A DNA stretch of 63,245 nt, taken from the NCBI GenBank assembly GCA_905236775.1, contig CAJOOM010000175.1:1-63245 (forward strand), in the 5' to 3' direction. Numbering within the stretch: position 1 is the first letter of the stretch; every line of letters starts with the position of its first letter. A program made the position numbers and the translations under genes. This DNA comes from Candidatus Gastranaerophilales bacterium. GTDB taxonomy: Bacteria > Cyanobacteriota > Vampirovibrionia > Gastranaerophilales > Gastranaerophilaceae. The notes under the pieces are model-generated. The model had not been told where the DNA came from and did not search any database. It was given only the letters and a program-made list of their open reading frames with translations. Below are positions 1 to 63,245 of the stretch, one piece after another.

Positions 1-10
1 ACAACAAAAA

Positions 11-83
11 AGCGGACGACGAGACTCGAACTCGCGACAGTCTGCTTGGAAGGCAGATACTCTACCAACTGAGCTACGTCCGC
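11..83 (-). tRNA. tRNA-Gly(TCC)
   Basis: Reverse complement GCGGACG-TA-GCTC...GAGT, anticodon arm TCTGC-CT-TCC-AA-GCAGA, T-arm GCGAG-TTCGAGT-CTCGT, acceptor CGTCCGC-T; CCA not encoded. Confidence 0.95.
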
Positions 84-187
84 TTATATTATTATTCTGT
101 TTTCAAATGTTTTGCTCAGTCGGTAGAGTATATCTATATACACTGGTAACCCTTCTGAGACTCTGCGTTTATAGCTAATGACCCGCT

Positions 188-370
188 GGGGCAACTGAGC
201 TACGTCCGCTTAATGTAATTATTTAATTGTCAAACCGTGTTAACGGCTCCGTTCCATCAACCTGCTCGTCTTGTCATTCAACAAGCCGACACCGTTGATG
301 TCACTCCGTCGGGCTTCGCCCTCCTTGCCTTACCGCTCGCCGCGGGGCAACTGAGCTACGTCCGCTTAAT
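188..370 (-). repeat. Two extra copies (188-214, 344-370) of the tRNA-Gly 5' end
   Basis: Identical 27-mers GGGGCAACTGAGCTACGTCCGCTTAAT; the core CAACTGAGCTACGTCCGCTTA also covers the tRNA 5' end (66-86). Confidence 0.9.
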
Positions 371-494
371 ACGTATATTAAACATCAAACAAAAAAACTT
401 TTCAAGATTTCTTATACAAATATTTTGCTATAATTTACATTCTTAAAAAAAACATTTATATCTGGTATAATTAGGATAATTCAAGGAGATTTTA

Positions 495-1430
495 ATGAAA
501 AATTATTCAAATAAGATTGCAATAACTACCGGAGACCCAAACGGAATAGGTACTGAAATTACAATAAAAGCTTTAAATATGCTTAATATTCCGCCAAGAG
601 ATATTGTAATAATTTCAAACTCCAAAGTTTTAAATTCATATGGAACATTAAATAACAATTATGAAATTATTGAAGTTGATTATGATTCTAAAGTTAGGGC
701 TGGAGAGGTTTCTGCAAGTGCCGGTGATTTTTCTTTTCGATTACTCGAAAAAGCATGCCAAATAAAGCCGAAATTTTTAGTCACAGCGCCAACATCAAAA
801 GAAGCTATGAATCTGGGAGGACATAAATTTAGCGGACAAACCGAAGTTTTGGAAAAGTTTCTTGCGCACGACGGACAGAGAGCGGAGATGCTATTTGTGT
901 CAAAAGACTTGCGCATACTTCTATTAACAAGGCACTTACCACTAAAGGATGTTCCTAAAAAACTTACAAAAGCACTGATTATTGAAAAAGTTGAAAGACT
1001 AAGATTTTATTTTCAAAACAAGTTATATATTAATAAACCATCATTTGCCCTTTGTGCTTTAAATCCTCACGCAGGTGAGAACGGTTTAATAGGGAACGAA
1101 GAAGAAAGTATCATGCTCCCTGCAATTGAAGCAATAAGAAACAGAGGCATAAATATTACAAATCCGCTTCCGGCTGATACTCTTTTTACAAACGGAGTTC
1201 AAAAATATCTTAGAGGTGAAAAAGTTCCTTATGATTGTTATATCGCATGTTATCACGATCAAGGATTAATACCTATTAAGTCTGTAGCATCCGAAAAAAC
1301 TGTTAACATGACAATCGGACTTGATATTATTCGCACATCACCAAGCCACGGAACAGCATTTGATATTGCCGGAAAAAATATTGCGAACCCAGAATCAATG
1401 ATTGAAGCGATTAAATATTGTCTGTATTGA
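495..1430 (+). CDS. pdxA: 4-hydroxythreonine-4-phosphate dehydrogenase
   Basis: TGDPNGIG, LNPHAGE, YHDQGLIP and RTSPSHGTAFDIAGK motifs; SD AAGGAG. Confidence 0.9.
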   Translation: MKNYSNKIAITTGDPNGIGTEITIKALNMLNIPPRDIVIISNSKVLNSYGTLNNNYEIIEVDYDSKVRAGEVSASAGDFSFRLLEKACQIKPKFLVTAPTSKEAMNLGGHKFSGQTEVLEKFLAHDGQRAEMLFVSKDLRILLLTRHLPLKDVPKKLTKALIIEKVERLRFYFQNKLYINKPSFALCALNPHAGENGLIGNEEESIMLPAIEAIRNRGINITNPLPADTLFTNGVQKYLRGEKVPYDCYIACYHDQGLIPIKSVASEKTVNMTIGLDIIRTSPSHGTAFDIAGKNIANPESMIEAIKYCLY

Positions 1431-1434
1431 TATT

Positions 1435-2040
1435 TTAAAGATAGCGATTATGCAATTTTTCCCAGCCAACAGTTGTTGTTTGACCGTGTCCCGGTAAGAT
1501 TTCAATATTTTCGGGCAATGTAAAAATTTTTGTTTCTATACTTTCAACAATTTGGTTAAAATCTCCTCCCTCAAGATCGCACCGTCCTACAGCCTCTTTA
1601 AAAATGGTATCTCCGGAAAATAGTTTATCTTCAACTAAATAACAAACTCCGCCTTGAGTGTGTCCAGGAGTATGAATCACTTTAATGTTTATATTTCCAA
1701 CATTTAAAACGTCACCGTCTTTAACAAAAATATCAATTTTTGGAATTGATATTTCAGGAATTCCAAACATCGGCAAATAATTGTTAGTCTGTTTTAGAAT
1801 CGGTAAATCATTCTCGTGCATAACAATTTTTGCATCAGTCGGTCTTATTCCGGCAACATGATCAAAATGTCCATGCGTAAGCAATATATATTTTAATTCC
1901 GCTCCAAGTTCTGCTAATGCTTCTTTTATCTTAATATCATTAGATGAATAATCTACAATAAAAGCTTCTTTTGTATTTTCATCTATTACCAAATAATTAT
2001 TATTATCTATTGGCGGTTCTCTAAAGGTTTTTATTATCAT
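1435..2040 (-). CDS. MBL-fold metallo-hydrolase (glyoxalase II-like)
   Basis: THGHFDH, HTPGHT, SGD and PGHG motifs. Confidence 0.9.
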   Translation of the reverse strand: MIIKTFREPPIDNNNYLVIDENTKEAFIVDYSSNDIKIKEALAELGAELKYILLTHGHFDHVAGIRPTDAKIVMHENDLPILKQTNNYLPMFGIPEISIPKIDIFVKDGDVLNVGNINIKVIHTPGHTQGGVCYLVEDKLFSGDTIFKEAVGRCDLEGGDFNQIVESIETKIFTLPENIEILPGHGQTTTVGWEKLHNRYL

Positions 2041-2101
2041 AAATCCATTCTAACGCAAACATAAGAATTAAGCTCCTCCACGATTCCACCCCCCATTTAC
2101 A

Positions 2102-2157
2102 CTAAACTGAGTAGATTGGCTTTACTTCGTGAAGTATATTTACCCCTCTTTTTTCAC
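2102..2157 (+). repeat. About 55-bp hairpin repeat, family A
   Basis: TAAACTGAG...CTTCGT...TATTTACCCCTCTTTTTTCA matches the units at 18214-18370 and the reverse complement of about 58043-58090. Confidence 0.7.
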
Positions 2158-2349
2158 TGAGCGAAGTTGCTCTCGCAACGCATTAGTGTAACCACTACTT
2201 ACCTCTTAGCCACAATCTACAATTGGACTAAAACTGATGAAAGGCGGATTGCGAGCAGAGTGCGGAGGATTTTCTCAACAGAAACTTAGTTTCTGAAGAA
2301 AAAATCCGAAGACACGTTTAATGCGAGCAACCAAGCAGAGGTAGTTGCT

Positions 2350-2424
2350 ATGATTGACAAAATAATAATGCTATCACTAGCTTTATCGATACTAGCAATA
2401 GCATTAAACTTATTTACATCATAG
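2350..2424 (+). CDS. 24-aa hydrophobic peptide MIDKIIMLSLALSILAIALNLFTS, candidate type I toxin
   Basis: Translated manually; SD-like AGAGGT upstream; ORF folds into a long hairpin; anti-SD sequences upstream and downstream. Confidence 0.55.
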   Translation: MIDKIIMLSLALSILAIALNLFTS

Positions 2425-2630
2425 CGGGGATTATACGGCACCTTAAGCAAGTGCCACCCTACTTCTATTATTATTTACCATTTTGCATCATTTATCAACT
2501 TTTTACCTCAGTCCTTGCAAGAGTTGCAAAGTTAAAGCCGGGGTTTGGTTGGCTGTTGCAAGCAGGGTTGCGGAAGCTTGTTGGAGGAGGGGTAAATAAA
2601 TTGGGCTGGAAGTAAATCATCTAAACTAAC

Positions 2631-2860
2631 TTTCCATTTTCAATTTTCCATTTTCCACTGAATAAACCTATTGCATGACTTGCATGCAAAAAGAATCAAA
2701 AAGCTGGATTCTTCGTCGAGCAATTCGTTGCCCTCCTCAGAAAGACAACTTCGTGTGTGCTTAACGCTTGACTGCTTTAAACCAACTTTCCACTGAAGAA
2801 TTCCACTTTCAACTTTCCACTTTCCATTTTCCACTGAAGAATTCCATTTTCCATTTTCAA
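2631..2860. repeat. Heptamer tandem repeats TTTCCA[C/T]/TTTCAA[C/T] (two blocks)
   Basis: Visible at 2631-2658 and about 2785-2860. Confidence 0.85.
2702..2749 (-). repeat. REP-like palindromic element, family C
   Basis: Ends AGCTGGATTCTTCG and CCTCAGAAAGACAAC are shared with the reverse complement of 14475-14549. Confidence 0.75.
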
Positions 2861-2919
2861 TTGAGAAATTCCGCGTAAAGTGCTTGAAGAAAGGCTCATA
2901 GAGTCTACCCCCCCCCTAA

Positions 2920-2965
2920 ATTTACCCCCATATTTACCCCTATATTTACCCCTTTATTTACCCCT
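2920..2965. repeat. 12-bp-period tandem repeat with ATTTACCCC core
   Basis: Four units; the core recurs near 50203-50221 and, inverted, at 58032-58053. Confidence 0.8.
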
Positions 2966-3997
2966 TTATTTTTCTTCTCTAGCTTTTTTGAGTAAGGCAT
3001 CATCATTTGCGTGTTCTGCAAGCGGAGACGGTATAAATAAATCTAAATACCTTCTGATTGCATATTGGTCTGTCATACCTGAAATATAATCTGTAACTAT
3101 TTGCGGAATCTCATCAGGAGCATAACAAGATTGCAACATTTCTGTATAATATTCAAATAACGATTTAATAATATTTCGGGCTTTCTTTTCTTCTGCTTTT
3201 GCAACAGGGTCAAGATATACATTGTCAAACATCCATGTTCTTAACTTTGTAACATAAAACCAACCCTCTTCAGACATTTCTACACTTGGTTTATCTGTAG
3301 AATTTGTAATAACATCCGTAATCATTTTTCCAAGTCTCGTAGACTGATTGGAGGTAAAATATTGTACACAATCCTTAGGTAAATCGTCTTCTGATATAAT
3401 TCCGGCGCGTACAGAATCTTCTATATCGTGATTTATATATGCTATTTTGTCAGCATATTGTACAATTTGGGCTTCCGGTGTTTTTGGTTTGTAGCCCCAG
3501 GTATGTGTTAAAATCCCATCTATTACTTCTTGACAAAGATTCATATCTTCTAAGATTTCTACCACCCTTACAGATTGGAGATTATGATGAAAACCATTCG
3601 GAAGCAATGAATCCAGAGTTGATTCACCACAGTGACCGAATGCTGTATGCCCCAAATCGTGACCTAAAGATATAGCCTCAACTAAATCCTCATTTAACCT
3701 CAAAGCTCTTGCCATAGTTCTGCCGATTTGAGAGACTTCTAATGTATGCGTTAATCTGGTTCTAAAATGATCATTGTAGGGAGACAAAAAAACTTGAGTT
3801 TTGTGCTTTAAACGCCTAAAAGATTTTGAATGAAGAATTTTATCTCTGTCCCTTTGAAATTCAGTTCGTATTTCAAACTTATCTTCTCGCGGTCTTTTTC
3901 TGCCTTTAGATTCCTTACATTTTGTTGCATAGGGACTTAAGAAATTATATTCTCTTTCTTCTAATTGTTCTTTTATACTTTTTAATTGGGTATCCAT
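2966..3997 (-). CDS. dgt: dGTP triphosphohydrolase-like HD protein
   Basis: FQRDRD, RRLKHKTQV, RTRLTHTLEV, GHDLGH and DYISGMTD; start moved to ATG 3997. Confidence 0.9.
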   Translation of the reverse strand: MDTQLKSIKEQLEEREYNFLSPYATKCKESKGRKRPREDKFEIRTEFQRDRDKILHSKSFRRLKHKTQVFLSPYNDHFRTRLTHTLEVSQIGRTMARALRLNEDLVEAISLGHDLGHTAFGHCGESTLDSLLPNGFHHNLQSVRVVEILEDMNLCQEVIDGILTHTWGYKPKTPEAQIVQYADKIAYINHDIEDSVRAGIISEDDLPKDCVQYFTSNQSTRLGKMITDVITNSTDKPSVEMSEEGWFYVTKLRTWMFDNVYLDPVAKAEEKKARNIIKSLFEYYTEMLQSCYAPDEIPQIVTDYISGMTDQYAIRRYLDLFIPSPLAEHANDDALLKKAREEK

Positions 3998-4170
3998 ACA
4001 AAAATTATACAAAATTCAATTAATTTGTAACTACACTAAAAGTAGTATTTAACAACACATTTACGTTTAAAAAAAAAATTAATATATCAAAAACTAACTC
4101 TTTAATATCTTTTGCCAAGTTGTATTTTGTAGGCAGATATTGTATTATTAATTTAAGGGAGAGAATGCTT

Positions 4171-4887
4171 ATGGAATTGTTTAATCCGGATTTTATAATA
4201 AGATTATTTGCTGCTTTAATTATGGGATTTGCATTAGGATTGGAAAGAGAACTCACAAATAAATATGCAGGTCTTAGGACACATATTTTGGTATGTTTGG
4301 GGGCTTGTGTTTTTACTTTACTCTCAATATACGGATTTCCAACATTTGCGGACGGAGATAACGTTATTGTCAGTCAAGCCACAGGAGTTAGAGACACAGC
4401 CAGAATTGCAGCACAAATAGTTACAGGTATAGGTTTTATAGGTGCAGGTACGGTTCTTAGAAATGGTCCTATGGTATTTGGACTTACTACGGCAGCTACA
4501 TTATGGATTGCAGCAAGCATTGGTATGGCTTGTGGTGCCGGGATGTTTGATGTTGCAATTGTATCGACTGTAATAAGTGTAGCAGTATTAACTCTTATAA
4601 GAATTTTTGAAAAGCAAATATTGCCAACAAGCGCTAAACAAGCAAAAAGATTTAAAATTATTATCTATTGTGATAATGAAGATGTTAAAAAAATATATGA
4701 ATACATAACTTCAAAAGTTGATGATATGAGAGATTTCACCTCAAAAAAACTTATTGAAAATATTCAAAAATCTAAAATTACAACATCATTTGAATTGTGC
4801 AATAAGAAAATGATTAATGAAATTTATAAAGATTTAAGTAATATGGCAGATAGTGATTCTATATCATTACAGGAAATGAATGATTAA
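4171..4887 (+). CDS. MgtC/SapB family membrane protein
   Basis: GLERE...AGLRTH, RIAAQIVTGIGFIGAG, GLTTAA; start chosen after SD-like AAGGGAG. Confidence 0.9.
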   Translation: MELFNPDFIIRLFAALIMGFALGLERELTNKYAGLRTHILVCLGACVFTLLSIYGFPTFADGDNVIVSQATGVRDTARIAAQIVTGIGFIGAGTVLRNGPMVFGLTTAATLWIAASIGMACGAGMFDVAIVSTVISVAVLTLIRIFEKQILPTSAKQAKRFKIIIYCDNEDVKKIYEYITSKVDDMRDFTSKKLIENIQKSKITTSFELCNKKMINEIYKDLSNMADSDSISLQEMND

Positions 4888-6208
4888 AGAAAAGAAAAAA
4901 AACAGAGTTGATAAAAAAGAAGAATTAAAAAAAGAGTTATTAGCATACATGAGGACTGCTTGTATAGCATTTTTAGTTGGAACTCTAATTGCTGTCCTTT
5001 TATCATTTCACGCAAGAAGTGAAATGATAAAGAATTTGTACGAAAATAAAGAAGAAAAATCTATTATAGAAAGGCAAATTGCACAACAGATTGTTTCTAA
5101 AACTGATTTTATAAAATCATTAAATGGTAAAAATTATGCTATTTGTATGAAAGTCGGACAACTTTATGAAACGGCAGGAGAATATCAAAAAGCAGAATAT
5201 GCATATCATCTTGCTTTGCAAAAAGTAAAAGATAAAATTTATACTCCATACTACAGACTCATAGTAGTATATATTGCACAAGATAAAGTTGATGATGCTG
5301 AAAAATTAATTTCTCAAATACATGACTCAAATAATTTAAACTTAATTCTTGTAAAAACTCGCTCTTATATTGTATTGGGTGACAAATATTATTCAGAAAA
5401 TAAATTTTTAAAAGCTGCATCGAACTATGAAAAAGCAATGTACTATTATTCAAGACTAAAAAAACAAGACAAGATTGTATTAAAATCGATTAAACAAAGA
5501 TTAATAGATTCATATAGAGAAGCTGCTACAGTAATCATTAAGTATGGATACAATTCTGATGCAGTAAGATTCTTAAAAAAAGCTCTCAAATATGATCCGA
5601 ATAATGACGATATAAAATACAGACTTGCAATTGTTTATGCAGATTTAGATCCGATAAAATCCGTAGAATACTTTGAAAAATTAACAAAACAGATTCCTCA
5701 AAATATAGATTACAATGTTTATTCCAGAGCTTTGATGAAAGCTGCAAATATAGAAGATATTAAAGGTAACGGAACTAAAGCTAAATACTACAGGTATAAA
5801 GTTCATTCATTGGAGTTATTTGTTAATAACAAAGTTGTGTACAAAGATGACATTGATATCTTTTTAGATTCTTTTGAAATAAAGAAAACATTATTTAAAT
5901 ATAGGTTAAATGCAAATTTTAGATTTAGGAATAATTCAGCAAACACTATATATAAAATGACAACTGAATTCATATTAAGACAAGGTAATAAAGAGAAAGA
6001 AAAAATCGTATTAAAGAATATTAATAAAAATAATCCGTTTTTCTCAAATGGCGGAGAATTAAAAAATATTGAAATCGAAATGGGCAAAAATATTTATACT
6101 AAACGAGAACTTGACAAATATTATATAGACATTTTTATGTACAAAGATCCTCAATATAAAACACTTGTAGGTACATTTAAACTTCCTGACAAAAATATAG
6201 GTGAATAA
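4880..6208 (+). CDS. Membrane-anchored TPR protein
   Basis: N-terminal hydrophobic helix followed by TPR-like repeats. Confidence 0.7.
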   Translation: MIKEKKKNRVDKKEELKKELLAYMRTACIAFLVGTLIAVLLSFHARSEMIKNLYENKEEKSIIERQIAQQIVSKTDFIKSLNGKNYAICMKVGQLYETAGEYQKAEYAYHLALQKVKDKIYTPYYRLIVVYIAQDKVDDAEKLISQIHDSNNLNLILVKTRSYIVLGDKYYSENKFLKAASNYEKAMYYYSRLKKQDKIVLKSIKQRLIDSYREAATVIIKYGYNSDAVRFLKKALKYDPNNDDIKYRLAIVYADLDPIKSVEYFEKLTKQIPQNIDYNVYSRALMKAANIEDIKGNGTKAKYYRYKVHSLELFVNNKVVYKDDIDIFLDSFEIKKTLFKYRLNANFRFRNNSANTIYKMTTEFILRQGNKEKEKIVLKNINKNNPFFSNGGELKNIEIEMGKNIYTKRELDKYYIDIFMYKDPQYKTLVGTFKLPDKNIGE

Positions 6209-6219
6209 TAAATTCGGAA

Positions 6220-7080
6220 TTATTTTTCAAGAACTTTTGTATCTCCCCATTTATAAACTTTATTACCGGCAACAAATACACCATTAATAAGCGCACGAGC
6301 ATTTATATGTTCATGACTTCCCACAATGTGCATTTTTTGTTTGTTAAATTTTTCCTTTGCTTCAACTGTTCTCTTTTGTACTGCTCTATATTCCTCCAGT
6401 GTCATCATTCGTTTTTGCATAACAATATTATTTGAAGTTTTTTGTGTTTTTTGGGGTTTTATTTTTTGTGGACTTTGAGTTTTAGCAGTATTTTGTGTAA
6501 TTGTCATCTTAATATTTTTAGTCGGATTGTCATTTTGTGCTTTAGGCGGATTTTTTTTGATAGGATTGCTTATTAAATGTTCCGGTGTATTGAATATATA
6601 ACTGTTTGCTTTTTCTCCGTAATTCTGAAGAGAATTCGCACTATCACAATTACGTTGTGGTATATCACAGCTTATGTTATTTGCATCATCGATTTCTGGA
6701 TGTACATCTTCAACTATTTTGCCTTTATTTTCACTCTCTTTATCTATTTTTTTGTTTAAGTCATATTCGTTATTATTGAGAACAATTTGGTAGTCTGAAA
6801 GTTCCGGCTGATTGTTTACCATTTTAAACAATAAACAAACGCTACCTGATAAAATATCATTTTTAAAATTGATATTTATGCTATTTGAACTGCAATTGAA
6901 ATTGGTTATGCTAACAGCATTTTGTAATTCTTTAATATTATTAATTACACCTATAAAATAGCGCATTATCATAGGAGAAATAGCGCATATTGTTCTAAAC
7001 ATACCGTTTATTAAAACATTATTACCCATATATTCTCCATCTATGATAATTTTGCTTTTTTTCTGCATAACGTGTTCCAT
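6220..7080 (-). CDS. Hypothetical protein
   Basis: 286-aa ORF with a sigma28-like promoter upstream. Confidence 0.7.
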   Translation of the reverse strand: MEHVMQKKSKIIIDGEYMGNNVLINGMFRTICAISPMIMRYFIGVINNIKELQNAVSITNFNCSSNSININFKNDILSGSVCLLFKMVNNQPELSDYQIVLNNNEYDLNKKIDKESENKGKIVEDVHPEIDDANNISCDIPQRNCDSANSLQNYGEKANSYIFNTPEHLISNPIKKNPPKAQNDNPTKNIKMTITQNTAKTQSPQKIKPQKTQKTSNNIVMQKRMMTLEEYRAVQKRTVEAKEKFNKQKMHIVGSHEHINARALINGVFVAGNKVYKWGDTKVLEK

Positions 7081-7093
7081 TCTTGTATTTTAT

Positions 7094-7120
7094 ATATAGA
7101 CAATTTGTTTTTAAACTTTA
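7094..7120 (-). promoter_or_regulatory. Sigma28-like promoter
   Basis: TAAAGTTT-N11-GTCTATAT (consensus TAAAGTTT-N11-GCCGATAA). Confidence 0.45.
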
Positions 7121-7255
7121 ACAGAATCTCAATTTTTATGAAATACTGCAATATTTACTCCAAATAGAGTAGTAATATGTTATTTTTATTGAGTTTTATT
7201 TTTAAATTTGATATACTTATACCATAAGAGTTAGTTTATATAAAGAGGAAGTTTT

Positions 7256-8131
7256 ATGAGTAATATTATTATCTATGCAACAAAACCTATTGCAGAGTTG
7301 CAATCAGCACTTGAGAATATCAATGAAGCAGAAGTAAAAACAGTATCTATTGACCAAATAAAAGACTATGCGAATTTTAATCCGTCATTAATTATTGTAG
7401 AAGATATTGACAAAGTCCGCGATGTTCTTATGACAAATAAATTTCCATGTCCAATCTTATTTTTTGGGAATACAAGAACAGATGTAACGGTTAGAGCTGA
7501 AGGATATGATTTTATTCGTAATCCTATTGGCAATATTGACGAATTTATTGTTCGGGCAAAAACTCTTCTCAAAATAAAAGAGTATAAAGACAAAGTAGAA
7601 ATGGTTTCAACAACCGATGAATTAACAGAATTACATAACAGAAAATATCTTCAAGAACGTTTAGAAGAGGAAATCTCTCGTTCAAGACGATACGGAACAA
7701 AATTATCTTGTATTTTATTTGATTTGGATTTCTTTAAGGTCGTAAACGATATGTACGGTTATGAATGGGGTGATATTCTATTAAGAAATATTGCCAATAA
7801 ACTTAGTGCAATGGCGAGAAAAGAAGATATTGTTACCCGATATGGCGATGAAGAATTTTTACTTGTGCTTCCGAATACTTCAGAAGAAAACGCATTTTTG
7901 TTTGCTGAAAGATTCAGAAGAGAAGTGGAAAAAATGGAATTTATTCCGGCAGGCGAAGAAGAAGCTCATAGAGTCACAATTTCAGGCGGAATCTCAACTT
8001 ACCCTTGCATGAAAGATGTTGATGAAGATGCAAATACAGTGATTCGTTACGCAGAACATGCACTTTACAATGCTAAACATAGAGGCAAAAATAAAATTAT
8101 TCAATTCTCACAAATTAATTTAGAAATGTAA
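7256..8131 (+). CDS. GGDEF-domain protein with degenerate GDEEF site and receiver-like N-terminus
   Basis: DELTELHNR, DLDFFKVVND, RKED...RYGDEEF, ALYNAK. Confidence 0.85.
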   Translation: MSNIIIYATKPIAELQSALENINEAEVKTVSIDQIKDYANFNPSLIIVEDIDKVRDVLMTNKFPCPILFFGNTRTDVTVRAEGYDFIRNPIGNIDEFIVRAKTLLKIKEYKDKVEMVSTTDELTELHNRKYLQERLEEEISRSRRYGTKLSCILFDLDFFKVVNDMYGYEWGDILLRNIANKLSAMARKEDIVTRYGDEEFLLVLPNTSEENAFLFAERFRREVEKMEFIPAGEEEAHRVTISGGISTYPCMKDVDEDANTVIRYAEHALYNAKHRGKNKIIQFSQINLEM

Positions 8132-8158
8132 TTAATACATATTTTCGGATAAAATATA

Positions 8159-8818
8159 ATGAATAATAATTTATGCATAGTAAGTGATTTTGACGGAACA
8201 ATAACCGAACGCGACGGACTGTATACATTTATCCAAATGTATGCTGTAGGTGATTGGGAAAAAATTGAACAAGAATGGGCAGAGGGAAAAATAAATTCTA
8301 AAGAATGTTTAATTGAAGAATTTAAACTTATCCCTAACTTATCAGAACAATTAATAGATGAATTTGTAAAAATATTGAAAATTGATGAATATTTTATCGA
8401 ATTTTACAATCGAATTAAACATAACAACATAGATTTTTATATTGTAAGTGACGGAATTGATTATTTTATAGATAGAATTTTGTATAAATACGGCTTAGAA
8501 AATATAAAAATTGTATCGAATCACGGAGAATTTGTTAATGGTAAATTTGTTATTACATTTCCAAATGATAACACTGAGTGCAAAAATAATGCCGGAACTT
8601 GCAAGTGCAAGATTCTTGAAAACTTAAGAAATAAATATTCAAAAATCTGTTATATTGGTGACGGAGTTTCTGATTATTGCGTTGCTGATAAAGCAGATGT
8701 ACTTTTTGCTAAATCCAGATTGGCAAAATATGCAAAAGAACATAATATTGAATATATACCGTATAAAAATTTTAGTTCAATTACGAACCATTATTCTTCA
8801 TGCGGTTCAATTGCTTGA
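8159..8818 (+). CDS. MtnX-like HAD-IB phosphatase
   Basis: DFDGT, VSDG, CKC, GDGVSD. Confidence 0.8.
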   Translation: MNNNLCIVSDFDGTITERDGLYTFIQMYAVGDWEKIEQEWAEGKINSKECLIEEFKLIPNLSEQLIDEFVKILKIDEYFIEFYNRIKHNNIDFYIVSDGIDYFIDRILYKYGLENIKIVSNHGEFVNGKFVITFPNDNTECKNNAGTCKCKILENLRNKYSKICYIGDGVSDYCVADKADVLFAKSRLAKYAKEHNIEYIPYKNFSSITNHYSSCGSIA

Positions 8819-9855
8819 GGTTTTGTTTTGAGGCTTATAAAACTCAGAACAAGCATAATAAAGATTAAAACCGCAATGTAAATAAAATAATTTTTTAAAG
8901 TTCCGGTGAAATAAGTTGCGAGCGCTCCACCTACAATGGCGATAAAAGTAAGAACTGCAACAGTTTTCTTTTGAGATAACCCTGCTTTCAAAAGTTTGTG
9001 ATGAATATGTTCCGCATCAGCAACGAACGGTGATTTGCCTTTCATAATTCTTCTTATACTTGAAAAAGTTATATCAATTATCGGTACCGCTAAAACTAAG
9101 AATGGCAGCAAAACTGCAAGAGCAGCACCTTTCATAACTCCTGCAATTGATAAAGTTGCGAGTAAAAATCCCGAAAATAAAGCTCCCGAATCTCCCATAA
9201 ATATTTTTGCCGGATTAAAATTGAAAGTTAAAAATGCAAGCATAGATCCTGCAAGTATAAAAGCTATTAGAGCTGTTATCGGCTGAGCAGGAGTCATCGC
9301 AACAGATATTAGGGCCAGTGCTATGGAACTAACTGTTATTACTGAACCGGCTAATCCATCAACACCGTCAATAAAATTAACTGCATTTGATATTCCAACT
9401 ATCCATAAAACGGTTATAGGGTATGCTAATATTCCCAAATGTAAAATTCCGCCATTGAATGGAGTAAAAATTGTATCTATCTGAACTCCCAACAGATAAA
9501 CTATAGTCGCAACCATAAGCTGTATTACCAACTTGAATTTCGCATTCAAATTATAAATATCATCCACAAGCCCTAACAAAAACATTAATGAACCACCGAG
9601 AAGAATTCCTGATAAAAGGCTGCCGTATGGATAATAGCTTAACAAAACAAGCACCAAAAATGTAAGCATCGCACTTGACCAAATTGCAATACCTCCAAGC
9701 CTTGAGATTGGTAATTTATGAATCTTTCTTTCATTTGGTAAATCTACAAGCCCTTCTTTTTGAGAAAACTCTATCACAAGAGGAACTATAAAAACCCCGA
9801 TTAAATAGGATATAAATGCTCCTATGATTTGTGCATGAGTCAATTTGATTATCAT
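8791..9855 (-). CDS. Undecaprenyl-phosphate GlcNAc-1-P transferase (WecA/TagO family)
   Basis: RKIH, GLVDD, NFIDGVDGL, FMGDSG, HIHH; multiple TM helices. Confidence 0.9.
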   Translation of the reverse strand: MIIKLTHAQIIGAFISYLIGVFIVPLVIEFSQKEGLVDLPNERKIHKLPISRLGGIAIWSSAMLTFLVLVLLSYYPYGSLLSGILLGGSLMFLLGLVDDIYNLNAKFKLVIQLMVATIVYLLGVQIDTIFTPFNGGILHLGILAYPITVLWIVGISNAVNFIDGVDGLAGSVITVSSIALALISVAMTPAQPITALIAFILAGSMLAFLTFNFNPAKIFMGDSGALFSGFLLATLSIAGVMKGAALAVLLPFLVLAVPIIDITFSSIRRIMKGKSPFVADAEHIHHKLLKAGLSQKKTVAVLTFIAIVGGALATYFTGTLKNYFIYIAVLIFIMLVLSFISLKTKPQAIEPHEE

Positions 9856-9951
9856 GAAAATCCTTTCGCAATTTTAATTGTTTATTTTATTCTATGACAA
9901 ACTAAATTATAAAAAAAGTATTTATAAAATTACTTCTACATTTAAATTCAG

Positions 9952-10015
9952 AATGTAAAGAAACGTAACATTATTTTATTTGGCTGAAATTTACTTTTAT
10001 TTTTTTACTTTATAT
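9952..10015 (+). promoter_or_regulatory. HLR1-like box plus GAAATT-N16-CTTTATAT promoter
   Basis: Same layout found before five orphan genes. Confidence 0.55.
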
Positions 10016-10040
10016 TTATAGTGAATAAAAAGGAGAAAAT

Positions 10041-10370
10041 ATGGGTATTGATTCTTTAAATGGAGTAAATGGTGTAAATCAAGCAGCAAAAACTCAAAAA
10101 CCGGATAAGGAAGAACTTGAGGTTGCTCAAAAACTTATAGCAGCAGGTGTCATTAATTCTGTTCAAGAATTTATGCAATTATCCGAAACAGAAAAACAAA
10201 CAAAAGTAGAAGAATACAACAAAACTCACCCTAATAATCCTATTGCCGACAAAAATAAACGAGATAACGCAGTATTGCCGCCTGAGGCACAAACAACCCA
10301 GCAAGCACAAGGAACTGTAATGAATCAATTTATGAATGATGTTGATTGGAAAAAAATTAAACTTCAATAA
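10041..10370 (+). CDS. Hypothetical protein
   Basis: 109 aa; SD AGGAG. Confidence 0.75.
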   Translation: MGIDSLNGVNGVNQAAKTQKPDKEELEVAQKLIAAGVINSVQEFMQLSETEKQTKVEEYNKTHPNNPIADKNKRDNAVLPPEAQTTQQAQGTVMNQFMNDVDWKKIKLQ

Positions 10371-10621
10371 ATATAGTTTAGTGTAAAGCATACTCACCTT
10401 TAATTGAGACTGCAGGACAAATAGGGAAATGACCATTTTTCATTTAGTCACGCAATCTCAATTACTTAAGACCGATTTGTTGCTTAAATGCTTTAGTTTT
10501 TTTTATTATTCAGCTAAAAAGTCTACCGCAAAAGTATTAGAAACATACATTCGTACTAGACTTTTTATTTGAATTGAAAAATGATTACAAAATTAAGTAA
10601 TAATATGGATAATTTGTTATT

Positions 10622-10641
10622 TATAGACCTTATGGTCTATA
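10622..10641. promoter_or_regulatory. Perfect palindrome, probable operator
   Basis: TATAGACC-TTAT-GGTCTATA upstream of a NarL-type regulator. Confidence 0.45.
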
Positions 10642-10748
10642 TCTTTATATCTAGGCTAAATACAGTAAAATTAACCCCTATATCGATGAAAATATCCTCT
10701 ATATGCAGGTAATATAAATGGTGGATGGAGAATTAAAGGGGAGAGAGT

Positions 10749-11456
10749 ATGAGACGCGAATTTAAGAAGAAATCAAGAATTCTACTAATTGATGACAATT
10801 ATGATCATCTAAATGGTATCAGAGAGCTTTTAACTATTGAGGGAACGTTTGATGTAGTTGGAATTGCTACAAGTGTTACAGTCGGTATAAATCTAATTAA
10901 AAAATATCAACCGGATATTGTTTTATTAGATATGAACATGCCTGAAAAAGACGGATTACAAGGTATTAAAGATATTTCAAAATTAAATTTAGGGACAAAA
11001 GTCTTAGCATTATCCGGATATGATGATGCAGACTTGATTTTTAGAGCAATGAAGATTGGTGCAAGAGGGTATGTTTTGAAAACTATGGCATCAGCTCAAC
11101 TTATTTACGCAATTGAAGAAGTATTGAATGGAAAAATATATCTTCCGCTTGCACTATCTTCAAGATTTTTTGAATACTTTCAACAGTCATTCAGAGAAGA
11201 AACAGAAAGAAAAGAAAGCGGAATTGAGGAAGAAAATCTGCTTGATGCTTTAACTCAAAGAGAAGAAGAGGTTTTGGAGTTATTAACTCAAGGAATTACA
11301 TACAAAGGTGTTGCAAGCAAGTTATTTATCTCTGAAACTACCGTAAAAACACATGTTAATAACATTTTCCAAAAACTTCAAGTAAATGATAGAACGCAAG
11401 CAGTATTATATGCTATTAACAACGGTTTTTTAACCAAGAATAAAATTGCAGTATAG
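10749..11456 (+). CDS. NarL/LuxR-family response regulator
   Basis: REC domain (IDDN, LLDMNMP, GYVLK) plus LTQREEEVL...ISETTVKTHV HTH. Confidence 0.95.
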   Translation: MRREFKKKSRILLIDDNYDHLNGIRELLTIEGTFDVVGIATSVTVGINLIKKYQPDIVLLDMNMPEKDGLQGIKDISKLNLGTKVLALSGYDDADLIFRAMKIGARGYVLKTMASAQLIYAIEEVLNGKIYLPLALSSRFFEYFQQSFREETERKESGIEEENLLDALTQREEEVLELLTQGITYKGVASKLFISETTVKTHVNNIFQKLQVNDRTQAVLYAINNGFLTKNKIAV

Positions 11457-11493
11457 ATAAGGCACATAGGTATTGAGTTAACAGGAAAAAGCA

Positions 11494-12723
11494 ATGAAAA
11501 AAATTGTAAGGCAGCAAAACTATTTAAAACAACTTATTGAATCTCAGGAGAATCAAATTATATCTAAATCAGCACTAAATTGTATGATTAGAGCTGCTTT
11601 AGAACCTTTGGTGAGTAATCCGGAAGATGGAGTTGTTTTGCATAGGATTGAGAATAAGTCTTTTATTTCCGGCTTACTAAAGAGACTTGAATTTTCATCA
11701 ATACCTGCTTACGATTACACTGATGACAGTGAAAATTTGATTGAAAAAGTTTGGGCAAATACTGAATTTTTATGTGTACTTACTCACAGATTTGTAGCAA
11801 TAATCGTTTGGGACAGCAAAACGGATAATAAAAACTTTGTCAGATACTATACTGTCTATAATTCAAAACTTCAAAATGAAGTGTTGGAAATAATTAACAG
11901 GAATAGCAGCATCAATATTAAAGAATTTCAAGAACGGTTTAAGCCGGACAGACGTGACAACCCGCTATTAAATCGTTCAATAAGAACTCTTATAGAAAAT
12001 ATGGACGAAGTAACTAAAGATGCGGTTATTGGTTTTGCACAAGTTGAGACACAAAAGAAAGAGGAAGAAGTCAGCCAAAACACCAGAATGATAGCTCACG
12101 AAATTAGGAACCAGCTTTCAATTTGTGATTTGTATACTGAAATCATAAGAAAAGCTTGTGCAAAAGGCGGTATAAAGGACGATAATGTGTCTAATGCCTT
12201 GAAAAATATGACAAGAGCTATTAAAATGGCAGGGAATTCTTTAATTTCACTTAAATCTACAGAAAAAGCAGTAATTAAACCTTGTAAGTTAAAAGAATTA
12301 ATATCATATGTGGCAGATTTGACAAAGGTATACTACGAAGGTAAAAATATTGAATTTTTGTTGGAAAATGAAGTAAATGTAAAAATTCCGGTAGATGAAA
12401 ACCGATTTAATGCAGCAATAATCAATCTTGTAAAAAATGCAAGTGAAGCTTTTAATCTTGATGACAACAAAGAAGGTAAATTTATAAGAATCAAGACAGA
12501 AGAAGATGGTGATTTTGTATTAATCAGAATTTCCAATAATGCAGGCAAAATAGATGAACCGCAAAACATATTCAAAGATGGTTATACAACAAAATCTTCC
12601 GGAAATGGACTTGGTTTAATAATTTGTAAAAAATCTATTGGAGAAATGTATGGCAAACTTGAACTTGAGGTAAATACAGATGAAGAAGTCGAGTTTGTGG
12701 TTAAAATAAGTAGTATTAAATAA
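11494..12723 (+). CDS. Cytoplasmic sensor histidine kinase
   Basis: H-box AHEIRNQL, N-box NLVKNA, G2 GNGLGL; no TM helix. Confidence 0.85.
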   Translation: MKKIVRQQNYLKQLIESQENQIISKSALNCMIRAALEPLVSNPEDGVVLHRIENKSFISGLLKRLEFSSIPAYDYTDDSENLIEKVWANTEFLCVLTHRFVAIIVWDSKTDNKNFVRYYTVYNSKLQNEVLEIINRNSSINIKEFQERFKPDRRDNPLLNRSIRTLIENMDEVTKDAVIGFAQVETQKKEEEVSQNTRMIAHEIRNQLSICDLYTEIIRKACAKGGIKDDNVSNALKNMTRAIKMAGNSLISLKSTEKAVIKPCKLKELISYVADLTKVYYEGKNIEFLLENEVNVKIPVDENRFNAAIINLVKNASEAFNLDDNKEGKFIRIKTEEDGDFVLIRISNNAGKIDEPQNIFKDGYTTKSSGNGLGLIICKKSIGEMYGKLELEVNTDEEVEFVVKISSIK

Positions 12724-12735
12724 AAAGGAGGTAAC

Positions 12736-12822
12736 GTGAATTAGTTAATAAGAGCAAAGTTAATAAGTTAATAAGATTTTAAAATCACTTATTTACTTAT
12801 TCACTTATTCACTTATTCACTT
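12736..12822 (+). repeat. Octamer-repeat hairpin cassette between SD and ATG of flgB
   Basis: (GTTAATAA)n arm and (CTTATTCA)n arm; near-identical copy at 50051-50134 on the minus strand. Confidence 0.85.
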
Positions 12823-12829
12823 TTATTAT

Positions 12830-13312
12830 ATGGACTTAATAACAAACAGAACAATGAATATCACTAAGCTTGCGATGGACGGTTTAATTGACCGCCAGCA
12901 TGCTATTGCTTCAAATATTGCAAACGTTATGACACCCGGATTTCAAAGAAAAGAAGTTGCTTTTGAAAGCCAACTTGCTGAAATTCAAGAAAAAGCAGAC
13001 TTAAAAGATTATATAAAAGGGCAAAACAGCATTGAGTATAAACCTCCTGTTTTGGATGTGTTTACTGGTGAAATTCATAAATACAGAATCCCGACTCTTC
13101 AAGAAAAGGCTTATTTAAAGTCAAATATCTATGATCAATTCAAGCCTCAATTGGTTACAGATATATATAGCGGAACAGACCATCACGGAAATAATGTTGA
13201 ATTAGAACGTGAAATGATGGATTTGTCAAAAACCGGTACAAAATATATGGTACTTTCTAATCTAGAAAGAAGAAACTTCACAGGACTAAGCGAAGTAATC
13301 AGAGGACAGTAA
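12830..13312 (+). CDS. flgB: Flagellar basal-body rod protein FlgB
   Basis: IASNIANVMTPGF; GNNVELEREM. Confidence 0.9.
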   Translation: MDLITNRTMNITKLAMDGLIDRQHAIASNIANVMTPGFQRKEVAFESQLAEIQEKADLKDYIKGQNSIEYKPPVLDVFTGEIHKYRIPTLQEKAYLKSNIYDQFKPQLVTDIYSGTDHHGNNVELEREMMDLSKTGTKYMVLSNLERRNFTGLSEVIRGQ

Positions 13313-13372
13313 TAAAGTGACGAGGTTACGAAGTGAAGCCACTAAATCACTTAAAAAAGATGCGGAGGAAAT

Positions 13373-13879
13373 ATGAGTTTTAATATATTTGATATAGCAG
13401 GTTCTGGTATGAGTGCTCAAAGAGTTAAAATGGATACGATAGCAAGTAATATTGCTAACGTAAATACCACCCGCAGACCTGACGGTTCAAAAGGAGTTTA
13501 CATAAAAAAGGATGTAACATTTAGAACAATATATGAAGACCAGTTAAATAGAGGGTTTTCTAATTTTCATAGCAACAGTCCGGATGCTCAATTTGACCCG
13601 AGAACAGGCAATTTGCATATAAATGCAAATATAGCACTTAATCATGGCTTGTTAACGGGTGGAGTCGAGGTTGATGAAATTTACGATTCTGAAAACGGTG
13701 TAAAAACGGTTTATGACCCTTCACACCCTGATGCTGATGAAGATGGTTATGTTGATTTACCAAATATTAACGTTGTAGAAGAAATGGTAGGCATGATATC
13801 TGCATCTAAAGCATATCAAGCAAACGCAACAGTAGCGGAAAACGTTAAAACAATGATGCAAGCTGCAATGAATATCTAG
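13373..13879 (+). CDS. flgC: Flagellar basal-body rod protein FlgC
   Basis: SGMSAQRVKMDTIASNIANVNTT; YDPSHPDADEDGYV; PNINVVEEM. Confidence 0.95.
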   Translation: MSFNIFDIAGSGMSAQRVKMDTIASNIANVNTTRRPDGSKGVYIKKDVTFRTIYEDQLNRGFSNFHSNSPDAQFDPRTGNLHINANIALNHGLLTGGVEVDEIYDSENGVKTVYDPSHPDADEDGYVDLPNINVVEEMVGMISASKAYQANATVAENVKTMMQAAMNI

Positions 13880-13916
13880 TCAATTGAAAATGAAAAATTA
13901 TTAAAAGGAGAAAAAA

Positions 13917-14342
13917 ATGGAATTTTCAACAGGAATATCAACAAATATTGACAGAACATTTTCTTTTGATGCAGTCGATAACTATAATAATTTTTTAAAA
14001 AATAATTCATCTTTTAAATTTGATGATTCCGCTCCGACAGAGTTTGAAGCTGCTCTTGAGAATGCTTCAAAGAACTATCCTGTACATGATAAAAATGACC
14101 CGACAGGTTTAGGGAATTTTGCGGATAAACTGGGTTCAGCATTTTCTGATAGTATTAATGCTGTAAACGATATAAAAATTGAAGCAAGTAGAATGCAAGA
14201 AGATATCGCTATGGGTGGTCCGACAAGTATACACGATGCAATGATAGCAGCTGAAAAAGCGGAATTAAGTATGCAAATGGCAATACAAGTCAGAAACAGA
14301 ATTCTGGCTGCATATACTGAAATTACCGGCATGGCTATATAG
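13917..14342 (+). CDS. fliE: Flagellar hook-basal body protein FliE
   Basis: IHDAMIAAEKAELSMQMAIQVRNRILAAYTEI; position after flgC. Confidence 0.9.
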   Translation: MEFSTGISTNIDRTFSFDAVDNYNNFLKNNSSFKFDDSAPTEFEAALENASKNYPVHDKNDPTGLGNFADKLGSAFSDSINAVNDIKIEASRMQEDIAMGGPTSIHDAMIAAEKAELSMQMAIQVRNRILAAYTEITGMAI

Positions 14343-14474
14343 TAAAAGGTGTATTATCTGATGATAAATCATATCATTATTTTTCTATGTATTGTTGTGC
14401 TGTTATATTGTTTTGCAAATAATTAAAAGCTCGTAAATTTAAATTTACCACACACTACACCTAAGAAAAAAAGT

Positions 14475-14549
14475 GTTGTCTTTCTGAGGGCGTGTGTGCG
14501 GGAATGAGTTGCTGCGCAACTCCCGCTCCCGCAACCGAAGAATCCAGCT
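14475..14549 (+). repeat. REP-like family C element with nested inner hairpin
   Basis: GTTGTCTTTCTGAGG...CGAAGAATCCAGCT ends; inner GAGTTGC-TGC-GCAACTC. Confidence 0.75.
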
Positions 14550-14723
14550 AATTAAAAACTTGTCATACATTTAATCAAATGTAATAATTGTTCACCAGAA
14601 TACAATCCGCTGTCTTGGTTTTTCTAAGCAGGATTTGCTCCATGCTCGAAAATCTCCACTATCCTAATGCCTTATTGCCTTTCTAAAATATTTTATGTGG
14701 TAAAATAAATATCATGCTAATAA

Positions 14724-17188
<2,465 letters not shown>

Positions 17189-17256
17189 CTCCTGCAAATA
17201 TTATTAAATAATATTTTTCATATCTTTAAGAATTGTAACAATTTTAAGAAAATTAC

Positions 17257-17283
17257 TAAAGTTTTTATAAATTATGCCGATAT
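17257..17283 (+). promoter_or_regulatory. Sigma28 (FliA/SigD) promoter
   Basis: TAAAGTTT-N11-GCCGATAT. Confidence 0.8.
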
Positions 17284-17319
17284 ATATACTAAAGGGAAAT
17301 GTAAATAAAGGAGTCCCAC

Positions 17320-17769
17320 ATGAACTTTAGCGGTATATATCAGTTTGGAGCACTAACTACCAGAAATGGCGAGGTTCTTCGTTTTGAAGATATAGATACC
17401 GATTGTAACGGAAAAATTTCCCAGCAAGAATTTATTTTTATACAAAAAGAATTGGGAATGGATACTGTAGAATTTTCGGAACAAGATGAACAAGGTGAAA
17501 AAGACGTTACTGACTATGAATTTGTACTGTGGAACCAAGAAGCAAAAATGCAAAAAGCATTTGAAAATCTGAGCGGTTTAGTTTCTAGAGACTTTATCGG
17601 TGATAATGCAAAATATTCTAAGCCAATTATGAAAGAAATGAGAACTTTTCTGAAAGATTTTAAAGAAGAATATATGAATAGTGAAAATTCTATTGGTGGC
17701 ATGGCAGAAGCATTTCAGACTGCTTTAGCCCAAAAATATATCGCAATAAAGCAAGAATATCTAAATTAA
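17320..17769 (+). CDS. EF-hand-containing hypothetical protein
   Basis: DTDCNGKISQQEF; SD AAGGAG. Confidence 0.75.
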   Translation: MNFSGIYQFGALTTRNGEVLRFEDIDTDCNGKISQQEFIFIQKELGMDTVEFSEQDEQGEKDVTDYEFVLWNQEAKMQKAFENLSGLVSRDFIGDNAKYSKPIMKEMRTFLKDFKEEYMNSENSIGGMAEAFQTALAQKYIAIKQEYLN

Positions 17770-17848
17770 TAAGTCCAAAATTTTGGATAAACTCATAATT
17801 ACAGCAGTGCTAAAATACTATCTCTAAGAAATATCAACCTATAGTCAG

Positions 17849-18187
17849 CTACTTTTTAAATATGAAAAACACCGCAAGTATTATGAATATAAATCCTATT
17901 ACATAATTCCAGCGGAATTCTTCCTTTAGGTACAAAACAGAAAAAATTGCAAAAACAGTAAGAGTAATTACTTCTTGAATTGTTTTTAACTGTGCTGCAC
18001 TATATACTGAATATCCGATTCTGTTTGCAGGAACTTGAAAACAATATTCAAAAAAAGCAATTCCCCAACTTACCAGAATTACTATTAGCAAAGGCATACT
18101 TCTATGTTTTAAATGACCATACCAAGCAAATGTCATAAAAACATTAGATATAATCAGCAATACTATAGGTGATATATATTTAAACAT
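17849..18187 (-). CDS. DMT-family small membrane protein (DUF486-like)
   Basis: SNVFMTFAWYGHLK, FFEYCFQVPANRIG, QLKTIQEVITL. Confidence 0.9.
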   Translation of the reverse strand: MFKYISPIVLLIISNVFMTFAWYGHLKHRSMPLLIVILVSWGIAFFEYCFQVPANRIGYSVYSAAQLKTIQEVITLTVFAIFSVLYLKEEFRWNYVIGFIFIILAVFFIFKK

Positions 18188-18213
18188 CTTATATAAAAAA
18201 TTCCCTTTTTTAC

Positions 18214-18370
18214 TAAACGGAGTTACTTGTTTAACTTCGTAAAGTCTTATTTACCCCTCCTTTTTCAATAAACGGAGGCACTTGGCAAAGCTTCGTCTTG
18301 TTACATTTACCCCTCTTTTTTCAATAAACGGAGGCACTTGGCGAGGCTTCGTAAAGTCTTATTTGCCCCT
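18214..18370. repeat. Three tandem 55/56-bp family A units
   Basis: Units start TAAACGGAG at 18214, 18269 and 18325. Confidence 0.9.
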
Positions 18371-19120
18371 TTATTTTACAAAAAAGCTTGCATTAATATT
18401 TGCATAAACCTTAATTACTCCGCTTGAAATTGATGTAGACTGAGGAGCGCCTTCTGCGCTATCAGCGGTAGCAGCAAGCATATTTTTTGCCATATAAAAT
18501 CTTGGAGTAGAATAGTTTGACTGTTCAGTGCAGCTTATATCCATAGATCTTATTCCGTCAAGGTTTCCGCCTACACCTTTAGCAGCAATACTTGCTCTGG
18601 TATTAGCTTTTTTTGTTGCAATTTCTATTAATGAATTGCATTGTGATTCATAATTTGATACTGAAAAATTAAGTGAATCAATATTAGTAGCCCCAGCTTC
18701 CGTTGCTTTATCTATCATTGAACCGAGTTTGTCAAGAGATTTTGTATGTACGGTTACTCTATTTGAAACTTCGTACTTATCAAGTGTTCTTTTATTTCCG
18801 TTGTAATTGTATAATGGTGTAGCATTATAATTCGATGTCTTTATATAATCACCGTTTGCTGTATTAATTTGTTCATTTAAAATATTGTATATCTTTTCTG
18901 AAATATCCTTATTCATAAGAGATGCTTTTTGCATTGATTTATTATCATATGTTTTTACAGCAAAAGAAAGTTCTGCCGTATCAGGAGCAATTTCTGTATT
19001 CGCTGTTGTTGAGATTGATATATAACCTCTTTCCTTATCATTTGTTTGTGCAGCTTTTGCTGTTAGCATGCCACCTGCTATAATTGATAATACTGCAATT
19101 AGTGCTACTGTTTTTTTCAT
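18371..19120 (-). CDS. SIMPL/DUF541 domain periplasmic protein
   Basis: Signal peptide; PDTAELSF, AGATNIDSLNF. Confidence 0.85.
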   Translation of the reverse strand: MKKTVALIAVLSIIAGGMLTAKAAQTNDKERGYISISTTANTEIAPDTAELSFAVKTYDNKSMQKASLMNKDISEKIYNILNEQINTANGDYIKTSNYNATPLYNYNGNKRTLDKYEVSNRVTVHTKSLDKLGSMIDKATEAGATNIDSLNFSVSNYESQCNSLIEIATKKANTRASIAAKGVGGNLDGIRSMDISCTEQSNYSTPRFYMAKNMLAATADSAEGAPQSTSISSGVIKVYANINASFFVK

Positions 19121-19132
19121 GTTTATTCTCCT

Positions 19133-20698
19133 TTATTCTAAATTGTCGAGTTCATCTAAATCATAAAGCTCATTTTCTGCCTCTTGCTCCGGTGTAATTC
19201 CTGCATCTTTTTTGAATTTTTCCAGTATGGCATCTAAATCTGGATATTCAATTTTTGCAGGTTCTTGCTTAAATTCTCGGACAGGCTTTATCTCATTTAC
19301 ATCGTCTTTTTCTTGCTCTTGATTTATTTCAGTTTGAGCATTTTCATTTTTAGAAGTATCTTCCACTTCTTCTTTAACTTCCACTTCTTCTTTTATTGTG
19401 TTTTCATTATTTTCTTGAGAAGGTTTTACTTCTTTTTGAGGAATTGTTATTTCTGTTGTATCATTATTTTTCTTATCGTTAGCAGGTTCTATCGTTTCTT
19501 CTTGCTCTGGATTTTTAAATTTTAACAAACGATTTTTCCATGTTTCATCAGAATTATCATCCAATTTTTTCAATTTTTCTTTTAATTCTTGTTTCTTTTC
19601 TTTTTCTTCTGCTTTTTTCTGTTTTAATTCTTCTTTTGCTTTTTTCTTTAATTCTGCACTTTCTCGTTTAGCTTCGGCCTCTAACTCTGACATTGGGCGA
19701 ACATCATGTTCTTTAGAGATTTTAAATCCAACTACTGATACCGGAATTCCTGCCCCTGTTTTAGATTCTAATTTAACATTTTCATTGTTTATATCAATAC
19801 TCCACGTTCCAAGGAATTTTGGTATTCCTCCCGTATATGCATAAGCGCATACTATAATTCTATTGGAATTATTTGCATCAAAACCTATAGGATATACATC
19901 CCAACGTTTGTTTTCTAATTCTAATTTTTCTGTTTTATTCCAATAATAGCAGATTGCATTTCTTAATAAAGTTAAATTTTTTGCCTTTTTAGTCTCAAAA
20001 TCATATATCCAAACATCTGTTTTCCAAATTCCGTCATGTCTTGAACCAATTTTTTCTTTAATCAGCAGTTTTGTGCTGTCTATCGAATAATCAATCGGTG
20101 TTAATGTCCTAAAAATAGCCTTTCTAGTTGTATCGGTTTTAGTAGACAGAATAGGATTTGGGTCTTTATTTAAAATGTTAGCTTTTTTTACTCTTTCAAG
20201 ATTATTAACTGTTTCATCAAGGTTAATGACAAATAAATCACAGCTTACACTGTCTAATTCCGCATAATAATAAATTGCAGGATACACTAATTTTTTGTAA
20301 TCACCGGATACAATACCTTGTGCATTAACCTGCCTATCGTAAAACAATCTACGCGGGATATTCAATTCAGGACTTCCCACAGGCTCGTTATATCTTACCA
20401 GCTTATAAATATGCTGTGGTACGTAAATATAACTTTTATCCTTTGGTAAATCCGGTTTATCGAGAACTTCTTCTGCTATTTCTTTTCTTGTTTTAGCTCT
20501 AGACTTCTCCTCATACTCCTCCAATGTCATATAACCGGATTCTGGAAGTTTGCTCTTTTCGTATTTAATTCTTTCTTGTTCTTTTTTTTGTTGTTTAGGA
20601 GACTTAAGTTGAAGCGAATTATTTTTACGTTTTTTTAAAAAACAGATATACGTACTATCAATATTTGCAGGCATGTCTGCACAATTTGCGTATATCAT
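19133..20698 (-). CDS. Hypothetical protein with charged low-complexity C-terminus
   Basis: Long ORF; start set at the TAATG overlap with the upstream regulator stop. Confidence 0.7.
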   Translation of the reverse strand: MIYANCADMPANIDSTYICFLKKRKNNSLQLKSPKQQKKEQERIKYEKSKLPESGYMTLEEYEEKSRAKTRKEIAEEVLDKPDLPKDKSYIYVPQHIYKLVRYNEPVGSPELNIPRRLFYDRQVNAQGIVSGDYKKLVYPAIYYYAELDSVSCDLFVINLDETVNNLERVKKANILNKDPNPILSTKTDTTRKAIFRTLTPIDYSIDSTKLLIKEKIGSRHDGIWKTDVWIYDFETKKAKNLTLLRNAICYYWNKTEKLELENKRWDVYPIGFDANNSNRIIVCAYAYTGGIPKFLGTWSIDINNENVKLESKTGAGIPVSVVGFKISKEHDVRPMSELEAEAKRESAELKKKAKEELKQKKAEEKEKKQELKEKLKKLDDNSDETWKNRLLKFKNPEQEETIEPANDKKNNDTTEITIPQKEVKPSQENNENTIKEEVEVKEEVEDTSKNENAQTEINQEQEKDDVNEIKPVREFKQEPAKIEYPDLDAILEKFKKDAGITPEQEAENELYDLDELDNLE

Positions 20699-21363
20699 TA
20701 CACTAATCCTTCTTTCATCGCCATTACAGTGGCTTGAGTTCTTGATGATGCGCAAAGTTTTTGTAATATGCTATGAACGTGTGCTTTTGCTGTAGCTCTT
20801 GTGATAATAAGTTTGTCTGCTATTTGAGGATTTGTAAGTCCTTCTACCATCAGTTCCAATACATCAAGCTCTCGTTCCGTAAGTCCATATACGTTGTTAC
20901 CGGATTTTTTTACTTGTTCCGGCTCAGAAATAACTTGAGTTGATGGTTTTTGAATATTTGAAAATACCATTTTGGCAATGCTCGGATCAATCCATCCGAT
21001 TCCTTGATAAACAGATTTTATAGCCGAAATTGTTTGTTCCGGAGTTGCTCCTTTCATTATATATCCGTCTGCTCCGGCTTTAAATGACTCAAATACATCA
21101 TTTTCACTATCTCTGGACGTAAATATAAGAATCTTAACATCAGGATTAAAATCCTTTATTCTTTGTGTTGCTTCTATTCCATCAATATTAGGAAGCCCAA
21201 TGTCCATAAGTATTACATCAGGAGAAAGTTCTCTTGCTTTTTTTATACCCTCAATTCCGTCACCTGCTTCTGATAGTAATTCTATACCGTCAGCTTTACC
21301 TAATAACATTGAAAGTCCCATCCTCGTGAGTACATGATCCTCTACTAAAAGCACTTTTATCAT
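20698..21363 (-). CDS. NarL/LuxR-family response regulator
   Basis: VEDH, LMDIGLP, LTERELDVL HTH. Confidence 0.95.
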   Translation of the reverse strand: MIKVLLVEDHVLTRMGLSMLLGKADGIELLSEAGDGIEGIKKARELSPDVILMDIGLPNIDGIEATQRIKDFNPDVKILIFTSRDSENDVFESFKAGADGYIMKGATPEQTISAIKSVYQGIGWIDPSIAKMVFSNIQKPSTQVISEPEQVKKSGNNVYGLTERELDVLELMVEGLTNPQIADKLIITRATAKAHVHSILQKLCASSRTQATVMAMKEGLV

Positions 21364-22916
21364 AATAAACTTTCCTCTTTTTGTTTTACAACATCAGTCA
21401 ATAAAAATGAAAATTCACTTCCTTTGTTCAAAACACTTTCAAGCCAAATTTTTCCGCCGTGTGATTCTATAATTTGCCTTGATAGATATAAACCAAGACC
21501 GGTACCGGTAGAACGTTTTTTGCTCGTTCCTTGCGAAAATCTCTGGAACATATTCGGAATATCTTCCTGAGGAATACCCGAACCGTTATCTGATACGGAA
21601 AATATCAGGTCATTACCTTCAATTTTTAGCATAATAACGACTTTCCCATTTTCTTGAGTATAACTTATTGCATTTCCGCATAAATTGCAGATAACACGTC
21701 TTAATTCACTTCTGTCTGCACAAATATCTATATCTTTAACGTCTGTATCAATTATAAAATCTATATTTTTAGCTTTGGAAAGAGGTAAAAGTTCATCATA
21801 TACTTGTTTTACAAGGTCATAAATATTGAAATTTGTTTTTGTTAATTCAAGTTTGTCTGCATCATATTTATAAACTTCTAAAAGGGCATTAACTAAACCT
21901 AACAAATCTTCGTTACTTTTATACAGTGTAGAAATCAATAACTTTTGCTGCTCAGTAATTTCACCTAAAGTTCCGTCCAAGAAAAACTTAAGCGTTTGAA
22001 TCGCAGCAAGAAGCGGAGTTCTTAAATCGTGAGTAAGTGTTGCAATAAAATCATCTCGTAATTTATCAGATTTTTTTTGCTCGGTAACATCCCTTATAAC
22101 CCCTACAAATCTTTTATATTTGTCATCCGGATTTATTCTGGCAAAACTTATTTCTACAGGAGTTTCAGAGTTTGTAAAAGGATTCTTTACCCAAAAATCT
22201 CTCAATAAAAGTTCGCTTTCATCAAGCTTGTGCAATTCTTTTGAAATAAAGGTTTTTTTGCAAAACAAAAAATTATCAATAGATAAATTTATAAGTTTAG
22301 AACTAATGTGACCAATTAGAGTTTCGCAAGCCGGATTGACCTGCTCAATTATGCCATCTTCGTTAAGAATTACGATTCCGTCTGCACAATAACTTACAAT
22401 CCCCTCAAGCTTAGCATTTGATTGTTTTAAATCAGCAGTTCTTTCTTCTACAAGTTCTTCCAAATTGTGCGAGTATTTTTCAAGAGTTTTTTTTGCGGAT
22501 TCTAATTCCGCTATCTTTTTTCTCAATTCTGATAATAAATAGCTTCTTTCTATGCCATTCTTGATGTTTAATATCAAATCATCGTTATCCCAAGGTTTTT
22601 CTATATAACGATAAAGACCGACTTCATTTATTGCTTTAATCGCATTCTCTTTATCCGCATATCCTGTTAAGAGAATTTTACTTACTTCAGGATAAATTTT
22701 TTTTACTTCGTTTAAGAACTCTAAACCGTTCATCTCCGGCATCAGAAAATCAGAAATGACTAAATCTGGCTGGTTGTCTTTTAAAAAATCCAAAGCTTCT
22801 TTTGGGGAATTAAAAAAATGCGCATCATCAAATCCTTCTACTTTTAAAAGAGTTTTAAAAGCAGAAGTAACCATCTTTTCATCATCGACGACAACAATTT
22901 TCCCCTTAGTCTTCAT
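21360..22916 (-). CDS. Hybrid REC-PAS histidine kinase
   Basis: VDDE/SDFLMPEM REC, PAS, THDLRTPL, DNGSGI, GTGLGL. Confidence 0.95.
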   Translation of the reverse strand: MKTKGKIVVVDDEKMVTSAFKTLLKVEGFDDAHFFNSPKEALDFLKDNQPDLVISDFLMPEMNGLEFLNEVKKIYPEVSKILLTGYADKENAIKAINEVGLYRYIEKPWDNDDLILNIKNGIERSYLLSELRKKIAELESAKKTLEKYSHNLEELVEERTADLKQSNAKLEGIVSYCADGIVILNEDGIIEQVNPACETLIGHISSKLINLSIDNFLFCKKTFISKELHKLDESELLLRDFWVKNPFTNSETPVEISFARINPDDKYKRFVGVIRDVTEQKKSDKLRDDFIATLTHDLRTPLLAAIQTLKFFLDGTLGEITEQQKLLISTLYKSNEDLLGLVNALLEVYKYDADKLELTKTNFNIYDLVKQVYDELLPLSKAKNIDFIIDTDVKDIDICADRSELRRVICNLCGNAISYTQENGKVVIMLKIEGNDLIFSVSDNGSGIPQEDIPNMFQRFSQGTSKKRSTGTGLGLYLSRQIIESHGGKIWLESVLNKGSEFSFLLTDVVKQKEESLL

Positions 22917-23409
22917 ATTCTTATATTACCCTAAACACTTAAAACAGGCAAATTCAGAAAAATAAAATGGTTTTAATATTAAGAAAAATAAAAAAATCTT
23001 GCAATCTTCATCGAATGTATTTAGTTTAGTTTTCCTTATTCTCCTTATACTACTTGAGTTTTACAAACTTCATGCAGAATTTAAAAAAAATAAAAATTTA
23101 TCATTTTTTGTTATTTTCTGCGCACTTTTTAATTAACATTTTTTAATATTTGAGATAAGAGATTCTGTTAAAAAGTCAAGAGGAAATAAATATAAAACAA
23201 TTTTTAACAAAACATTCAACATGACTTGAAAAAAATAAAAAAAATTATATAATAGATAATAGAGTGTTATATATACAATTATATAGTTAGTATATGTAAC
23301 TGCATTCCTATTTATATTTTTTGGTCTCATATTTGAAATAGATAAGATAAACACTTTTTGAAAAAGATATACAAATATAGTTATAGAACTTAGAAAGGAG
23401 AAACTAACT

Positions 23410-25248
23410 ATGGTAGATGTTGGTAAAATCGTTAAATTTGTTGAAGAAAAGCTTGGAACAAAAAGTAATCAAGACGGCAAAATTCAAAGGAGTAATGCTG
23501 CTGAATATAGTTTGTTCATGGCAGAAATGGGCAGACAAGTTAGAGAAGAAGGGCTTGAAAAAACCGACTTTAACAACATGTTAAATGAAGCATTTGGTTT
23601 AGAGCTTTCAGATAAACCTGCGGCTGCGAGAAGTGGCGGACTTGGTAACGAGCCAACTGATACCAATATTAATATAACAATCAATATTGACATTGACATA
23701 GTAATAAAAGCATGTGGCGGATGTGATGAAGACAAAGAGGCTGCTCTGCAACAATTAGTGGATATGCTTATTGCTGAGATGACACGTGAGGGTGGCAAAG
23801 TTGAAAACTTTATTGTTGGCTTAATTAATGCATTCAGCAAAACCGCAGACGTTGATTTTAGCAGTTTGGAAACATTACTAAATCAAATTATGCAAAAATT
23901 AGATGAACAAGGACAAAAGATTGACGGTTTACAACAATCTGTTGATGAATTAAGCGGATATTTGAAAGGACAATTAGAAACCTTATTTAAGACATTAGAC
24001 AGATATGCTCAACGATATAATATTGATATTACTGACATAAAACAAATGCTTAAAGATTGTGATGCGAATGACAAAGAAATATTGCAGAAAATTGGTGACG
24101 TCTATAGTGCAATTATGAATTTAACCGGCATGTTCCAAGAGTTTACTAAAGTTGAGCAAACAAGATTCAATGAAGCTATGACTGCAATCAGCAATATCAA
24201 AGTAGATGGCGGTGATACATCCGGAATTATGCGTAAACTTGAATATATGGAATCATTGTTACTTGCTATTCAAAATGATACTTCTGAAACCAAAGAAAAC
24301 AGTGCTACATTAATAGAGCTTGTAAGACAAGGTAAAGAAGAAGTGTTAAATGCTATTTACAATATTAACGTAACAGGAACAGCTTATGATGATACTCAAT
24401 TAAGAAATATGTTAAACAGTATATTAACAAATATGGTAACAAAGGGCGATTTAGATGCTCAACTCGCTCAATTTAACCAATTGCTGGCTAACTTACAAAG
24501 CACAATAGAATACAAGATGAATGCTTCTGAAGAAAACATTATAAACCATATGAATAATGTTGAAAAAAATATTAAACTTGCTATTGCAAATATTACTGTT
24601 GAACCGGGAAATCCTGATAACAGCGCACTTATTTCATTGTTGAACGATCTTATGGCTAAACTTAATGAAATGGATGCAAAAAATGCTCAAAACTTCTCAA
24701 ATGTATTCCAAGCAATTGCCAATATTAAACCTGGTGAAGTTGATTTATCACAAGTATTAGCATTGTTAAATGAAATAAGAGGTCTTGCAGAAGCAAACGG
24801 TGGTAAGCTAAACAATGTATTAAACAACCAAGAAGCAATTAAATTAACATTAACCGGTATTCTTGAAGGCTTAAGCCGTTTAGAGGGCAAAGTTGACGGT
24901 GTTCGAACCGTTGTTGATGATATCAAAGACATCGTTTCAAAACTTCATAACTGTGATTGCAAATGTATTGACGAAGACAGATTGCGCGAAATCTTATGTG
25001 AGTTTGTAGATAAAGTTAATACTAAAGTCAATGAGGGTGTAAACAACGACTTATCAGATTTACTTGGTGCAAGACGTGATTTACGCAGTGTACTTGGTTT
25101 AGAAGATGTTGAGGGAGTAGAATCTCCGACAATTGAAAACAAAAACTCTCAAGTTTATGATTTGAGCGGTCGTCCGGTTAATGGACCTCTTCAAGACGGC
25201 ACGGTATATATTAGAGACGGTAAAAAGTTTATCCATAGAGCGCAATAG
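23410..25248 (+). CDS. Coiled-coil orphan with T9SS-CTD-like C-terminus
   Basis: 612 aa; SD AAAGGAG; heptad-rich; C-terminal VYDLSGRPV...GTVYIRDGKKFI. Confidence 0.8.
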   Translation: MVDVGKIVKFVEEKLGTKSNQDGKIQRSNAAEYSLFMAEMGRQVREEGLEKTDFNNMLNEAFGLELSDKPAAARSGGLGNEPTDTNINITINIDIDIVIKACGGCDEDKEAALQQLVDMLIAEMTREGGKVENFIVGLINAFSKTADVDFSSLETLLNQIMQKLDEQGQKIDGLQQSVDELSGYLKGQLETLFKTLDRYAQRYNIDITDIKQMLKDCDANDKEILQKIGDVYSAIMNLTGMFQEFTKVEQTRFNEAMTAISNIKVDGGDTSGIMRKLEYMESLLLAIQNDTSETKENSATLIELVRQGKEEVLNAIYNINVTGTAYDDTQLRNMLNSILTNMVTKGDLDAQLAQFNQLLANLQSTIEYKMNASEENIINHMNNVEKNIKLAIANITVEPGNPDNSALISLLNDLMAKLNEMDAKNAQNFSNVFQAIANIKPGEVDLSQVLALLNEIRGLAEANGGKLNNVLNNQEAIKLTLTGILEGLSRLEGKVDGVRTVVDDIKDIVSKLHNCDCKCIDEDRLREILCEFVDKVNTKVNEGVNNDLSDLLGARRDLRSVLGLEDVEGVESPTIENKNSQVYDLSGRPVNGPLQDGTVYIRDGKKFIHRAQ

Positions 25249-25279
25249 CTTTAGGATAAAGTGAAAATAAAAGAGTAAT

Positions 25280-25300
25280 GGTGCGCCAAAATGGCGCACC
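25280..25300. other. GC-rich intergenic hairpin without U-tract
   Basis: GGTGCGCCA-AAA-TGGCGCACC between the two large orphans. Confidence 0.6.
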
Positions 25301-25337
25301 GGATACCCTTTGATTATAAATAAACAAGGAGCAATAT

Positions 25338-28300
25338 ATGAGCGGTATAGATATAAATTCTATGGATGATAATTGGAAAAAGTATGCGAAAGGAGCTGAT
25401 GAAGCTGATCGTGAAAGCGACGCAGAAAAAACAAAAGGCGACGGCATATTAAATTTAGGTTCTGTTTTTGAAAAGCAGGCATTTATAAGACTTGCCAGAG
25501 CAGATCATAAAACTGATGAAGAAATAAAAGCATTCTTTGCTGCTAATGGCGCAGATATGAAAGATATTAATGCTATTTTTCAATTAGAATTATCTAATAC
25601 TAATGCTCAAAAAACTTCTCCGTCTAGAAAGTCCGAAAAAAGAGCTAATAATGCTGCCGAAAAGGAAATTGCCGCAAGTATATTACAAGAGGGTTCAAGA
25701 TTTTATACAAATAATAACGGAACCTTAAAAGATGTTATTGATTGGAATGGCATTGCAGATGCTTTTGTACAATATTATAGCAATGATACAAATATTGTTG
25801 TAAACCAAGAATATTACAAAAAACTTGCTGCAGAAGTTAAAAATGTAGCTAATGCAATGAATAATGTAAAATACAATTCCAGACATCAGGTAGAGGCTAT
25901 TTATGATTACGTTCAAAATAATGTCTTATCAAAAATGCCAAAAGATGAGTTTTCAGAATTCAGAACATCTGTTCTAAAATCATTTGCTCTGCTTGCGGAA
26001 TCTCACCAAAAAGCAAAAGAACAACAAAAAGTAAATTGGGAGTATCAAACCTTAAGGCAACATGGTAAATCAAGAGAAGAAGCTTATAATGCAATTAAAG
26101 CTGATAAAAAATTTCAAGGTTCATACTATTCAACATATAAAAAGCCTGATTATGTTGATAGATTTAACGGAAAAGTTAAAGAATATGACCACAAAGGTAT
26201 AGTTGACAGTTTGGAAGATAATGTAATTTTAGAAGATGCCAGAAAAGAAATCTATGATGCTGTTTGGGCTCAACGCGGAAAAACTCACCTCACAACAAGC
26301 AAACAAATAGAAGATGAAGCGGAAAAATTAATACACCAAGACAAATATACCAACCGAATTATGCACAAGAATTTGCGCGGAGAAATGTCATTTAAGCAAA
26401 GAATTGAAGGTGAAAATTCCAGATACAAAGATTTGAGAAAAGCTGTTGCTGCTTATAACAGAGTAGAAAATAATAAAGTAAAAGCTTACTCAAGAGACGA
26501 TTTTTATAAAGGTGCATTTAAAGGTAAAAATGCTGACTTGAAGTTCAATCAACTTTCAAAAAGCGGATATGTACTGGGACAAGATGGTCAACCTCTAAAA
26601 GATAAAAACGGTAATCCTATATCTTATAATCCTGTAATTACTCAAGCAGTTGATGCTCAGGGAAAACCAATGACGGATAAAAATGGTAATCCGCTTTATA
26701 ATTTATCAAGAGTATCAGACATTATTAAAAGAGCAATAAGCCCCGCTGATATGAAAGCGAATTATGATTCCGATAAAGAAAGTTCATATGCTGAAATCAC
26801 AAATGTTATACGTGACATATACACTGCAACAACAGTATATGACCCTGATGATAACACTAAAATAATACAAGAAGGCATAACTATCTCGTATGAAGATACA
26901 TGCCACTTAATCGATATGTGCGGCTTTGAAAGAGATAAATGGACTGTCGGATATTTTCTCAGAACTGTGGGAAAAGCGGCAATAGATACAGTAAGTGACG
27001 TAGCTTCAACCGCAGCTACTGCTTTAATTGTTGGTGCAGCACAAGGTGACCCTCTAATACATGTAGAACAAGCTATTACTCACGTAACTGACCCTAAAGC
27101 ACATGCTGAAACAAATATAGATAAAATAACAGCCGCTCTCCTTGGTATGTCAAAGAGTCTTGGAACTATTAATCCTAATAACGGTGTTAATTTGTCACTC
27201 AACTGGAGAATTAACGTTAAAGTAAACGGTGAAAAGATTGATGTTGATTCTTCAATCAATGAATATGATATATACTCTCAACTTGACCAACAATTGGCAT
27301 CTCTCAACTTGCCTGATGATGCATACGGTATCCAAAAAGGCAGTGACGGTTTTTGGCACTTATGGTTAAATATTCCGTCTGATGAAGCATATGAAGATAT
27401 TAGAAAAGTTTCAGAAATTTTAGGCGATAATTTTGACCTAAAAACAGATACAGGAATACCATTTGAAGCAAATGCTGTAATCGACGAAAAAGGTCAAATT
27501 GTTACAGATAAACCTGCTGAAGCTGTAGTTGATGATAAAGGTAAAGCATCAACTACTAAAAAACTACAAGCTTTCTTATGGGGTACTGCAATTGGTTTTG
27601 GTTTAAATCTACTTAAGGAATGTTTAAAAGGACTTAAAAATACTGATATCGATTTAACAAATACTATAATAGAAGAGGAAGATTTAGCACATTATGCTGC
27701 AAGACTTTCTAAAGAGAGAATAGCAGCAACTCCCAAATTAAAAGATGCTCTGTTACAAATTGCTAAGTTATTTGAAAAAGAAGACGGAACTTGGGATAGA
27801 GTTGCATATCAAACATTCATAAATGAACTTGCCGGTGGCAGAAGTATGTTAAATGCCAGAGAACTTGAAATTGGTATCATAAAATGGCAAAAAGAACATG
27901 AACCTACACTTGAACCTAAAAAAGTTGAAAAACCGACAGAAACAAAAGTTGAAACACCAAAAACAAAAGTTCAAGACAGACCAATTCCTGAAGATACTTA
28001 CTTTACAGCACAAGAAAGAATTAGCGGCTATACAGGTGAGTACACTAAAGGTGTTCGCTGGGATTCTTTGGCTAAACAGTACGATGATTTGGACAAATAT
28101 GTTAAGAAGTCCGGCGATAGAGTAAGAATGATGAAAGTTATTCAAGGTGTAAATAATAACAATTATACTCTTGAAAATCTGAAAAAATTAACCGAATTGT
28201 CATTCAAAGTAGGCGCAGACCTAGCAAAACTGCGTTCTTCAAATAAATCCGAAAGAGAAGCAGAACTTAAAAGAATTAAAACTGCTTTAAACAGAGTATT

Positions 28301-28661
28301 CAAAGATGTTCAAGGTTTTGACGTTAACGAATACATGAAAGCATTTGTCGGTGATATTATAGGAGACCAAAAAACTCCGGAAATCATAGTTGATAATAAT
28401 ACAAGATTAAAGCGAAATAAAAATATTGCGGATGTTGTTGATAAAAACGGTTCCGGCGGAAATAGTATACGTTCCGGCATGGCAAAGGATAAAAATACAA
28501 AAGAACTTGATGTTACCGTCGATAAAAAAACAAGAACATTTAAAGACGGCGAACAGCAACAAGCTGAACAATATATTCTGGAAACCGACCAAAACGGACC
28601 CCACTATGACTATAGAAACAGTAGAACTGATTTATACTTTAATGGTAAAAAAATAGAATAA
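25338..28661 (+). CDS. Large orphan protein with two internal hydrophobic segments
   Basis: 1107 aa; SD AAGGAG; no signal peptide. Confidence 0.8.
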   Translation: MSGIDINSMDDNWKKYAKGADEADRESDAEKTKGDGILNLGSVFEKQAFIRLARADHKTDEEIKAFFAANGADMKDINAIFQLELSNTNAQKTSPSRKSEKRANNAAEKEIAASILQEGSRFYTNNNGTLKDVIDWNGIADAFVQYYSNDTNIVVNQEYYKKLAAEVKNVANAMNNVKYNSRHQVEAIYDYVQNNVLSKMPKDEFSEFRTSVLKSFALLAESHQKAKEQQKVNWEYQTLRQHGKSREEAYNAIKADKKFQGSYYSTYKKPDYVDRFNGKVKEYDHKGIVDSLEDNVILEDARKEIYDAVWAQRGKTHLTTSKQIEDEAEKLIHQDKYTNRIMHKNLRGEMSFKQRIEGENSRYKDLRKAVAAYNRVENNKVKAYSRDDFYKGAFKGKNADLKFNQLSKSGYVLGQDGQPLKDKNGNPISYNPVITQAVDAQGKPMTDKNGNPLYNLSRVSDIIKRAISPADMKANYDSDKESSYAEITNVIRDIYTATTVYDPDDNTKIIQEGITISYEDTCHLIDMCGFERDKWTVGYFLRTVGKAAIDTVSDVASTAATALIVGAAQGDPLIHVEQAITHVTDPKAHAETNIDKITAALLGMSKSLGTINPNNGVNLSLNWRINVKVNGEKIDVDSSINEYDIYSQLDQQLASLNLPDDAYGIQKGSDGFWHLWLNIPSDEAYEDIRKVSEILGDNFDLKTDTGIPFEANAVIDEKGQIVTDKPAEAVVDDKGKASTTKKLQAFLWGTAIGFGLNLLKECLKGLKNTDIDLTNTIIEEEDLAHYAARLSKERIAATPKLKDALLQIAKLFEKEDGTWDRVAYQTFINELAGGRSMLNARELEIGIIKWQKEHEPTLEPKKVEKPTETKVETPKTKVQDRPIPEDTYFTAQERISGYTGEYTKGVRWDSLAKQYDDLDKYVKKSGDRVRMMKVIQGVNNNNYTLENLKKLTELSFKVGADLAKLRSSNKSEREAELKRIKTALNRVFKDVQGFDVNEYMKAFVGDIIGDQKTPEIIVDNNTRLKRNKNIADVVDKNGSGGNSIRSGMAKDKNTKELDVTVDKKTRTFKDGEQQQAEQYILETDQNGPHYDYRNSRTDLYFNGKKIE

Positions 28662-28696
28662 AAAATCTATGATTCTGTTTGTAGTACAATTAAGAT

Positions 28697-29740
28697 ATGT
28701 TAGTTTCAGAATTTGATTATACTTTGCCGGAAAATTTAATTGCGCAAACTCCAAGTGATAAGCGCGAAAACTCAAAAATGCTTGTGTTAAACAGAGAAAG
28801 TCACACTCTATCTCACAAGCATTTTTATGACATTGTAGACTTGATAGATGATGAACATATCCTAATTTTAAACAATACAAAAGTAATTCCTGCACGTTTG
28901 TACGGTTACAAAGATACAGGTGCAAAAATAGAAGTCTTTTTGCTGAAAGAAAAAGAAAATCACGAGTGGGAAGTTTTAATAAAACCGTCAAAAAGGGTAA
29001 AATCCGGAACAATTGTAAAAATATCGGAAGAACTTTCTGTAGAAATTCTTTACCCTCTTGAAGATGATGGAAAGTGGAGAGTAAAAATGCTTTATCAGGG
29101 CAATATTTTAGATATTCTGCATAAAGTAGGTAATATTCCACTTCCGCCTTATATAGAAAGAAAAATGACAAATGAAGAATTGAAAAAACTTGATTTTGAA
29201 AGGTATCAAACAGTTTACGCAAAAGATGAAGGCTCTGTTGCAGCTCCTACAGCAGGACTTCATTTTACTCAAGATATTTTAAAAAAGCTTGAACAAAAGG
29301 GTGTAAAAATAGGATATGTAACTTTAAACGTAGGAATTGGAACATTTCGTCCTGTAAAATGCGAAAATGTATTAGACCATAAAATGGATTCAGAAAGTTT
29401 TGAAATTTCAAAAGAAACAGCAGAATTAATTAACAATGCAAAAGCTGAAAATAAAAAGCTGATAGCAGTCGGAACGACTACAGTTAGAACTTTAGAAACA
29501 GCATTTAAGCAATTCGGATGCATTAAAGAATGTAAGTCAGCTTCGGAACTCTTTATTTACCCTCCCTATGAATTCCAAGTTGTAGATAAATTGATTACTA
29601 ATTTTCATCTGCCAAAATCTACTCTTTTAATGCTGGTAAGCGCCCTTGCCGGTAAAGATTTTATCTTTGAAGCTTATAAAGAGGCAATAAAAAACAATTA
29701 CCGTTTTTATAGTTATGGTGATTGCATGTTTATAAACTAA
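28697..29740 (+). CDS. queA: SAM:tRNA ribosyltransferase-isomerase
   Basis: PLPPYI, YQTVYA, AAPTAGLHF, TNFHLPKSTL, YRFYSYGD. Confidence 0.98.
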   Translation: MLVSEFDYTLPENLIAQTPSDKRENSKMLVLNRESHTLSHKHFYDIVDLIDDEHILILNNTKVIPARLYGYKDTGAKIEVFLLKEKENHEWEVLIKPSKRVKSGTIVKISEELSVEILYPLEDDGKWRVKMLYQGNILDILHKVGNIPLPPYIERKMTNEELKKLDFERYQTVYAKDEGSVAAPTAGLHFTQDILKKLEQKGVKIGYVTLNVGIGTFRPVKCENVLDHKMDSESFEISKETAELINNAKAENKKLIAVGTTTVRTLETAFKQFGCIKECKSASELFIYPPYEFQVVDKLITNFHLPKSTLLMLVSALAGKDFIFEAYKEAIKNNYRFYSYGDCMFIN

Positions 29741-29920
29741 CTAAATTTATATTAGCTTTAAAATAACTTTTGCATACAATTAATGAATTTTACATAGAAT
29801 TAATTTTTTGGTTATGATACACTGGGAGTAAATAGAGGTTGTAAAAAAAGAAAAGGATAAAATTAAAAAATCTTAATCAACCCTGTAACCAACTAAACAA
29901 AAGAATAAGGAATAGCTATT

Positions 29921-31702
29921 ATGAATATTTTTTCAATATTTACTCTTTTAGGCGGATTGGCTTTCTTTCTTTATGGAATTTCGACTATGTCATCCGGTCT
30001 GGAGAAAGTTGCCGGCGGAAAATTAGAACAAATGCTCAAAAAGATGACATCCAATCCGTTTAAAAGCTTTATGCTGGGTGCCATTATTACTGCTATAATT
30101 CAATCTTCATCTGCTGTAACAGTAATGCTTATTGGTCTTGTAAACTCAGGAATAATGACATTATCAAGAACAGTAAGTGTTATTATTGGTGCAAATTTAG
30201 GAACAACAATTACTGCTTGGATGTTGAGTTTAACAGCAATACAGGAAAGTGCCGGATTTATATTCAAATTATTAAAACCGGAATCTTTCTCTCCGATATT
30301 GGCGCTTATAGGTGTAATTTTAATTATGGCATCTAATACCAACAAACGGAAAAATGTCGGTACTATTCTTATAGGATTTGCCATCTTAATGTTTGGTATG
30401 CAGCTTATGTCCGGAGCTATGGCACCATTGGCAGACATGCCGGGATTTAGAAATACTATGTTGGCATTTAAAAATCCTTTGTTTGGATTTTCTATAGGTA
30501 TGATAATAACGATGATTATTCAAAGCTCTTCTGCTTCTATCGGTATATTGCAAGCTTTGACGTTAGCAGCAAGTGTTTCTTGGGAAGTAGCAATTCCGAT
30601 TATTTTAGGTCAAAATCTGGGAACTTGTATATCTGCGATTTTGGCAAGCATCGGTGTAAATACAAACGCAAAAAGAGTTGCCGGAATACATGTTATTTAT
30701 AATATTATAAGTGTTGGTATTTGTTTCCCTATTTTTATTCTTGTAAACTTTCTTATAGATATACCTTTGATGCATACAAATATCAATCCATTTGGTGTTG
30801 CAGCTTTCCATACAGTTTATAATATTTTTACAGCTATTATGTTGTTGCCGTTTGCTAAAGTTCTTGAAAAACTTGCTATTAAATTTATACCTGAAAATAA
30901 AAATGAACAAACAAGAAGAGTTCTCCTTGATGACAGACTTCTTCTTGCGCCTACATTTGCGGTATCGGAAGCTTACAGACAAACAATTAAAATGGCAGAA
31001 ATGGTTGAATACAATTTTAAATACTCAGCAAAACTACTCAAGAGCTTTCATCAGAAAAAAGCAGACCAAATCAAAGAAAATGAGATTAAAATTGATACTT
31101 ATGAAGATAAATTAGATTCTTTCTTATTAAAACTTTCGGGTAAAGAACTTTCAGAAGAGGATAATAACAGAATTTCACAACTCTTACTTATAATAGGAGA
31201 TTATGAAAGAATAGGCGACCACGCAACAAACATTTTAAAAATTGCTGAAAAATTTAAAGAAGATGAAAGAAAATTATCAATTGATGCTGTAGAAGAACTT
31301 AAAGTTATAGTTCATGCTGTATCAGAGATATTTGAAATGTCTTTTGAGGCATATAAAACCGATAATGTTCAATTAGCAAGAGAAGTTGAACCGCTCGAAG
31401 CTGTTATTAAAAAGATTGTACGTAAAGTTAAAAACCATCACATACAAAGACTTAAAGACGGTTTATGTACTGCAGAACTTAGTTTCTTGTTCTCTGATTT
31501 ATTGAATGATTTTAGGAGAATCGCAGCTCACTGCGGAAATATCGCAACAAGTGTAATCCAGCTTTATGATAATACATTGGATAAACACGAATACAATCAC
31601 AGAAACAAAGACGAGGATATAGAATTTGTAAGCAAATATCAAGATTACAAAACTCGTTATTCTGTTTCTCACACAAACAACAGTAATAGTGTCGGAGTTT
31701 AA
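29921..31702 (+). CDS. Na/Pi cotransporter family protein with PhoU domains
   Basis: Two QSSS repeats, GANLGTT, ERIGDH. Confidence 0.92.
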   Translation: MNIFSIFTLLGGLAFFLYGISTMSSGLEKVAGGKLEQMLKKMTSNPFKSFMLGAIITAIIQSSSAVTVMLIGLVNSGIMTLSRTVSVIIGANLGTTITAWMLSLTAIQESAGFIFKLLKPESFSPILALIGVILIMASNTNKRKNVGTILIGFAILMFGMQLMSGAMAPLADMPGFRNTMLAFKNPLFGFSIGMIITMIIQSSSASIGILQALTLAASVSWEVAIPIILGQNLGTCISAILASIGVNTNAKRVAGIHVIYNIISVGICFPIFILVNFLIDIPLMHTNINPFGVAAFHTVYNIFTAIMLLPFAKVLEKLAIKFIPENKNEQTRRVLLDDRLLLAPTFAVSEAYRQTIKMAEMVEYNFKYSAKLLKSFHQKKADQIKENEIKIDTYEDKLDSFLLKLSGKELSEEDNNRISQLLLIIGDYERIGDHATNILKIAEKFKEDERKLSIDAVEELKVIVHAVSEIFEMSFEAYKTDNVQLAREVEPLEAVIKKIVRKVKNHHIQRLKDGLCTAELSFLFSDLLNDFRRIAAHCGNIATSVIQLYDNTLDKHEYNHRNKDEDIEFVSKYQDYKTRYSVSHTNNSNSVGV

Positions 31703-31707
31703 ACTAC

Positions 31708-33000
31708 ATGATAGATAGATATTCAAGAGAAGAAATAAAAAAAATTTGGGAATTAGAAGAAAAATTTAACTATTATTTACAAGTTGAACTTGCAGTTTGC
31801 GAGGCTTATTCAAAATTAGGTCAAATTCCGAGCAAAAATCTGGAAGAGATTAAGCAAAAAGCTTCTTTTTCGATTGAAAGGATAGACGAAATAGAGGCAG
31901 AAGTTAAACACGATGTTATAGCTTTTTTAACTAACGTAAATGAAACAGTTGGAGAAGATAGTGCAAAATATATTCACATGGGACTTACGAGTTCGGATGT
32001 GATTGATACGGCATTCGCACTACAAATTATTGATTCTTCAAAGATAATTCTAAAAGATATTGACGAGTTAATCGGAATAATAAAAAAACGTGCAATAGAA
32101 AATAAACATACCGTTTGCATAGGTCGTTCTCACGGAGTACACGCAGAAGTTACAACTTTCGGAATAAAACTTCTTAACTGGCTTGATTCTCTTGAGCGCG
32201 CAAAAAAGAGTTTTGAATTCGCACTTGAAGAGATTTCGGTTGGTCAAATTTCCGGCCCTGTTGGAACATACAGCAACGTTTCTCCCCAAGTCGAAAAACT
32301 GGCTTGTGAAATTTTACATATATCACCTGCCAGAATTTCCACACAAATTATATCAAGAGACAGGCATGCAAAATTTATGTCTGCTCTTTCAATAATTGCT
32401 TCATTAATAGAACAGTTCGCAACAGAGATTAGACATCTGCAAAAAACAGAAGTTAGAGAAGTTGAAGAGGGATTTTCAAAGAATCAAAAGGGTTCATCTG
32501 CAATGCCTCACAAAAAAAATCCTGTTCTTTGTGAAAATTTATGCGGTTTAGCAAGGGTGGTTCGTTCTAATATGATAAGTGCATACGAAAACATTAACCT
32601 CTGGCACGAAAGAGATATCTCACACAGTTCTGCTGAGAGAATAATTTTTCCTGATTCCTTAATTCTAATAGATTTTATGCTCCATAGATTTAAAGGAGTA
32701 GTAGAAAATTTAGTTATTCATAAAGACAATATGCTTAAAAATACTGCTCTCTATGGCGGTGTGATTTATTCTCAAAAAGTTATGTTAAAACTTGTAGAAA
32801 AAGGATATGCAAGAGAAGAAGCATACAAAATAGTCCAAAAACACGCGCTTGATGCTCTTAACGGCGGGAATTTTAAACAAGGACTGCTAAATGATTCTTT
32901 AGTAAATACAAAATTGTCTCCGGAAGAATTGGAAAATTGTTTTAGCACTGATGATTATTTAAAAAATACTGATTACATTTTTGCAAAGTTTAATTTATAA
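31708..33000 (+). CDS. purB: Adenylosuccinate lyase
   Basis: GSSAMPHKKNP, GRSHGVHAE, WHERDISHSS. Confidence 0.98.
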   Translation: MIDRYSREEIKKIWELEEKFNYYLQVELAVCEAYSKLGQIPSKNLEEIKQKASFSIERIDEIEAEVKHDVIAFLTNVNETVGEDSAKYIHMGLTSSDVIDTAFALQIIDSSKIILKDIDELIGIIKKRAIENKHTVCIGRSHGVHAEVTTFGIKLLNWLDSLERAKKSFEFALEEISVGQISGPVGTYSNVSPQVEKLACEILHISPARISTQIISRDRHAKFMSALSIIASLIEQFATEIRHLQKTEVREVEEGFSKNQKGSSAMPHKKNPVLCENLCGLARVVRSNMISAYENINLWHERDISHSSAERIIFPDSLILIDFMLHRFKGVVENLVIHKDNMLKNTALYGGVIYSQKVMLKLVEKGYAREEAYKIVQKHALDALNGGNFKQGLLNDSLVNTKLSPEELENCFSTDDYLKNTDYIFAKFNL

Positions 33001-33003
33001 ATT

Positions 33004-34875
33004 TTATTTTCCAAGCATAACCATTAAAACTGATATATCAGCAGGTTTAACACCTCCGATTCTTGAAGCTTGTGCCAAGTTTGTCGGACGGATTTTTTCG
33101 AGTTTTTCTCTAGTTTCGGTTGATATATGTTTAATTTGAGAATAATCAATATTGGCTGGGATTCTGTACTTTTCAAGCTTTTCACTTGTTTCAACTTGAT
33201 CAAGCTGACGTTTTATGTAACCATCATATTTAATAAGAACTTCAACTTCATCCGTAATATCTTGAGATAAATTAATAGCTCTTGTTTCAACATCAACTTC
33301 TCTAAATATATCATATGTAATATTTGGCCGTTTCAGAAGCTCAGCAAGTCTTATACCATTATCGATATGTTCACCGCATTTCGCTAATACATCATTTACT
33401 TCTGTAGTAGCCGAAAGTTTTGTTTCTTGAAGTCTTTGAATTTCTTTTTTAATATTTTCCTGTTTCAAAAGAAATCTTTGATATTGAGCATCATCAATCA
33501 AACCGATTTTATGCCCAATTTCGGTTAATCTTTCATCTGCATTATCTTGTCTTAAAAGAAGTCTGTATTCTGAACGGGAAGTTAGCATTCTATAAGGTTC
33601 TTGAATGTCTTTTGTTACCAAATCATCAATAAGAGTTCCCGTATAAGAGGATGCCCTCGAAAGTTCTAGAAATTCAGAACCGTTTATATAATTTACGGAA
33701 TTAATTCCGGCAATAAGTCCTTGCGCTGCTGCTTCTTCATACCCGCTTGTACCGTTAATCTGTCCTGCAAAGAAAAGTCCTTTAATATCTTTTGACATCA
33801 AAGAATGCAATGTTTGAACAGCCGGAACATAGTCGTATTCTACTGCATAGGCAGGTTTAATTATGTGAGCTTTTTCTAATCCCGGAAGTGAACGCAGCAT
33901 TTCCACTTGAACGCATGCCGGCAAACTCGTTGAAAATCCTTGTATATAAACTTCATAAGTATTCAAACCCTCCGGTTCAATAAATATATGATGAGAAGGA
34001 TTAGATGCAAACCTTACAATCTTATCTTCAATAGACGGACAATAACGAGGTCCTACACCGTGAATTAATCCTTGATACATTGGAGATTTATCCAAATTTG
34101 CTCTTATTATTGCGTGAGTTTCTTCATTTGTTCTGGTTAAATAACAAGGATATTGCTGTCTGACTGGACGATTCGGCTTAAAGGAATAAAAACTTAATTT
34201 GTCATCACCGGGCTGAATAGTCATTTTTGAATAATCAATCGTTCTTTTATCAACTCTTGCAGGTGTTCCGGTTTTGAGTTTTTTAGTCTGAATACCATTT
34301 TTTCTAAGCGATTCAGAAAGCCCGATTGCAGCACGTTCTCCGAGTCTGCCGCCTGAATATGCTTGAAGTCCCACATACATTTTACCCTCAAGTGAAGTTC
34401 CTGTGGTTAAAATGATTGCACGACACGAAAATTCTATTCCGTATTCGTCAACCGCACCGATAATCTCACCATCTTTAACCTTAATATCAGTTATACAAGT
34501 TTGTTTGACCCAAATATTATCGGTACTTTCAATAATATTTCTCATGTAACGTGTATATTCTTTTTTATCCGATTGAGCCCTAAGCGCCCTTACTGCAGGT
34601 CCTTTAGAGGAATTAAGTGTTTTCATTTGTAAATATGTTGCATCGGCGACTTCTCCCATAACTCCGCCTAAAGCATCTATTTCTCTTACCAAAGTTGATT
34701 TAGCCGGCCCGCCGATAGCAGGGTTACAAGGTTGAAGCGCAATATTATCAACATTAAGGGTACACAACAAAACATCACACCCTAAACGTGCTGCAGATAG
34801 AGCTGCTTCACATCCTGCATGACCTGCACCTACTACTATTACATCAAATTTGTTATTTATATAATCGCCAGCCAT
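33004..34875 (-). CDS. mnmG: tRNA U34 modification enzyme MnmG/GidA
   Basis: GAGHAGCEAA, GPRYCPSIEDK, AGQINGTSGYEEAAAQG; start moved to ATG 34875. Confidence 0.98.
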   Translation of the reverse strand: MAGDYINNKFDVIVVGAGHAGCEAALSAARLGCDVLLCTLNVDNIALQPCNPAIGGPAKSTLVREIDALGGVMGEVADATYLQMKTLNSSKGPAVRALRAQSDKKEYTRYMRNIIESTDNIWVKQTCITDIKVKDGEIIGAVDEYGIEFSCRAIILTTGTSLEGKMYVGLQAYSGGRLGERAAIGLSESLRKNGIQTKKLKTGTPARVDKRTIDYSKMTIQPGDDKLSFYSFKPNRPVRQQYPCYLTRTNEETHAIIRANLDKSPMYQGLIHGVGPRYCPSIEDKIVRFASNPSHHIFIEPEGLNTYEVYIQGFSTSLPACVQVEMLRSLPGLEKAHIIKPAYAVEYDYVPAVQTLHSLMSKDIKGLFFAGQINGTSGYEEAAAQGLIAGINSVNYINGSEFLELSRASSYTGTLIDDLVTKDIQEPYRMLTSRSEYRLLLRQDNADERLTEIGHKIGLIDDAQYQRFLLKQENIKKEIQRLQETKLSATTEVNDVLAKCGEHIDNGIRLAELLKRPNITYDIFREVDVETRAINLSQDITDEVEVLIKYDGYIKRQLDQVETSEKLEKYRIPANIDYSQIKHISTETREKLEKIRPTNLAQASRIGGVKPADISVLMVMLGK

Positions 34876-34971
34876 ATCGGTATTATACAATAAGAAAATT
34901 AAAGGGTAAATATAAATGGGAAATGAAAAGAAGTACATAATATTTGCTATATAGATAAATTTGCAAATTTA

Positions 34972-35000
34972 TTGATTTAATATAAGAAAAATGCTAAGAT
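34972..35000 (+). promoter_or_regulatory. Sigma70-type promoter of the peptide gene
   Basis: TTGATT-N17-TAAGAT with extended TG. Confidence 0.6.
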
Positions 35001-35081
35001 ACAAAAAGTACATTTAAATAGAATACAGGCTAAATATTTTTATTAACATTTTACTTATTTCTACTTAGAAAGGAGGTTAAA

Positions 35082-35156
35082 ATGCTAGTAGAAATAAATG
35101 CAGAAGAACTAGTACTTATAATTGCACTAGTTCTTGAACTCAAAGCTCTATTTTAG
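35082..35156 (+). CDS. 24-aa hydrophobic peptide MLVEINAEELVLIIALVLELKALF, candidate type I toxin
   Basis: Strong SD AAAGGAGGT, own promoter, extensive mRNA pairing, antisense promoter. Confidence 0.7.
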   Translation: MLVEINAEELVLIIALVLELKALF

Positions 35157-35199
35157 AGCTGCGGGTGAGGGTGGTTGCATCACCCTTGCCTGTATTCTT

Positions 35200-35227
35200 A
35201 TTTTAACCTATTTTGAAAATTTTGCAA
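35200..35227 (-). promoter_or_regulatory. Antisense promoter for a candidate antitoxin RNA
   Basis: TTGCAA-N16-TAAAAT pointing into the 3' hairpin and ORF of the peptide gene. Confidence 0.5.
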
Positions 35228-35282
35228 TATAATTCCAATAATAATTATTGCAATTTAGCTGCAATTTTTTATTTCATCCGGC

Positions 35283-35726
35283 TCAGGATACTTTTACAAT
35301 AACTTTTTTTACTTGTTTGTTTTCTCCCACTTTTAATGCAGGTTTATGTGCATCGTGCGGGAAAAATACAAAAAATTCGCCCTCTTTGATTTTGAAAAAT
35401 TCTTCTTCCCTAACGCACTCTAAAAATTCTATATCTTTTTCTTTATTATATTTTTCCACTGTTTTACATTCAGAATAATCAACTCTTCCGGAAAGTTCTT
35501 CACCTGTAACCATATATTGAATGTCTATATAATCTCTATGCGCCTCATAAGGAGCATCGTCTTTTGTTATATAACTTTGAAGATTTGCATAAATTTTATC
35601 AGAAATCTCGTACCTTCCGTCCGGCATGTTTTTCAAATCGTTATTCTTAATCCATTCAAATCCGATTTTTAAATTTTCTGATATATTATAGTATGCTTGC
35701 GCATTTTTAATATTATCCTTAATCAC
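35283..35726 (-). CDS. YhcH/YjgK/YiaL family protein
   Basis: EAHRDYIDIQY, FFPHDAHKP, KKVIVKV. Confidence 0.9.
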   Translation of the reverse strand: MIKDNIKNAQAYYNISENLKIGFEWIKNNDLKNMPDGRYEISDKIYANLQSYITKDDAPYEAHRDYIDIQYMVTGEELSGRVDYSECKTVEKYNKEKDIEFLECVREEEFFKIKEGEFFVFFPHDAHKPALKVGENKQVKKVIVKVS

Positions 35727-35739
35727 AATATTTTCCTCA

Positions 35740-36561
35740 CTATAGTCTTTGTCTTAAAACAGAATTTGACCCTTGGCAAGAAATAAATAGCATATTGCCG
35801 TTTACGTGCAATCCGTATGGTCGGTGAACTTTTGTCACAAATACCGACATAATTCCCTGCGGAGTAATTTTTACTACGTTATCAGCATTATAATTTGATA
35901 CATAGATATTTCCCTCGCTATCAGAAACAAGACTTATTGGGCCGTTTATCAAATCACTTTTTGCAAAAACCATTCTTTTATTATTAGGTGTAATTTTCAT
36001 TATTGAATTATCGGAAAAAGACGCAATATAAATATTGCCGTTTTTATCTGATGTAATTCCAGTCGGACTTACTAAATTATCATAAGTTCCTGAGTATTGT
36101 GCGATTGTAGAAGGAGGATTAACAACTTGGGGCGGAATTTCTATACTGTCCTTTAAAGATGTTTTCAATTCTTGCGCTTTCGGGTAATAACTGCTTGTAT
36201 TTGGAATTTTATTTATATATTCATCCGCCTGATTATATTCACCGACTTTAGAACTCATAAGAGCAATTTTAAATGCTACTTCGTAATCTTCTTTATTTCT
36301 TGCATAAAGCTGTTTGTAGATATTTAAAGCCTCAGCATACTGTTTTAAATACTCAAGAACAGCACCCAAATTGTAATACGCATCGTTATAATCCGGATAA
36401 GAACTTATTGCAGCACGAAAAGATTCTATTGCTCTTTCATACATTCCGAGTTTGTAAAAATCAATACCTTGATTGTAATCCATTTTTGCATTTATCGGAA
36501 CTTCGGAAGCATTAACGGATAATCCAATCATCATTAAGATTACAGCGATTCTTTTTAACAT
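35740..36561 (-). CDS. Exported TPR plus NHL-repeat protein
   Basis: Signal peptide, TPRs, PTGITSD/NGPISL/RPYGL NHL repeats. Confidence 0.8.
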   Translation of the reverse strand: MLKRIAVILMMIGLSVNASEVPINAKMDYNQGIDFYKLGMYERAIESFRAAISSYPDYNDAYYNLGAVLEYLKQYAEALNIYKQLYARNKEDYEVAFKIALMSSKVGEYNQADEYINKIPNTSSYYPKAQELKTSLKDSIEIPPQVVNPPSTIAQYSGTYDNLVSPTGITSDKNGNIYIASFSDNSIMKITPNNKRMVFAKSDLINGPISLVSDSEGNIYVSNYNADNVVKITPQGIMSVFVTKVHRPYGLHVNGNMLFISCQGSNSVLRQRL

Positions 36562-36663
36562 ACAGCTATTATATCATATTTTTTTTATTATTAGCAAAAA
36601 AAATTTTTTTCGGGTATTATATCTATTAGTAAATATTGACAGCACATTTTAAGGAAAAAAGAT

Positions 36664-38103
36664 TTGAATAAAAATATATTAAAAATAAACGAAATGGACA
36701 AAGTAATAGAAGTAAAAGCTCCTATAGTAGAGGCATTAAGGACTGCTTACGAAAATCCTACATATCAATTTCATATACCGGGACATACAAAAGGGAAAGC
36801 TATATTTAAAGATTTTAGAAAATTAATTGGAGAAAAAGCTTTAAGCCTTGATACGACAGATGAATTTGATAATCTAGGTACACTTCATCCGGCAACAGGT
36901 CCTATTAAAGAGGCACAAGAGCTTGCAGCTCAAGCTTTCGGAGCAAGAAAAACATTCTTTCTTTTGAACGGTTCAACCGCAGGAAATTTAGCTATTGCAA
37001 TGGCATTTACTAAAAAAGGTCAAAAAGTCCTTGTAAACAGGAATTGTCATCGTTCAATTTTAACAGGTTTAATAATTTCAGGTGCAGAACCTGTTTGGAT
37101 TTGTCCTAATAGAATAGAAGATTGGTCTATTTGGGGCAATATAGAAGCAGCGCAAATTGAAGAAATGCTTAAAAAAGATAAAGATATTTCTATGGTATGG
37201 GTTACAAACCCTACTTATGAGGGTGTTGTGTCGGATATTAAATCAATAAGCGCAGTTTGTAAAAAATACAATGTTCCGCTTATTGTAGATGAAGCTCACG
37301 GATGCTTGTGGAATTTTAATAAACATCTTCCTGAAACAGCGCTTAAACTTGGGGCTGATGCAGTTGTTCATTCTTTGCATAAGACAGGCGGAAGCATGAG
37401 CCAGACTTCTATGTTACATATATCTAAGGATTCTTGTTTGGATGAAAAGAGTGTAGAAAAAGCCTTGAAACTTTTGCATACAACTAGCCCTTCTTTAATT
37501 TTGCTTGGAAGTTTAGATGCGGCAAGGGCAAATTTGCAGACTAAATCCGGTTTAAAGTTAATTGATAAAGCAGTAGCGAATGCTAAATATTTAAGAAAGA
37601 GATTGGATGAGATACCTAATCTTCACCAGTTAAAAAGTGATTTCGGGTATAAGACTGATGTAACCAAAGTATTCATAAAGATTGACGGACTTTCCGGAAA
37701 AAGACTTGAATCAATTTTAGAGATTGATTTTGGTATAGAAGTTGAATCTGCTTCTGATATAGGAGTATTGATTCTTTGTAATCTTGGAAACAAACGTTCT
37801 GATTTTAAATATCTTGCAGATGCGCTGGAAAAAATTGCATCAGAGAATCATAAGGATATTTACTATCTTGAAAAACGAAAACATATGCCTATGCTTGAGC
37901 CCAAAATTGTTATGAGCCTAAGGGATGCATATTACGCAGAAAAAGAAACAATCAAAAAAGAAGATGCAATCGGAAGAATTTCAGCAGAAGTCGTTGCAGA
38001 ATGCCCTCCCGGAATTTCTATTTTGCTTCCTGGTGAATTAATCACAGAAGAACATCTTCCATACTTGAATGACTATGAAACATTGGAAGTAGTTAAGGCT
38101 TAA
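36664..38103 (+). CDS. Orn/Lys/Arg decarboxylase (PLP-dependent)
   Basis: FHIPGH, VDEAHG, HSLHKT, TTSPS, CPPGI. Confidence 0.92.
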   Translation: MNKNILKINEMDKVIEVKAPIVEALRTAYENPTYQFHIPGHTKGKAIFKDFRKLIGEKALSLDTTDEFDNLGTLHPATGPIKEAQELAAQAFGARKTFFLLNGSTAGNLAIAMAFTKKGQKVLVNRNCHRSILTGLIISGAEPVWICPNRIEDWSIWGNIEAAQIEEMLKKDKDISMVWVTNPTYEGVVSDIKSISAVCKKYNVPLIVDEAHGCLWNFNKHLPETALKLGADAVVHSLHKTGGSMSQTSMLHISKDSCLDEKSVEKALKLLHTTSPSLILLGSLDAARANLQTKSGLKLIDKAVANAKYLRKRLDEIPNLHQLKSDFGYKTDVTKVFIKIDGLSGKRLESILEIDFGIEVESASDIGVLILCNLGNKRSDFKYLADALEKIASENHKDIYYLEKRKHMPMLEPKIVMSLRDAYYAEKETIKKEDAIGRISAEVVAECPPGISILLPGELITEEHLPYLNDYETLEVVKA

Positions 38104-38134
38104 TGATAAATACTTTTTTATCAAGGAGAGAAAT

Positions 38135-38830
38135 ATGAGAACTGACGGAAGAAATAATAACGAACTTAGGCATATTAAATTTACTCACAATTTCACAAAA
38201 AATGCACTGGGTTCGATTCTTGTAGAATGCGGTGACACAAAGGTTATTGTAACAGCTTCTGTGGATTTAAAAAAGCCGAAATGGATGGAAGAAAATGATA
38301 ACAGAGGATGGGTAACGGCTGAATATTCTCTCTTACCTGCTTCAACAAATACCCGATGCAAAAGAGAAAGAGAAAAAGTTTCCGGAAGAACTCACGAAAT
38401 TCAACGACTTATCGGAAGAAGTCTGAGGGCTTGTGTAGACTTAGAAAAAATGCCAAATATGACAATTACAATTGATGCGGACGTAATTCAAGCTGACGGA
38501 GGCACAAGAACTGCAAGTATCTGCGGAGGATTTTTAGCCCTAAGTGATGCCGTAAAAAAACTTCTGGATTCAGGTGAGTTAGCGGAAAATCCAATTATAG
38601 AACCAATCGGAGCAATATCAATCGGTATTGTGGACGGAGAAATTCGATTGGATTTGAATTACGAAGAAGATTCTCACGCACAAGTAGATTCTAATGTTAT
38701 TCTTACAAAAAGCGGTAAGATTGTCGATTTTCAAACAACTTCAGAAGGTGAACCATATGAGTTTAACAAAATGGTTGAATTGTTTGATATTGCTAAAAAA
38801 GGCATTGAACAAATAATAAATATGTATTAA
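38135..38830 (+). CDS. rph: Ribonuclease PH
   Basis: GWVTAEY, SGRTHEIQRLIGRSLR, QADGGTRTASI. Confidence 0.97.
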   Translation: MRTDGRNNNELRHIKFTHNFTKNALGSILVECGDTKVIVTASVDLKKPKWMEENDNRGWVTAEYSLLPASTNTRCKREREKVSGRTHEIQRLIGRSLRACVDLEKMPNMTITIDADVIQADGGTRTASICGGFLALSDAVKKLLDSGELAENPIIEPIGAISIGIVDGEIRLDLNYEEDSHAQVDSNVILTKSGKIVDFQTTSEGEPYEFNKMVELFDIAKKGIEQIINMY

Positions 38831-38834
38831 TAAA

Positions 38835-39518
38835 TTAAGACTTTCTTAATTTTGCTCTCAAAATTGCGGCATAATCTTTAAATTCATTATTTCTATTCGT
38901 TTTACCAAAGTTTGTGGCATGTATTCTTCTGAGTGTAGAAACAAAATCAACTTTTTTAATTTTTAATCCATTTGAATCCATTTTGGTCTGCCATTCAATA
39001 ATTTCGCCGGTATGAACAGATTCATCAAAAAAACCTATTTTATCAAAAACTTCTTTCTTTATAAGAATTGCTCCGGTAAAAAGTCCCCAATAAGGCTCTG
39101 TTTTAATTGGTGTTTTTGTTTTTTCTTCAGACAAGTCCGGAGAATACCAATCTTGAACCTTTGCCTCTACAGCCATAACTTCAGGCTCAAATTCATCATA
39201 AAGTCTTTTTAATGCTCCATCCTGCATAATATCATCGTGATCGTGGAACAAAATATATTTACCCCTTGCAACTTTAATACCACTGTTTTTTCCTGCGACT
39301 TGCCCCTTACAAGTCTCATGTTTAACAATTTTGCAACCATAACTTTCGGCAATCTCAACAGTATTATCCGTAGAACAGTCATCAACAACAATAATCTCAA
39401 TATTCATTTGCTGTGCTAAAATTCCCTCTATTGCTTGGTTTAAGTATTTACCCCTACCCCCATTCTTTACAGGTATTATTACTGATATTAAATCGTTCAT
39501 TTTTAAATCCTTTACCAT
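38835..39518 (-). CDS. Glycosyltransferase family 2
   Basis: ISVIIP, VVDDCSTD, FHDHDD. Confidence 0.9.
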   Translation of the reverse strand: MVKDLKMNDLISVIIPVKNGGRGKYLNQAIEGILAQQMNIEIIVVDDCSTDNTVEIAESYGCKIVKHETCKGQVAGKNSGIKVARGKYILFHDHDDIMQDGALKRLYDEFEPEVMAVEAKVQDWYSPDLSEEKTKTPIKTEPYWGLFTGAILIKKEVFDKIGFFDESVHTGEIIEWQTKMDSNGLKIKKVDFVSTLRRIHATNFGKTNRNNEFKDYAAILRAKLRKS

Positions 39519-39523
39519 CTTTC

Positions 39524-39961
39524 TTAATAAGCTTTTACCAAAAATATTTTTATTCCGTTATCAAGTCTTTCTATTCGTTTTACATAATGATAATCAACTG
39601 GTGAAGTTAGAATCAGCACAACAGCCGGATTTTTTCCGGTCATTTTAGAATAATAAAGTGCTTGACCTATGCTTTCTGCCCATTTTTTTGCAAAATCGAA
39701 CTCTATTGCATAATCCTTAGTAAGGCAGTCTACTCTTGTCATATCCCATAAAATAGCTTCTTTTCTACCAAAATCAGAAGTACACCACTGATTTACGTAA
39801 TAAGATTCTACTTGGTTTGGCATCATTGTCTGTGTTTCATACCACTTTTGAGGCACATAATTTAAGCCCAGATAATACAATCCTGTTGCCATGAGTAAAA
39901 AAGTAATACCAAAACTTATTACTTTACTTTTTCCTAGTATTTCTTTTTTTCTTTTTCCCAT
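39524..39961 (-). CDS. Membrane-anchored hypothetical protein, restriction-endonuclease-like motif
   Basis: TM helix, then RVDCLT...IEFD...IGQALYY. Confidence 0.6.
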   Translation of the reverse strand: MGKRKKEILGKSKVISFGITFLLMATGLYYLGLNYVPQKWYETQTMMPNQVESYYVNQWCTSDFGRKEAILWDMTRVDCLTKDYAIEFDFAKKWAESIGQALYYSKMTGKNPAVVLILTSPVDYHYVKRIERLDNGIKIFLVKAY

Positions 39962-40863
39962 TAGAAAGTTGTTCCTCTTTCGTCTACAACTTGTTCAAAT
40001 TGTCTGAAGATATCATTTCCTACAAGTTGTTCCAACTGAGAACGTTTTTCAAAAAAGTTTCCTCTTGCTTTCACCTGTTCATCTACCGCATTACGATAAT
40101 AAGTATCTGTAATTAATATTACTTCTTTATTCTCTGCTTGCGCACGTTTATAATTTAGTTCTCTATCTTTAACCATTTTAGATGTCGTATCGTACAAAAT
40201 TCTTGCGGTCATGTAATCATAATAACAATCAACAACTTTTTGCTGCAATTCATCAACCTTTCTTACGAGTATAATCATGTCCGCATCAGTTACTTGAGTA
40301 TACTTGTAATTTAGTGCCTTGTTATCTTGTGACATAATACCTAATGTATTTCCACCAATTAGAGCTGCACTTGCAAGGGTAGGATTTCCTGTTCCTGCAC
40401 CTAAAAAAGTTGATAGTCCGGCGATAGTTGAAACAACTTTTCGTACAGCACTCTCATCCGGTTTATCTTTTTCAGGATTAGAAAGTTTATATATAGCAAA
40501 TTTGATTGTATCACTTCTCATTGCAGCACCTTGCCAAAGAAGTGACAAATCTTCCAACATATCGTTATAATCCATTTCTATAGATTTAGAAATTTCCATT
40601 GCCATGCTTTTTATACTTAAATCTGCATAAGTTAAATTTTCATTTTTTGCTTCTTTGATAGTTACCGGCTTAATATCCATATCAGGAGTAGATAAATCTA
40701 TTTGTGAACTTTTATCAACTTTCATTTCCGGAGTATCTGCCGTCCCAAACCTGTAAAAAATATCTTTTGGCTCTTTTATTTCATTTAATTCTATTGCTTG
40801 AACCGACAATAAATTAATAACTAACAATCCAAGAAAAGCAGAAAGAATTTTATTTTTTATCAT
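39961..40863 (-). CDS. Exported helical hypothetical protein (paralog of the upstream gene)
   Basis: Signal peptide from ATG 40863 after SD AGGAG. Confidence 0.7.
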   Translation of the reverse strand: MIKNKILSAFLGLLVINLLSVQAIELNEIKEPKDIFYRFGTADTPEMKVDKSSQIDLSTPDMDIKPVTIKEAKNENLTYADLSIKSMAMEISKSIEMDYNDMLEDLSLLWQGAAMRSDTIKFAIYKLSNPEKDKPDESAVRKVVSTIAGLSTFLGAGTGNPTLASAALIGGNTLGIMSQDNKALNYKYTQVTDADMIILVRKVDELQQKVVDCYYDYMTARILYDTTSKMVKDRELNYKRAQAENKEVILITDTYYRNAVDEQVKARGNFFEKRSQLEQLVGNDIFRQFEQVVDERGTTF

Positions 40864-41740
40864 CAATATTTTCTCCTTTCTGTTTTTTCTCTTCTTTTGA
40901 ATTTTTTGTTTTAGGAGATTCTTTATATAAAAGAGAGTCAAAGTCGTATTGATAAAGCTCTAAAGAATCAACCGCTTTTTTCCCTGCAAGTCGTTGCAGT
41001 TGTATATGATATTTTTTAGCAGACTGCTCCAAATTTAGTTCTCTTAAGCGCATTGAATCGTACAAAGATGAGTTAATAGCAATTTCTAATATCTCTCCTT
41101 TATCAATCGCACTTGAATAATTTTTACTGTATAAAAGCATTTTTGAACGGGTATCTTTTAAAAGGCTTAAAGTGTTTTTGTAGTTGTAATAAGAACTAAT
41201 CAATGAATCCTGCAAAGCTTCTACCATGCCGGCAAGTTCAATCAATTCAGTATCGGTTAGAGGAGTTTCTTTTGGTAAATTCTTTTTGTTTATAAGTCCT
41301 TGAGCTAATCTTCCCGCAGAAAATGCAGCGGTTTGTAATCCATAATTTGAGCCCATCAAACTTGGAATAAATGAAGCTCCGGATATTATTGCGGAAACAG
41401 TTTTTGCCATCAAAGAAGAATGTATTCTTTGTTGAGATTCCGGAGTAACCAGTTTTTTCAAAGCAAACTCAATAACTTGGTTATTTTCAACCGTACCTTT
41501 CCATAAAATTTCTAAATCTTTACCATCATGCTCTTTTTGCTTATCAATTAATGCTGCTAAATCCTCAGAATTATTGATTAAAAGCGAACTGTTAAGGTTT
41601 TGAGTATTATCTTGCAGTTCAAGCTGAGGTTTTTCAATATCACTCTTATCAAGTGTAACAACAGAACCGCCGACAGAAGAAAATGCAGACGGCATTGCTA
41701 ACAGTGATAAAATTAAACATACTCCGCAAAACTTTTTCAT
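40850..41740 (-). CDS. Exported helical hypothetical protein
   Basis: Signal peptide; shares LWxG...IxFAxxKLxxPE with its neighbour. Confidence 0.75.
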   Translation of the reverse strand: MKKFCGVCLILSLLAMPSAFSSVGGSVVTLDKSDIEKPQLELQDNTQNLNSSLLINNSEDLAALIDKQKEHDGKDLEILWKGTVENNQVIEFALKKLVTPESQQRIHSSLMAKTVSAIISGASFIPSLMGSNYGLQTAAFSAGRLAQGLINKKNLPKETPLTDTELIELAGMVEALQDSLISSYYNYKNTLSLLKDTRSKMLLYSKNYSSAIDKGEILEIAINSSLYDSMRLRELNLEQSAKKYHIQLQRLAGKKAVDSLELYQYDFDSLLYKESPKTKNSKEEKKQKGENIDDKK

Positions 41741-41975
41741 AATATATTTATACCTTAAATGTATAAAACATTCAAACTAAAAATTTTAACTTAAGCTTTT
41801 TCGGTAAAGTAACTATGTTATAAAACCGCTTCACAAAATATATTTTTTTAAACTTTTTCAAAACACCTATTGTCATATTTGAAATTTTGTAAAAGTGCGA
41901 ATAGCACTTGCAACAAAATCCGGAGACACGTTTAACGCGAACAGATCAAGACGGCGAGCATAATTGATTAAATAT

Positions 41976-42004
41976 AAATAGGATAATTTTTAGTTATCCT
42001 ATTT
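41976..42004 (-). terminator. Probable intrinsic terminator
   Basis: AAATAGGATAA-N7-TTATCCTATTT downstream of the 42045 gene. Confidence 0.55.
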
Positions 42005-42044
42005 TTATTCCCTTTCATATGTAACACACACTATATATAGCCAA

Positions 42045-42602
42045 TTAGGATTCTTTATCATCTAAGTAGCGGTAATCCATTATACTGCCTTCGTATTTGT
42101 CACTGGAATCACTGCCATAAAAAATAGACATATTATTTACTACTCTGTTAATATCTTCAATTTTCTGTTTTTCTATTCTTGAATTAACTCCGTAAGCATT
42201 AATTTCTTGATTTGTAACTCTGCCATCATGATTAGAGTCTATATCATCAAAATGTGAAAGAACTGTTTCTTGTAGACTGTTTGTCATGCCGTTTGCAGCA
42301 CCTAAAGTCATGATTTGTTCTCTTGTTAAGCCTTGAGTGGCAATATTGTTCATATATGCTTGAACTTCATCTGCTGTAATTTTACCATCACCATTTTTAT
42401 CAACATTATTAAAATTTGTAGTTAAATAAGATGCAAAAGTCGAACCTAGTGAAGTATTCGTTATATTCGTATTTGTAAGTGACTTATTTAAATTTTCTAA
42501 AGTAACACCATCTTTATATTGATTTGAAATTAATGAAAAAGTACTATTTAACCCTGAATTAATACCGGTAAAAAGAGATGAACCATCTAATCGTTTACTC
42601 AT
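42045..42602 (-). CDS. EF-hand domain protein
   Basis: DKNGDGKITADE and DSNHDGRVTNQE. Confidence 0.85.
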   Translation of the reverse strand: MSKRLDGSSLFTGINSGLNSTFSLISNQYKDGVTLENLNKSLTNTNITNTSLGSTFASYLTTNFNNVDKNGDGKITADEVQAYMNNIATQGLTREQIMTLGAANGMTNSLQETVLSHFDDIDSNHDGRVTNQEINAYGVNSRIEKQKIEDINRVVNNMSIFYGSDSSDKYEGSIMDYRYLDDKES

Positions 42603-42706
42603 ACTATCTCCTAATTTTAATTCTATATCTACAGTTTAATAATACTTTTAAAAAAGTCAAACCTCTAAATGTATGAGATTTATAATTACTTTTTCCGCAC
42701 ACTTCT

Positions 42707-42770
42707 TTTGTAAAAAAATGTAACAAAAGAAAAAAAGTTTGAAATTAAGATGACAAAAATGTTTTTATAT
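42707..42770 (+). promoter_or_regulatory. HLR1-like box plus GAAATT-N16-TTTTATAT promoter
   Basis: Reverse complement GTTACATT-TT-TTTACAAA; same spacing as the 9952 site. Confidence 0.55.
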
Positions 42771-42796
42771 ACATGTAAGATAATAAAGAGAGCCAA

Positions 42797-43084
42797 ATGA
42801 ATAATCAATCTCAAAAAAATACTACAGTTGAATACAAAAATCCTTTCACGATTGCATCAGAAGTAAGCATGCTTGTAAATGCTGCAAAGGAATGTGAGGA
42901 TAATGAAGTATATGAAGAAGAACCAGTAGGATTCTGGGCTAATTTTATAAGTTTAGTCAAGCCAAAAAATAAGAGTAATCATGAAAAACTTAAAGAAACA
43001 TATCAAGATGTTAAAAAAATGGCTGATTCATACATAAATGAAGATTTTGAAGCACGCGATTATATAAAAAAATTTACGATATAA
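42797..43084 (+). CDS. Hypothetical protein
   Basis: 95-aa ORF behind the conserved promoter. Confidence 0.65.
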   Translation: MNNQSQKNTTVEYKNPFTIASEVSMLVNAAKECEDNEVYEEEPVGFWANFISLVKPKNKSNHEKLKETYQDVKKMADSYINEDFEARDYIKKFTI

Positions 43085-43146
43085 AAGATAAGTAGTTAGT
43101 TTAAAATACATTCTCGTAAGTTCGGTTCTATGCTATAATCTAGTAT

Positions 43147-44379
43147 ATGGAAAATGATATAGAATCATTACAAACAATTTTGAAAGATGATCCGTCAAAT
43201 TTTCAAGCAAGGCGTGAGCTGTCAATTCTGCTTGTAAATCAAGGATTTAATGAAGAGGCTGAACAAAACTTTGAATATCTTTGTAATTACTTTCCGGATG
43301 ATGCAGAATTGCATTACAACTTAGGAATTGTATATGAAAAATTAAAAAAATTTGAAAAGGCAAAAGAAGAATATAAAAAAGCAATAGAACTTTCTCCGCA
43401 AGAAGATTTTTATTATAACCTTGGCGAAGTTTTTATAGAACTTCAGGATTGGGATAACGCAGAAGAGTGTTTTAGAAAGGTTTTAACAACAGATCCAAAT
43501 GATGGCAATTGTTATTTTAACATTGGACTTTGTGATTATAACAGAAACGAAAAAAATAAAGCTCTCGATAATTTCCAAAAAGCCGTATCAATTAATCCAA
43601 AAGATATATATGCATATTTTTATATTGGATACATTTACCAAGATGAAGGTCTTACAAATTTTGCTGAAGAAAATTACAAAAAAATATTGGAAATCTCTCC
43701 GGATTACAGTTGGGCATATTTTAATCTTGGCTCAATTGCTTTCAAAAACGGAAATGACGAAGAAGCTAAAGAGTACTTAAAAAAAACTATACAATATAAT
43801 TCGGCAGATATAGAAGCTTACAAACTGCTCGTAAAAATATGTCTTAAAAATAATGAAACAGAAGAAGTTTTAGAACTTTTACATACTGCTTTAAATACAG
43901 AACCAAATGGAGATTTATACTATTGTTTAGCGAGAGTATACAAATTTATAGGAAATATGAACGAATATTATAAATCACTAAAGTCTGCATTAGAAAATCC
44001 ATATACACTTTCTTATTCAAAAAAAGCCGTAAAACAGGAACTTGAATACGTTGCAGCGCAGATAGATATCAACAAAGAAACCGAGCCGGAACGTGTTATA
44101 GAAGAATATGAAAGTTCGGATGAATTTGAAAGCGAAGAAAATAATGAAGACTTTGAAGTAGATAACGAAGAAAACGATAACGAAGAAGATAATTATGACA
44201 ATTATAATGAGGATGAACAATATGATGAAGATGAAGAATTCGGAGAATATTATGATTCTGATGAATCCGGAGAATCTGATGAGAACGAAGATGATTATGA
44301 AACCGACTCAGAATATGATGACGAAGAATTTGAAGACAACACCGAAGATTATAATGACGGTGAAACATTAAGAGAATAA
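43147..44379 (+). CDS. TPR protein with acidic C-terminal tail
   Basis: Repeated YxNLG TPRs; D/E-rich final about 95 aa. Confidence 0.85.
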   Translation: MENDIESLQTILKDDPSNFQARRELSILLVNQGFNEEAEQNFEYLCNYFPDDAELHYNLGIVYEKLKKFEKAKEEYKKAIELSPQEDFYYNLGEVFIELQDWDNAEECFRKVLTTDPNDGNCYFNIGLCDYNRNEKNKALDNFQKAVSINPKDIYAYFYIGYIYQDEGLTNFAEENYKKILEISPDYSWAYFNLGSIAFKNGNDEEAKEYLKKTIQYNSADIEAYKLLVKICLKNNETEEVLELLHTALNTEPNGDLYYCLARVYKFIGNMNEYYKSLKSALENPYTLSYSKKAVKQELEYVAAQIDINKETEPERVIEEYESSDEFESEENNEDFEVDNEENDNEEDNYDNYNEDEQYDEDEEFGEYYDSDESGESDENEDDYETDSEYDDEEFEDNTEDYNDGETLRE

Positions 44380-44461
44380 TTGATAATTTATTCAGTATAT
44401 AATAATTGTAACAATTTACTATTAGATTGTTTTTTCTCGAAAGGTAAAATATAATACATAT

Positions 44462-45070
44462 ATGGACTTAATACAGGAAAATCAAAAATTAAGTATAAAT
44501 ATTCAAAAAGACGACAAACTAGTAGAGATAGTATGTACTATTAACAAAGTACTTGATGACAGGCTCATTCTGGAACTTCCGCCATATTTTATGCGTTATA
44601 TTGAATTTTTGGATTCCGGTGAAACTGTCATGGCAAAGGTATTTTCTAAAATGGGTACGATAGATTTTAATGCTGTCATTATAAAATCACCACTTGAAGA
44701 TGAGTTTGAAATAGAGCTTGATTATAATGCTTTAAAATTTAATTTAGATGAGGAATTTCCTGTAATTAAAGTACTTAGGAACCTTAAAATCACATACAAT
44801 GAAGAAAGTTTTATTGCAAAAACATTAGAGATATCTCCGTCAAATATTAAATTTTATAGTGATAAAATATTTAATGTTGATGATAATTTAAAATGTGAAT
44901 TAATTTTGCCGGAAGATTATGGTACAATAAGTTTTAAGGGGACAGTTACAGAAGTTGATACGGAATATAATAATGAATATACAATGTCAGTATATAACTT
45001 AAATGAACAAGACAGAGAAACACTACTTTATTATATGTATGTATACACAAACAATTCTGATCAGGAATAA
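44462..45070 (+). CDS. YcgR/PilZ-like protein (degenerate)
   Basis: Two-barrel layout; EISPSNIKF at the DxSxxG position; LNEQDRETLLYY C-terminal helix. Confidence 0.55.
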   Translation: MDLIQENQKLSINIQKDDKLVEIVCTINKVLDDRLILELPPYFMRYIEFLDSGETVMAKVFSKMGTIDFNAVIIKSPLEDEFEIELDYNALKFNLDEEFPVIKVLRNLKITYNEESFIAKTLEISPSNIKFYSDKIFNVDDNLKCELILPEDYGTISFKGTVTEVDTEYNNEYTMSVYNLNEQDRETLLYYMYVYTNNSDQE

Positions 45071-45072
45071 AA

Positions 45073-46662
45073 ATGAAAAAATCAATAGAAGAAGAAAAAG
45101 AAAACAGACAATTAAAGAACAAAATGTATGTCCAATTAGAGAGATGTAAAAAGGACTTGCAAAAAGACCCGTCCAATCCGGCACTCCACGTAAGAATGGG
45201 TGATTTATATATGAAATCGCATCTTGATATTCACAATTCCGGACAATACATAGATGAAGCTATTACTGAATATCAGCTTGCAATGGAATCTTTATTAGAT
45301 TCTCATGAGATTTTTTACAAACTTGGATATGCCTTTTACTACAAAGGCGAACTAGACAAAGCTATAAACTATTTTACAACCGCTTTAGAAAAGAAAAACA
45401 GATTTTATGAAGCTTACTATATGTTAGCGGAAGCTTTTGTAAAAAAAGCTCACTTTACAGATGCGATAGATGCATGCGAAGCTGCAATTCAATGTTCAAG
45501 ATTTGGTTCTTCAAGTGCTCATTATTTACTTTATAAATTATATAGCGCTTTATCATACAGAGACTTTAAAACAAAAGTAAAAGCGATTATTGAAAAAATC
45601 AAAGCAATAATTCTAGCGCCTTTTGACAAAAATGCAATTCATGATATATTCACAAATTTGTCATATTTGAGATTTTTACCTTTGTTTTTAAAAGCTTTTT
45701 ATGCAATCCAAATGAAAAATTACGGTCATGCCATAGAGCTTTATAAGGAAGCTATAGAAACTATCCCCGGATTTGCACCGCTTTATTGTGTTCTGGGTGA
45801 TATATACTTATCAACAGGATATTTTGAAGATGCTATTACTGAATATAAAATGACAATATGGCTTGATCCTTTTAATGTAGCTGCGCACAGACATTTATGC
45901 AGAGCATATGAAGAACAAGGAGATTATAATAAAGCTATAGAGATTTATAATAAATTAATTTCCATGGCACCAAATATTCCTGATTTATACTCAAATCTGG
46001 CAAATATTTATTATATTAAAGGTGAATTTGATTTAGCAATTTCAAATTATCAAGCAGCTATAACTCTAAATCCAAATCCTTCGTGGACAAGCATTATTGC
46101 GCAAACACTAGGATTTGTGTTTCAAGAAAATAAATCCGACCCCGATGCTGCAATTTCTGCTTACCAAACAGCTTATGTATTAACACCGGAAGATATTGAT
46201 ATATATATTAATCTTGGTAGTGCTTTTTATGACAAAGAAGACTACGATAATGCTCTCGGAATATATCGTCAAGCACTTGAATTTCAGCCTCATAATGCAA
46301 AAATTCATTGTAATTTAGGATTTTTGTACTGGGGAAAAGGCGACTCAGAAGAAGCTATGAAATCTTATGAACTTGCAATTAAGTATAATGAAAATTATGA
46401 TATTGCGTATAATAACTTAGGTGTTATATATCTTGACGATTTAGGAAGAGTAAAAAAAGCAATAGAATTATTTAAAAAAGCTGTTGAAACAAATCCAAAT
46501 TACGCACTTGCACATTTTAATCTGGCAAGAGCAATATCAATTATCGGTGATAAAGTAGAGGCTGCAAAATTATATCAAATGGCTCAAGATATAAATAAAA
46601 TTACTCAAGAAATTGATCCAAAAGATATAGCAGATAAAATAAGCGAACTCTTTGAATCTTAA
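45073..46662 (+). CDS. TPR protein
   Basis: Many TPR repeats. Confidence 0.9.
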   Translation: MKKSIEEEKENRQLKNKMYVQLERCKKDLQKDPSNPALHVRMGDLYMKSHLDIHNSGQYIDEAITEYQLAMESLLDSHEIFYKLGYAFYYKGELDKAINYFTTALEKKNRFYEAYYMLAEAFVKKAHFTDAIDACEAAIQCSRFGSSSAHYLLYKLYSALSYRDFKTKVKAIIEKIKAIILAPFDKNAIHDIFTNLSYLRFLPLFLKAFYAIQMKNYGHAIELYKEAIETIPGFAPLYCVLGDIYLSTGYFEDAITEYKMTIWLDPFNVAAHRHLCRAYEEQGDYNKAIEIYNKLISMAPNIPDLYSNLANIYYIKGEFDLAISNYQAAITLNPNPSWTSIIAQTLGFVFQENKSDPDAAISAYQTAYVLTPEDIDIYINLGSAFYDKEDYDNALGIYRQALEFQPHNAKIHCNLGFLYWGKGDSEEAMKSYELAIKYNENYDIAYNNLGVIYLDDLGRVKKAIELFKKAVETNPNYALAHFNLARAISIIGDKVEAAKLYQMAQDINKITQEIDPKDIADKISELFES

Positions 46663-47644
46663 GTCTATGAAGTATAAAAATCTTACCGAAGAACAATTAA
46701 AAATATCTTTTGATAGATTAACCCGCTTTAAATTTACGAAAGACAAGTATTTTCGTGTTTTTTCGGAAATTATTCTTTCAAATTTATCTGAACCTGTTTT
46801 CAAAAAAACAGAATTAGCTAAAATATCTGCAAAGGAGTTAACTTCTTATGCTGAGATGATTATTAACAATTCATTATATGATTTATTTCCTAAATTTGAC
46901 CAGCAAGCGGATAAAAATATAAATAATATTATAAAAGAATACGAGAATTCAATATTTGTAAATAGCACAGAAACTAAAGAATATTTGAATAATTCTATAA
47001 ATTATACTTTGGCAATTAATTTGATAGATGAAGCTTCTCCTATTAATTTGCGTTGGTTAAAAACGGTGTCAAAAGGCGGAGATTTGAAAATTCTAAGAGA
47101 AAAAAACGGATTAAAATTTCCTATAGAAAAAGTATTGCTGGTTGAGGGAATAACTGAAGAAATTTTGTTACCGGCTTTTTCAAAATATCTTGGATATGAT
47201 TTTTATAAGAAAGGTATTCAGATTATTCCTGCCGGAGGTAAAAATCAAGTTGTTAAATTGTATTATGAACTTTCTGAAGAATTAAAAATTCCGATTTTTG
47301 TTTTATTAGACAGAGATGCTTTAGAGAATATCTCCCAAATCCAACCTCGTCTAAGACCAATTGATAAAATTCACCTTGTAACATGCGGAGAATTTGAAGA
47401 TTTATTACCAAGAGAATTAATATTAAAAACTGTTAATAACGAATTAAATAATTTTACATCCGTAAGTGATATTGATTTTGACAATTCATTATCTAATGCT
47501 AAAAATTTAGAAAATATTTTTAAGACAAAGGGTTTACATGAATTTAAAAAAGCAGACTTTGCTAAACTTGTAAGGGATAATATATCACAAGATTCTGATA
47601 TTTCTGAAGAAATAAAATTAATCGTAAAAGAACTAAGAACATAA
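46652..47644 (+). CDS. OLD-family TOPRIM-domain protein without ATPase
   Basis: LLVEGITEE, AGGK, LLDRD, EFEDLL; no Walker A. Confidence 0.7.
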   Translation: MNLKSMKYKNLTEEQLKISFDRLTRFKFTKDKYFRVFSEIILSNLSEPVFKKTELAKISAKELTSYAEMIINNSLYDLFPKFDQQADKNINNIIKEYENSIFVNSTETKEYLNNSINYTLAINLIDEASPINLRWLKTVSKGGDLKILREKNGLKFPIEKVLLVEGITEEILLPAFSKYLGYDFYKKGIQIIPAGGKNQVVKLYYELSEELKIPIFVLLDRDALENISQIQPRLRPIDKIHLVTCGEFEDLLPRELILKTVNNELNNFTSVSDIDFDNSLSNAKNLENIFKTKGLHEFKKADFAKLVRDNISQDSDISEEIKLIVKELRT

Positions 47645-47648
47645 TTAT

Positions 47649-48479
47649 TTATAATTCTGACAATTTAGCTTTTTCTTTTTCATCAAGTTCAAAAGATTCT
47701 TTTTCCGTTGGAAAACGTTCCGATTTAACTTCGTTTTTATATTCCTGAATTCCATTTAGCACTGTGTCGTGCAGATTCGCATATTTTTTTATAAATTTTG
47801 GAGTAAAATCTGTAAATTTACCCATGATGTCATCTGTTACAACAATCTGACCGGAACAATATTTTCCTGCTCCAATCCCTATAGTCGGAATTTTTAAGTT
47901 TTCTGTAATATATTTTGCACTATCTGCAGGCATAAGTTCTAATACAACTCCAAAACATCCGGCTTGTTCAAGTTTTTTTGCACTTTCCAAAATAATTTCT
48001 ATCTTATCAGATGTCTTACCTTGAATTTTATGTCCTCCAAGTGTATTCATAAGCTGCGGAGTAAATCCTAAATGACCAAGAACAGGAATACCGGATTCCG
48101 TACATCTTCTTATAAGAGTAAGTATATGTTCATTACATCCCTCAAGTTTTACAGCATTCGCACCGGCTTTTATCATTTTGCCTGCATTTTCCAAACCTTG
48201 TTCTACTGTCAAATTATAACTCATAAACGGCATGTCACCTATTATAAAAGAATTTTTTGCCCCTCGACTTACCGCTTTTATGAAAATTAACATCTCATCA
48301 ATTGTAATATTATAAGTATTTTCATATCCTAACGCAACCATAGCCAGTGAATCACCGACTAAAATACCATCAATTTCAGCCTTGTCGAGTACTTGAGCCG
48401 TAGAATAATCATAAGCCGTAAGCATTGCTATTTTTTCATTACTATCTTTAAGCCTTTGAAATGTTGAAATAGTTTTCAT
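47649..48479 (-). CDS. panB: 3-methyl-2-oxobutanoate hydroxymethyltransferase
   Basis: MLTAYD, LVGDS, GDMPF, VKLEG, IGIGAG. Confidence 0.97.
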   Translation of the reverse strand: MKTISTFQRLKDSNEKIAMLTAYDYSTAQVLDKAEIDGILVGDSLAMVALGYENTYNITIDEMLIFIKAVSRGAKNSFIIGDMPFMSYNLTVEQGLENAGKMIKAGANAVKLEGCNEHILTLIRRCTESGIPVLGHLGFTPQLMNTLGGHKIQGKTSDKIEIILESAKKLEQAGCFGVVLELMPADSAKYITENLKIPTIGIGAGKYCSGQIVVTDDIMGKFTDFTPKFIKKYANLHDTVLNGIQEYKNEVKSERFPTEKESFELDEKEKAKLSEL

Positions 48480-48499
48480 AATTACATTCCTTTGTAAAA

Positions 48500-48700
48500 T
48501 TATTTAGAACCTTTTGGTAAAAATTTTGCTTTTACAGCTTCAGTTAACTCAGAATTACTAACAACCTTATGAAAATTTCTTGTAGGTTCAGATGACATTT
48601 TTACTTCAATTCCGGAACCAATTCCATCTATAACTTTGTCAATATCTACTGTCTTTTTTGACAAAATCTTTTTTATCGGTGTATCTCCTATTTTAATCAT
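48500..48700 (-). CDS. Small hypothetical protein
   Basis: 66 aa; SD AAGGAG; lies in operon between yvcK and panB. Confidence 0.6.
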   Translation of the reverse strand: MIKIGDTPIKKILSKKTVDIDKVIDGIGSGIEVKMSSEPTRNFHKVVSNSELTEAVKAKFLPKGSK

Positions 48701-48724
48701 AATCTCACACTCCTTCTTCTGAGT

Positions 48725-50044
48725 TTATTTTCTCATTGTTTTTCTATACCAATAATGTATTGCTCTTGCTACTCGATTAGATGAATGTCTTACCAACCCT
48801 TGTTTATTTTCTTGAATAAGTTTTTGAGAAACTACTTCAACTCCGATTGGTGCTATATTTTCCATATCCAAACGAACAGGAATAGAGCCGGATTCAGCAT
48901 AACCTTTTGAAATATTATCCGGAAGAGCATTGTTTACAAGCACTGCGTCTATAATTTTTTTACCTTTTGCATGCTTTAATAGAGCATTAATATGGCTTGC
49001 AACAGTATAATCAGTTGTTTCTCCCGGTTGAGTCATAATATTACATACATATATTTTCTTAGCTTTTGATTTTTCTATTTCTTCTGCTATACCAACGACA
49101 AGAAGATTCGGTATAACACTTGTATATAGACTTCCCGGGCCAAGAATAATCAAATCAGCCTCTTTTATAGCATTCAAAGATTCCTCAAGAGCTTTACAAT
49201 TTGCAGGCTCTGTGAAAAGTTGTTTTATTTGCCCATGTGCTTCCGGTATATTAGACTCACCATGTATAATTCTTCCATCTTCAAATTGTGCACCAAGTTT
49301 CATATCATCTAATGTAGCAGGAAGAACCACACCTCTTATATTAAGTACTTTTGAAGATTCTTTTATAGCTTTTACCATATTTCCGGTAATAGCACATAAA
49401 GCTGTTAAAAATAAATTCCCAAAACTATGACCTTCAAGTCCTTCGCCGGTTTTGAATCTGTATTGAAAAAGTTCGGTAATTAAATCTTCATCATCGCCAA
49501 GGGCAGCAATACAGTTTCTTATATCACCTGGAGGCAAGATTCCCATTTCATTTCTTAATCTTCCCGAACTTCCGCCATCATCACCGACCGTTACAATTGC
49601 GGTTATGTTACTTGTATATTTTTTGATTCCCCTGAGCAGCATTGATAATCCTGTTCCACCGCCTATAGCAACGACTTTTGCGCCTTTGTTAAGTTTTCTT
49701 CTTCTATATAATTTTTCTAAAAGAGATGAATTTCCTTGAGCAGAATTCATATCCATAATTGATAAGGTTGTTTTTTGCCAACCTTTAAAAAATATAACAG
49801 AACCGATTAATATGAATATCGCAGCAAGAAAATTAGATGGCAAAATTAATGCGGCTTTTCTTATTAATTCAAGAGTCAAGTAAATAGGTCTTACGTTAGC
49901 CAGAACCATAAAGCCAAGAACTATCATGATTGAACCTAAAAATATCAAAGCAAACCAACGTTTTACTTCTAATCCCGGAATAAGCCAGCCAACTTCCTTT
50001 TTTACATTAACGTTTTCTTTTATTTCATCTATATTAAATGTCAT
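48725..50044 (-). CDS. yvcK: YvcK/CofD-like gluconeogenesis factor with N-terminal TM region
   Basis: GGGTGL, DDGGSSG, PPGDIRN, GHSFGN, GPGSLYTS. Confidence 0.9.
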   Translation of the reverse strand: MTFNIDEIKENVNVKKEVGWLIPGLEVKRWFALIFLGSIMIVLGFMVLANVRPIYLTLELIRKAALILPSNFLAAIFILIGSVIFFKGWQKTTLSIMDMNSAQGNSSLLEKLYRRRKLNKGAKVVAIGGGTGLSMLLRGIKKYTSNITAIVTVGDDGGSSGRLRNEMGILPPGDIRNCIAALGDDEDLITELFQYRFKTGEGLEGHSFGNLFLTALCAITGNMVKAIKESSKVLNIRGVVLPATLDDMKLGAQFEDGRIIHGESNIPEAHGQIKQLFTEPANCKALEESLNAIKEADLIILGPGSLYTSVIPNLLVVGIAEEIEKSKAKKIYVCNIMTQPGETTDYTVASHINALLKHAKGKKIIDAVLVNNALPDNISKGYAESGSIPVRLDMENIAPIGVEVVSQKLIQENKQGLVRHSSNRVARAIHYWYRKTMRK

Positions 50045-50050
50045 TTTCTT

Positions 50051-50134
50051 TAAGTGAATAAGTGAATAGGTGAATAAGTGAATAAGTGGTTTTAAAATTC
50101 TTATTAACTTATTAACTTTGCTCTTATTAACTTA
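50051..50134 (-). repeat. Octamer-repeat hairpin cassette between SD and ATG of yvcK
   Basis: 84 bp, TAAG...CTTA ends; second copy of the flgB cassette. Confidence 0.85.
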
Positions 50135-50230
50135 TCTCCTTTCTTTCTAAATTTTCAATTTTCCATTCTCTTAGTGCCTTGGTGCCATAGTATCTTAATC
50201 CCTTTACCCCTATTTACCCCCATTTTCAAT

Positions 50231-51025
50231 TTATTCAACCCAGCCTGATACTTTAGCATTAATATAATTTACCGGCAAAGGTGTAATCAATCGCTTTGCT
50301 TCCTTAATCAAATCTATAGCACCATTATACTTATTTGAAAAATGAATTGTATTTACTTCACACATACTTACTCCGCCTAAATTATTACGAATTTGTGAAG
50401 TATGCAAAAGGTGTTGTAATCTTTTTATCATCTCGAAATTATTAACATTATCCGGAACTGAATAATCTACCGTTAAATCCGGATTATAAGTTTTTTCCAA
50501 ACATAATTCCTGTGCTATAGGAATTCCTACATAGTCACCAACTTTGGATGTAATATCACCCATCGGTGCATAATATACAAGCCAATCAGAACATTTTTTT
50601 ATTGCTTTAGCCACGGAGGCAGCAAAAGTAAAATCTTCTCCGCAAGCTTTATACATTGCGCCATGTGGTCTTACATGTTCAATACTTAGTCCGTATGCTT
50701 TTGCAAATGACATAATTGCACTTACTTGATAAACAACAAGCGCTTCAAGTTCATCTTCCTTTAGTTCTACAGGTCTATATCCAAATCCTTGAATATCATT
50801 AAACCCAATATGCGCACCTATTGCTACATTTTTTTCTTTTGCTCTTAAAAGAGCATTCTTAATTGTTATCGGATCACCGGCATGGAATCCGCATGAAATA
50901 TTAACAGAACTTACATAATCTAAAAGTTCAAATTCTTGATTATTTTTATATACTCCGTAACTTTGTGCTAAGTCACAATTAAAATCTATGTTCTTAATAG
51001 TTTTCTTTTCTATAACTTCTTGCAT
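50231..51025 (-). CDS. LamB/YcsF (5-oxoprolinase A-like) protein
   Basis: IDFNCDL, NISCGFHAGD, HVRPHGAMY. Confidence 0.85.
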   Translation of the reverse strand: MQEVIEKKTIKNIDFNCDLAQSYGVYKNNQEFELLDYVSSVNISCGFHAGDPITIKNALLRAKEKNVAIGAHIGFNDIQGFGYRPVELKEDELEALVVYQVSAIMSFAKAYGLSIEHVRPHGAMYKACGEDFTFAASVAKAIKKCSDWLVYYAPMGDITSKVGDYVGIPIAQELCLEKTYNPDLTVDYSVPDNVNNFEMIKRLQHLLHTSQIRNNLGGVSMCEVNTIHFSNKYNGAIDLIKEAKRLITPLPVNYINAKVSGWVE

Positions 51026-51146
51026 TCTGCACTCCTCAAAAATTAATACACTCTTACTTTAAAGTATACAATAAAATAAGAAATGAAGTAACTTTTTATT
51101 TAGAATTTTTAATGTGAAAATTATTTCTAGAAAACACTAATTATAG

Positions 51147-51683
51147 TCATTTTATCGGAATAGTCAGCATAAGATTAAACATTTTATTAGAATCATCAAA
51201 AGCTGCCAATGTTTTGCCGGCACCTTGAGAACCTTTATTCAAAGGGATATTCTGTTGTAATTCTCCGGATACAGAAACTCCGTTATTAAATTTATATGTA
51301 TATCCAATCCATCCGCCTGTATTATATTTCCATTCGCCGGAATCTTTTGCCGTAAAATGCAAATCAGAATAAATAGAATTATGTTTATCTAATTTATAAC
51401 TTCCGCCAAATGCTACTCTATATTGTTCTGTACCGCCTATTTCACGAAATCTTGTTTGAGCATTAAAACATTCTCCAATATTATATTTTATTTTTGCTTC
51501 TATTGCAGGTTTATTCTTATTTCCGCTTTTTGAATGTGTCCAGTCATTACCAATTCCAACTGACATATTTAATCTTGAAGAAAACTTTATATCTCCTCCG
51601 ATTAACGTCAAATTCTCATTTTCACCATTAAAAGATAAATAATTTGCATTTGATATTTTTATTGTAACTTTCGGATTAGACAT
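51147..51683 (-). CDS. Beta-strand-rich hypothetical protein, barrel-like, no signal peptide
   Basis: Alternating hydrophobic strands; start set at ATG 51683 (GTG 51695 is an alternative). Confidence 0.6.
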   Translation of the reverse strand: MSNPKVTIKISNANYLSFNGENENLTLIGGDIKFSSRLNMSVGIGNDWTHSKSGNKNKPAIEAKIKYNIGECFNAQTRFREIGGTEQYRVAFGGSYKLDKHNSIYSDLHFTAKDSGEWKYNTGGWIGYTYKFNNGVSVSGELQQNIPLNKGSQGAGKTLAAFDDSNKMFNLMLTIPIK

Positions 51684-51832
51684 ATGCGAACTCACTCCGT
51701 TATTTATTATCCCTGTATATTTAAAGAATTTTTTTAATCAAAAATTGCTCATTTAAAAAATATTTGTTACAAATCTTAATCAATAAATTCGGCACTAAAA
51801 AGCGGAGGACGGTTCTATAAAAGGCACTAAAA

Positions 51833-51880
<48 letters not shown>

Positions 51881-51972
51881 TTTTTCAAAAGGCATTAGGG
51901 CAATAATGGAATAAGTTCATTTACAAAAATTTATCATTTGAAATTAAAATGTATTTACATTAGAATAGAGGT

Positions 51973-52689
51973 ATGTTCAAGAGAGTATTATTTTTACTAT
52001 CGCTTATATTATTACTTAACCTGTGTCCGACCCCGGCTGAGGAGCAGGTCAAAGAAACGTATAAGATTAACGGACAGGTCGAATATGATGATAACTTAAT
52101 CGAGACAATTTATCTTGATGACAGTATTGATAAACCGGAGGTGAACATCCCCCAGCTGGAGTTGACCCTGCCGGTGAGGGTCTTAAATATAACTTCCAAC
52201 ACGAATACCCTAAGAAGCGCGTTAGCCCGATCAATGGCAGTTCGCAGCAGTATTGGTGATATTTTACCGCTTTCCGGAAGTGTAGCAGCTTCATCCGGCG
52301 GATTTAGTTACGGAACCAGATATGGCGAAGAAATTTCATATTCTCAAATGGAAGCTACAACAGCTTTTTTTTTGAAATATGATATTAATAAACATTTTTC
52401 TATAGAGTCGGCTTTTAGGGAGTCGGCTAATCGTGAACTTGAAGATAGCAGATGGACATCTCTTCAGTTAACTCCGGAATGGCATATAACGGATAAATTA
52501 ACGTTGAAAGATTCTGTGACAAATTATGTTCAATCGCAAAAGAATAAAAATGAAATAACAATAGTTTATACACCTGCATTAAAAAAGTATGCGGATTCTT
52601 TAAAGTTTGAACTTAGTATAGCGCAATCTTTTTATGCAAATGGAAATAAATCAGATACAGTAGGTTTTTCTACCGGATTCAGATTATAA
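51973..52689 (+). CDS. Putative outer-membrane beta-barrel protein
   Basis: Signal peptide, amphipathic strands, C-terminal STGFRL. Confidence 0.65.
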   Translation: MFKRVLFLLSLILLLNLCPTPAEEQVKETYKINGQVEYDDNLIETIYLDDSIDKPEVNIPQLELTLPVRVLNITSNTNTLRSALARSMAVRSSIGDILPLSGSVAASSGGFSYGTRYGEEISYSQMEATTAFFLKYDINKHFSIESAFRESANRELEDSRWTSLQLTPEWHITDKLTLKDSVTNYVQSQKNKNEITIVYTPALKKYADSLKFELSIAQSFYANGNKSDTVGFSTGFRL

Positions 52690-52698
52690 TGGATAAGT

Positions 52699-53124
52699 AT
52701 GATAGGAAATAATAGAGAACAAAGATTACGAGTAATTCATAAGGATGAAAACTCAAAAACCGTGAAAGCAAAAAAAAAGCATTCTTCAGGTAATGAGTTT
52801 TACTATTCATTTTTTACGGTAATTTTGTTATTGTGTCTTATTCAAATTACAATAAGCGCAGTTGTAAATATTTCCAAAATCGTTTCTTATAAAGCTAAAA
52901 TTGTGCAGATTACAAAAAATAAAGAAGCTGCATTGGCATTAAATGACCAGTTAAAAGATAATATAAAAAATTTCTCAAAATTAGACGGTTTAGAAGCGAT
53001 TGCAAGAAATAATTTAAAAATGTCCGGCGAGGATGAAGTTTTGGTCATTATAAATACCCCGAAAGAAGATGAACAGACAGAAAAGCCTAAAAAGAATGGG
53101 TTATTTGATATAATAAAACACTAA
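52699..53124 (+). CDS. Septum formation initiator (FtsB/DivIC family)
   Basis: TM helix, coiled coil, LEAIARNNLKMSGEDE. Confidence 0.75.
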   Translation: MIGNNREQRLRVIHKDENSKTVKAKKKHSSGNEFYYSFFTVILLLCLIQITISAVVNISKIVSYKAKIVQITKNKEAALALNDQLKDNIKNFSKLDGLEAIARNNLKMSGEDEVLVIINTPKEDEQTEKPKKNGLFDIIKH

Positions 53125-53319
53125 TACATTTTATTACCTCTCTTAGAGTGTGCGGGATAGCACGCGACCCGCATTGAAACCGTTATATGGAGATTGCGAG
53201 AAAAATTTTAATTTTTCCGCAAGCTCCTTATATTTACAAATCTTAATAAATGGCATAATAAAATGCAATTTTTAGTATCTTTAAAACTTTATATATACAT
53301 AGAGGAATTTAGAGATAAC

Positions 53320-55338
53320 ATGCCAAATAAATTTTCTATAGAAAACAATAAATCACAATATATTTGTGTTCCTGATAGAATACAAGCACATAAGCCTGCT
53401 ATTTATGATATTCCAAAGCAAAAAATTTATGCTTATCGTCAAAAGGATTTTACAGTAGTGAGTTCAGGCGGCATATCTTATGATTTAAAAGAGCTTATAA
53501 TGAATAAACTGAATAGTATGATAGGAAGAGTATTTACCGGATTAGAAGAATCAATCCCAGTTCTTGATTGGTGCAAGAAAAACCTTATTCACGGAACTAC
53601 AGCTGATGATGTTATGCAAAAAATCCTAAGATTATATGACAAAGCAGAAACTACTCCGGATAAAGAGTCACTATTTGAGGCTGCCACAGGGAAAAAGTAT
53701 ACTCAAGAGAATTTAGATAAATTTATAAAAGGAGAGATAGAACTAAGTTTAGACTATGATTATAAAATGTATACAGGTAAATCTGCACCAAAAGTTCCGT
53801 CTGCACCGCTGGTTTCTAAAACTTATCAAGAAGATAAAGATAAACAAAAGAGCGAGGGAAAGGAATTCAAACTTTCTCCTAAGCAGCAAGTTAAATACAA
53901 TATTGTTTACAATGGTTTGAGTGTAGAATATCAAAAAAAGTTATCAAAAATTTTAAGTTATGGAAAGTTAACGGAAGATAAATCACAAAAACTTACAGTT
54001 TTGGATAGTTTGCATAAAATTTTCACAACTCAAAGATTTAAAGGATTAGATAACATAAAACTTGTTCAAGAATGTATTGACATATTAGAAAATCCAAATA
54101 TAATAACTCAATTAGCAGAGGATATTCCGGAAGAATACTTGAAAGAGGCAACAGGTAGATATTATGCAGCTGTTGATAAATGTGAATTAGAAATTCAGGC
54201 ATCAGTTTGGGTGCAAAAACACAGGGAATTTACATCCCCAAAAACAGATGAAATGAATGCACCGACAACAAAAGATAAAGTAAATTATATTCGTGACAGG
54301 CTAAGACACAGAGGGGTCGTAAGTACTTGTGCAGCGGCAAGCTTAGAATACGATTTAGTAACTACACAACCGGCAGAATTTTTTAGAATAGTTGAACTGT
54401 TAACTTCTCCGGGAAATGGAGTAGTAAAATTTAAAACACCAGGAAATACAAACCGGATAACTCTTGAAACTGCACCAAAACTTCCGAATAATGAACCGGT
54501 TTCTCAAAATGGAGTTGCTAAAGTTATGCCTCTTTCTCCTGAAGCAGTTCAACTTACTCCTGAGTCTGTTGTACCATTGAACATGAATAATTTAGAACAT
54601 ATGTTTAAATTCCCGAAAATAGAAAAAAGGGCAGAATTAAAAGCAGACATTGAAGCATATAATCTTGCTCAAATTCAAAATAATCACAAAGATAAAAATG
54701 AACGTTCAATGATTGATATATTGATGCAATCTATGATTATGAATATAGGTTCAGATGGTGAGTATAATTCTTTAACAGATTTAAGAGTGTGTAATGAAAA
54801 ATTTATACTGGAAAAATCCGGATTATATAATGATGAAATCCAAAATACTAAAACACTTTTATTTAAAAGAAGCGGAGAATTAAATACTTACGGTTATCCT
54901 TTGGAAAATGGAAATATGATACATCTGATGTCAAAATCTGATATCAAAGATGATTTATTAGAACATATAAAAAGAGGAGAAAATATTATTATGGGATTTA
55001 ATCAATTAAAATATGGTCATGAAATAACAATAATTGGTTATACTACAAATGATAACGGTAAGGGGTTCTTTATCTGTCAAGATTCTTGCCAAGAGGATGG
55101 ACATCCAGCCACTTACTGCGAAGATTTTATTTTATCGAATATTGATCATGCTATTTATGTAAAAGATGATAAACCGTTACCCCCGCCGTCAATACGTAAA
55201 AATAGTAGAAAAGAACTACCAGGCAATAGTTTTTTGCAGTCAATTCAATACGTTCCTCCTGCAGGTAAAGAAGATTTTGCTAAAGATAATACAATCACAG
55301 TTCCTTGGTCTGATTTTAAATTAAAAATTAATCAATAA
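53320..55338 (+). CDS. Orphan protein with papain-like Cys-His-Asp motifs
   Basis: STCAAAS...GHEITIIGY...FICQDS; start set at ATG 53320. Confidence 0.65.
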   Translation: MPNKFSIENNKSQYICVPDRIQAHKPAIYDIPKQKIYAYRQKDFTVVSSGGISYDLKELIMNKLNSMIGRVFTGLEESIPVLDWCKKNLIHGTTADDVMQKILRLYDKAETTPDKESLFEAATGKKYTQENLDKFIKGEIELSLDYDYKMYTGKSAPKVPSAPLVSKTYQEDKDKQKSEGKEFKLSPKQQVKYNIVYNGLSVEYQKKLSKILSYGKLTEDKSQKLTVLDSLHKIFTTQRFKGLDNIKLVQECIDILENPNIITQLAEDIPEEYLKEATGRYYAAVDKCELEIQASVWVQKHREFTSPKTDEMNAPTTKDKVNYIRDRLRHRGVVSTCAAASLEYDLVTTQPAEFFRIVELLTSPGNGVVKFKTPGNTNRITLETAPKLPNNEPVSQNGVAKVMPLSPEAVQLTPESVVPLNMNNLEHMFKFPKIEKRAELKADIEAYNLAQIQNNHKDKNERSMIDILMQSMIMNIGSDGEYNSLTDLRVCNEKFILEKSGLYNDEIQNTKTLLFKRSGELNTYGYPLENGNMIHLMSKSDIKDDLLEHIKRGENIIMGFNQLKYGHEITIIGYTTNDNGKGFFICQDSCQEDGHPATYCEDFILSNIDHAIYVKDDKPLPPPSIRKNSRKELPGNSFLQSIQYVPPAGKEDFAKDNTITVPWSDFKLKINQ

Positions 55339-55351
55339 CACTTGAAGAGTG

Positions 55352-55717
55352 TTATTTAAAGAACTCTAATTCGCTAAATTTATTGAAAAAATATTCCAGT
55401 CTGTTTTTATCGTGTTTATACCAATACCCGATAAGAACTTCAAATGCGGTTGCAAGTCTATAATCGTGTTGAATGGATTTTCTACCTACCGGAATCGGCA
55501 AATTCCTCGAACGTCTCACAAGTTCTAATTCTTCGGCGGTTAAGTCATTTGTCATATATTCAAGCATATTCATTTGAAATGTTGCATTTACTCTGTCCGT
55601 TGTCATTTTATGCAAGAGTTTTGAGTTAGAAGTTTTTAAAATTACATAATCTCTTACAAAAACTTCCCAAACTGCATCTCCTATATGAGCATAGTTTTTT
55701 AGTCCTAATTCTTCCAT
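55352..55717 (-). CDS. mrnC: Mini-ribonuclease III
   Basis: AHIGDAVWE, YRLATAFEVLIGY; no dsRBD. Confidence 0.85.
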   Translation of the reverse strand: MEELGLKNYAHIGDAVWEVFVRDYVILKTSNSKLLHKMTTDRVNATFQMNMLEYMTNDLTAEELELVRRSRNLPIPVGRKSIQHDYRLATAFEVLIGYWYKHDKNRLEYFFNKFSELEFFK

Positions 55718-55793
55718 AAAATGATTTTAGCATAAACAAGTTCTCCTCTAACTATCATAACTAGAGAAGAAGACTTTCTACTGCTTTAAAACC

Positions 55794-55855
55794 ACTTTCC
55801 ACTTTCCACTTTCAACTTTCCACTTTCAACTTTCCATTTTCCATTTCCCATTTTT
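55794..55855. repeat. Heptamer tandem repeat TTTCCAC/TTTCAAC/TTTCCAT
   Basis: Directly visible; preceded by ACTGCTTTAAA as at 2771. Confidence 0.9.
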
Positions 55856-55911
55856 CCCCCCCTCATTTACTTTTATGACAAAGTTATAGTAAAATGTATA
55901 TTGGAGAAGAA

Positions 55912-56628
55912 ATGAGTGTAGAAGTAAAAAATTTAGTAAAATCTTTTGACAATAAGACGATATTAGATAATATATCATTCAAAGTTGATGATGGGAAAAT
56001 ATTATCTATAGTAGGTTTTAGCGGTTCGGGGAAAAGCACCGTTTTAAAACTTATAAGCGGATTATTGGAAAAAGACTCCGGTGAAATTATTACTACCGGA
56101 GGTGATATTGCAATGGTATTTCAATATTCTGCTTTATTTGATTCTTTGAATGTATTTGATAATATTTCTTTTGCTTTGCAAGAAAGAAAAGATTTACGCG
56201 GTAAATATACAAAAAAAGAATTAGAAAAAATAGTTGCAGAGAAGCTTGAGCTTGTAGGTTTATCCGGCATAGAAAAGAAATTTCCGTCTGAACTTTCGGG
56301 CGGTATGCAAAAACGTGTAAGCTTTGCGCGAGCGATAGTAACTGAACCGAAGATTATTTTATACGATGAGCCTACAGCCGGATTAGACCCGATATCTTCA
56401 ACTCTAATCGAGGATTATATTGTACGGCTTAAGAACGAAACAAATGCGGCATCTATTGTAGTTACTCACCAAATGTCAACTATACGCAGGACCGCAGATT
56501 CTGTTTTGATGTTGTATAATGGTCATGTGGTATTTGAGGGTTCGCCTGAAGAATTATGCAGAGAAGAAACTCCATATACACGGCAATTTGTTGAAGCCGC
56601 TTTAGATGGACCTATGAAAATGAACTAA
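55912..56628 (+). CDS. mlaF: MlaF/Mkl-type ABC transporter ATPase
   Basis: GFSGSGKS, LSGGMQKR, YDEPTAGLDP; adjacent MCE gene. Confidence 0.85.
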   Translation: MSVEVKNLVKSFDNKTILDNISFKVDDGKILSIVGFSGSGKSTVLKLISGLLEKDSGEIITTGGDIAMVFQYSALFDSLNVFDNISFALQERKDLRGKYTKKELEKIVAEKLELVGLSGIEKKFPSELSGGMQKRVSFARAIVTEPKIILYDEPTAGLDPISSTLIEDYIVRLKNETNAASIVVTHQMSTIRRTADSVLMLYNGHVVFEGSPEELCREETPYTRQFVEAALDGPMKMN

Positions 56629-56644
56629 TAAAGGAAAATATAAA

Positions 56645-58000
56645 ATGAAAATTTCACCTGCTTTTAAAGTCGGAATACTTACTATAATATCATTAACTAT
56701 TCTTTTATTCACTATTTTATGGGTAAAAGGACGTTCTTTTTCTTCAGCAGAAAGAATAGAGGTTCAGTTTAAAGATGTTAACGGAATGAGACCCGGCTCT
56801 GGTGTACAAATGATGGGTTTAAGAGTAGGTCAGGTAGAAGAGATTACTCCTGTTGTAAACGGTGAATCAAGCTACGTGAAGATGAAATTTGTTATAACAC
56901 AACCGGGAATAGAAATTCCAAAAGCTTCAACTCTTTCTATTCAACAGTCAGGATTGATTGGTGAACAGTTCTTAGAAATTACACCGCCAAAGCTGCGTTC
57001 GGTTTATATTCCTGTTACTAAAAGCGATCTTATTATTAATGGTGCGGATGTAGAAATAAATCTTGATGATAAATATTATGATGTAGGAAAAGTTAAAAAG
57101 TCTCAAATTATGACTTCAAAGCTTGTTCCGATTGAGCTTGCTGATACGGTTAAAACTCAAAACGCATATAAAGTTGATTATGTTGTTACTCTTCCCGGGT
57201 TAAGACTACCTCATTTTATGAAAGGTCAAATTGTAAATGCAAATGGGATGAAAAAACTTAGAATAGAACCTCTGGATGGTTCTGTTCTTCCATATCCGCA
57301 CCAAACTTCGCCATATACTGTTGTTGAACCTATGAGGATTGCAGATTTCATGGATTTGCAATATCAAGCTGCTGAATCATTAACTGAGATGAGCAAAATG
57401 GTTAATGATTTAATGAATGATAAGATGATTGCTGAAATCAGAGATTCTGTTTCTAATATGAAAGCTCTTACTGCTCAGGCAACAACAACACTTCAAAAAA
57501 CAGAAAAACTTATTGATACTTCAAGAAATGATATAGATGCAATTTTATGGATGATGAGTGATGTTGCTAATAGCTTTAATAAACTTGCAACAAATGTTAA
57601 TGGCATAATTGGGGATGAGAAATTTAAACCTGCAATGTATCAAACAGCAGAATCGATATCAAAACTAGCTGATGAGCTTTCACCAATTCTTGGTTCTATG
57701 GATGCAAAAACATTCGGTGAAGATTTGAATGCTGTTATGAAGAATTTGAACGAAATTTCAACTTCTGTTAACCGTATGACAAAAGACGAAAATCTTAAAA
57801 AGAAACTTAATATGTCTATTGATAATTTGAATACAACACTTTGTGAAGTTACAACTGCACTCGAGACAGTAAATGGTCAGACCGGCGACAGAGAAAACTT
57901 AAAACAAATTATGAAAGATACCTCAGAAACTGTATCTAATTTGAAAAAATTCTCCGAAAAATTGAATAAGAGATTCTTGTTATTTAGATTACTGTTTTAA
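56645..58000 (+). CDS. mlaD: MlaD/MCE family protein
   Basis: N-terminal TM helix, GSGVQMMGLRVGQV, GLIGEQFLEI, helical tail. Confidence 0.85.
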   Translation: MKISPAFKVGILTIISLTILLFTILWVKGRSFSSAERIEVQFKDVNGMRPGSGVQMMGLRVGQVEEITPVVNGESSYVKMKFVITQPGIEIPKASTLSIQQSGLIGEQFLEITPPKLRSVYIPVTKSDLIINGADVEINLDDKYYDVGKVKKSQIMTSKLVPIELADTVKTQNAYKVDYVVTLPGLRLPHFMKGQIVNANGMKKLRIEPLDGSVLPYPHQTSPYTVVEPMRIADFMDLQYQAAESLTEMSKMVNDLMNDKMIAEIRDSVSNMKALTAQATTTLQKTEKLIDTSRNDIDAILWMMSDVANSFNKLATNVNGIIGDEKFKPAMYQTAESISKLADELSPILGSMDAKTFGEDLNAVMKNLNEISTSVNRMTKDENLKKKLNMSIDNLNTTLCEVTTALETVNGQTGDRENLKQIMKDTSETVSNLKKFSEKLNKRFLLFRLLF

Positions 58001-58008
58001 TACAAAAT

Positions 58009-58125
58009 GAGTGTGCGGAAAAAGTCGAAAAGGGGTAAATATGGGGGGTAAATATAACTCCACGAAGCTATGCCAAGTGTCTCCGCTTAATGTAAAACAA
58101 TTTTTCGAACTTTTTCCGCACACTC
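58009..58125. mobile_element. MITE-like 117-bp element
   Basis: 23/24-bp terminal inverted repeats GAGTGTGCGGAAAAAGT(T)CGAAAA enclosing a family A unit. Confidence 0.5.
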
Positions 58126-58132
58126 CTAAATT

Positions 58133-58150
58133 GTTACAAAAATTTACAAT
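58133..58150 (+). promoter_or_regulatory. HLR1-type direct repeat
   Basis: GTTACAAA-AA-TTTACAAT. Confidence 0.55.
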
Positions 58151-58227
58151 CCCCATCGAATGCGAAATCTTTTGTAGTTTTCACCTCTCTTGCTAATAAT
58201 AGTAAAATTATGTATAATCATTACAAT

Positions 58228-60462
58228 ATGAAGAATACAAAAAAACTGTCACTTGCTATATTTTGGCATATGCATCAACCTGTATATGAACTAGACGGAA
58301 CATATTTAATGCCTTGGGTAAGATTACATGCTGTTAAGGATTATCTGGATATGGCGCTATTTCTTGAAAGATTCCCAATGCTAAAATTGAACTTCAATAT
58401 TGTTCCCGGATTACTTGATGCAATTATTGATTATAGCAATAACGGTTTTAGAGATATACACGCACAACTTACAGTTATGGATACCGACAATCTTTCTGAT
58501 GAAGAAAAGGCTTTCATTCTGAATAACTTTTTTAATACCAAATTTGAAACCATGGTATACAAAAATGAAACATACAGTTATTTGTACCAAAAACGTTTTG
58601 AAAAAGAAAATTTTGACATAGATGATTTTAATGCCCAAGAATATGCAGATTTGATGGCTGTTTTTAATCTTGTCTGGATTGATCCTGTACATTACAAAAG
58701 ATATCCAAGATTACAAGAATTATGGGATAAAAAAAATTGCTACACAAAAGATGATAGAATAGAAATTTTAAATATTCATCAGCAAATCATTAAGGAAATC
58801 ATTCCTACATATAAAAAATACATCGCAGAGAATCGGATTGAATTAACTACAAGCCCTTATTACCATGCTATCTTACCAATTTTGCTCGATATTAAAAATT
58901 CTGCCAAATCATCATTTACTTCTGTAGGATTACCGGAAAGACTCGGAATGGGAGATGATGCTAAAATACAAATTAAGTCTGCTCTGGATAGGATAGAGGA
59001 AGTTTTTGGAGTTCGCCCCAAAGGAATGTGGCCTCCGGAATTATGCATTGGCGCTAAAACATTATCTGTTCTGGCACATGAGGGTATAAAATGGACCATA
59101 TCAGACGAGTGCATACTTGCAAACTCTATAAACTTTGATTTTGTAAGAGATTTTAAAGGTGATTTGACAGATCCTTATCACTTATTAAAAGTTTATAACT
59201 ATCAAACAAAGGGTTCTGACATTGACATAATATTTAGAGAAAGATCTATTCCTAATCTTATCAACTTTGAGTATGCAGGTATTAATCAAAACCTTGCTGC
59301 AAGCGATTTTTATGAAAAAGTAAAAACAATTCAAAATAAATTGCTGGTATCGCCGGATAGCACTCATTTATTAACTATCGCTGCTGATTGCGAAAACTGC
59401 TGGGAAAATTATCAAAATGACGGATTTGAGTTTTTAGAAAAAATATATGGAATGATTTGTAATGATGATAGTTTGGAAACAGTATTAATAAGCGATTATA
59501 TTGAACAGGATAAACACAAGAAAACTCTAAAAAAAATTTATCCCGGCTCTTGGATTGATAAGACTTTTCAATACTGGATTGGCGAACCAGAAAAAAATAA
59601 AGCATGGGCAGCGCTTAAAAATACAAAAGATGACTTGAATGCTTTTATTAAAAATAATAAAAATCATCCAATGATACCGCAAGCAAGAAGAGAATTATAC
59701 ATAGCACAGGGCAGTGACTGGTTCTGGTGGTACGGAGAACCTAACAATTCCGGTCAGGATTTTCTTTTCGACTACATGTATAGAGAACGACTAAAACACG
59801 TATACACTATTTTAGGGCAACCTTATCCGGAATATCTTGATACTCCTATCATTACTAAAATAGATGTTCCGTTTAAACTGCCAAAACGTTCTATTTCACC
59901 TAAGTCTGACGGATTAAATTCCAGCAGTAATGATTGGATTAATGCCGGAACAATTGCTATGATTGATGGGCCTGTTTTTAGAGAAAATAAAAATGTCGAC
60001 AGAATTGACTTTGGATGCGATAAAAATAATATTTACTTCAGACTTTACGTTAATAAAACATCACAGGAAATAAATTATGCCGATAAGATTAACCAATTTT
60101 ATATATACACAAGAAATTCATCAAAAATAGGCAGTAGAGCGCATATCAGATTAATTAGCAGAACAGACAGCCCTTATCCTATTCTGACAGAAAAATTTGA
60201 ACACGAATTAACTATTACACTGGTGAAAGACACCTTATATCCTCTTAGAATGACTACAGTTCTTCATCCGGATATTTGGACTTTAGACGATCCGGACGGA
60301 ATTAAAATGACATATAAAGATTGTATTGATCTTTGCATTCCTTTTGATAAATTGAAAATTTCTCAAGGCGAAAGTGTTGAATTTTTTATGGCGAATACGG
60401 ATTCAGCAGTTAGGAATACTTATATTCCTCAAGAAGTTTTGTTAACACTAACAAGAGAATAA
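58228..60462 (+). CDS. Glycoside hydrolase family 57 (amylopullulanase-like)
   Basis: WHMHQP, PWVRLH, WPPE, ADCENCWE, GSDWFWW. Confidence 0.92.
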   Translation: MKNTKKLSLAIFWHMHQPVYELDGTYLMPWVRLHAVKDYLDMALFLERFPMLKLNFNIVPGLLDAIIDYSNNGFRDIHAQLTVMDTDNLSDEEKAFILNNFFNTKFETMVYKNETYSYLYQKRFEKENFDIDDFNAQEYADLMAVFNLVWIDPVHYKRYPRLQELWDKKNCYTKDDRIEILNIHQQIIKEIIPTYKKYIAENRIELTTSPYYHAILPILLDIKNSAKSSFTSVGLPERLGMGDDAKIQIKSALDRIEEVFGVRPKGMWPPELCIGAKTLSVLAHEGIKWTISDECILANSINFDFVRDFKGDLTDPYHLLKVYNYQTKGSDIDIIFRERSIPNLINFEYAGINQNLAASDFYEKVKTIQNKLLVSPDSTHLLTIAADCENCWENYQNDGFEFLEKIYGMICNDDSLETVLISDYIEQDKHKKTLKKIYPGSWIDKTFQYWIGEPEKNKAWAALKNTKDDLNAFIKNNKNHPMIPQARRELYIAQGSDWFWWYGEPNNSGQDFLFDYMYRERLKHVYTILGQPYPEYLDTPIITKIDVPFKLPKRSISPKSDGLNSSSNDWINAGTIAMIDGPVFRENKNVDRIDFGCDKNNIYFRLYVNKTSQEINYADKINQFYIYTRNSSKIGSRAHIRLISRTDSPYPILTEKFEHELTITLVKDTLYPLRMTTVLHPDIWTLDDPDGIKMTYKDCIDLCIPFDKLKISQGESVEFFMANTDSAVRNTYIPQEVLLTLTRE

Positions 60463-60468
60463 ATAAAG

Positions 60469-60513
60469 CATAAAAAGAGCCGATAGAATTTTATTTCCGT
60501 CGGCTATTTTATG
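60469..60513. terminator. Bidirectional terminator
   Basis: AGCCGA...TCGGCT stem with A/T flanks between convergent genes. Confidence 0.65.
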
Positions 60514-60530
60514 TTTGTAATTATTTTTTA

Positions 60531-61088
60531 TTAACTATGAGTAGGTCTTTTTGCTTCAGCGCTGGATTTAACTTCTTTTGCCACGTCATCAGCAACTTCT
60601 TCAACAGCATCTTTCGCATTTTCAGCGCTTTCTTTTGCTTCTTCCGCAGCTTTCTTATAAGGTTCAAAGAATTTACTAAGTTTTTGCTTAAATTCTTTAC
60701 CATTCTTCATCCAGCCAAAAAACTTTTTGTCATTTTCTTCTGCTAGTTTTTCTAATTCTTCCAAGCCCTTTTTCATTCCGTCATAATTTTTAACAGCTTC
60801 TGAATTCTGCAGATTTTCTAATTCTTTTTTTACAGCTTCAAACTCAGATTTAGCAACTTTACCTCTTTTTCCTAACAAAAATCCAATTGTTCCACCAACA
60901 CCTGCAGCGATTACACCGCTAAGAATATTTGCTCCTAATCTTGATTTATTAGCAGCTTTCATTTCTTCCATTTGCTCATCATATACTTCCGGTTGAGTAT
61001 TATATTCTTCTGCATAAACTTCCGGTTGGTATTGAGATGGTTGATATTGAGCATAATCTACTGCTCCTACATTTTGTACTTCAGGCAT
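60531..61088 (-). CDS. Hypothetical protein with one Gly-rich hydrophobic helix
   Basis: ILSGVIAAGVGGTIGFLLG followed by coiled coil. Confidence 0.75.
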   Translation of the reverse strand: MPEVQNVGAVDYAQYQPSQYQPEVYAEEYNTQPEVYDEQMEEMKAANKSRLGANILSGVIAAGVGGTIGFLLGKRGKVAKSEFEAVKKELENLQNSEAVKNYDGMKKGLEELEKLAEENDKKFFGWMKNGKEFKQKLSKFFEPYKKAAEEAKESAENAKDAVEEVADDVAKEVKSSAEAKRPTHS

Positions 61089-61250
61089 ATTTAAACCTAC
61101 TTTCTTTATTTTCTACTACACTTTTATACTTAATATAAAACAAGTGAACACCGGAAATTGCTTAAAATTCATGAAATATTACAAAATTGTTACATTTCAA
61201 TCTTGCGGAAAATTAAAATTTTTATCGCAAATTCATAAAACTCAAGCTTT

Positions 61251-62390
61251 TTATATTCTCGTCTTATTTTTGCCTTCTTTTGCTCTTTTTTTCCTGCGCA
61301 TTAAATCAACAAAAGCTTCAAGACGTGTAATATATCCAGCTCTTCCTGTCTGTTCATCCATAATTAATGGCAATATAGGAATTTCATGTTCACTTCTTAT
61401 AGTTGGGAAAATGTTTTGTGACATAATTTCAGGCATGCAAGTAAACGGAGATATATGAATAATACCGTCTTTTCCCTTTTTATCAGCAAATACGACATCA
61501 GAAACGCATTCCAAAGCATCTCCGCCAATATCACGCATTAAATACGGTTTTGCCATTCTCTCAGCTCTTTGTAAGTGAGTTTCTTTATTCTGGAATGCTT
61601 TTGGAATAATTGCATCCTTTAAAAAGCTTCCTACGGTAAGACTTCTTCTTGTCTGAACCCCCATTCTTCCTAGTTCTCTTTCAATATTTTGATTTGAAAA
61701 CTCATCATTAACAAGAAAAATCTCACCCGTTATATCTACATTTAAAACTTCTCTATTTGGGTCTATTTCTGTTTTTTCAATTTCTTTTAAAGCAAGATTA
61801 TATGCTTTACCTAAATCATGAGTCGAATCTGCTTTATCAATAATATTTAAGGCTTTCTTGTAATTCTTTTCTGCATCACCAAAGTGGATTTCTCTTGCTC
61901 TATAATACGAAAGAGCTTTATCTAAATCATCTATTACGAAGATTTTTCTTATTGTTATATTTATCGCTCTGAGAATCAAAATCGGGTCGTTTTTACCGGA
62001 GATTTCTTTCATAAATTTATACAACCCTTTAATACCATCATAGAGTGATAATTCTATATAATTTGCATTGTATCCTAAGTCTTTGAGAGTTGTGTAAATA
62101 TTATTACCGTATTCACCCAATCTGCAAATTCCCGGTGACGTAATCATTGCAACATAATCTGCACCACCCTCTATAGCCTCTATAAAATTTCCCAAAATTA
62201 ATTTGTATGGCAAACAAATCGCTTCCGGAGAATTTTTAGTACCATATGATAATGTTTTCTTACTTGTATAAGGCGGAACATAAGGTTCAACACCAACTTT
62301 CCTTAGCCCAGCCGCCCAAGCAATGGATATCGTTCCCATATGCGGAAATGCTACCTTAATTTTTTTATTCTTATCCCTTTTTATAGCCAT
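61251..62390 (-). CDS. 2-hydroxyacyl-CoA dehydratase/activase-associated protein
   Basis: FPHMG, PEAICLPYK, GICRLG, PFTCMPE, DEQTGRAG..TRLEAF. Confidence 0.75.
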   Translation of the reverse strand: MAIKRDKNKKIKVAFPHMGTISIAWAAGLRKVGVEPYVPPYTSKKTLSYGTKNSPEAICLPYKLILGNFIEAIEGGADYVAMITSPGICRLGEYGNNIYTTLKDLGYNANYIELSLYDGIKGLYKFMKEISGKNDPILILRAINITIRKIFVIDDLDKALSYYRAREIHFGDAEKNYKKALNIIDKADSTHDLGKAYNLALKEIEKTEIDPNREVLNVDITGEIFLVNDEFSNQNIERELGRMGVQTRRSLTVGSFLKDAIIPKAFQNKETHLQRAERMAKPYLMRDIGGDALECVSDVVFADKKGKDGIIHISPFTCMPEIMSQNIFPTIRSEHEIPILPLIMDEQTGRAGYITRLEAFVDLMRRKKRAKEGKNKTRI

Positions 62391-62516
62391 TTATATTTCC
62401 CTCGATTACATTTATATTATATCACAATCATTTAGTTTTCATTTAATATAAATATCCGATACATGATGAGTATGTAAAAAGTCAAAAATGATTGGATTAA
62501 GCAAATTCCAGAATTC

Positions 62517-62557
62517 AAAAAATCGGGTTCGATAAAAATATTTATCAAACCCGATTT
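62517..62557 (-). terminator. Intrinsic terminator after pgk
   Basis: AAATCGGGTT...AACCCGATTT stem followed by a T-run on the minus strand. Confidence 0.75.
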
Positions 62558-62582
62558 CGTAATTCATTATAGATTAAATATT

Positions 62583-63245
62583 TTACTTGTCATCTAATGC
62601 AGCAACACCCGGCAGAACTTTTCCTTCTATAAATTCTAATGAAGCACCGCCGCCTGTTGATACGTGAGTGAAATCTTCCGCTTTAAAGAATTTCTTAGCT
62701 GCGCTAACTGAATCACCGCCACCGATTACAGAAGTTGCACCGTTCTTTGTTGCTTCAACAACTGCTGCTAATACAGCTTTTGTACCTTCTGCAAACTTAG
62801 GATTCTCAAATGCGCCCACAGGACCGTTCATCAAGATAGTTTTAGATGATTTAATAACATCAGCAAAAGCTTTTCTTGATTCTTCGCCTGCATCAACACC
62901 TTCAAATCCGTCAGGAATTTCGTTAATTTTAACAAACTTATTAGTACCGTTTCCTGAGAAGTCATCGGTAACAAGAACGTCAGTTGCCATAACTAATTTA
63001 ACGCCTTTTTCTTGAGCTTTCTTTTCGATAGCTTTAGCAACATCCAATTGATCATCTTCGCAAATTGAGTTCCCTATTTTACCGCCGTTTGCTTTAACGA
63101 AAGTATAAGCCATGCCGCCGCCGATAATCATGTTATCAACCTTGTCTAAAAGGTTTTCCAGAACGCCGATTTTAGAAGAAACCTTAGCTCCGCCGACGAT
63201 TGCAGTGAAAGGTCTTGTAGGATTATCAAGAGCCTGTGATAAGCA
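62583..63245 (-). CDS. pgk: Phosphoglycerate kinase (5' part outside the window)
   Basis: GGAKVSSKI, GGGMAYTF, NGPVGAFE, STGGGASLE. Confidence 0.97.
   Translation of the reverse strand, partial: CLSQALDNPTRPFTAIVGGAKVSSKIGVLENLLDKVDNMIIGGGMAYTFVKANGGKIGNSICEDDQLDVAKAIEKKAQEKGVKLVMATDVLVTDDFSGNGTNKFVKINEIPDGFEGVDAGEESRKAFADVIKSSKTILMNGPVGAFENPKFAEGTKAVLAAVVEATKNGATSVIGGGDSVSAAKKFFKAEDFTHVSTGGGASLEFIEGKVLPGVAALDDK

Follow-up and report, generated by a model that had tools for sequence, protein, structure and literature searches.

A repeat-built hairpin predicted between the Shine–Dalgarno sequence and start codon of flgB, and related inserts before other genes of a Gastranaerophilales bacterium

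The flgB junction

The window analysed here is positions 1 to 63,245 of contig CAJOOM010000175.1 of Candidatus Gastranaerophilales bacterium assembly GCA_905236775.1 (G000). Within it a response regulator gene and a sensor histidine kinase gene (11494..12723, + strand) precede flgB-flgC-fliE, which begins at 12830 with flgB itself (12830..13312, +; TIGR01396 above cut-off). The TAA stop codon of the kinase gene (12721-12723) directly adjoins a Shine–Dalgarno (SD) sequence, AAAGGAGGT (12724..12732, +; core AGGAGG at 12726-12731), that forms a 9 bp duplex with the canonical anti-SD. No 16S gene was found in the host assembly or in three genomes of the same genus, and the anti-SD, which is canonical, was read from two order-level relatives (two of the five genomes searched). 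An SD as strong as this one is proximal to only 11 of 1623 genes in the host genome. The initial annotation placed AGGAGG 98 nt from the flgB ATG with no other SD between them, and the coordinates are confirmed; the best SD-like 9-mer in the spacer scores −2.1 kcal/mol. Two further ATGs in frame, at 12854 and 12875, were rejected as alternative starts, neither having an SD, and an internal promoter was likewise rejected, there being one sigma-70-like site against 2.6 expected, placed so that a transcript would begin after the ATG.

The spacer consists largely of two arms of short tandem repeats. The left arm (12736..12775, +) contains AAGTTAAT-type units, with tandem 8-mers at 12739-12775, and is separated by an A/T-rich loop region (12776..12784, +) from a right arm (12785..12822, +) of 4.8 copies of TCACTTAT, in which pairing extends to 12820; a linker of 9 nt, predicted to be single-stranded (12821..12829, +), then leads to the start codon. 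The spacer is predicted to fold as one hairpin, in which GTGAAT/ATTCAC form the closing helix and 4+9 = 13 nt stay unpaired; its energy is −19.5 kcal/mol, with a z of −5.2 relative to 200 dinucleotide-shuffled sequences. The arms had been described as pairing with a periodic U-C mismatch, and the pairing stands, although the minimum free energy structure contains the U-C mismatch once and U-U twice. An unpaired spacing of either 13 or 7 nt had also been proposed; with the SD and start held open, the 13 nt form dominates (444 of 500 sampled structures) and the 7 nt form is minor (18 of 500). A spacing of 13 nt is greater than the 5-9 nt at which SD spacing peaks in this genome, where SDs are canonical. 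Opening the SD together with the start would require 9.2 kcal/mol, compared with a median of 5.2 and a 90th percentile of 9.6 among 200 ordinary genes, and in slipped registers of the hairpin the SD pairs with the right arm.

A GTG-AAT-TAG mini-ORF, which the annotation suggested the SD might serve, is present at 12736..12744 (+), its GTG doubling as the outer strand of the closing helix. A general role for it is unsupported, since only five of the 17 copies described below have a start codon 4-12 nt beyond the SD, the other 12 having no decoy start; moreover, the GTG strengthens the closing helix where it is present and is thus accounted for without a mini-ORF. A search of positions 12500-13000 against Rfam gave no matches with E-values up to 1, and the exact 22-mer spanning the SD and adjoining arm has no second occurrence in the genome-contig collection searched. 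At the flgB-flgC junction (13313-13372) there is also a related, degenerate repeat with AAGTGA / TCACTT units, which folds weakly (−6.8 kcal/mol) and lies 5′ of an intact GGAGG SD.

Related inserts in the host genome

About 17 unrelated genes of the host genome have an SD 65-150 nt from the start codon, with a repeat-built insert between the two that is predicted to form a single hairpin. One of these is a second copy in the window (50045..50144, −), comprising an SD, a 91 nt hairpin spacer and 1+6 unpaired nucleotides before the ATG at 50044 of yvcK (48725..50044, −; TIGR01826 above cut-off). Placement of the copies genome-wide is not random: a search for paired arms gave 20 elements, all 20 of which end 5-53 nt before the start of an ORF. 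Nine of them end 5-8 nt before the ATG and have no SD after them, while 11 end 18-53 nt before the ATG and are followed by an SD, one of the latter being built from a different repeat unit. Selection by the right arm alone, located 2-14 nt ahead of an ATG, yielded 20 genes, two of which were set aside: in one the ATG was internal, and the other had an SD of its own. None of the 18 retained genes has a proximal SD. In the host genome overall, 761 of 1613 genes, about half, lack a proximal SD of −5 or lower. Upstream, 14 of the 18 have an SD of −7 kcal/mol or lower and three more have AAAGGA; recR has neither. At recR (G000 C61:1947, −; L073) the upstream stop and the ATG are separated by a 156 nt hairpin that is not accompanied by an SD, which makes the gene a candidate case of coupling over such a structure.

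The targets are functionally mixed. Those above profile cut-offs are atpG, encoding the ATP synthase gamma subunit, asd, fliG, recR and yvcK; flhA, uppP and lpxC-like genes fall below them. When the 5′ foot of the hairpin is located by independent folding, an SD is found at it in 13 of the 18 arm-adjacent genes. The figure is one of 11 for elements with an intact SD after them (Fisher p 0.0017) and 68 of 750 for background windows; three of the controls gave no foot, and counting two of these as positive changes the comparison to 3/11 (p 0.027), both p values being overstated because copies and orthologues are related rather than independent. The sequence AGAAAGGAG is an ordinary SD in this genome, with 19 of its 30 occurrences proximal to a start. 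The split copies are all oriented alike, with GTT units following the SD; inversion would be expected to put GTG codons there. In 11 of the 17 copies the distance between an upstream stop and the SD is 4-29 nt. Leaderless starts were considered and rejected, a −10-like hexamer at 11-14 nt being present in none of the 17 copies and in 270 of 1623 background genes.

Folding with the SD and start held open bridges the two in a fraction of only 0.19-0.55 of structures at five loci, and the copies at C17:4209 and C93:10778 retain an unpaired spacing of at least 21 nt when folded. The helices are interrupted by mismatches every 6-7 bp.

Other repeats occur in the window and genome. The most over-represented 8-mer genome-wide is GGGTAAAT (509 occurrences versus 300 expected, z 12), found in tandem arrays of 10-12 nt and, in the window, at 2913-2971 and 50203-50225; a 56 nt unit ending in ATTTACCCCT is present in 3.2 copies at 18205-18385. 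The DUF559 genes at G000 C76:36280-36597 and C86:238-558 (L033 and L034) are flanked by inverted repeats CCCTCTCCC / GGGAGAGGG, and repeats similar to these precede atpG in several relatives.

Filled and empty alleles and the origin of the inserts

Empty sites in relatives were sought and were found at flgB, yvcK, asd, fliG and flhA. Sixty-six of 80 flgB junctions, measured from kinase stop to ATG, are no longer than 25 nt, and 22 of these 66 have no SD at or below −5, so that flgB may not need a strong one. The 14 longer junctions comprise nine with a proximal SD and five in which an upstream SD is combined with a hairpin. The best-scoring relative, L209 (93 %), is empty, and the interleaving of filled and empty flgB alleles on the tree points to several gains or losses. 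Small hairpins with spacers of 39-46 nt are present between the SD and flgB ATG in L268 and L272, just 5′ of position 1501; these belong to a distant branch of the genus and are apparently independent of the long inserts.

The yvcK insert is absent from all 27 relatives' loci examined. At asd the insert was found in none of 26 loci and then in one of 11 further genomes, and in the empty alleles the ATG is preceded at 4-7 nt by an SD of AAGGA type, a pattern that, as far as sequence comparison goes, fits insertion between the SD and the start. At fliG, filled alleles occur in 12 of the 16 genomes scored (one truncated locus was left out), with spacers of 53-100 nt in which GGAGG is kept in 12/12 while the arms and the length vary; the empty alleles have a weak SD inside the end of the upstream gene. 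Three of six flhA loci are filled, and the empty ones have an overlapping stop and start. By these comparisons the SD appears to have arrived with the insert at fliG, flhA, yvcK and the host flgB, and to be host-derived at asd.

The layout recurs in filled alleles generally. In 27 alleles from 12 related genomes, picked by eye as filled, the spacer is 37-104 nt long and in every case is predicted to form one helix, leaving 3-16 nt unpaired. The median across all 38 alleles is 9 nt unpaired, with no correlation with spacer length (rho −0.10), and the predicted folds have a 5′ linker of mostly 0-5 nt and a 3′ linker of mostly 4-11 nt. A held-out search of 15 relatives that used only the right arm and ATG gave 17 matches, 14 of them before long ORFs, and all 14 of the latter have an SD followed by a single helix with 4-16 nt unpaired. 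RNAalifold returned no consensus pairs for the 12 fliG alleles, the alignment slipping on repeat copy number.

A possible source of the arms is provided by one of the two PF05635 four-helix-bundle genes in the host genome. This gene, on C33, is flanked by flgB-type arms and is the sole gene-bearing copy of the flgB-type unit in G000; its neighbours are genes that we take to be groES and groEL, and the groEL SD follows the cassette. The left arm of the cassette matches flgB positions 12743-12776 at 33 of 34 nucleotides, and a 29-mer occurs six times in the host genome. The flgB insert has a loop of about 9 nt and no ORF in it, and from their sequences the flgB-type inserts look like cassette arms without the gene. 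All 17 PF05635 genes over the cut-off, found in 13 of 40 relatives, are flanked by inverted tandem arms as judged by eye, the units differing between genomes. PF05635 has no match in two genomes, G016 and G022, that nonetheless contain elements. A PF05635 gene is present at the groES-groEL junction in eight genomes (G000 C33:11134-11566, locus L031, and L074, L080-L084 and L089) with a different arm unit in each, which indicates that the arms are replaced more quickly than the gene changes location. In L086, an order-level relative, the right arm of the cassette appears by eye to continue in frame into the following gene and to supply its N-terminus. Arrays of the 7-mers TTTCCAT, TTCCACT, AAAATGG and CCACTTT are found in the window at 2631-2862, 51832-51880 and 55792-55853, and these units also flank the second four-helix-bundle gene (G000 C64:39214-39531).

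Copying of sequence between loci is evident from the 97 % identity of the spacers at atpG and yvcK and from the flgB insert, whose similarity to one paralogue (0.82) exceeds that to every orthologue (0.62 at most). The suggestion of a mobile cassette is to this extent borne out, as copying between unlinked loci is seen, although a mobilizing enzyme is not: the assembly, which is 93.7 % complete, contains no match to PF01797, the Y1 (RAYT) transposase. No target-site duplication was seen by eye at filled and empty loci, the relatives being too diverged to fix the ends. The simplest guess at the mode of spread is gene conversion from existing copies, and the repeated filling of the same genes could reflect either insertion hot spots or old insertions with loss and homogenization. 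REP/REPIN elements and MITEs are short, dispersed, imperfect palindromes of intergenic regions with filled and empty sites. The inserts share with them the dispersed imperfect palindrome and the filled and empty sites, but differ in having no Y1/RAYT match, no duplication visible by eye, arms of tandem 8-mers and a position that always adjoins a start codon.

Initiation across the insert

We consider it probable that the hairpin is looped out so that the displaced SD can position the AUG, forming a hairpin-bridged split ribosome-binding site. The proposal of such a site at flgB is supported as a layout and a predicted fold, and the use of the SD is inferred. A 30S subunit would pair with the displaced SD, the hairpin being accommodated 5′ of the E site by virtue of the short 5′ linker and the 3′ linker of 4-11 nt, and initiation would occur at the AUG past the hairpin, with a workable distance likely restored. 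Inserts would survive only where an SD sits at the foot, whether kept from the host (asd) or new (fliG, flhA, yvcK and the host flgB), and at operon junctions a ribosome finishing at the upstream stop may feed the split site. It is likely that copied inserts are tolerated in this way.

There is precedent in phage T4 genes 38 and 25, where a hairpin cuts the SD-AUG spacing from 22 to 5 and from 27 to 11 nt, respectively, according to the available part of PMC3014915. The likeness to those two genes, as they are presented there, lies in a hairpin that shortens the spacing, predicted here to change from 98 to 13 nt at flgB and to a median of 9 nt in the family; the hairpins described here differ in being 3-6 times longer, built of tandem repeats, situated before about 17 chromosomal genes and polymorphic between close relatives, and their fold is a prediction. 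That the ribosome is able to make room for a long hairpin without unfolding it is reported for E. coli thrS in the available section of PMC3936740, although the thrS hairpin lies, in that account, between the standby region and the SD rather than between SD and AUG.

The main rival is translational coupling only, in which terminating ribosomes slide or hop over the folded insert and reinitiate, the split site not being used by free 30S subunits. It would accord with the coupled junctions of the empty alleles (the flgB gaps of 25 nt or less and the flhA stop-start overlap), with the stop codons within 4-29 nt of the end of the SD in many copies and with recR, where the foot has a stop but lacks an SD. 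Against it, the stop is 59-134 nt before the SD at atpG, yvcK, C17:4209 and C181:13178, and the filled fliG alleles have gained a stronger SD than the empty ones possess. Coupling as the whole explanation therefore seems unlikely, but it may act together with the SD.

Initiation independent of the SD, with the U/C-rich right arm acting as an enhancer and the SD hitchhiking in copied DNA, is harder still to credit. Against it stand the invariance of GGAGG in the 12 fliG alleles with diverging arms, the use of AGAAAGGAG as an ordinary SD and the rarity of a 5′ SD among elements followed by their own. The proposal draws on the many host genes without a proximal SD, on the common SD-plus-arm start that several copies have, and on the enhancer role proposed for TAACTGA repeats before Beggiatoaceae start codons in the available text of PMC4679880. 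The repeats of those marine Beggiatoaceae resemble the inserts in being short tandem repeats of one orientation a few nucleotides before the starts of unrelated genes without a proximal SD; they are direct repeats, with one inverted set among 170, and neither a second arm nor a displaced SD is among the features described in that portion of the paper. From what is given there, they look like the right arm alone.

A regulated switch, in which slipped pairing or a protein (e.g. the four-helix-bundle protein) toggles the site between SD-sequestered and bridged states, or in which the GTG mini-ORF gates flgB, is similarly improbable. Alternative registers do pair the SD, two genomes' flgB loci, the C20:2443 copy and several fliG alleles have GTG-NNN-stop after the SD, and flagellar genes recur among the targets (flgB, fliG and flhA); however, the targets as a whole are mixed, presence is patchy among close relatives, most copies have no decoy start, and elements are found also in G016 and G022, where PF05635 has no match.

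The intervening sequences of 23S rRNA, as described in the accessible part of PMC4990558, consist of arms forming a long stem around an S23p/four-helix-bundle ORF (PF05635, TIGR02436), and the Coxiella intervening sequence has heptamer repeats in its 5′ arm and is excised by RNase III with fragmentation of the rRNA. The complementary arms of a PF05635-gene cassette are, on that description, common to the flgB insert, which differs in lying at an mRNA junction (kinase gene to flgB) and in being without the gene. Removal of the insert from the mRNA by cutting or splicing, for which the shared arms and the RNase III excision of the PF05635-bearing Coxiella element reported there are the grounds, is very hard to sustain, given that such removal fragments rRNA in that account and a cut without rejoining would part SD from AUG, that the helices are broken by frequent mismatches, and that there is no Rfam match.

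The open-access papers searched describe no repeat family that splits ribosome-binding sites and no repeat-armed four-helix-bundle cassettes outside rRNA. For the family as a whole we offer a wider proposal, somewhat tentatively: the inserts could be gene-less arms of four-helix-bundle cassettes that seek out start codons, bring or select an SD at their 5′ foot and neutralize themselves by folding into hairpins of 40-150 nt, in which case long split ribosome-binding sites would be routine for core genes of Gastranaerophilales (atpG, asd and flagellar genes), and the same might explain the TAACTGA arrays of Beggiatoaceae. Tandem-repeat arrays at start codons that have lacked an explanation would in this way be linked to a four-helix-bundle cassette. 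The natural series of fliG alleles (53-100 nt) makes the tolerance of the 30S subunit for the size of structure between SD and AUG directly testable. If the hairpin-bridged reading is correct, programs that predict ribosome-binding sites wrongly class genes with split sites as lacking an SD, and hairpin-bridged initiation, demonstrated so far for two small T4 hairpins, would extend to about 1 % of the genes of a bacterium.

Follow-up and report, generated by a model that had tools for sequence, protein, structure and literature searches.

The window analysed here, a stretch of 63,245 nucleotides, is one contig (C175) of a Gastranaerophilales genome (G000) of 2.1 Mb that is 93.7% complete and 0.97% contaminated. 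It encodes a 612-amino-acid protein, P0002, which ends in a tail resembling the short C-terminal domains (CTDs) of type IX secretion systems (T9SS) (Table 1). Window positions 25060-25248 are the C-terminal end of this ORF and carry the sequence quoted in the initial annotation, which had described a T9SS sorting-signal look-alike on a non-Bacteroidota protein that has no signal peptide. That description of the protein holds. An in-frame stop lies 16 codons upstream of the ATG; since this stop and the ribosome-binding site together fix the start, a signal peptide cannot be added to the ORF. Signal peptide, membrane segment and lipobox are all absent from P0002, and its hydropathy over 15 residues reaches at most 1.33.

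The leader can be aligned, within the genus, with the leaders of unrelated CTD-bearing proteins and with those of partner proteins, and Arg motifs similar to AAARSGG were matched in 10/12 tail-bearing members. The number of repeats in the body varies, giving orthologues of 588-994 aa (alignments A1 and A2). An AF2 model of the full-length protein has a pLDDT of 51.6 overall and about 80 in the tail, and is helical except for the last 30 residues. The curated NCBIfam and Pfam cut-offs are reached by neither the whole protein nor the tail alone.

The tail gene and its partner are separated by a perfect 9-bp GC-rich inverted repeat (window 25280-25300) with no T-run behind it. On the other side, a hybrid histidine kinase and a NarL-type regulator (window 20698-22916 / 22917-23409) are divergent from the tail gene and separated from it by an AT-rich gap of 490 bp. 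A 540-aa ORF at window 19133-20755 belongs to no known family and has a long C-terminal part rich in Lys and Glu.

Table 1. Features of the P0002 locus, in window coordinates.
Feature	Position	Strand	Remarks
612-aa ORF (P0002)	23410..25248	+	Leader, helical body, short T9SS-type CTD
Ribosome-binding site AGAAAGGAG	23392..23400	+	Strong; 9 nt upstream of ATG; from sequence
N-terminal leader, ~70 aa	23410..23613	+	From alignment; putative export role
Flexible Arg-containing linker AAARSGG after leader	23620..23640	+	Possible processing site
All-helical coiled-coil-like body	23734..25020	+	Low-confidence AF2 model and alignments
CxCxC...NEG family signature	24853..25068	+	Tail-less paralogues end here
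GARR linker	25066..25113	+	Joins family end to CTD; from alignments
44-aa short T9SS-type CTD	25114..25245	+	Predicted cleavage E568/G569-V570 (PT/GI-like)
CTD motif B, YDLSGR	25156-25173	+	
CTD motif D, GTVYI	25198-25212	+	
CTD motif E, GKK	25219-25227	+	
1107-aa partner gene	25338..28661	+	No known family; directly downstream in 9/9 tail-bearing loci with DNA

The tail and the short CTDs of Bacteroidota

The short CTDs of Prevotella intermedia are 43-55 aa long, and the available text of PMC11969387 describes them as cut at PT/GI, with other residues at the cleavage site tolerated, and as cleaved and glycosylated. Their motif B consists of Tyr, Gly and then Arg or Lys, motif D is G-x-Y-I, and motif E is a basic pair; they are recognised in the periplasm after Sec export, bind PorV and are cleaved at the cell surface (PMC11969387, same text). 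Counted from G569, the P0002 tail is 44 aa long and thus falls inside this range, with motifs B, D and E in the published order and at the short spacing. Its cleavage motif is VE/GV rather than T/GI, while most orthologues have TG(I/V) or DGI. Among the tails, the motif residues are invariant and the spacers diverge.

An HMM built from 44 unique tails of signal-peptide-bearing proteins gave the P0002 tail 52.6 bits, compared with -1.9 for the reversed tail and 10.9 for the best of 5000 shuffled tails, and picked it out as the only match in the genome's 4053 ORFs (E 1.4e-13, the next at E 1). There is some circularity in this test, since the tails had been retrieved by a profile that included the query. 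A phmmer search with the tail alone against 1.84 billion proteins, which is free of this circularity, returned 12 matches at E<=0.001: the protein itself, seven tail-to-tail matches, and four repeat-driven, non-terminal ones that we set aside (P0025-P0028). Three of the seven have leaders resembling that of P0002, and one tail-to-tail match (52% identity) is a 1597-aa signal-peptide/Big_5 protein. Since a single tail query found no relative in 40 related genomes, profiles were needed. Of 7995 candidates, 2967 were matched by profile A4, built from eight tails. In each of the 116 proteins newly listed, the match falls within six residues of the C-terminus, and 58 of them pass a crude signal-peptide rule. 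LRR_5, GH43 and peptidase C10 domains are typical of these 116, of which two carry the name Bacteroidaceae/Bacteroidales and five belong to the P0002 family. Seven matches were obtained with A4 in the PDB; one is to an arabinanase at its C-terminus (4KCA, E 2.6e-11), and four, weak ones, are to RgpB CTD chains (E 0.08-0.6).

The initial annotation had suggested a check with TIGR04183, and here the outcome was negative: neither this profile nor PF18962 matched the P0002 tail. PF18962, at E<=0.001, also misses Bacteroidales-type short-tail proteins (P0032-P0035). Its sequence similarity to short CTDs is nevertheless strong. A model of the tail alone (pLDDT 78) has a C-terminal hairpin and a short first strand, and its matches in a fold search were weak (best Z 2.9; HBP35 Z 2.5; RgpB CTD E 3.6). 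An Atlas search gave 30 matches at about 0.94 that share no common family; the nearest named clusters, Por_Secre_tail/DUF6383 at 0.76-0.79, are a lead only. Plasmid and phage searches gave nothing usable, with one unannotated record at E 3e-3. By sequence, the tail belongs with the short type A CTDs. P0002 itself is not a member of the T9SS cargo, because it has no Sec signal and no cognate T9SS was found.

Tails, partners and paralogues across the genus

CTD-like tails occur in 38 of 98 genomes of the genus, 29 of which supplied seed sequences, and both tail profiles matched 0/280 genomes of other Gastranaerophilales genera. The 38 consist of 35 found at E<=0.001 with a profile of a second, permuted tail type (25 seed sequences) and three found with A4 (G000, G068 and G102). 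In 29/30 loci found with the smaller profile, four of them seeds, the protein ends no more than four residues from the tail match. The bodies that carry tails fall into at least four groups mutually unrelated by BLAST, most of them with an alignable 70-aa leader. The coiled-coil family to which P0002 belongs was present in 21/21 genomes of the genus and 0/280 others.

Weak, non-terminal tail matches in five loci (L077-L079, L081 and L110) were set aside. A candidate second tail in G000 (C153:159-1316), the degenerate tail-like end of a leader-bearing 386-aa protein with a TTG linker, was rejected as not significant (rank 199/3001 against shuffles). In the 360-aa family, four tail-bearing proteins (L106, L108, L109 and L113) start with a signal-peptide-like segment where their relatives have the 70-aa leader, and in three of the four this segment ends in Ala-Gln, which we take to resemble the Q-rule of Bacteroidetes. 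Members of a family of about 260 aa (L088, L093, L095 and L100) have acidic Asn/Asp-rich repeats between leader and permuted tail. One coiled-coil family member (L060:3-1220, genome G013) has a short non-CTD extension past the signature, with a basic and aromatic end.

The partner family is present in 33/98 genomes of the genus. Across 20 partner loci, the upstream gene is tail-bearing in five and a tail-less relative in 12, with none in view in three. Some orthologues of P0002 carry the permuted tail type, in which, after the same TGI linker, a beta-hairpin comes before the YDLxG motif; it is presumably a Bacteroidales CTD form. It matched no curated CTD family, and one occurrence at a C-terminus was found on a 47%-GC contig (13.1 bits, best shuffle 10.0). 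Between two orthologues, P0029 and L011, identity is 68% across 915 columns, yet their tail types differ. In a quick tree made from 23 partner proteins, a branch (SH-aLRT 99) has the nine tail-bearing loci on one side, and at least two changes of tail type fall on this tree. Tail types have been swapped between orthologues.

The tail-less paralogues, which end at the CxCxC...NEG signature, carry a different signal. All 24 in a first set, which includes several near-duplicates, have an internal hydrophobic stretch followed by a lipobox, with Ser directly before the Cys in 24/24 and at least two acidic residues at +2 to +7 in 14/24. The lipobox Cys lies at residue 85-371, behind the leader, so the signal is internal and not N-terminal. 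We examined a fresh set of 20 further loci picked blind to the lipobox, one gene of which repeats L067. An internal lipobox was found in 17/19 classified proteins (16 with Ser, 15 acidic) and a tail in none; one exception has a weak lipobox and one has none, and the unclassified protein also has a lipobox. The internal lipobox was found in 0/12 tail-bearing members. A loose lipobox rule fires on 23/323 similar-sized ORFs of G000. Native N-terminal lipoprotein candidates have Ser in 3/13 and at least two acidic residues in 0/13. Ser before the lipobox Cys is typical of Bacteroidota. The available text of PMC5080379 gives SDDDD, the signal of Bacteroides, and K-(D/E)2 after the Cys as the surface export signal of Bacteroidota. 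G000 has two tail-less paralogues (C85:824-3034 and C139:3045-4850), and each has the internal lipobox. The one on C85 lies facing a gene paralogous to the 1107-aa partner. The coiled-coil family thus appears to use either of two Bacteroidota surface-display addresses, never both in our sample, an exclusivity that may reflect a single evolutionary exchange because tail-bearing and tail-less loci form two clades.

The producer and possible explanations

Searches of G000 for SprA, GldN/PorN and GldM/PorM found none of them, and no positive control matched in these searches. The PorV family, in a search whose control did match, was above the cut-off in 0/98 genomes of the genus (one weak match, E 9e-4). 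Six flagellin matches were found in G000, along with two copies each of FlhA (39% identical to each other) and FliF; a compact fliE-like/fliF/fliG-like/fliH/flhA cluster (C17:168-6495) is a second one beside the flagellar set. No VirB4 match was found in G000, and Lgt is encoded. In 11/22 loci of relatives, only a few kb separate the partner gene from the second fliF, an arrangement that G000 itself lacks. A profile of the leader matched only three G000 proteins at E<0.01 and missed the partner protein of the window. We infer that the leader is a signal for export through the second flagellar-type apparatus.

Our preferred reading, to which we assign a probability of about 0.5, is that P0002 and its relatives are exported effectors addressed to the surface-display pathways of Bacteroidales hosts, the tail being used inside another cell by the host's T9SS, which would imply an undescribed parasitic or predatory lifestyle. 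The second flagellar-type apparatus would export P0002, by means of its leader, into the envelope of a Prevotella-like host. The host T9SS would then translocate the protein, and host PorU would cut the tail at E568/G569 and leave the helical body attached to host LPS as a stalk on the host surface. There, stalk and partner protein would most likely act as a covalent tether or as an occupancy mark. Because CTDs are read in the periplasm, straight delivery of the protein to the host periplasm would account for a tail without a signal peptide.

Several lines of evidence favour this reading: the fit of the tail to short CTDs in sequence, length and motif order; the T9SS components sought in the producer and not found; the recurrence of tails on at least four unrelated bodies in this genus, with none in 280 genomes of other genera; the retention of a tail by homologues at only 37-81% identity; the swapped tail types of P0029 and L011; the Bacteroidota-style lipobox of tail-less paralogues, unlike native candidates; the two FlhA/FliF sets, with the partner gene often near the second fliF; and an obligate predator in a sister order (PMC4451040, available text). 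Other observations count against it. The tail needs periplasmic delivery, whereas the simplest way to read an internal lipobox is from the cytoplasm, and with its own Lgt G000 could process the lipobox at home. The ordinary signal-peptide-like start of L106, L109 and L113 would suit Sec export by the producer itself. Few proteins are found by the leader profile, which misses the window's partner, and the fliF linkage may be one ancestral arrangement. The cleavage motif is E/GV rather than T/GI, and the second tail type is without a match to curated CTD families. The full proposal is that the whole genus lives by parasitising Bacteroidales or preying on them as periplasmic predators, and that it injects proteins by repurposed flagellar export and uses host T9SS and lipoprotein addresses, so that the host covalently decorates its own surface and tail type predicts host lineage. 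We hold this broader version somewhat more tentatively.

Could the tail be an artefact of assembly? The body-tail junction was not bridged by contigs of four independent runs, and one locus (L082, on G062:C250) was set aside as a probable Bacteroidales contaminant contig (GC3 0.42, long cargo-like ORF). However, all six other homologues from the first homologue search end in a tail (37-81% identity), and the same architecture and gene order, with the tail gene followed by a partner of about 900-1100 aa, recur in eight other assemblies with DNA (G022, G066, G079, G075, G044, G068, G102 and a metagenome contig). P0002 was found on four contigs, the largest of 149,885 bp, and P0003 on three. GC is even across the window, and contamination of the genome is low. 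The window is not chimeric, an explanation already refuted by the independent orthologues, and a chimera or contaminant has a negligible chance of accounting for the tail. None of the findings that the initial annotation had named as fatal to its idea (no CTD similarity, a T9SS of the producer's own, or a chimeric contig) was made. A neutral relic or functionless convergence is highly improbable as well: the tail is present in only about 40% of genus genomes and the candidate second G000 tail is not significant, but motif residues are invariant despite divergent spacers, and reading frames end exactly at the tail in 29/30 loci.

Two further explanations carry more weight. Instead of being delivered, the protein may stay on or near the producer, with the tail at the tip of the stalk binding surface PorV or PorU/PorZ of Bacteroidales from outside as a ligand or decoy; it could then serve as an adhesin for host recognition or a tether made by the sortase, or compete with host cargo. 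CTDs do bind PorV and are cut at the cell surface (PMC11969387, available text), the stalk varies in length, tail-type swapping would suit the tuning of host range, no host entry is required, and the lipobox paralogues could anchor in the producer's envelope. This leaves unexplained why the lipoprotein signals of the tail-less paralogues are of the Bacteroidota style and not of the native one, and why tails sit on several unrelated bodies, and the tail-bearing members have no visible anchor; we consider it rather unlikely. The other is that a tail captured from Bacteroidales serves as a folding cap or as a tag for a native exporter, with no host involved, which the initial annotation had offered as its alternative. 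The habitat, where pieces 99% identical occur in two sheep-gut runs (X2 and X4), is rich in Bacteroidales as donors of DNA, the codon use of the tail is ameliorated (GC3 0.29, compared with 0.25 for the body) and the producer has its own Lgt; as the two GC3 values are near each other, the tail is not a fresh capture. A cap, however, has no reason to keep an unstructured cleavage-site linker and its spacing, and needs neither the exchange of two permuted types nor the alternation with a second Bacteroidota-style signal, while no PorV-like reader was found in the 98 genus genomes. The captured domain is thus weakened, and we regard it as unlikely. Mimicry or hijacking of a neighbour's T9SS, the annotation's leading idea, gains from three patterns: the tail recurs on proteins unrelated to each other, tail types are swapped, and a second signal alternates with the tail; its core, use by a host, is still what we infer from these patterns.

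Comparison with known systems

The guts of humans and animals commonly contain Gastranaerophilales, whose way of life is not settled. In the literature searched, mainly papers outside subscription, we found no report of T9SS signals in Gastranaerophilales or of the use of a host's T9SS, and no case of an effector addressed to another bacterium's secretion system. The accessible part of PMC11205867 does not mention use of a host T9SS; that of a preprint (10.64898/2026.04.24.720558) presents Gastranaerophilales as fermenting symbionts, most of which keep a partial flagellar gene set, and parasitism is absent from it. The tail pattern is real and, as far as searched, undescribed; the lifestyle drawn from it is testable. 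Host-specific sorting signals name candidate hosts (short-CTD Bacteroidales such as Prevotella), so co-culture and imaging can test the proposal directly. If it is true, the T9SS of one bacterium is used by proteins of another phylum, a new kind of inter-bacterial interaction, and the tails would be natural, portable tags for surface display in Bacteroidales.

The P0002 tail is closest to the short type A CTDs of P. intermedia (PMC11969387, available text), which it resembles in lying at the extreme C-terminus, 44 aa from the predicted cleavage site, and in its GI/GV cleavage motif, a motif B of the form Y..G(R/K), G-x-Y-I in motif D and a Lys pair in motif E. It differs from them in that P0002 has no Sec signal, no T9SS was found in the producer, the cleavage motif is E/GV and motif D has an extra residue; the P. 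intermedia CTDs were shown to be cleaved and glycosylated, steps that the P0002 tail would undergo. The paralogues resemble Bacteroidota surface lipoproteins (PMC5080379, available text) in having a hydrophobic stretch, a lipobox Cys and, from +2 to +7, residues that are polar and acidic, but their signal is internal, lies behind a leader and occurs in a cyanobacterial lineage, with lipidation predicted. Vampirovibrio chlorellavorus belongs to the same class, and contact-dependent delivery of proteins into a host has been proposed there; that system involves a T4SS and an alga (PMC4451040, available text), while no VirB4 match was found in G000, whose signals suggest that the host is a bacterium.

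Effectors of T3SS and T4SS can carry host sorting signals, whether nuclear, mitochondrial or for prenylation. Like such effectors, P0002 would combine an export signal of the producer with an address for a host compartment on one protein; unlike them, its address belongs to the secretion system of another bacterium.

Follow-up and report, generated by a model that had tools for sequence, protein, structure and literature searches.

The yvcK gene of this Candidatus Gastranaerophilales bacterium lies on the minus strand of the window, the whole 63,245-nucleotide stretch of DNA analysed here, and its product is recognized as YvcK (TIGR01826, above cut-off). When re-read, its leader consists of AGGAG, one nucleotide, an 84-nt imperfect hairpin, six nucleotides, and the ATG (Table 1), exactly as written in an earlier sequence-only reading, and removal of the 84 nt does leave AGGAG-7 nt-ATG. 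The start codon on which that reading relied can also be upheld: YvcK orthologs begin at the same Met, and the cassette carries, at its 5' end (50134), an in-frame TAA that excludes an upstream start. The distance between the AGGAG of the Shine-Dalgarno sequence (SD) and the ATG is 91 nt in linear form, and 7 nt after removal or predicted folding of the hairpin. Seven nucleotides is the commonest SD-ATG spacing in this genome (116 genes, with most genes at 5-9).

Table 1. Features of the yvcK leader and of the related flgB copy (positions in the window)
Feature	Position	Strand	Remark
Distal Shine-Dalgarno lead AGAAAGGAG, part of the cassette	50136..50144	-	AGGAG at 50140-50136, then one A
yvcK left arm (35 nt)	50100..50134	-	TAAG, 8-mer, 7-mer AGCAAAG, two 8-mers
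yvcK hairpin loop (13 nt)	50087..50099	-	AU-rich; position of the four-helix-bundle gene in full copies
yvcK right arm (36 nt)	50051..50086	-	Four CTTATTCA-type units + CTTA; U.C mismatch against each left unit
yvcK A-rich spacer (6 nt)	50045..50050	-	Without SD
yvcK (439 aa)	48725..50044	-	ATG at 50044; start backed by orthologs
Rest of the lineage-specific yvcK spacer	50145..50230	-	Remnants like other repeat families (7-mer AAAATTG/AAAATGG, GGGGTAAA units)
Upstream co-oriented gene	50231..51025	-	PxpA/LamB-like, below curated cut-off
Distal SD of the flgB copy	12726..12731	+	AGGAGG, then a two-codon GTG frame
flgB copy: left arm, 12-nt loop, right arm	12736..12822	+	7 nt to the ATG at 12830
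flgB	12830..13312	+	FlgB identity confirmed

The region 49900-50300 gives no Rfam covariance-model match at E<=1, the terminator scan returned none, and promoter-like sites occur at chance level. The repeat families to which the remnants at 50145-50230 belong are abundant genome-wide, and were not found in orthologous yvcK spacers. As judged by eye, A-rich repeats of 6-7 nt flank the element at yvcK and at an atpF-like gene, and not at atpG or fliG. The assembled contigs, which are the material available, contain no empty yvcK allele of this organism, and the joints across the site come from diverged relatives with other spacers. Coupling through a mini-ORF was considered for yvcK and rejected, as no ATG, GTG, or TTG lies at a working distance behind the SD; in the sequences, short frames behind a distal SD occur at flgB and C174 only.

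Arrays of the 8-mer arm units number 48 in this genome, distributed over 36 clusters and nearly all intergenic, versus one in one block-shuffled genome. The copy in front of flgB matches that of yvcK at 94% over 84 nt, and the earlier argument that this recurrence is not due to chance is well founded, given the array counts. Elsewhere, two near-identical family copies lie exactly 1000 nt apart (C57:4060-4143 and 5060-5143), both with a downstream SD, and constitute a recent local copy. A second, larger arm family, built on the 7-mers AAAATGG/AAAGTGG/AAAATTG, counts about 60 arrays (in the window, at 2627-2860, 51829-51881, and 55789-55856), the GGGGTAAA family of 10-13-mers is also common (window 2913-2974), and the intergenic gaps of this genome are full of repeat debris. 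The window further contains three 56-nt tandem repeats at 18205-18385, with a related single copy at 2135-2166, and a 27-nt stretch overlapping tRNA-Gly(TCC) (10-84), which recurs at 188-214 and 344-370, these copies possibly being integration-site remnants.

A longer copy with a gene in its loop, which the sequence-only reading had suggested looking for, is indeed present. In C33, one arm pair encloses a four-helix-bundle gene (TIGR02436), in front of a gene that we take, from its N-terminus, to be GroEL. The left arms of the C33 and yvcK copies are one base apart, the yvcK right arm being of a variant type, and no TIGR02436 ORF lies between the yvcK arms, which are separated by the 13-nt loop. 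TIGR02436 matches occur in 54/98 genomes of the genus. At 71 four-helix loci, the gene usually sits between inverted arrays, whose unit varies by genome, and the next gene's SD lies downstream of the right arm; by eye, no gene-bearing copy with the split layout defined below was seen at these loci, a few of which are cut by contig ends or armless. Since the arms are kin to those of C33, and since four-helix genes are bracketed by arms genus-wide, the yvcK hairpin is, from sequence, most likely a gene-less descendant of the four-helix-bundle cassettes. No reverse transcriptase or Y1 transposase was found in this genome.

The gap before the GroEL-like gene (L034, L036-L064, L351-L390) holds a four-helix cassette in many species, with a different unit in each and with proteins sharing 50-83% identity with this genome's copy, which suggests that, at this one site, both arms were replaced again and again or changed quickly and jointly. 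The second four-helix gene (C64, L035) has a right arm of the 7-mer type. In a further cassette (L353, G056:C3:17840-18740), the right arm runs in frame with the N-terminus of the next gene, presumably one with an RfbD-like start, and is, therefore, either coding or the holder of the start codon.

The arrangement seen at yvcK was assessed over 57 distinct right arms followed by an ORF, the split class being defined by an ATG within 14 nt and no SD between. A strong SD is found upstream of the hairpin in 32/36 split-class arms versus 4/21 other arms, and in 27/30 versus 3/20, Gastranaerophilales relatives included, once the seven loci found by a query holding SD + ATG are left out. The contrast also appears in this genome alone (11/13 split-class loci versus 2/10 other arms, p 0.003) and when the reduced set is collapsed per gene (15/18 versus 3/16, p 4e-4), these p-values being overstated because the copies share descent. 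The proposal of an element class associated with ribosome-binding sites (RBSs) is supported. About half of the family copies have a normal SD downstream of the arms instead. The AGAAAGGAG lead precedes 14/32 split loci versus 5/551 ordinary proximal SDs; motif counts are used here, as a comparison of SD energies is biased by selection on the 5-nt motif.

By our rule, 545/1096 genes of this genome have no proximal SD, and the distal motif is present in 35 of these 545, most split loci counted in, both counts being approximate because gene starts were taken from a first-start ORF rule. As half of the genes lack a proximal SD, a cassette-bearing ATG may not need one. A genome from the same order has the standard anti-SD at its 16S 3' end; in this genome's assembly, the 16S 3' end was not found.

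The 11 split hosts in this genome include yvcK, flgB, fliG, flhA, atpG, asd, uppP, an ABC ATPase, a histidine kinase, and the atpF-like gene, the last being named from its position only; no common function is evident. At recR and lpxC of this genome, and at two flgB orthologs, the arm lies at the ATG and a strong distal SD is missing. A scan that did not use the repeat motif yielded four more split loci, one of them with another unit type. The latter (C110:6370-6516) combines the split layout with a different 8-mer unit and a stem of 145 nt and -40.6 kcal/mol, in front of a gene that is presumably FliR-like; it is an exception to the weak-stem trend described below, and constitutes the strongest test case. 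A loose SD-gap-ATG pattern, run over 98 genomes, returned mostly noise and was discarded. In one RNA run, made up of short pieces only, none was listed as bridging a split cassette.

When the SD-to-ATG segments are folded, linear distances of 81-142 nt are predicted to be reduced to one stem and 3-15 unpaired nt in 31/32 split loci, the 32nd giving 6 nt with the correct SD. Shuffled sequences give a single-stem layout of 3-15 nt in 216/1280 cases. The exact spacing of 7 nt emphasized in the sequence-only reading is, thus, found at yvcK, but it does not characterize the family, in which the predicted folded spacing varies and is 14 at flgB. Similarly, the two deviant units of the yvcK arms do face each other, as that reading stated, but they are not complementary; the CC of the third right unit, seen in 21/52 arms, is a trait of the family.

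The yvcK stem is modest (-15.3 kcal/mol), with a U.C mismatch in every 8-mer pair, and its z-score is -0.4 when the 141-nt context is folded and, with our own shuffle, -4.7 for the SD-to-ATG segment. Two near-equal folds (-15.3 and -15.1 kcal/mol) are predicted, one of which pairs part of the SD; in unconstrained local folds, slippage of the right arm leaves the SD about half paired. Stems of the split family have a median of -17 kcal/mol, and their SD and AUG are predicted to be more open than those of ordinary RBSs (0.011 versus 0.001). Unbroken helices of split copies have a median of 7 bp, versus 11.5 bp for other family copies, a difference that is significant across species and not significant within this genome alone (7 versus 10 bp, p 0.12). 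RNAalifold on 16 copies gives -0.8 kcal/mol and 9 pairs in a slipped register, with no compensatory change, the repeat arms aligning ambiguously. By eye, decay is often further advanced in the left arm than in the right one.

Filled and empty orthologous sites indicate what was inserted. Among the 97 genomes of the genus, the cassette is found at yvcK in none of the 42 readable orthologs. In 28 of them, the upstream stop lies 2-5 nt before the ATG in 16 cases, and short spacers are present in 12, 7 of which have AGGA or GGAG near the ATG. At flgB, 22 of 29 orthologs have a stop within 3 nt of the ATG, and arms at the ATG are present in 3, one with a strong distal SD. The cassette is found at atpG in 4/29 other genomes, and at asd in 1/29. 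Presence is patchy between close species, and fliG offers the longest series: 14/30 orthologs carry a cassette, this genome included (13/29 others), measuring 54-115 nt in linear form and a predicted 3-17 nt when folded. Both arms of the fliG cassettes shrink or change unit together, and the unit begins with the SD right after the upstream stop. On a fliG tree of 28/30 rows (two cassette-free rows were missed by the start pattern), 8 changes are needed, at least 5 of which are forced by well-supported branches.

As empty sites at yvcK, flgB, and fliG commonly have a stop codon 0-5 nt ahead of the ATG, the SD came with the insertion; the opening of the fliG unit with the SD and the enrichment of AGAAAGGAG in split loci likewise make the SD part of what moves. 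These empty sites speak against the view, implied by the earlier reading, that the cassette was inserted into a pre-existing SD-ATG spacer, whose spacing it would "restore", although at yvcK itself the insertion may have entered an SD gained earlier in this clade. In relatives (L081, L083, L088, L192, L314, L315, L319), the spacers at atpG, asd, and fliG also contain unrelated REP-like palindromes and longer tandem hairpin repeats; such variety makes these junctions hot spots for the insertion of several kinds of element.

The explanation that we consider probable is that the yvcK hairpin is a gene-less descendant of a four-helix cassette that acquired an SD, and that it acts as a predicted portable split ribosome-binding site. 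The recurring unit consists of the SD, left arm, loop, right arm, and a short A-rich spacer; it directly abuts the start codon of unrelated genes, near which no SD is left. On the mRNA, the arms would pair and loop out about 85 nt, and a 30S subunit bound to the distal SD would span the base of the stem and meet the AUG at a near-normal spacing, as in T4 genes 38 and 25. In this way, a gene could tolerate an insertion that cuts it off from its native SD or from the stop codon to which it was coupled. With less support, the regular U.C mismatches may limit the helices to about 7 bp, short enough for the ribosome to melt the base of the stem and perhaps also to prevent RNase III from severing the SD from the gene. 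RNase III, which is encoded in this genome, needs longer helices, and internal loops hinder its cutting. The mismatch could equally be explained by inheritance from one chimeric founder. Recombination between repeat arms, perhaps with a role for the four-helix protein, is the best guess for the copying route.

It seems unlikely, in comparison with this split site, that the AUG initiates without SD pairing, by means of the A-rich spacer, S1, or scanning/re-initiation, with a distal SD that would only load ribosomes or stabilize the mRNA in a STAB-SD-like way and a hairpin that need not stay folded. The share of genes without a proximal SD in this genome fits such a mode, as do recR, with its arm and no distal SD, the apparently better preservation of right arms, and a distal non-initiating SD documented about 129 nt upstream of cry3A in the accessible part of PMC4113751. 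Nevertheless, a pure stabilizer should be as common beside a proximal SD, where it is rare (the contrast of 27/30 and 3/20 above), and the arm lengths change together. Moreover, STAB-SD acts by blocking RNase J1, according to the same text (PMC4113751), whereas no match to RNase J (TIGR00649) over the cut-off was found in any of 6 genomes (this one, 94% complete, and five relatives). Shared descent, to which the stereotyped AGAAAGGAG lead points, and the repeat debris that fills the intergenic gaps would also suit a neutral passenger, whose founder chanced to include an SD and whose copies spread without the SD or the stem mattering. This we hold to be very improbable, as the fliG SD persists while the arms diverge or change unit, the SD is nearly absent where a proximal one exists, and the hosts include atpG and asd.

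The sequence-only reading had also raised a shared translational switch, in which a register slip of the right arm would hide or free the SD under the control of temperature or of a protein, such as the four-helix bundle. The two near-equal yvcK folds and the flagellar nature of several hosts (flgB, fliG, flhA) are compatible with this idea, and the predicted opening at yvcK increases with temperature (0.025 at 20 C, 0.24 at 37 C). The same rise, however, is 11-fold over the 32 split loci versus 37-fold over 80 ordinary RBSs, a weaker predicted response than at sites of the usual kind. No relationship links the hosts as a whole (ATP synthase, asd, uppP, an ABC ATPase, yvcK), the cassette is missing from all the readable yvcK orthologs and patchy elsewhere, and a register slip is inherent in any tandem repeat. 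A shared thermosensor is, therefore, not supported, and a regulatory switch in general appears improbable. Kinship to the intervening sequences (IVSs) of 23S rRNA, cassettes that are excised by RNase III (PMC4990558, accessible part), together with the presence of the enzyme in this genome, brings in a last mechanism, namely that the stem is cut from the RNA and the ends stay together or are joined, bringing the SD up to the AUG. IVS removal leaves the rRNA fragmented rather than rejoined, according to the same source (PMC4990558), and the split copies have the shortest helices of the family, which makes this mechanism scarcely credible.

If the split ribosome-binding site is real, the limit on structure between SD and AUG (85-140 nt) would be several times that of the T4 examples, genes scored as SD-less may own a distant SD, and a non-coding selfish element could occupy the start codons of core genes without silencing them. 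A bolder version, which we put forward tentatively and hold to be somewhat doubtful, is that a selfish repeat-arm element became a mobile, self-contained initiation module, which supplies the SD itself, loops out as much as about 140 nt, well beyond the T4 cases, escapes RNase III through its mismatched stem, and has repeatedly taken over core genes (atpG, asd, fliG). A literature search, in which few subscription journals were represented, found no published description of the element, and PMC5524665 contained nothing that bears on it. The new points are the link between four-helix cassettes and a split RBS, the looped-out length, and the series of filled and empty orthologous sites.

Several known systems share part of these features. 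As in Bacillus thuringiensis cry3A, whose STAB-SD is a strong SD situated about 100 nt ahead of the start codon (PMC4113751, accessible part), the SD here is distal; unlike that element, which is non-initiating and needs RNase J1, it occurs mainly where no proximal SD exists, in genomes in which RNase J was not found. ORF-bearing 23S rRNA IVSs with an S23p/four-helix-bundle protein have complementary, repeat-bearing ends around a gene (PMC4990558, accessible part; TIGR02436), a layout that the C33 copy has as well. The yvcK copy differs in lying between a pxpA-like gene and yvcK, without an ORF and with mismatched arms, and excision is known for IVSs only.

The TAACTGA repeats known from Beggiatoaceae (PMC4679880) and, separately, the GGGNATC repeats (PMC4692102) similarly form short tandem arrays, often of about four units, between co-oriented genes, and TAACTGA sets mostly abut start codons without an SD (PMC4679880). 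They are described as direct repeats with a different unit, and no partner arm or distal SD is reported in the accessible parts of these papers. A split-RBS-like module may also lie behind SD-less starts that follow short tandem repeats in other phyla; for the Beggiatoaceae repeats abutting such starts (PMC4679880), this predicts that a partner arm should be present, together with an SD lying about 90 nt upstream.

At the split RBS of E. coli thrS, a long hairpin stays folded and is accommodated by the ribosome (PMC3936740, accessible part), as is proposed here; that hairpin parts an upstream single-stranded region from the rest of the site, and is not placed there between SD and AUG as at yvcK. 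The closest parallels are the split RBSs of T4 genes 38 and 25, in which the SD-AUG distance falls from 22 to 5 and from 27 to 11 nt, and stem-spanning 30S initiation at gene 25 is backed by reporter and DMS work (PMC3014915, accessible part). As there, the SD is too far away in linear form, a stem would restore a working spacing, and the arrangement is lineage-restricted (PMC3014915). Unlike these single-gene cases, the present one is read from sequence and predicted folding, which would bring 54-142 nt down to about 3-17 nt, with a looped-out length three to four times that of T4 and a stem of mismatched tandem repeats that recurs at no fewer than 11 unrelated genes.
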